Source: Promethearchaeota archaeon | GTDB taxonomy: Archaea > Asgardarchaeota > Lokiarchaeia > Sigyniarchaeales > SOKP01 | Direction: 5' to 3' | Assembly: GCA_030599585.1 (NCBI GenBank) | Contig: JAUVNS010000035.1 | Location: 1 to 14,871, forward strand | DNA: 14,871 bases | Part shown: positions 1-14,871 of the stretch, piece after piece | Position numbering within the stretch: the first letter of the stretch is position 1 | Layout of the letters: each line of letters starts with the position of its first letter | The notes under the pieces: model-generated | Databases searched by the model: none | The model's input: only the letters and a program-made list of their open reading frames with translations | Told to the model about the DNA's origin: nothing | Position numbers and translations under genes: made by a program

Positions 1-2085
1 AATTGCTGAGACAAGATGGAGCTTAAACAACTTTCCATTAGATAATTCTCCCCATAGTTCGACTTTATCGATAAGCGAGATCGTCTTAGGATGCTCTACT
101 AATCGCAGTAAAAAACGATGTTGTACTGCTACGGGTTGCGCGATGAGTGTATGCTCATAGATCACATCAATGCCGTCAATATCGTGTATGTCCAATAATC
201 CTTCTTCAACATATTCTTCACCGTCAAAAACGCTTAAAATCGGGCATCCTCCGCCTCCACCTCCTCCCATGGTTACAAATACGACTTTTGAGGTGTCTTT
301 GTAATTTCCCCGCGCATCATATGCACGACAATGCAATGTATATGAACCACTGCTCCCAACTGCCCAATTCCATACCCAGATATTACTATTTACTATATGG
401 TACGCATCATTCCAAGATCCTGAACCGACTTTAAATTGAACTAAATCTATTCTATAGTTATCAGTAGCTTCAGCCTCACATGGAATTAGACCAGTAGTAG
501 TAACAGATGATCCAGGAGCAGTAATGCTTATAGTTGGCTCTTCTTCATCGCACGCTCCATAAGCGTTTACTAACCCATATCCGTATTTAGGATCCCACCC
601 TTCGGGATCATAATGAACACTGTTGGGGTTATAAGTAGGACTGGTAGGGTTTGAGTATTCATTTATTTGATCTTTGCTTGTCTCTATAAGCGCTTCTCGC
701 ACTTGAGCAGGAGTATATTCTGGATTTTGAGCCAAGATTAAAGCGCAAACACCTGTAACATAAGGTCCTGAAAAAGAAGTGCCAGGACCTGAATAACCGT
801 ATTCACTTCCATTAATTGTTGTATACCCGTTTGTAATTGCCACAACATCCAATTGAGGACCGTAACATGAGCTCGTACTCCGTATATACCCGTCGATGGA
901 CGGATGGATCCAAACAGCTCCTACAGAAATCACCGATGGGTACCTAGCAGGATATGCAATACCAAATGATTCTGGTATTGCATCATGGTTTCCAGTTGGA
1001 GCAATAACCACAATTCCAAGGTCATGTGCAAGGATACATATATTTCTAAGTAGTAAATCATCAACTTGTATTTGAATGTTAACATATATAACATCCATTT
1101 CGTTACTAATGGCCCACTGAATCCCTTGAATAATTGAGGAAATCGCATCAGGATTATCTTTACGATAAACGCGAACGACATATAAACTGACTTTTGGAGC
1201 GACTCCGATATTTCCCTGTCCATCGTCATTTGCGGCAATTATTCCGCATGCTTTAGTTCCGTGCCATTCGTATTCTTCAGTATCAATAGGATCATCGTCG
1301 TTATATGCTGTATCATATCCTCCCTCATATCTGCCCAAAAATGCCGGATGATTATAATCAATTCCTGTGTCTAGAACGCATAATTTTATACCTTCTCCCG
1401 CTTTAACAGGATCAGAAACATTTGTAGCTCCATCTCTTTCTCCCCATACCATTTCGGCATCAATATCATCAACACGAGAAAGATGATCTCGAGATTCATC
1501 ATCGTAATTAATTTCAACATACATTGCATCTACACTTACATGCCCTTCAAATCCCGGAACATCCTGAATATCCGCTACTAACGCAATTTGTAAATTACTA
1601 GCAACAGTATTCAATTCTGACCAAGAGAATGAGGTCCATGCCGGACCAAATGGATCTTGAACTGTTTGCGCGGTTGACCAAACTTCGTCGTTTCCAAACC
1701 TAAACTTGGTAGAAATTTTTGCCCATCCACTATGTAGTATGCTACAAGAAGCGTAAATATGAACGGTGATTGAATATATGGTAACACCGTAGATACCCAT
1801 ATTGTAAATATCTGTTCCATATTCCTCATTCCCTGAAAGGTAATTCTTTACCCCATCAGGAAGATTAGGAGCTATTACCTCTTCATTGATATTTGAAAAA
1901 TCCCCCCATTCAGTTTGAAAATTCCCCGTTGGTCGAAAGATTTTTGTTGTAGCAGAACTTTTTAAATCTGACTCAATTTCATTCTTCTTTATTCCAATAC
2001 CATCATCAATTCTAAATGGAAGGAATAACATCGCTCCAGAAAGAATTAGGATGGTGATAATGACTATTGGTTGTTTAAATTTCAT
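1..2085 (-). CDS. Secreted S8 (subtilisin-like) serine protease with N-terminal extra domain, Ig-like domain and C-terminal G7-CP domain; 3' end lies beyond the window
   Basis: Hand translation from ATG 2085 stays open for 695 codons to the window edge. SD AGGTGA at 2095-2100. Signal-like N-terminus MKFKQPIVIITILILSGAMLFLP. Catalytic motifs: VLDTGID (D239), HGTKACGIIAA (H275), oxyanion PTGN (N366), GTSFSGPYVTG (S437), followed by KYGYGLVNA. Ig-like segment PTISITAP...GSYTLHCRAYDARGN. Confidence 0.95.
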   Translation of the reverse strand, partial: MKFKQPIVIITILILSGAMLFLPFRIDDGIGIKKNEIESDLKSSATTKIFRPTGNFQTEWGDFSNINEEVIAPNLPDGVKNYLSGNEEYGTDIYNMGIYGVTIYSITVHIYASCSILHSGWAKISTKFRFGNDEVWSTAQTVQDPFGPAWTSFSWSELNTVASNLQIALVADIQDVPGFEGHVSVDAMYVEINYDDESRDHLSRVDDIDAEMVWGERDGATNVSDPVKAGEGIKLCVLDTGIDYNHPAFLGRYEGGYDTAYNDDDPIDTEEYEWHGTKACGIIAANDDGQGNIGVAPKVSLYVVRVYRKDNPDAISSIIQGIQWAISNEMDVIYVNIQIQVDDLLLRNICILAHDLGIVVIAPTGNHDAIPESFGIAYPARYPSVISVGAVWIHPSIDGYIRSTSSCYGPQLDVVAITNGYTTINGSEYGYSGPGTSFSGPYVTGVCALILAQNPEYTPAQVREALIETSKDQINEYSNPTSPTYNPNSVHYDPEGWDPKYGYGLVNAYGACDEEEPTISITAPGSSVTTTGLIPCEAEATDNYRIDLVQFKVGSGSWNDAYHIVNSNIWVWNWAVGSSGSYTLHCRAYDARGNYKDTSKVVFVTMGGGGGGGCPILSVFDGEEYVEEGLLDIHDIDGIDVIYEHTLIAQPVAVQHRFLLRLVEHPKTISLIDKVELWGELSNGKLFKLHLVSAI

Positions 2086-2228
2086 ATTAGATTTTCACCT
2101 TTATTATAGATTTTGTCTTAAAAGATATTCAATTCTATATGAATACATGTTGACATTTAAATATTCATCATTATTTGAGGAAAACTTTAACTAAATCTTT
2201 ACCAAAAGGAAAAATTTTTTTATTTGTT

Positions 2229-2453
2229 TTATCTAAAAATTCGGAAGTATTTGAAGCCCGTATCGACCCCACACACCGCCAACAGCACGAAAGAGAAAAT
2301 TATAACGCCTAACATCTTGTAGCGAAGCCGACTTCCGCCCCATACAGCCAACATAATACCTAGAACGAGCCCTAATATGCCTATAAGCGACCCGAAGGCG
2401 ATGATAAACTCGAAACCACCTAATAAGTCTTCAAAATAGTCGAATACTACCAT
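2229..2453 (-). CDS. Small membrane protein (74 aa, 2 predicted TM helices), function unknown
   Basis: ATG-started ORF with two hydrophobic segments separated by GGSRLRYK and a basic C-terminus. A TATA box lies about 25 nt upstream of the ATG. Confidence 0.8.
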   Translation of the reverse strand: MVVFDYFEDLLGGFEFIIAFGSLIGILGLVLGIMLAVWGGSRLRYKMLGVIIFSFVLLAVCGVDTGFKYFRIFR

Positions 2454-2477
2454 GATAGGTGCTATAGAAGTTATGAG

Positions 2478-2485
2478 TATTTAAA
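2478..2485 (-). promoter_or_regulatory. Putative archaeal TATA box (TTTAAATA) for the 74-aa gene; transcript probably leaderless
   Basis: TTTAAATA on the minus strand ends 25 nt before ATG 2453, and no SD is visible. Confidence 0.5.
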
Positions 2486-2783
2486 AGAAAAATGGTTCTC
2501 AAATCACACTAAAAAAAAATTAGAGAAAATAAGATTTAATAACGTCCTTGTTTTCTTGATATTTATTAATTCAAAAAATCGAAAACTGTGAAAAATTATT
2601 AAACTGAAAGATATTGCGTAATTCTTATACGACGAAGTGAATAGGTTTATATAAGTGCGCAATAATTGATAGTGTAGAGAAGATAAAATTCGCAACTCAA
2701 TACATTGAGCTTACATTCGGTTTACGAAGAGCAATAATGTTATTATAAATTAATAAGTGAAAGATAATTATATAAATAACCTA

Positions 2784-2937
2784 TTGTGGAGGGACAAAAC
2801 TACGACTCCTGTTGCCGCCCTGGATTTTTGTCTTTTGATAGTGTGTACTACACACTAATTTCGCCCTCCTCCCCGTATTATCTTTTCGACCTTCTCATTA
2901 GGTCCTGGTGGCAGGAGTCTCCTTTTCCCCTCGACAA
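2784..2937. other. GC-enriched non-coding fold-back element (candidate structured ncRNA or MITE)
   Basis: Outer arms TTGTGGAGGG (2784-2793) / CCCTCGACAA (2928-2937) match at 9 of 10. Inner stem GACTCCTGTTGCCG (2804-2817) / TGGTGGCAGGAGTC (2906-2919) pairs using G-U. Internal palindrome at 2839-2857. No convincing ORF. Confidence 0.45.
2839..2857. repeat. 19-bp palindrome TAGTGTGTA-C-TACACACTA
   Basis: Perfect 9-bp arms around one central base, read directly. Confidence 0.9.
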
Positions 2938-3114
2938 ATTATAACAGTGTTAAAAACAATGAGTTGAATTCGGTAGTTGTAGCTGTTTTTATCAGTGGGT
3001 ACCAAAGTGATCCGAACCGAACAATGTACGAAAATCGTTTTTTAATGGCTATCTTAACGGTTCTGAATTTTTTATTAACATTTAAAAAGTAGAAAAATCT
3101 TATAATTCTATTAT

Positions 3115-3966
3115 CTAAAAGATAGCTATTATTCCTCGAGCGTTAAAAATATTAAGGTCAGGAATGAATTCGCCAAGAACTAGCTTAAATTGGGAATATA
3201 TTTTAAATCCCAAAGAGAAAAAAATAAAGACATATAGGATAATTAAGAAAATAAAACTATAATAAGATACGATAAACGAATCGATCCCTGAATTGTTATT
3301 AATTAGTTGGTAAGGATCTCCTATTCCAAGGATAGCTCCTAAAAACCAGTATCTTACATCATCAGACAATTCAACAAATATTATTATGCTGAGAGGTACG
3401 TTCAATGTCAATGGCATCTTTTTGTCTTGATGGAGGGCGATTAAAAAGATCATTCCAACTACGACTAACCAAAATGTACCTGAAATTATAATTAGATTAT
3501 TTTGGATCAAAGAGGGAGAACTAATAAAACTCACATAACCACTTGTAAGTGAGATGAATACATCCACTATTTGACAGTTAAAGCTAAGTGCAGCTATTAG
3601 GTGACCAATCTCATGAAAGAAAAATCTTAAATTGCCAATAAAATACCCTAATAATATATATGATGCTATGAAGAGAACTGCTAACATAAATTTCCCAAAC
3701 ATGATATCCTCATATTTTAATATTTTTTTATACTCATCCTCTTCCCAGAGATTCATTTTTTGATTCGTTCGATAAAACATACGTTTCTCGAAATGAAATG
3801 AAAGGGTATCAGAGAGATCCCAAATCATAAAATATATTATGGCTAATGCTGATAAAGCAAATAAAACTTTTATCAAGGTAAATATCCCAATATACCTAAA
3901 AGTGAATGCAAGGATGAAAATTAATATCCCTACACAAGCCCCAAGAAAATATTTTTTTAACTCCAT
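3115..3966 (-). CDS. M50-like (site-2 / M50B-type) intramembrane zinc metallopeptidase
   Basis: Multiple TM segments. HExxH in FFHEIGHLIAAL, followed by a beta-loop ending SGYVSF, then IIISGT, and a downstream GD motif (GIGDP) that could supply the third ligand. Confidence 0.8.
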   Translation of the reverse strand: MELKKYFLGACVGILIFILAFTFRYIGIFTLIKVLFALSALAIIYFMIWDLSDTLSFHFEKRMFYRTNQKMNLWEEDEYKKILKYEDIMFGKFMLAVLFIASYILLGYFIGNLRFFFHEIGHLIAALSFNCQIVDVFISLTSGYVSFISSPSLIQNNLIIISGTFWLVVVGMIFLIALHQDKKMPLTLNVPLSIIIFVELSDDVRYWFLGAILGIGDPYQLINNNSGIDSFIVSYYSFIFLIILYVFIFFSLGFKIYSQFKLVLGEFIPDLNIFNARGIIAIF

Positions 3967-4205
3967 CGACTTATCACTTTATGGTTTTTATCTTTATCTA
4001 ATTTAATCAGATCAAATTGTTTGCTTGAACTTGGATTAATACTTTCAGTAATGTGATATTAAATGAAAACGACTTTATAAACTCTTTGGGTTATTTGCCA
4101 AGCATAACAAAGCAAATCATCACAAAAAAAAACCAAAACATAAAAATTGGCTTCAAATTTTGACGAAATTTAACTAAATTAAAATTAAAATTTGATTTAC
4201 ACTAT

Positions 4206-4227
4206 AATTACAGTTCAAACTGTAATT
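4206..4227. promoter_or_regulatory. 22-bp palindrome AATTACAGTT-CA-AACTGTAATT, candidate operator
   Basis: Perfect 10-bp arms with a 2-bp spacer in the intergenic region upstream of the M50 gene. A related half-site (AACTGCATT) lies about 10 bp away. Confidence 0.5.
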
Positions 4228-4274
4228 TTCTATTGTGAACTGCATTGCATGTCAAGTTAAGGAGAAGTTGTCTG

Positions 4275-4388
4275 CAACTACAACGCGAAGAAGATAAGGG
4301 TTTTGTAATGGAAATTTCTTAAAAAATCTTATTTGTTTCTCATTGGGCAAAGAATTTCGGAGATTTCCTTAGACTCCGGCTGTAGTTG
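4275..4388 (-). other. Long intergenic hairpin (candidate structured leader or ncRNA)
   Basis: On the minus strand, CAACTACAGCCGGAG pairs with CTTCGCGTTGTAGTTG (15 bp, two G-U, one bulge). Further stems TAAGG/CCTTA and GAAATTCTT/AAGAAATTTC lie inside. A TATA box lies upstream at 4441-4448. Confidence 0.4.
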
Positions 4389-4439
4389 AGTTTTGAAAAA
4401 ATAAAAAGTTTTCTTACCCGCGAATATCTCATATTTTTT

Positions 4440-4450
4440 CTATATAAACC
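4440..4450 (-). promoter_or_regulatory. Putative TATA box GGTTTATATAG
   Basis: Consensus TTTATATA; the identical 11-mer occurs at 7461-7471. Confidence 0.5.
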
Positions 4451-4501
4451 TCTCTTAAATTTTAAAACGGTGAAAAGGACAAATGAGTGAAATATTAAAG
4501 C

Positions 4502-5253
4502 TTAATCATGCTTTTTTAACTCAGCAGAGAACTTATAATCACTAAAATCTGGGGGTAAACCATCTACCACCCTCTTTATGTCTTTATATGCATTCCTGTA
4601 TGACTTTACTTTTTCTTGGTCATTCATTAATCGAGATAAGTCTTCAAGTTTCTTATAAACTACTAATCTACCAGTATTATCTTCAATATGATCTAAAATA
4701 TATCTCGTATTTTCTAATTTTTTCCAAGCCTTTTTAAAATTATTTTCTTTTATTAATCTTTCAGCGACCTTTATACTAGAATCGGTTACTTTTCTTATTA
4801 TTTCACTGATCACTCTTTCTGAAATAAGATCAGTAAATTTAGTTATGTTTAATAAAATCCAAATAATATTCCCTCTATATAATGGGAAAATTGTAACATT
4901 TTTCCCCTCATTGCGATGGAGATTAAATGCATAATATTTTTTGATTTTATCCCGATTTGAATGAATTAATCCACCATATGCAAAACTCTGAAAAATTTCC
5001 CAATTAGACTCAAAAGAGTAAGAATTTTCACCAAAAATACGATCAATTTTTATCTGAGGGGATGAATTTAAATAATCATTGAGTTCCTCTCTAAGTTTAT
5101 TGAAATGCTTTGCTTCATATGGAAATAGGTTTTTTTATAAAAATTATAGAATCTCGTACGCTTAATTTCATCCATCTTTCTATAATAGAGAATAAGACTA
5201 TCTATCTGATCTTTAGTAACCTTAGTTAAATCTTCAACATTTTTACGAGACAT
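4502..5253 (-). pseudogene. Single ~250-aa gene split by a 1-nt frameshift in an A7 tract (joins track ORFs 5068-5253 and 4502-4813); possibly HEPN-like with a TPR-like C-terminus
   Basis: The frame of ORF 4502-4813 stays open upstream to the A7 run at 5130-5136. Adding one A gives MSRKNVEDL...FYNFYKKNLFPYEAKHFNKLREELNDYLNS...WEIFQSFAYGGLIHSNRDK...ELKKHD. Confidence 0.8.
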
Positions 5254-5383
5254 TTTGTATTGATTTCAAACTTATACTTATTATTTTTTAGGTTTTATTT
5301 TCCAAATAAGTTAATACTGATTAGAAAGGCTTGATTTTGTGAGACAAGTTCAATTAAAAAATTCTGTTTTTTTATCCAAATTT

Positions 5384-6328
5384 TTATGAATTCTCATGCT
5401 GATTTTTCTTCAATTCAATAAATTCTACTAAAACTTTTAACGCATCGTTTTCTTCTAAATCTATAGATTGTTTTTTAAAAATATCAAAAGCAAGTTCAAT
5501 TCCCTCTTGTTCTATCATGGTTGGTTCCAAAATGAAGCACATTTTAATCAAGATTTCATATACCTTTCTGAAGCATTCCGACCATGTTAGAAAATCCTGT
5601 AGATCATATATATTATATGCCATACATGTTATTTTTTCACTAAAACCTGTTTCATTAATTTTTTTTCCCCATGTAGATTTAGGAGTATGAATAAATTTTG
5701 ATAAAGTATCATATAATTTTTTCCATTCTTTTTCTTCTTGTCTTGATATCAATCCAATTCTTCTGTATACTTCAGTCATAACATCAATTCTCTTTACTAC
5801 TCCACCTTTTTTCCAATTTGAATATGATTTTAAGATTTTATCCTTAATTTCGTTGTTTTGTTCCTTTTTATAATCAGATTGGTAGTATATACCATATAAT
5901 AAAGTTTCAAAAATACATCTAAGGATCTGCATGGAATTTCTATAATATCCAGAAGTAGCTAAAAAGATCGAAGCTTTTAAGTCTCTTGTGGCATGAAAGG
6001 AGGATTCCCTCAAAATTATATTATCAGATCCCTCGTTGGGAATCGAATTAACAATAAAGCAGGCTGCTCTGAATAAATGCAAATTTACACAAATTACATT
6101 TTTCAAATCTTCTATATCCTCATCAATATGAACCTTATCACAGAGAACCTTACCATTGTATAAATCATCCATGACATCTGGATCATTAGAATGAGGTGGT
6201 TTTAAATGAAAACAACTAACATCTCTACAAATAAGGCAATTCAAGAATAAACAGTCTAATAATTCTTTTTTTAATTTATCTTCATCAATTTCTTCATCAT
6301 TTGTTAAATCTTCTGAATTATTTGCCAT
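5384..6328 (-). CDS. Hypothetical protein with a Cys/His-rich N-terminus and a DUF5677/HEPN-like helical domain
   Basis: Long ORF; ATG at 6328 preferred over TTG at 6340. Motifs SGYYRNSMQILRCIFE and KLYDTLSKFIH resemble the GxY..A..LR..xE / LY..LS.xxH pattern. N-terminus contains CLFLNCLICRDVSCFH. Confidence 0.7.
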   Translation of the reverse strand: MANNSEDLTNDEEIDEDKLKKELLDCLFLNCLICRDVSCFHLKPPHSNDPDVMDDLYNGKVLCDKVHIDEDIEDLKNVICVNLHLFRAACFIVNSIPNEGSDNIILRESSFHATRDLKASIFLATSGYYRNSMQILRCIFETLLYGIYYQSDYKKEQNNEIKDKILKSYSNWKKGGVVKRIDVMTEVYRRIGLISRQEEKEWKKLYDTLSKFIHTPKSTWGKKINETGFSEKITCMAYNIYDLQDFLTWSECFRKVYEILIKMCFILEPTMIEQEGIELAFDIFKKQSIDLEENDALKVLVEFIELKKNQHENS

Positions 6329-6409
6329 TTTTCTTACCAAGCTTTCATAGACGCCTCTTAAGAGGTCTAAAGCAGCTCTTCCAGAACTTAAAAAAACTTG
6401 AAAAGCATG

Positions 6410-6778
6410 TTAAAAGTCATTTAAAATGTTGCTAAAGCCAAGGTTTTGTAATTGTATTTCAATATAAATTCTCTGTCTATCTTGAGTATGGGTTGGAAAA
6501 ATACTAAATACTTCACCATTATCGTCTAATTCGAGGTTAAGAGTTCGCCTAATGAGATCTTTAAACCAGGTTAATTCTTGTTCATAATAACTCGTATTAT
6601 CTGAATCTTCTCTAGAATGCTCCCATAGTTTAAAGTATGTTTGATGTATTAGAAAACCGACATTAGATTCAGTTATCTCGTCAAGGAAATTATCAATAGT
6701 CGACTTTACTGAACTACCTGTTGGAATCTTTCCAGTAACAGACATCGCAAAATTCTGGATTTCTTGACGATAATTCAT
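6410..6778 (-). CDS. Hypothetical protein (122 aa)
   Basis: ATG-started ORF with protein-like composition, co-oriented with its neighbours. No motif recognised. Confidence 0.65.
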   Translation of the reverse strand: MNYRQEIQNFAMSVTGKIPTGSSVKSTIDNFLDEITESNVGFLIHQTYFKLWEHSREDSDNTSYYEQELTWFKDLIRRTLNLELDDNGEVFSIFPTHTQDRQRIYIEIQLQNLGFSNILNDF

Positions 6779-6896
6779 GAAATTTTTAAAAAAGTCTCAC
6801 TTCAGTTAACTTTTTAACAATCAAAGGATTGAAGTCAAGCTTAATTGAATACTTACTATTGTATCTATCTTAAAATAGAAATTTAATTGAAGCAAA

Positions 6897-7272
6897 AATT
6901 CTATTATTGCGAATGGAATATTCTTAATTGGGTGAGGATTCTATGAGTATCAGGATTCCGATCTCAATCTCTCATTCGAGTATTTCCACATATCAAGGAT
7001 ATTTGTAAATTGCGTCCCACACATTGTTGCTGAGCGAATTAATACATCTGGTTCTACTCCTTGTTGTTCAGAATGATAATGAAGTCGCCGATAATCTCTT
7101 TGATTTAGCTCAATTATATATTCAATTTTTTTTTTAGGATGTCTTGGGATAAAAGTCGAAAATTCATTAATCCACCAAATAACATTAACTTTACACATAA
7201 AACAACCCCATTCAATTGCTGCTTTTATGAATTCATCTCGTGATTTCTTGTTGTGAATCGCTTGTTCAGACA
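6897..7272 (-). repeat. Left copy of a 376-bp inverted repeat (partner 13394-13769)
   Basis: Ungapped hand alignment of the reverse complement to 13394-13769 gives about 43 mismatches in 376 (about 89% identity). The repeat includes 53 nt past the stop codon. Confidence 0.95.
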
Positions 7273-7318
7273 CCATTTCTAACTCCTCTTCAGTAAAACG
7301 TAAATAAACTATGTACAT
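6950..7318 (-). CDS. Tandem ribbon-helix-helix (CopG/Arc-like) DNA-binding protein
   Basis: Two strand-helix-helix units: YIVYLRFTEEELEMVSEQAIHNKKSRDEFIKAAIE and YIIELNQRDYRRLHYHSEQQGVEPDVLIRSAT. A second copy lies at 13394-13716. Confidence 0.65.
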   Translation of the reverse strand: MYIVYLRFTEEELEMVSEQAIHNKKSRDEFIKAAIEWGCFMCKVNVIWWINEFSTFIPRHPKKKIEYIIELNQRDYRRLHYHSEQQGVEPDVLIRSATMCGTQFTNILDMWKYSNERLRSES

Positions 7319-7460
7319 GCATTAATGAAAAAAAACTGGATTCTTTAGTTCTTGTGTTATCTCCATGAGCGGAGGATGTCATCCCCAGGATTTTTTTGAT
7401 AGATTTTACGATCTGATTGTAAAAATAGGGTGATCTGGGGTTTTCGTCGCAATCTTCTAA

Positions 7461-7471
7461 CTATATAAACC
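7461..7471 (-). promoter_or_regulatory. Putative TATA box GGTTTATATAG upstream of the RHH gene
   Basis: TTTATATA consensus about 145 nt upstream of ATG 7318. The palindrome GGATG-T-CATCC (7374-7384) lies in the predicted leader. Confidence 0.5.
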
Positions 7472-7789
7472 CCACGGTTATTAAAAAATAGATTTGAGTT
7501 AAAAAAATTAAAAAAAATCTTTTTTTCTCAATTTTTCCTTTTTCTATTACCCTCATTTTCGTTGTAAATTAATAAAAAATCAAAGCTAAAGAGAAATTAC
7601 TTTTATATTATTACTTTTGGATTCTTTTTATGATAAAACATTCACTAAATTGTATTTATTCTTTTGGAACCACGAATGTGGGTTCTTCTCCTTGGGAAAT
7701 TAGGATTGTTTGAAAAAAGAAATAACGAATAAAAAATTTTAAGATTTATTTTATTTTTAAATGAATAGAAGTCATTTTGTTTAGTTCTA

Positions 7790-9577
7790 TTAATCGTTTA
7801 AGATACGACTAAAATAATCTCTTAGACTCTTCAGTTGAATATTTCGCTCCTCATTTGAGTATCCTATCATTCTTAAATTCTCGTTTTTCACGATTATGTC
7901 CTTTAACATTTCAAATAAAACAGGTAATTTACTTATTTCATTTAAATCACTATAATTTATTTCATAATCCGAAAGAAACTCATGTTCAACTAATTGAAAA
8001 TATTCAGAAATCTCTCTCTTTAACCTTTTAAATTTAGCAAAGAATTTCGGATCTTGTTCAACAAGAATTTTTCTCTCTAAGGGATTGTTAATTATATTTT
8101 GGTCGAAAATTTTTTCCTTATTAAGCTGCTCTTCTTCATTCATTGCATTATTCTCCTTAAGCCATAAATCATTATAACGGTTTTGAGCCATAAGAAATGC
8201 TTGGGTTTTTTTTTTCATTTCTAAATCTTCAATCTTAATGAAATCGTCTGTGGATTCATAATTAAGCCAATTTTGCTTTATATCCTTAAGTGAAGAAATA
8301 ATTGCCGAGCGAATCTCTTCCTTTGTTATTAGATTACCATCATTATAAGTTATTATTATTGTATGCAATGGCCAACCTTCTGGGCGACTATATGTCCTTG
8401 CTGTTTTAATCTCAATATTAGAATTAATTTTAGACATTATCAATTTAAAGTCGTCTTCGTCCCACATAAAAAAGGCGTTTTCTAATTTGGGAAGAATTAC
8501 GACTTCATGAATTAATATTTCACCTTTTTTTTGAATTAATTTAAAACTTCCATATAAAAGATCGACACGTTGATTTAAATTCAATTCGTGAAACACATTT
8601 ACAAAGAATACAATATCCGCTTTTTCTACAGCTTCAATATTATCTGAAGGGGGATTATATTTTAATTTGTTAATGGATTTACAGCGACTTTCAATTTCAG
8701 GCCATTTTCCCTTATCTATTTCAATAGGTATATAATTGAATTTTGATACAATCCCACTATTATTAATAGCTTTAACCAAGTCCCCATATCCGGCTCCGAC
8801 ATCGATTATTTTAATTTCTTCTTTTGCGGAAGAATATCTTCCTAAAATAAAAGTTGCTAATTGTTCGATTTGAGGATCACCATCTCTTCGTTTAATTGCA
8901 TCAGGAGCATTAAAACACTCAAGTAAATAAGCCATAACATCATCTGATTTTTTTTTGTCTTCAAACTCTTTTCTATATGTGGTAGATTGCTTTTTAAAGC
9001 TATTTAAAGTTTTATGAAATTTCAAAGAAGATTGATTACTAATTATTCTTTTAATATAAATTGAAAAAATAAACTGATTCATTTTAGTTTGATGATGAAA
9101 ATTATTCTTCTTTATACTATCAAAACCTGAAATAGAAAGATTTATTCCTGAATAATTAATATTTATTAAGGCATTTTCTGTTTTTAATCCCTCCCATTTT
9201 ATCTTTCTAGTAATATTTGGGTTAACTTTTAAAACATAATTATCAATATTTTTAAGATATGTGATTTCCATCACTTGTTTTTTAGAAAATTCTTTTGTTG
9301 GCTCTAAATATAACGAGTAACCATTTTTCAAAGATTCAATATATAGTTTAGGGTCATAATCGGTGTTTTTAAATTTAAAATATTTAAAATCTTCGATATG
9401 ATTTAATAAATCATTGATTATATGAAGAGATTTATGCTCATTTATATTAACCTTAGAAAGTTTTACTGGTCTTTTTAGGTTTCTAACGAAAAGCCTAATT
9501 TGCCCTTTAATTTCTAATTCATTCTCAGAATTTATGCTAAAATTTTCACTTATCATTAATTCCTCAAGCACTAACAT
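7790..9577 (-). CDS. Class I SAM-dependent methyltransferase domain protein with large uncharacterised N- and C-terminal extensions
   Basis: Motif I IIDVGAGYGDL, acidic motif II YIPIEID, motif IV ADIVFFVNVFHEL, and KKGEILIHE. The start may instead be ATG 9556, which is preceded by GAGG. Confidence 0.88.
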   Translation of the reverse strand: MLVLEELMISENFSINSENELEIKGQIRLFVRNLKRPVKLSKVNINEHKSLHIINDLLNHIEDFKYFKFKNTDYDPKLYIESLKNGYSLYLEPTKEFSKKQVMEITYLKNIDNYVLKVNPNITRKIKWEGLKTENALININYSGINLSISGFDSIKKNNFHHQTKMNQFIFSIYIKRIISNQSSLKFHKTLNSFKKQSTTYRKEFEDKKKSDDVMAYLLECFNAPDAIKRRDGDPQIEQLATFILGRYSSAKEEIKIIDVGAGYGDLVKAINNSGIVSKFNYIPIEIDKGKWPEIESRCKSINKLKYNPPSDNIEAVEKADIVFFVNVFHELNLNQRVDLLYGSFKLIQKKGEILIHEVVILPKLENAFFMWDEDDFKLIMSKINSNIEIKTARTYSRPEGWPLHTIIITYNDGNLITKEEIRSAIISSLKDIKQNWLNYESTDDFIKIEDLEMKKKTQAFLMAQNRYNDLWLKENNAMNEEEQLNKEKIFDQNIINNPLERKILVEQDPKFFAKFKRLKREISEYFQLVEHEFLSDYEINYSDLNEISKLPVLFEMLKDIIVKNENLRMIGYSNEERNIQLKSLRDYFSRILND

Positions 9578-9615
9578 GAGAAGATTTCATCTATCCTGTT
9601 ATTAATTAGAAATAA

Positions 9616-10740
9616 TTAAGTCTTATTTGAACTTGATCCTCCTCCTCGTTTTGTTGTTTTTCTTCCTCTACCTTTGTTTACACTTGAAGTTAGCTTATTT
9701 TTATATTCTGTGACACCATTTACCATATTTTCTAATTTTTTCTTCACATCTTTACGTAATAACCCTCGTAATCCAATATTAGGTGTAAATATTATTTTTT
9801 TTTTATTCTGGATTAGAAATGGGTTATTTGAAACAAACTTGTCTATAGTTTGTGCAATTATTTGTGGGTCTTCATTTTTTAAATCCGGTTCAAAAGCATT
9901 TATTATACCAATACTATAGTTCTTATAGAAATGATATGAATTAATATAATTAATTTGCTTACTTTTAGCAGAATAATCTCTCAAGCCAGAGATCATAAAT
10001 GCGCATATGTCAATACTATCTCCTAGAATGTTAAGGTCAGCAACATCTTTATTTAATATTGCAGGGGTATAATAAATCCAATTAAATTTTTTTTCGGGAT
10101 ACTCATCATTTATATTATCTATTATTTCTTTAATTAACTTCAAGTCTGTTTTTATCTGAATATTTTTGTAGGCTTCAAAATCATCCAGAACGGGATGATC
10201 TATTTGAATATATCTCCATTCTAAGACTTTTTCTACTGTTTTAGAATATTCAATCAATGATTTTATTGCTGGTATTATTATATGATCCTTAAGAAGAGTC
10301 AAGAATTCCTCATATTCATCCTCCCAATTTAATGGAATAGAGAACCTACTATATAAAGACAATGGTGAGGGAATTACAAATTTTAATTTAGGTTTTGTAG
10401 GATAATTTTTCTTTTCTAAATATTTTTCAGCAAATTCCCATCCTCGTTTAAAACTTCTAACAAAATTAAATTCTTCTGGTTCTACAAATTTTACAATATT
10501 TTCAGTTTCTTTTGGAATCACAATTCGACTATGAAAATTAGGGCATATAATCTCATAAAAATTTAAATATACTTCACTGTTATTATTTGATAAAAATGGT
10601 AAATAATCATCTTGTCGATTCATTAAATAAACTTGTCCGTCAGTTATAATATCTAATTTTAGATCTAATTGAAATTTTATAGCATCTTCAGGCGATCTAA
10701 ATGGAAATGATCCTATAGTAGAAGTTAAAATCTCAATCAT
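9616..10740 (-). CDS. Divergent cobalamin-independent methionine synthase (MetE catalytic-barrel)-fold protein lacking the zinc ligands
   Basis: Landmarks in MetE order: TSTIGSFP, AIKFQLDLKLDIITDGQ, IPSPLSL, YIQIDHP, PQIIAQTI, FTPNIGLRGLLRKDVKKKLENMV. ATGA overlap with the upstream gene. Confidence 0.8.
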   Translation of the reverse strand: MIEILTSTIGSFPFRSPEDAIKFQLDLKLDIITDGQVYLMNRQDDYLPFLSNNNSEVYLNFYEIICPNFHSRIVIPKETENIVKFVEPEEFNFVRSFKRGWEFAEKYLEKKNYPTKPKLKFVIPSPLSLYSRFSIPLNWEDEYEEFLTLLKDHIIIPAIKSLIEYSKTVEKVLEWRYIQIDHPVLDDFEAYKNIQIKTDLKLIKEIIDNINDEYPEKKFNWIYYTPAILNKDVADLNILGDSIDICAFMISGLRDYSAKSKQINYINSYHFYKNYSIGIINAFEPDLKNEDPQIIAQTIDKFVSNNPFLIQNKKKIIFTPNIGLRGLLRKDVKKKLENMVNGVTEYKNKLTSSVNKGRGRKTTKRGGGSSSNKT

Positions 10741-11678
10741 GGATTTTTACCTGAAATAATATCTGTTTTTTGATCTAAAACATCAATAAATGACTCAAAA
10801 TCTAATATTCCAGTATTTTGTAAATTATCATACTCGAGCCAAAATGGTAGAAATTGGAGGATTTTCGATTTTTCCTCATTTGGATAATCCCTATCTCCAT
10901 TTGTACGTTTTTCATTATTTTTATCAATGTTAAAAAAATTTATCCAATATAGAAAATTTAATAAGTCAATTATTTTTATTGGAATATCTACATCCCATAT
11001 TACTTTTCTCATATCGTCCTCTATTATTGGGACAATATATAATGTATAAATTTCATCCTTTTGCCAGTATCGATTATATCTTATGTGTTCTTTTATAATG
11101 TGTGCTAGATTATCCTCAAAACTCTTAGCAGCCTGATAAGTGCTTATATGTAATAAATATCTTGAACCTGAGCGCAAGAGAATATCTTGATTACTATTTC
11201 GAACTTGATAACCTATCAATGAGCAATAAGCACATGAAAATTTTAGGAATAATTTTAGAATTTTAGTTGAATAATTCCCATATTTTTTTTGTTTTGTTCT
11301 TGAATAATAGATCTTCTTGACTATATCTTCAATTTCTAAAATTTGATTGTTTAAATTTATTTTTGGGGGAATTTTATACCATTCAAAATACTTGTCATAA
11401 AAATCTGATTGTTCGGCTACTTGCTCGAAGATTCCTTCATTAAGTATATAGTAGGTTTTTTCAGCTTCTACATCGAATTCAGTATTGACTAAATTATACT
11501 TTTCAAAAGTACGCAATAAGTTAAGAGGCTTGACACCAGTATAATCTTCGATTTTTTCTTCTGTTAATATATCAGGGAAAATTTTTGAATTATATAAAAG
11601 GAGTAAAATTGTTTTTGCGTCATTATTAGAGATTGCTCCGTTTATGGTTGACATTTCTTTTTTTGATAAATTTACCAT
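10737..11678 (-). CDS. N-terminal winged-HTH protein with a C-terminal degenerate PD-(D/E)XK-like domain
   Basis: N-terminal pattern AISNNDAKTILLLLY...LTEEKIEDYTGVK...FEKYNLV...KTYYILNE. C-terminal pattern LIGYQV...DILL...LLHIST...EHI...YTLYIVPII. SD GGGTGA upstream. The ORF is secure; the domain calls are tentative. Confidence 0.6.
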   Translation of the reverse strand: MVNLSKKEMSTINGAISNNDAKTILLLLYNSKIFPDILTEEKIEDYTGVKPLNLLRTFEKYNLVNTEFDVEAEKTYYILNEGIFEQVAEQSDFYDKYFEWYKIPPKINLNNQILEIEDIVKKIYYSRTKQKKYGNYSTKILKLFLKFSCAYCSLIGYQVRNSNQDILLRSGSRYLLHISTYQAAKSFEDNLAHIIKEHIRYNRYWQKDEIYTLYIVPIIEDDMRKVIWDVDIPIKIIDLLNFLYWINFFNIDKNNEKRTNGDRDYPNEEKSKILQFLPFWLEYDNLQNTGILDFESFIDVLDQKTDIISGKNP

Positions 11679-11695
11679 TTTTTTTCACCCTTATT

Positions 11696-12964
11696 TTACG
11701 TACCAGATCCAGGATCATTAATATATTTGATTTGATCTTCTGTCAATTTATCAATTTCAATCCCCATTGAATCTAATTTTAGACGTCCAACTTCATTGTC
11801 AATTTCTTCAGGGACTTTAATCATACTAGGGCTTAGAAAATCTTTATTTTTTACAATATATTCAGACATAAGGCATTGTAGGGAGAATGACATGTCCATG
11901 ACTTCGCTCGGATGTCCTTCAGAAAGAATAAGATTTGCTAATCTACCCTCTGCTAAGAGATAAACTCGTTTTCCACTGGGAAAGACTAATTCTTCAACAT
12001 TACTACGAATTGGATTGATCTTTTTTGCGAATTTATATAATTCTTCAGTAGGAATTTCGACATTAAAATGTCCTAAATTACCTAATATAACTCCATCTTT
12101 GAGAGATTCAAATATTTCTTTCGTAGGTTGAATGACGTCTTTACAACCCGTTGCAGTTAGAATTATATCAGCATTAGGTAATGCTTTAGCAATAGGCACT
12201 ACTTGAAAACCAGCAAATCTTGCTTGAAGCGCTTTTATCGGATCAATCTCAGTTACAATTACAATTGCACCCAAACCTCTTGCCTTTAATGCCATACCAG
12301 AAGAACAATGACCATATCCTGCAATTATAACAGTTTTGCCTGCGAATAAGACATGCATACCATATATCGCAGAAACAATTCCTTGCCCCGTGCCTAATTC
12401 ATTATCAAATTGATTCTTACAGCGTGCATCATTAACAGGGAATAAAGGAACCTTCAAATGCCCCGTTTTTTCCATTGCTTCGAATCTTTTCACCCCTGTT
12501 GTAGTTTCTTCTTGACAACCTATTATTGTTCCATTAGTTATAAGTTCTGGAAATTCTTTATGAGCTGTATAGATCAAGTCAGCACCATCATCAATTAAAA
12601 TATTAGGTTTAAATTTTAGACATTCCCGAATACACCAATAAAATTCATCATTATTACTTCCATACCACGCGAAAACATTAATCCCTTCCTTTACAAGAGC
12701 AGCAGCAACATCATCTTGAGTTGATAATGGATTACTTCCACATAAAATGACTTTTGCTCCTCCAGCTTTTAGGGTTCGTGCAAGTATCCCCGTCTCTTTT
12801 GTTACATGAAGGCAACCTGCAATAATTATACTCTCTAAAGGTTTTTCCTTCTTAAACCTTTCTCGAATGACTTTTCCAGTCACAGGCATTTTATTTTCAG
12901 CGAAATATAGCGCTTCTTTTCCTTTTTTAAACAAATCTTCTTTTGCAATCTTAAACTTTACCAA
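11696..12964 (-). CDS. ahcY: Adenosylhomocysteinase (SAH hydrolase)
   Basis: GCLHVTKET, GSNPLSTQDDVAAAL, DDGADL, EETTTGV, VNDARCKNQFDN, GHFNVEI, EGRLANL, GHPSEVMDMSF. The TTG start is supported by the conserved N-terminal helix before MP. Confidence 0.97.
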   Translation of the reverse strand: MVKFKIAKEDLFKKGKEALYFAENKMPVTGKVIRERFKKEKPLESIIIAGCLHVTKETGILARTLKAGGAKVILCGSNPLSTQDDVAAALVKEGINVFAWYGSNNDEFYWCIRECLKFKPNILIDDGADLIYTAHKEFPELITNGTIIGCQEETTTGVKRFEAMEKTGHLKVPLFPVNDARCKNQFDNELGTGQGIVSAIYGMHVLFAGKTVIIAGYGHCSSGMALKARGLGAIVIVTEIDPIKALQARFAGFQVVPIAKALPNADIILTATGCKDVIQPTKEIFESLKDGVILGNLGHFNVEIPTEELYKFAKKINPIRSNVEELVFPSGKRVYLLAEGRLANLILSEGHPSEVMDMSFSLQCLMSEYIVKNKDFLSPSMIKVPEEIDNEVGRLKLDSMGIEIDKLTEDQIKYINDPGSGT

Positions 12965-13019
12965 AAATTATCCCTTTCATAAAGTATTTATCTTTATAAA
13001 TATAATAAGGACATTTAAG

Positions 13020-13027
13020 TATATAAA
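13020..13027 (-). promoter_or_regulatory. Putative TATA box (TTTATATA) of the ahcY operon
   Basis: Consensus TATA about 55 nt upstream of the ahcY start. Confidence 0.5.
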
Positions 13028-13100
13028 AATAGTGCATTTAACGACAAATTTTTCAAATCATTAAACATTTGGTTGTGACACTTCAGCAGAATGTAGTTAG

Positions 13101-13400
13101 TGGTACATTCAACCGAAGGATACATATTTAAGGTACCTTTTAGATATTTTTGATCAACGGGTTACACTTACCTTTAAAGATCAAATTTATAACGAAATCT
13201 TGTATTACATGACAGACTTAATCGTTGAACATTATGCCCCAATTCCAGGGAAAGGGATAGAACTTCTCAGGAGAATTTATAAGGTGTTATCCTCTCAAGG
13301 AGAATTAATTCATAAAAACATTGTTAAAATATGTCAATCTCAGTTTGATAAGAACTACATGGTGGATGAATTCACAGCGTTTTATACAATAGCTGTTTGA
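13101..13400 (+). pseudogene. Fragment resembling the AAA+ lid region of Cdc6/Orc1-like proteins
   Basis: The frame is open from 13101 (after a TAG): LLDIFDQRVTLTFKDQIYNEILYYMTDLIVEHYAPIPGKGIELLRRIY, which echoes the L.DIL..R...AF......E.L..IAD.......AR.AI.LLR lid pattern. No Walker A/B region is present. Confidence 0.45.
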
Positions 13401-13716
13401 ACAAGCCATTTATAACAACAAATCACTAGATGAATTCATAAAAGCAGCAATTAAGTGGGTTTTTTTTATATGTAAAGCTAAAATTATTTGGTGGATTAAT
13501 GAATTTTCACCTTTTATCCCAAAACATCCTAAAAAAATTATTGATTATATGATTGAGCTATCTCAAAGAGATTATCGGCGACTCTATTATCATTTTGAAC
13601 ATCAAGGAGTAGAACCATGTGTATTAATTCGTTCAGCAACAATGTGTTCGATGCAATTTACAAATATCCTTGATATGTGGAATTACTCGAATGAGCGATT
13701 AAGATCGGAATCCTAA
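13393..13716 (+). pseudogene. 5'-truncated paralog of the tandem-RHH gene 6950-7318
   Basis: Open frame LFEQAIYNNKSLDEFIKAAIKW...MWNYSNERLRSES* is preceded by an in-frame TAG (13390-13392). It lacks the first ~15 codons, including the start and the first beta-strand. Most differences from the left copy are non-synonymous. Confidence 0.85.
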
Positions 13717-13769
13717 TACTCGTAGAAACCTCACCCAGTTAAGAACATTCCATTCGTAAAAATAGAATT
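13394..13769 (+). repeat. Right copy of the 376-bp inverted repeat (partner 6897-7272)
   Basis: Direct ungapped alignment, about 89% identity. Confidence 0.95.
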
Positions 13770-14172
13770 CAATGTTCTTTTAATCTCAGGATTCATGTGA
13801 AAATTTTTCCTCGAGGAATGAGGAGGGTACCACGGCGGGACACCAGAGAGATAAAGAAATAAATCATAATAAAACTTATATGTAATATGACAAGAATTTC
13901 AATCACTCACTCAATATATTTAAAAGAATTTTTTGATAACTGGAGCAAATTTGTCTTTTTTTCAGATATAACTAAAAAAGGAGGCCATCCATATACTTAA
14001 AAATTATTATGAAGTCTCTTCTTTTTAGTAAATATGGGATTAAAATTCGTAAAGTAGCATTAATTAAAATGATTCTAAAGATCGACAGGGGCTTACTATA
14101 TAGGTGGGATAATAACTGAAGGCAGGGGGGGGTTTACAAGATCTTAAGATTCAGAAGGATATAAAACGCTTT

Positions 14173-14364
14173 TTGGATCAAATAGAACAGTTCATATTGA
14201 GAGGAATAGATACAAAAAATAAATTTGCTATTAATGATATAGGCAAAGATGAGGTTTTTAATTGCTTCTTTCACGGACATTATAAGCATTATCCTATTAG
14301 TTTATACGATTTCAAAGATCTTCACGAAATCATATTGAATAATCAGAATTTACTTATTGCGTGA
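14173..14364 (+). CDS. Short hypothetical ORF or gene remnant
   Basis: TTG start. The frame is open back to 14116 across a G8 run (14125-14132). No motif recognised. Confidence 0.3.
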   Translation: MDQIEQFILRGIDTKNKFAINDIGKDEVFNCFFHGHYKHYPISLYDFKDLHEIILNNQNLLIA

Positions 14365-14370
14365 AAAAAT

Positions 14371-14871
14371 ATGAAAGAATTTATATTTTCTTTTAATTAC
14401 TCGGGCTATATTTCTACGGGAGTTGAAAAAATTGATGAAAAAACACTTACTTTGAATGATTTATTTACCATAAATAAAAAACGAGTAATTGATTTTTGTA
14501 AGGAGATGACCAAAAGGAAAATTAATTTAAAATGGAAATGTATGGGCAGAATAGATCAAATTGATGAGGAAATGATTGATAAAATGCAGAAATCTGGTTG
14601 TATCCAAATAAGTTTTGGAATTGAATCCTTAAATCAAAAATCTTTAGACCGAATTAATAAGGAAATAAATATTCATAAAATTAAAAAGGCTATTAAAGCT
14701 TGTCATGATGTTGGTATTTTAGTAACTTTATATTTTATTTTGGGTTTTCCTTGGGAAACAAAAAAGGATTTTAAAGGATTTTTAAATTCATTAAAAGAAT
14801 TAGACGAATGTAATTTAGTATTTGGAATGTTAGTACCCTATCCAGGAACAGAATTTTATGAAAATCAAGAA
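14371..14871 (+). CDS. C-terminal half of a B12-binding-family (class B type) radical SAM protein; N-terminally truncated and running off the window
   Basis: Open for 167 codons from ATG 14371: NDLFTINKKRVIDFC...WKCMGRIDQIDEEMIDKMQKSGCIQISFGIESLNQKSLDRINK...FILGFPWET...VPYPGTEFY. No CxxxCxxC lies upstream in this frame. Confidence 0.85.
   Translation, partial: MKEFIFSFNYSGYISTGVEKIDEKTLTLNDLFTINKKRVIDFCKEMTKRKINLKWKCMGRIDQIDEEMIDKMQKSGCIQISFGIESLNQKSLDRINKEINIHKIKKAIKACHDVGILVTLYFILGFPWETKKDFKGFLNSLKELDECNLVFGMLVPYPGTEFYENQE

What the first reader, a model, noticed from the sequence alone, without database searches (positions are those of the whole stretch)
7790..12964. Candidate new system: ahcY, wHTH/nuclease-like protein, Zn-less MetE-fold protein and large methyltransferase in one operon
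Seen: four co-oriented genes behind one TATA box, spaced 17 nt, a 4-nt ATGA overlap, and 38 nt apart. Known: methyltransferases make SAH, AhcY converts SAH to homocysteine and relieves product inhibition, and MetE converts homocysteine to Met, so three genes map to consecutive methyl-cycle steps. However, only AhcY looks like a conventional enzyme. The MetE-fold protein has lost its catalytic ligands and is translationally coupled to a putative DNA-binding protein, and the MTase has about 200 aa of unknown N-terminal domain. Inference: not a housekeeping pathway but a repurposed methyl-cycle sensing, signalling or defence module. For example, the pseudoenzyme could sense Hcy/Met/SAM status, which viral SAM lyases are known to deplete, and relay it to the wHTH partner while AhcY keeps the MTase active. 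I know of no described system with this layout.
Basis: partly seen in the sequence, partly recalled or inferred. Interest (0 to 1): 0.8.

Follow-up and report, generated by a model that had tools for sequence, protein, structure and literature searches.

The report
Extra AhcY beside zinc-less MetE-like pair
A strain-specific four-gene cassette in an Asgard-type archaeon joins a second copy of the SAH-clearing enzyme AhcY, a conserved pair made of a DNA-binding protein and a methionine-synthase look-alike that has lost its zinc site, and a modular methyltransferase; only the pair recurs elsewhere, so it is an interesting but thinly sampled candidate methyl-cycle sensor, not a demonstrated new system.

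Summary
Four minus-strand genes (12964-7790) follow a TATA-like box with gaps of 17, -4 (ATGA) and 38 nt. Gene 1 is an intact AhcY, and it is an extra copy: the housekeeping ahcY sits on another contig in a synteny conserved across the genus. Gene 2 has an ArsR-like winged helix; its C-terminal half is unresolved. Gene 3 has a MetE/Mes fold (Z 25). It keeps the homocysteine-binding Ser/Gln/Asp triad, but no His, Cys or Glu is conserved at the zinc-ligand positions. Gene 4 is a class I methyltransferase core with a private 200-aa N-terminal domain.

Genes 2 and 3 recur as an adjacent pair on one other metagenome contig at about 40% identity. A more distant zinc-less relative is followed 14 nt downstream by an MTA/SAH-deaminase-type gene. 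However, the four-gene layout is unique. The methyltransferase family occurs at eight other loci without the other three genes. Genes 2 and 3 were found in none of 399 other genomes of the phylum. No known defence family matched.

My best reading (0.38) is a two-protein homocysteine/SAH-sensing regulator that controls an accessory AhcY and methyltransferase, analogous to bacterial SahR. A chance neighbourhood within a rearranged island remains a serious rival. The scan had noted this stretch before, on the same DNA only.

The parts
12993..13000 (-). TATA-like box TTTATAAA, about 32 nt upstream of the TTG start of ahcY2
   Evidence: Read directly. It is a consensus resemblance only; no transcript data.
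11696..12964 (-). ahcY2: an extra, divergent but intact adenosylhomocysteinase (SAH or S-inosylhomocysteine hydrolase), 422 aa, TTG start
   Evidence: TIGR00936 505 bits and NF004005 512 bits. It is 77% identical to the housekeeping copy on C40. It lies inside the genus clade (100/100) on a long branch, 0.4 against a median of 0.07. It keeps 178 of the 188 columns that are invariant in 28 orthologues. PDB relatives include both SAH hydrolases and the S-inosyl-L-homocysteine hydrolase 7r3a.
10737..11678 (-). Gene 2 (P0002, 313 aa): N-terminal ArsR/SmtB-like winged helix (aa ~3-95) plus an unresolved C-terminal domain
   Evidence: VIA-wide: the top 50 matches are almost all winged-helix proteins, mostly transcription factors; best is 6j05_B at Z 11.4. 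One homologue exists, P0014, at 38% identity. No Pfam, NCBIfam or PDB sequence match. Atlas look-alikes are FokI/Mrr/AlwI at 0.82-0.88, a lead only.
9616..10740 (-). Gene 3 (P0003, 374 aa): zinc-less MetE/Mes-fold barrel with a non-conserved Arg/Gly-rich tail
   Evidence: Fold evidence. NF003317 gives E 1e-8, below its cut-off. Only 5 family members plus one true synthase were found among 1.84 billion representatives. No conserved zinc ligand; Ser11, Gln36 and Asp181 are kept (residue roles from PMC539065 and PMC7857596).
8981..9577 (-). Gene 4 (P0004), N-terminal domain, aa 1-199, no known family
   Evidence: No Pfam match and no Atlas hit. There is a weak collinear similarity to the gene upstream of the pair in L007 (pairwise E 0.009; z 4.3, 0 of 300 shuffles reach it).
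8153..8980 (-). Gene 4, class I SAM-methyltransferase core, aa 200-475
   Evidence: Alignment A4 of 10 homologues at 40-68% identity, with motif I D[IV]GAGxGDL. The profile hits methyltransferase 6c5b at E 3e-4. Homologues give weak Methyltransf_31/12/23 hits.
7790..8152 (-). Gene 4, C-terminal extension, aa 476-595, shared only with P0005 and P0006
   Evidence: BLASTP ranges.
6897..7281 (-). Left arm of a 385-nt inverted repeat, holding an intact 122-aa ORF (6950-7318)
   Evidence: the repeat finder I1: 88% complementary arms 6103 nt apart. Alignment. No other copy in the genome.
13385..13769 (+). Right arm of the inverted repeat; a degraded copy of the 122-aa gene (CGA replaced by an in-frame TAG, 5' part diverged)
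   Evidence: tblastn gives 78% over aa 18-122.
14371..14871 (+). 5'-truncated radical SAM gene fragment to the right of the island: a rearrangement scar
   Evidence: Pfam Radical_SAM matches profile positions 77-165 only. The fragment aligns to aa 296-436 of a 485-codon open frame on C34, with no trace of the N-terminal part upstream.

Best explanation
This is an accessory, strain-specific cassette in an Asgard-type archaeal genome. Its conserved core is a translationally coupled pair. One partner is an ArsR-like winged-helix protein (gene 2). The other is a MetE/Mes-fold barrel (gene 3) that keeps the pocket residues holding the amino-acid end of homocysteine, but has lost the zinc site needed to activate the thiol.

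I propose that gene 3 is a ligand-binding pseudoenzyme. It would read homocysteine, methionine, or the homocysteine moiety of SAH/SIH, and pass that state to the DNA-binding partner. The partner would then control the cassette. The cassette also carries a dedicated extra AhcY, which removes the SAH (or SIH) made by the fourth gene, a modular class I methyltransferase whose private N-terminal domain chooses the target.

Shown: gene order and spacing, the folds, loss of the zinc ligands, retention of the triad, the extra-copy status of ahcY, and recurrence of the pair.

Inferred: ligand binding, physical pairing, regulation, co-transcription, and the methyltransferase substrate.
For: - Spacing is tight: 17, -4 and 38 nt.
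- The gene 2 + gene 3 pair recurs 3 nt apart in L007 at 38-40% identity.
- In every other locus of the zinc-less family (L012, L013, L055) the barrel gene directly follows an upstream partner gene, with gaps of 1, -8 and 2 nt.
- Gene 3 has a MetE/Mes fold at Z about 25. It keeps Ser11, Gln36 and Asp181. These equal the Ser/Glu/Asp that bind homocysteine in MetE (PMC539065), with Gln as in archaeal MesA/MesC (PMC7857596). No His, Cys or Glu is conserved at the zinc positions.
- Gene 2 has an ArsR-type wHTH.
- ahcY here is a second copy outside the conserved ahcY synteny, and G000 is the only one of 41 genomes with two copies. It keeps 178 of 188 invariant columns.
- A distant family member sits 14 nt upstream of an MTA/SAH-deaminase-type gene (best PDB match 4f0r at E 1e-87).
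- There is a precedent: SahR, an ArsR-family SAH-responsive regulator with ahcY in its core regulon, and MetR, which senses homocysteine (PMC4239095).
- There is weak similarity between the gene 4 N-terminal domain and the gene upstream of the pair in L007.
Against: - The four-gene layout is seen once only.
- The gene 2 + gene 3 pair is seen only twice. Both genes were absent from 399 other genomes of the phylum and from genome contigs.
- In L007 the pair has no AhcY and no methyltransferase core beside it.
- Methyltransferase homologues sit in eight other contexts without any of the other three genes.
- The partners of the more distant zinc-less barrels show no detectable similarity to gene 2.
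- The C-terminal two thirds of gene 2 are unexplained. If that part is an active nuclease, the regulator reading fails.
- Retention of three pocket residues is inferred from a sequence alignment, not from a bound ligand.
- The cassette lies in a rearranged stretch (inverted repeat, truncated radical SAM gene, paralogous segments), where chance adjacency is easier.
Confidence: 0.38

Rival explanations
1. Chance neighbourhood. Only genes 2 and 3 form a functional unit of unknown role. The extra ahcY and the methyltransferase were brought next to it by duplication and rearrangement in a variable island, and they share at most read-through transcription.
For: - The segment is bracketed by 385-nt inverted copies of a small gene, one of them degraded.
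- It abuts a 5'-truncated radical SAM gene.
- The contig carries several diverged duplicates of genes found elsewhere in G000: S8 protease at 73% to C6, an M50B-like gene at 74% to C23, and ahcY at 77% to C40.
- Methyltransferase homologues live in eight unrelated contexts.
- L007 lacks both AhcY and the methyltransferase core.
- The PfkB kinase gene beside L055 has no counterpart in the related locus L013. This shows that single adjacencies here can be accidental.
Against: - Gaps of 17 and 38 nt leave no room for separate promoters.
- The ahcY duplicate has been kept intact under constraint, with 178 of 188 invariant columns.
- A second, independent zinc-less barrel also lies beside an SAH-disposal enzyme gene.
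- There is weak similarity between the gene 4 N-terminal domain and the neighbour of the pair in L007.
Confidence: 0.3
2. Conflict or defence module. The methyltransferase and a nuclease-like gene 2 protein act against invading DNA or proteins. The zinc-less barrel monitors methyl-cycle metabolites that viruses disturb, and AhcY keeps the methyltransferase running.
For: - The methyltransferase family is patchy, found in 4 of 400 genomes of the phylum.
- It is modular, fused to LRR arrays (P0005, P0007, L018) or to an AAA_21/AAA_15 ATPase (P0013).
- Its neighbours include TIR-LRR, DrmE_C + PLD, Hypoth_Ymh, HNH, GIY-YIG and PDDEXK genes.
- Genes 2-4 are 27% GC against 32.6% for the genome.
- Atlas look-alikes of gene 2 are wHTH-restriction endonuclease clusters.
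Against: - No PADLOC or PHROG family matched any of the genes at a meaningful score.
- The methyltransferase lacks a conserved DNA-methyltransferase motif IV.
- No PD-(D/E)xK motif can be recognised among residues conserved between P0002 and P0014.
- The Atlas scores are under the tool's 0.9 mark.
- No relatives were found in viral contigs.
- Association with a defence island is shown only for the methyltransferase homologues, not for the pair.
Confidence: 0.15
3. Small-molecule pathway. Gene 3 is an active, metal-free enzyme of the MetE/UROD superfamily acting on a homocysteine-derived or related substrate. The methyltransferase modifies the product and AhcY recycles SAH, as in biosynthetic clusters that carry their own SAM-cycle genes. 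Gene 2 is the pathway regulator.
For: - UROD, with the same fold and no metal, scores nearly as well as MetE (Z 21.7 against 25).
- The best PDB hit of the methyltransferase profile is a small-molecule O-methyltransferase-type chain, 6c5b, and homologues give weak Methyltransf_2 hits.
- L012 couples the barrel with an amidohydrolase.
Against: - No other biosynthetic genes lie in the cassette.
- The family has only five members worldwide, with different partners each time.
- No residues conserved family-wide suggest a new catalytic centre. The invariant columns of A5 are mostly structural Gly/Pro plus the substrate-binding positions.
Confidence: 0.15

Closest known systems
Core methionine synthases MesA/MesC (archaeal single-barrel MetE relatives; Price et al. 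2021, PMC7857596) and the catalytic barrel of MetE (PMC539065)
   Same: The (beta/alpha)8 fold is the same (Z about 25 over ~290 residues). The nearest Atlas clusters are archaeal Meth_synt_2. The homocysteine-binding Ser, Gln (as in MesA/MesC) and Asp are kept.
   Different: No conserved His, Cys or Glu at the four zinc-ligand positions in any of the five family members. Scores fall below the Pfam and NCBIfam cut-offs. The gene is always coupled to an upstream partner of unknown family. The genome has its own Mes-type candidate with intact IHLH / CEY / PDCG motifs on C9. Price et al. already noted zinc-less MesB-like and MesC proteins that may have other functions.
SahR (ArsR-family SAH-responsive regulator of SAM-cycle genes in Proteobacteria) and MetR (homocysteine-sensing); PMC4239095
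   Same: An ArsR-type winged helix is encoded next to ahcY, in a setting where a metabolite of the methyl cycle is the plausible signal.
   Different: No sequence relationship was shown. Here the presumed sensor is a separate MetE-fold protein, not part of the regulator polypeptide. This is an archaeon, and the target would be an accessory cassette rather than the housekeeping regulon. All of this is inference.
Adenosylhomocysteinase / S-inosyl-L-homocysteine hydrolase of archaea
   Same: Gene 1 passes the TIGR00936 cut-off and keeps 178 of 188 columns invariant in its orthologues.
   Different: It is a second copy on a long branch, outside the ahcY synteny conserved in the genus. Specificity for SAH or SIH cannot be told from sequence, because the 7r3a SIH hydrolase scores nearly as well as SAH hydrolases.
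wHTH-restriction endonuclease fusions (FokI_cleav_dom / Mrr_cat / RE_AlwI proteins)
   Same: An N-terminal winged helix is followed by a ~200-aa domain. Language-model features place gene 2 nearest such clusters.
   Different: There is no HMM or PDB sequence match. No catalytic motif is recognisable among the conserved residues. The structure model of that half is unusable.

Membership tests
Adenosylhomocysteinase (TIGR00936 / PF05221+PF00670) | Full-length match above the curated cut-off | tested here: met
   504.9 bits against a cut-off of 497.6; NF004005 512.5 against 275; both Pfam domains match.
Adenosylhomocysteinase (TIGR00936 / PF05221+PF00670) | Conservation of the residues invariant in orthologues (active site and NAD site) | tested here: met
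   178 of 188 columns invariant in 28 orthologues are kept; the 10 changes are mostly conservative.
Adenosylhomocysteinase (TIGR00936 / PF05221+PF00670) | Being the genome's housekeeping orthologue in the conserved synteny | tested here: not met
   The C40 copy has the conserved flanking genes. The window copy has none of them and sits on a long branch.
Cobalamin-independent / core methionine synthase (MetE, MesA-D; PF01717) | MetE-type (beta/alpha)8 barrel | tested here: met
   Foldseek E 3e-11 to 1t7l; VIA Z 25.3 to 3rpd and about 25 to the MetE C-terminal barrel; Atlas TM 0.71.
Cobalamin-independent / core methionine synthase (MetE, MesA-D; PF01717) | Four zinc ligands (His, Cys/His, Glu/Asp, Cys) | tested here: not met
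   In A5 the true synthase P0020 has VHICCG, SIEDAH and PDCG. P0003 and its four relatives have no conserved His, Cys or Glu there; for example PNIG, PNSG or PRGG in place of PDCG.
Cobalamin-independent / core methionine synthase (MetE, MesA-D; PF01717) | Homocysteine-binding Ser / Glu-or-Gln / Asp | tested here: met
   Ser11 (IGSFP) and Gln36 (TDGQ) are in all five members. Asp181 (IQIDHP) is in four of five. This rests on alignment only.
Cobalamin-independent / core methionine synthase (MetE, MesA-D; PF01717) | Score above the family cut-off | tested here: not met
   PF01717 15 bits against 21; NF003317 34.8 against 406.
Class I SAM-dependent methyltransferase | Motif I GxGxG, an acidic residue after strand 2, and a Rossmann-type core recognised by family models | tested here: inconclusive
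   D[IV]GAGxGDL and YIPIE are conserved in 10 homologues. The Pfam hits of P0004 itself are below cut-off (15 bits against 30). A distant homologue in L019 passes Methyltransf_31 (34.4 against 27). The profile hits 6c5b at E 3e-4. No structure model was made.
DNA methyltransferase of a restriction-modification system | Conserved (D/N/S)PP(Y/F/W) or PCQ catalytic motif | tested here: not met
   P0004 has NPPS, but the column is not conserved in the family (SSPS, VEPK, IEPK).
ArsR/SmtB winged-helix regulators | ArsR-type wHTH fold | tested here: met
   Z 11.4, rmsd 2.4 and 86 of 90 residues aligned to 6j05_B. The top 50 are almost all winged-helix proteins, mostly transcription factors. The model is only fair (pLDDT about 70 over aa 1-90).
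ArsR/SmtB winged-helix regulators | Sequence match to HTH family models | tested here: not met
   No Pfam or NCBIfam HTH hit at E up to 1.
PD-(D/E)xK nucleases (FokI cleavage domain, Mrr_cat, AlwI) | Family HMM match and catalytic D...(D/E)xK residues | tested here: inconclusive
   No HMM or PDB sequence hit. Atlas feature scores are 0.82-0.88 with 130-150 shared features, below the tool's marks. With only two sequences no motif can be called. The model of this half is unusable.
Known anti-phage defence systems (PADLOC-DB) | Match of any component to a defence model | tested here: not met
   Only chance-level hits (E 0.0025-0.012, 13-15 bits).

The most novel reading that the evidence does not exclude
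The zinc-less MetE-fold barrel and its coupled partner are a new kind of two-protein switch that reads the homocysteine/SAH state of the cell. In this archaeon it arms or tunes a targeted methyltransferase supported by its own AhcY. This could be a guard against viral interference with the methyl cycle, or a eukaryote-like signalling methylation module in an Asgard lineage (relatives of the methyltransferase are fused to LRR arrays).
Probability: 0.12. Interest if true: 0.8.

Novelty: new variant of a known kind. Interest (0 to 1): 0.45.

Why it matters
If gene 3 really binds homocysteine or SAH without turning it over, it would be a clean example of a central-metabolism enzyme converted into a sensor. 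It would also be a first handle on how an Asgard archaeon regulates or exploits its methyl cycle. The family is small (five members among 1.84 billion representatives), so a few binding assays could settle its function. If the cassette is a chance neighbourhood, what remains is a new zinc-less subfamily of the Mes/MetE superfamily and a patchy, modular methyltransferase family fused to LRR and ATPase domains. That would be useful annotation but not a new system.

Tried and rejected
- Complex prediction on gene 3 + gene 2 gave no verdict (score 0.01). It counts neither way.
- Profiles of the gene 3 pair (A2) and the gene 2 pair (A3) gave no PDB sequence hit.
- The word-index search found no homologue of gene 3 and one of gene 2.
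- Genome-contig scans with A2 and A3 found nothing. The metagenome-contig scan gave only two 24%-identical barrels, which I did not examine.
- Viral-contig scans with A4 and A5 found nothing.
- PADLOC and PHROGs gave nothing usable.
- I tested whether the upstream partners of the distant barrels (L012 452 aa; L013/L055 about 420 aa) are related to gene 2. BLAST, shuffles and hhalign were all negative.
- I tested whether the radical SAM fragment in the window is related to the radical SAM gene beside the methyltransferase homologue in L006. It is not.
- I considered the PfkB nucleoside-kinase-like gene upstream of L055 as a third methyl-cycle neighbour. I dropped it because the related locus L013 has an unrelated, opposite-strand gene there.
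- I considered that the contig comes from a co-binned relative, which would make this the sole ahcY of another organism. This is unlikely. The ahcY synteny is conserved across the genus and partly the order, yet absent here, and bases 1-141 of the contig equal the end of the 61-kb contig C52. It is not excluded, because estimated contamination is 8.9%.

Full report
**What is there.** The window is a whole 14,871-bp contig (C16) of a 4.85-Mb, 52-contig genome (32.6% GC, 100% complete, 8.9% estimated contamination). The genome encodes four actin-family proteins, the best at 442 bits. None of the archaeal control genomes matches that family, so this is an Asgard-type archaeon.

Four minus-strand ORFs occupy 12964-7790. 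After the ahcY stop come 17 nt with a GGGTGA, then ATG. Genes 2 and 3 overlap by ATGA. A 38-nt gap precedes gene 4. TTTATAAA lies about 32 nt upstream of the TTG start. That start aligns with the ATG of the paralogue.

**Gene 1** is a bona fide AhcY (TIGR00936 505 bits against 498), but it is not the housekeeping copy.
- A second ahcY on C40 is 77% identical.
- All 36 relatives with a hit have one copy; only G000 has two.
- The two genes flanking the C40 copy lie beside ahcY in nearly every genus relative. None of the window's neighbours does.
- In a maximum-likelihood tree the window copy falls inside the genus clade (100/100), on a branch of 0.4 against a median of 0.07.
- It keeps 178 of the 188 columns invariant in 28 orthologues, so it is a constrained enzyme.
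- PDB relatives include SAH hydrolases and the archaeal S-inosyl-L-homocysteine hydrolase at similar scores, so its substrate is open.

**Gene 3.** Sequence models see only a weak MetE-like C-terminus (PF01717 15 bits; NF003317 E 1e-8). An exhaustive HMMER search of 1.84 billion representatives returned six proteins. These were itself, P0016 (40% identical), three distant relatives (P0017-P0019), and one true core synthase, P0020.

An AF2 model on this alignment (pLDDT 77.6, pTM 0.81) matches MetE best:
- Foldseek E 3e-11.
- VIA Z 25.3 to the single-barrel synthase 3rpd and about 25 to the catalytic barrel of MetE, against 21.7 for UROD.
- The nearest Atlas clusters are all Meth_synt_2.

MetE binds zinc through His, Cys, Glu and Cys. 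It holds homocysteine through a Ser, a Glu and an Asp (PMC539065). Archaeal MesA/MesC use Gln for the Glu (PMC7857596). In alignment A5 the true synthase shows VHICCG, SIEDAH and PDCG. The five family members have no conserved His, Cys or Glu at those places, yet they keep Ser11, Gln36 and, in four of five, Asp181.

So the 'zinc-less MetE fold' is confirmed, with the addition that the amino-acid-binding part of the pocket looks preserved. The genome also has its own Mes-type candidate on C9 with IHLH, CEY and PDCG motifs.

**Gene 2.** It has no family match. The AF2 model from two sequences is poor overall (pLDDT 42) but fair for aa 1-90. That part matches ArsR/SmtB repressors (Z 11.4), and the top 50 matches are almost all winged-helix proteins, mostly transcription factors. 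The C-terminal 200 aa are unresolved. Atlas features point to FokI/Mrr/AlwI clusters, but below the tool's confidence marks.

**Gene 4.** Homologues share aa 200-475, a class I methyltransferase core with D[IV]GAGxGDL. Only two share the C-terminal 120 aa, and none shares the first 200. The family is patchy, present in 4 of 400 genomes of the phylum, all from one family. It is modular: fused to LRR arrays, to an AAA_21/15 ATPase, or free-standing.

**Is it a system?**
- *The pair recurs.* In L007 (24.6% GC), a 38%-identical gene 2 homologue is followed 3 nt later by a 40%-identical gene 3 homologue.
- *The neighbours in L007 differ.* The gene upstream is not AhcY. It shows a weak collinear similarity to the gene 4 N-terminal domain (E 0.009; z 4.3). 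The gene downstream converges.
- *The distant barrels are also coupled.* Each follows an upstream gene directly. In L012 the partner is a 452-aa protein, and the barrel is followed 14 nt later by an amidohydrolase whose best solved relative is an MTA/SAH deaminase (E 1e-87). In L013 and L055 the barrel ends a conserved operon: membrane protein, ParA-like ATPase, 420-aa protein, barrel.
- *A methyl-cycle theme appears twice.* Two independent loci place a zinc-less barrel next to an SAH-disposal enzyme. SAH deaminase and an AhcY-type hydrolase are, from my own knowledge of the field, consecutive steps of an archaeal SAH route. I did not check that in a paper here.
- *The rest does not recur.* None of eight methyltransferase loci has an AhcY, gene 2 or gene 3 homologue nearby. 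Genes 2 and 3 were found in none of 399 other genomes of the phylum. The four-gene order is unique.

**Setting.** The cassette is bracketed by 385-nt inverted copies (88%) of a 122-aa gene, and the right copy is broken. Beyond it lies a 5'-truncated radical SAM gene. The contig carries diverged duplicates of genes found elsewhere in the genome, and its first 141 nt equal the end of C52. Genes 2-4 are 27% GC. This is a rearranged accessory island.

**Verdict.** The most economical mechanism is a two-protein metabolite-responsive regulator, made of an ArsR-type DNA binder plus a pseudoenzyme sensor for homocysteine or SAH. It would sit with an accessory AhcY and methyltransferase, functionally analogous to SahR or MetR (PMC4239095). 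I give it 0.38. Chance adjacency of AhcY and the methyltransferase to the pair gets 0.30, a defence module 0.15, and an active metal-free enzyme pathway 0.15. No known defence family matched.

Noticed in passing
window 13063-13137: This 75-nt stretch is 96% identical to the AT-rich 5' part of a ~160-200-nt unit repeated in G000. There are three diverged tandem units on C21:276928-277662, and copies on C20, C34, C32 and C39. The units continue into a GC-rich part that the window lacks. No tRNA or Rfam match. It may be a promoter plus small-RNA gene family.
   Followed up: partly
window 2797-2925: The GC-rich fold-back noted by the first stage is a multi-copy element. Copies of ~125 nt at 83-90% identity lie on C10, C9 (twice), C35, C39 and C23, and a looser one on C32. 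It may be a MITE-like or structured-RNA repeat.
   Followed up: no
window 7511-7596: This stretch downstream of the methyltransferase gene resembles (82-88%) sequences on C20:290930 and C49:3992. There they lie just upstream of an ATG-initiated gene, so it is a shared promoter or leader-like element.
   Followed up: no
window 1-2493 and 3118-4008: Bases 1-141 are identical to the end of C52, an assembly overlap. The S8 protease plus a 74-aa ORF are collinear with C6:1-2476 (78-88% nt; 73% and 97% aa). The M50B-like gene is 74% identical to one on C23 and 58% to one on C38. The contig is a mosaic of diverged duplicates.
   Followed up: partly
window 14371-14871: A radical SAM ORF that matches only the C-terminal part of the family and aa 296-436 of a 485-codon open frame on C34. 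No N-terminal B12-binding or CxxxCxxC part is detectable upstream, so it is a truncated gene at the island border.
   Followed up: yes
L013:797-4948 and L055:833-4992: A conserved four-gene operon on ~40% GC metagenome contigs: a 264-aa membrane protein, a 356-aa ParA/MinD-like ATPase (GGKGGVGKT), a ~420-aa protein of unknown family, and a zinc-less MetE-like barrel. The first three products are 35%, 50% and 34% identical between the loci. This is a second, different setting for the zinc-less family.
   Followed up: partly
window 9619-9675: The Arg/Gly-rich tail of gene 3 (KGRGRKTTKRGGG...) is absent from its closest homologue P0016 and from the distant relatives. It is also unstructured in the model (pLDDT below 50 from aa 359). 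It is not a family feature.
   Followed up: yes
G000 C9 (L059:1339-2391): A 350-aa Mes-type core methionine synthase candidate with His-x-His, Glu and Cys zinc motifs. This is the pattern Price et al. describe for MesC. PF01717 misses it at E 0.001.
   Followed up: partly
L008, L018, L052 (methyltransferase homologues): The methyltransferase core is fused to long LRR arrays (950-1042 aa proteins), once next to a TIR-LRR gene. It is also fused to an AAA_21/AAA_15 ATPase that sits beside a second such ATPase gene. This is a modular family that may deserve its own study.
   Followed up: partly

Follow-up and report, generated by a model that had tools for sequence, protein, structure and literature searches.

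The window, by which we mean the whole stretch of DNA analysed (14,871 nucleotides, amounting to the complete 14.9-kb contig C16), harbors a gene whose product, P0001, is a zinc-free descendant of the catalytic, C-terminal-type barrel of the methionine synthase MetE that has been maintained. The protein retains a pocket for the amino-acid end of homocysteine, while the zinc-thiolate formed in the known MetE and Mes enzymes would be impossible, and it would act in a small accessory module together with an SAH-cleaving enzyme, here an extra copy of adenosylhomocysteinase (AhcY). We tentatively favor the view that P0001 is a ligand-sensing, homocysteine- or SAH-binding, zinc-free subunit of a putative winged-helix (wHTH) partner encoded immediately upstream, and not a homocysteine methylase.

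Positions 9616-10740 comprise exactly one intact ORF of 374 codons, in full agreement with the original prediction, and every motif quoted in the latter was located in the translated protein: IGSFP starts at residue 9, TDGQ at 33, IQIDHP at 178 and WIYYTP at 221, followed in the C-terminal half by CAFMIS at 246, PNIGL at 320 and KLENMV at 335. That the ORF lies on the minus strand had not been mentioned before (Table 1). The catalytic-type (βα)8 barrel spans residues 1-352, and a basic, Gly/Arg-rich, disordered tail occupies residues ~353-374. The contig has a GC content of 30.6% and belongs to an archaeal-type genome bin of 4.85 Mb with 32.6% GC.

Table 1. Features of the window, in the order of their positions, and the basis of each assignment.
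Feature	Position	Strand	Basis or remark
Inverted repeat, left arm, 385 nt, 88% complementary	6897..7281		Brackets the four-gene run
595-aa protein, class I SAM-methyltransferase-like core at ~236-362	7790..9577	-	Weak Pfam matches, motif I-like IIDVGAGYGD
Zinc-free MetE-fold protein P0001 (374 aa)	9616..10740	-	ORF, AF2 model, weak family matches
Upstream partner (313 aa), N-terminal part winged-helix-like	10737..11678	-	Low-confidence AF2 model
Adenosylhomocysteinase AhcY (422 aa), extra copy, first gene of the run	11696..12964	-	TIGR00936, 505 bits, above cut-off
Inverted repeat, right arm, 385 nt	13385..13769		Pairs with 6897..7281

Sequence comparison places P0001 only distantly among methionine synthases. 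Its best matches are the core single-barrel families, i.e. the archaeal methionine synthases of NCBIfam PRK04326 (E=1e-8, 34.8 bits against a cut-off of 406) and PRK00957 (E=3e-6, 26.6 bits against a cut-off of 258), whereas Pfam Meth_synt_2 (PF01717) was matched with E=0.016 and 15 bits, below its 21-bit cut-off; the score cut-offs of the curated MetE and Mes families are not reached. A single-sequence search of the PDB sequences returned only chance matches to RhoA, and a word-indexed homologue search with P0001 alone as the query returned only the protein itself. The AF2 model, built from a 12-sequence alignment, shows eight βα units (pLDDT 81.5, pTM 0.85). With this model, the top Foldseek matches are MetE entries (E of ~3e-12 to 1e-10, with 1t7l and 4ztx at ~3e-12), and VIA-align superimposes ~289 residues of the model on the catalytic C-terminal barrels of MetE from A. 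thaliana, S. mutans and T. maritima as well as on MesD (3rpd), with Z of 25-26 and an rmsd of 2.7-2.9 Å, as compared to a Z of 21.9 on MetE's N-terminal barrel. The neighbours of P0001 in the ESM Atlas are Meth_synt_2 clusters (TM 0.66-0.71). A barrel of the UROD or MtaA type was considered and rejected, given a Z of ~21 for UROD and ~20 for the MtaA-like chain 4ay7 versus 25-26 for MetE, and the lack of a Pfam URO-D match in P0001. Judged from the model, the relation to MetE is real, remote by sequence and clear by structure, which bears out the fold originally predicted.

The family to which P0001 belongs is small. When 1.84 billion cluster representatives were searched exhaustively with phmmer, five other proteins were identified at E<=1e-3. 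Four of them are zinc-less, namely P0002 (41% identity, the closest relative of P0001), P0003, P0004 and P0006; the fifth, P0005, has HxC and PDCG, is an ordinary short MetE and represents the nearest zinc-bearing relative. P0007, P0008 and P0009 were added by searching 5.8 billion proteins with a profile, so that the zinc-less family comprises eight members, i.e. the window protein and seven relatives; P0004 and P0006 to P0009 are hereafter termed group A. In 400 genomes of the phylum the profile matched only zinc-bearing canonical or core MetEs, a pattern scan of 185,579 GTDB reference genomes found no member outside the genome studied here, and plasmids, phages and IMG/VR yielded no match to the family.

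According to PMC539065 and PMC7857596, MetE of T. maritima binds its zinc through His618, Cys620, Glu642 and Cys704, and the E. coli enzyme through H641, C643, E665 and C726; these ligands are located at the end of β5 and in its loop, at the end of β6 and in the loop after β8. In the model of P0001, β5 is formed by residues 220-225 (NWIYYT), β6 by residues 245-249 and β8 by residues 315-320, and the ligand positions are taken by Y/T/P, M249 and I322, without any His or Cys. The HMMER alignment of the family profile with MetEs of the PDB sets 'itPngGlkG' on 'PDCGLK' or 'PQCGF', and thus the position of the last ligand Cys corresponds to Ile322; this exchange of PDCG for PNIG is found by MAFFT as well, which, together with zinc-bearing short MetEs, also assigns the position of the ligand Glu to M249. 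HxC falls on the YYTP stretch in MAFFT, with a register that moves by 1-4 residues among alignments. This uncertainty is immaterial, because the segment of P0001 between residues 183 and 245 is devoid of both Cys and His, the complete set of these residues in the protein being C66, H70, H153, H182, C246 and H270. The replacement of the Cys of PDCG, seen with HMMER and MAFFT, and that of HxC and the Glu, seen with MAFFT, confirm what had been proposed for this gene at the outset.

The zinc ligands are missing in all eight members of the family. The stretch corresponding to HxC reads YYT, YYS, HYT, LYT, YYA or CYA, and the counterpart of PDCG reads PNIG, PNSG, PRGG, PYGG, PTGG or PMVG; no column of the alignment of the eight members holds an invariant Cys or His. 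In group A, His residues conserved within the subgroup are found at positions equivalent to 123, 191, 269 and 317 of the window protein, and might there provide the ligands of a different metal site. It is conceivable that P0001 is a methionine synthase nonetheless and obtains its metal through Tyr, Asp, the protein backbone or a partner protein, as the zinc of Mes proteins is occasionally bound by Tyr, Asn or Asp (PMC7857596), and the invariant Y224 and the acidic residues D44 and D187 are near the site. We regard this as quite improbable, considering that all four ligand positions differ simultaneously, reading Y/T/P, M and I, that coordination of zinc by Pro, Met/Phe or Ile/Gly is impossible, that an invariant Cys or His is lacking, and that the genome encodes other candidates for a methionine synthase. 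Contig C9 carries a PRK06052-type core MetE with PDCG (E=1.4e-71), and contig C22 a split MetH-like homocysteine-binding methyltransferase domain beside a corrinoid-binding protein. Because of these two candidates, P0001 is probably not needed as the methionine synthase of the cell.

The amino-acid end of homocysteine is held in MetE by S433, E484 and D599 of the E. coli enzyme, equivalent to Ser411, Glu462 and Asp577 in T. maritima (PMC7857596 and PMC539065). In contrast to the zinc site, these contacts are kept in the zinc-less family. By alignment, their counterparts in P0001 are S11, which is invariant in all eight members, Q36, an invariant Gln that replaces Glu, and D181, which is Asp in seven members and Glu in one. 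The Gln is compatible with homocysteine binding, since the zinc-bearing P0005 and the core MetE of the same genome (the gene on C9) have Gln at this site too. Furthermore, 15 of the 22 positions that are invariant across the eight members map to the catalytic face, which we defined as the last two residues of each barrel strand and the next seven (80 of 374 residues; hypergeometric P=2.8e-6). The remodelled site has acquired new, family-specific invariant residues (Y38, D44, D187, Y224, P226 and F248), with Y38, D44, Y224 and P226 lining the old active site. This pattern of kept homocysteine contacts and a conserved pocket argues against a scaffold and for binding of a homocysteine-type amino acid, which P0001 would still accommodate.

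Among the roles considered, that of a scaffold is the least likely, because the pocket is conserved, while a ligand sensor and a metal-free enzyme would fit this pocket equally well. In the sense that residues essential for the ancestral reaction have been lost, i.e. those of the zinc site, P0001 is a candidate pseudoenzyme, although its conserved, remodelled pocket would be compatible with new catalysis. The original prediction had suggested a non-catalytic or changed role: that the gene is maintained for a changed role is supported by the clade, the dN/dS, the conserved face and the conserved gene order, whereas the non-catalytic part goes further than a pocket that fits an enzyme equally.

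A zinc-less barrel with a pocket might also be the pterin- or folate-binding, N-terminal-type part of a split MetE, the zinc-bearing subunit of which is encoded elsewhere, e.g. on C9, where a catalytic-type core MetE does exist; indeed, a zinc-less, hard-to-recognise second barrel is known in archaea (PMC7857596 and PMC13759103). Neither the genome nor any of the eight family members, however, has a match to Meth_synt_1 (PF08267), and four of the eight weakly match Meth_synt_2. The closer structural similarity is to the catalytic barrels (Z of 25-26 versus 21.9 for the N-terminal barrel), and P0001 has kept the homocysteine contacts, whereas the N-terminal barrel has lost homocysteine binding (PMC539065). 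In addition, split MetE pairs are almost always adjacent in archaea, as stated in PMC7857596, yet no zinc-bearing MetE gene was found beside the barrel gene in the loci examined, and the candidate on C9 is on another contig. Altogether, we consider it quite improbable that P0001 is such a subunit.

In a maximum-likelihood tree with a small outgroup of four zinc-bearing relatives, a branch supported at 100/99 separates the eight zinc-less proteins from the outgroup, which fits a single loss of the zinc site. The ORFs of the family are intact and of constant length, at 19-41% identity to the window protein. The barrel genes of loci L018 and L019, a group A pair outside the window's subgroup whose products share 67% amino-acid identity, gave dN of 0.21-0.23 and dS of 1.1-1.9, i.e. 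a dN/dS of ~0.11-0.19 with dS near saturation, while the AhcY genes adjoining them gave a dN/dS of ~0.06-0.07. The analysis is limited to this one pair, dS being saturated in more distant ones, and the values are supportive of purifying selection on the family rather than an exact measure of it. A comparison of dN/dS among homologs had been proposed together with the claim that the gene is maintained; the ~0.1-0.2 found in the group A pair speaks against neutral decay and, along with the eight-member clade, the intact ORFs and the conserved gene order, upholds this claim.

Under these circumstances, a decaying relic or an annotation artefact without function is largely refuted, and we deem it very improbable indeed. 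Its rarity, with eight members among billions of proteins, its absence from 60 relatives and its location on a short accessory contig would be in line with a relic. Against this speak the intact ORFs of constant length at 19-41% identity, the dN/dS of ~0.1-0.2, the conserved residues on the catalytic face, the confident AF2 fold, and the conserved gene order with its tight junction.

In the window, the barrel gene is part of a same-strand run in the order AhcY, 313-aa gene, barrel gene and 595-aa gene, which constitutes an accessory island. Searches of 60 relatives found none of the three non-AhcY genes of the run, i.e. no homologue of the zinc-less barrel, of the 595-aa protein or of the 313-aa protein. 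The 595-aa gene starts 38 nt downstream of the barrel gene, and its product has only weak Pfam matches to Methyltransf_12, Methyltransf_32 and Methyltransf_2 (E of 0.04-0.07). The genome encodes a second AhcY copy, on contig C40, which is 77% identical to that of the window; the 23 congeners with a match have one AhcY match each, at 76-83% identity (76-79% for full-length matches), and the extra copy was not seen in any of these 23.

The loci of the relatives associate the barrel with SAH cleavage as well. The group A loci L010, L017 and L018, together with L019 and L020, which were identified with the group A alignment as the query, share a conserved operon that is unlike the window's and encodes, in this order, a ~250-aa protein with a hydrophobic N-terminus and a membrane-associated look, a ~350-aa ParA/CbiA-like P-loop ATPase, a ~420-aa protein, the barrel and AhcY. 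AhcY is thus encoded beside the barrel in six loci, i.e. those five and the window. The remaining locus with DNA, L009, which encodes P0003, has a gene for a 452-aa protein, the barrel gene and then an amidohydrolase gene, the product of which best matches a family with MTA/SAH and 5'-deoxyadenosine deaminases (E=6e-141, below cut-off) and, by this similarity, probably degrades SAH. On the contig of P0002, the gene order of the window recurs, in that a partial 317-aa gene and then a 312-aa gene precede the barrel gene. The window AhcY resembles that of its own lineage and is only 48-50% identical to the AhcYs of group A, from which it follows that the link between the barrel and SAH cleavage was probably assembled more than once, separately in different lineages; such separate assembly strengthens the case for a functional link. 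PADLOC assigned none of the genes in the two types of operon to a defence system.

The second feature of the neighbourhood is the tight junction with the upstream gene. In the window, the TGA stop codon of the 313-aa gene overlaps the ATG of the barrel gene as ATGA, read directly from the sequence; a 4-nt overlap is also found in L017, L018, L019 and L020, and a gap of 1-2 nt in L009 and L010. Both of the strongest clues, i.e. the adjacency to AhcY or an SAH-type deaminase and this junction with a putative wHTH gene, lie outside the original prediction.

The sole homologue of the 313-aa partner is P0011 (312 aa), encoded upstream of P0002, and the AF2 model from these two available sequences is poor (pLDDT 42). 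Residues 1-92 are modelled better (pLDDT 55-78) and show the layout of three helices followed by two β-strands that is typical of a winged helix, and the ~420-aa partners of group A have weak Pfam matches to wHTH. On the strength of the low-confidence model and these weak matches, we assign the partner as a putative wHTH protein. BLASTP and hhalign detected no homology between the 313-aa protein and the partners of group A (~420 aa) or L009 (452 aa); the only hint is a weak match (E ~0.1) that joins the C-terminal regions of the latter two. The language-model neighbours of the 313-aa protein and of a 431-aa group A partner are clusters of FokI-cleavage or Mrr-type nucleases, often with wHTH, at scores of 0.83-0.88 that serve as leads only; a nuclease-like C-terminal domain of the 313-aa protein is likewise a lead only.

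We hypothesize that the ligand of P0001 is homocysteine, or SAH through its homocysteine moiety, bound on behalf of the putative wHTH partner whose gene overlaps that of P0001, and that P0001, without methylating homocysteine, would report or gate the methyl cycle's state on behalf of the module. The ligand, the complex with the partner and the role as a sensor are what we infer here from the retained contacts and the gene order.

A competing explanation, to which we give a substantial though smaller weight, is that P0001 is an enzyme with zinc-independent chemistry on homocysteine or a homocysteine thioether, e.g. an S-alkylation in which invariant tyrosines stabilise the thiolate, and that it removes the homocysteine made by AhcY so that the unfavourable hydrolysis of SAH can run. 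The kept homocysteine contacts and the presence of Y38, D44, D187, Y224 and P226 on the catalytic face are consistent with it, the pairing of AhcY with a MetE-like gene in one operon parallels two successive reactions of the methyl cycle, and the methyltransferase-like gene of the window operon would make SAH. Zinc is nevertheless found in all characterised homocysteine methyltransferases, i.e. MetE, MetH, BHMT and MesA-D (PMC539065 and PMC7857596). Moreover, no cofactor-binding motif was found in P0001, metabolic enzymes do not usually have genes that overlap that of a DNA-binding-type partner, and the group A operons encode no recognisable methyl-donor protein. Glutathione transferases activate or position the thiol of glutathione without zinc, and by this likeness one may picture a metal-free homocysteine-processing enzyme in which Y38, Y224 and acidic residues replace the zinc, as part of a portable SAH-clearing module with AhcY or the deaminase. 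This version appears unlikely to us; the module may, in that case, serve the methyltransferase or the DNA-binding partner on the same island.

Compared to known systems, P0001 is most similar in sequence to MesA and the catalytic subunit of split MetE, with which it shares a catalytic-type (βα)8 barrel of similar length, the N-terminal GS, DG(E/Q), K-x-x-x-x-x-P and QxD motifs, and the C-terminal P-x-x-G-x-x-G. Unlike MesA-type proteins, it has all four zinc ligands replaced and scores 35 bits against a cut-off of 406, the zinc-less family has the invariant Y38, D44, Y224 and P226, and the neighbours are AhcY and a putative wHTH partner instead of the corrinoid or Wood-Ljungdahl genes that accompany MesA-type genes. 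With the two-barrel MetEs (T. maritima 1T7L/1XDJ, A. thaliana 1U1H) it has in common the C-terminal barrel (Z of 25-26) and the Ser and Asp that contact homocysteine, yet it is without the N-terminal barrel and the zinc site and is only 14-19% identical. Zinc-less members of the MetE family have precedents in the N-terminal barrel and in MesB-like proteins of Chloroflexales (PMC7857596), and, as in these, a MetE-fold barrel persists in P0001 after loss of the metal site. The N-terminal barrel differs from the P0001 family in that it matches Meth_synt_1 and has lost homocysteine binding, while the Chloroflexales proteins, set apart by their description, belong to the MesB family, with no function or link to AhcY reported in the accessible part of that source. 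Neither precedent, to the extent that the sources describe them, combines a catalytic-type barrel, homocysteine contacts and synteny with AhcY, and we found no description of such a zinc-less clade or operon in the literature.

Zinc activates the thiol in every characterised homocysteine methyltransferase of whatever fold, and the zinc-less clade has discarded the metal and kept the pocket. If homocysteine or SAH is bound without turnover, a MetE barrel would have been reused as a sensor of a methyl-cycle metabolite; if it is turned over, the chemistry on homocysteine would be metal-free. Besides AhcY, a putative wHTH protein and the barrel, the islands encode either a methyltransferase-like protein or a ParA-like ATPase. 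Under either reading, they make available a small operon, and a defined protein that can be expressed, for studying how accessory islands manage SAH, although the rarity of the family, with eight members found, limits its general reach.

For the sensor role that we favor, SahR provides an analogy: a catalytically silent domain derived from an enzyme detects SAH and regulates ahcY along with other genes of the methyl cycle, sensor and regulator being one polypeptide with a methyltransferase-like sensor. SahR-type, SAH-responsive regulators have been described by comparative genomics (PMC4239095). The likeness is one of analogy only, as the putative sensor of the window is, unlike that of SahR, a MetE barrel and a separate polypeptide encoded immediately downstream of its putative wHTH partner.

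The four-gene run that carries the zinc-less MetE-fold barrel protein is bracketed precisely by the two arms of a 385-nt inverted repeat, and a short RHH-like reading frame lies largely inside the left arm. The genome holds two adenosylhomocysteinase genes, one within this run and one on another contig, which share 77% identity; each of the 23 congeners having any match has a single one. Compared with the full-length congener copies, the adenosylhomocysteinase of the window is roughly equidistant from each of them, at 76–79% identity.

The barrel protein itself ends in a basic, Gly/Arg-rich tail, KGRGRKTTKRGGGSSSNKT, which is modeled with pLDDT <50 and has no counterpart in any of its seven relatives, including the closest, P0002. 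At four loci of group A members of the zinc-less family (L010, L017, L018 and L019; host GC 39–50%), a five-gene operon is conserved in the order ~250-aa protein, likely a membrane protein, ParA/CbiA-like ATPase, ~420-aa protein, zinc-less barrel and AhcY. L010 additionally has a PfkB-family kinase fragment at the operon start, and an ABC-F-type ATPase gene flanks the operon of L017.

Elsewhere in the genome, a PRK06052-type core methionine synthase candidate retains PDCG, reads H-L-H where others carry HxC and has a long insertion preceding β8; it is probably a corrinoid-type methionine synthase belonging to the genome itself. Furthermore, an adjoining pair of a MetH-like homocysteine-binding methyltransferase domain and a B12-binding-domain protein appears to form a split system of the MetH type. 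In G308 and G307, both from this phylum, zinc-bearing core MetE genes occur as tandem duplicates (317 + 324 aa; L012 1486-3495 and L013 422-2430, respectively).

Coordinates of features in the window and on other contigs of the same genome
Feature	Location	Strand	Remarks
S8 (subtilisin-like) protease, large, secreted	window 1-2085	minus	extends past contig end
Inverted repeat, left arm	window 6897-7281		385 nt, 88% complementary to right arm
RHH-like ORF	window 6950-7318		122 aa; weak DUF6290 match
Barrel protein tail	window 9616-9680		residues ~353-374
Adenosylhomocysteinase	window 11696-12964
Inverted repeat, right arm	window 13385-13769		385 nt, 88% complementary to left arm
Radical SAM protein gene, 5' part	window 14371-14871	plus	divergent from operon side of contig
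Core methionine synthase candidate	G000:C9:79799-80851 (= L007:1156-2208)		350 aa
MetH-like/B12-binding pair	G000:C22:230044-231585		MetH-like part, 303-aa frame
Adenosylhomocysteinase, second copy	G000:C40:53865-55127

In the protease at the left end of the window, a Gly7-Cys junction is followed by another domain on the C-terminal side.
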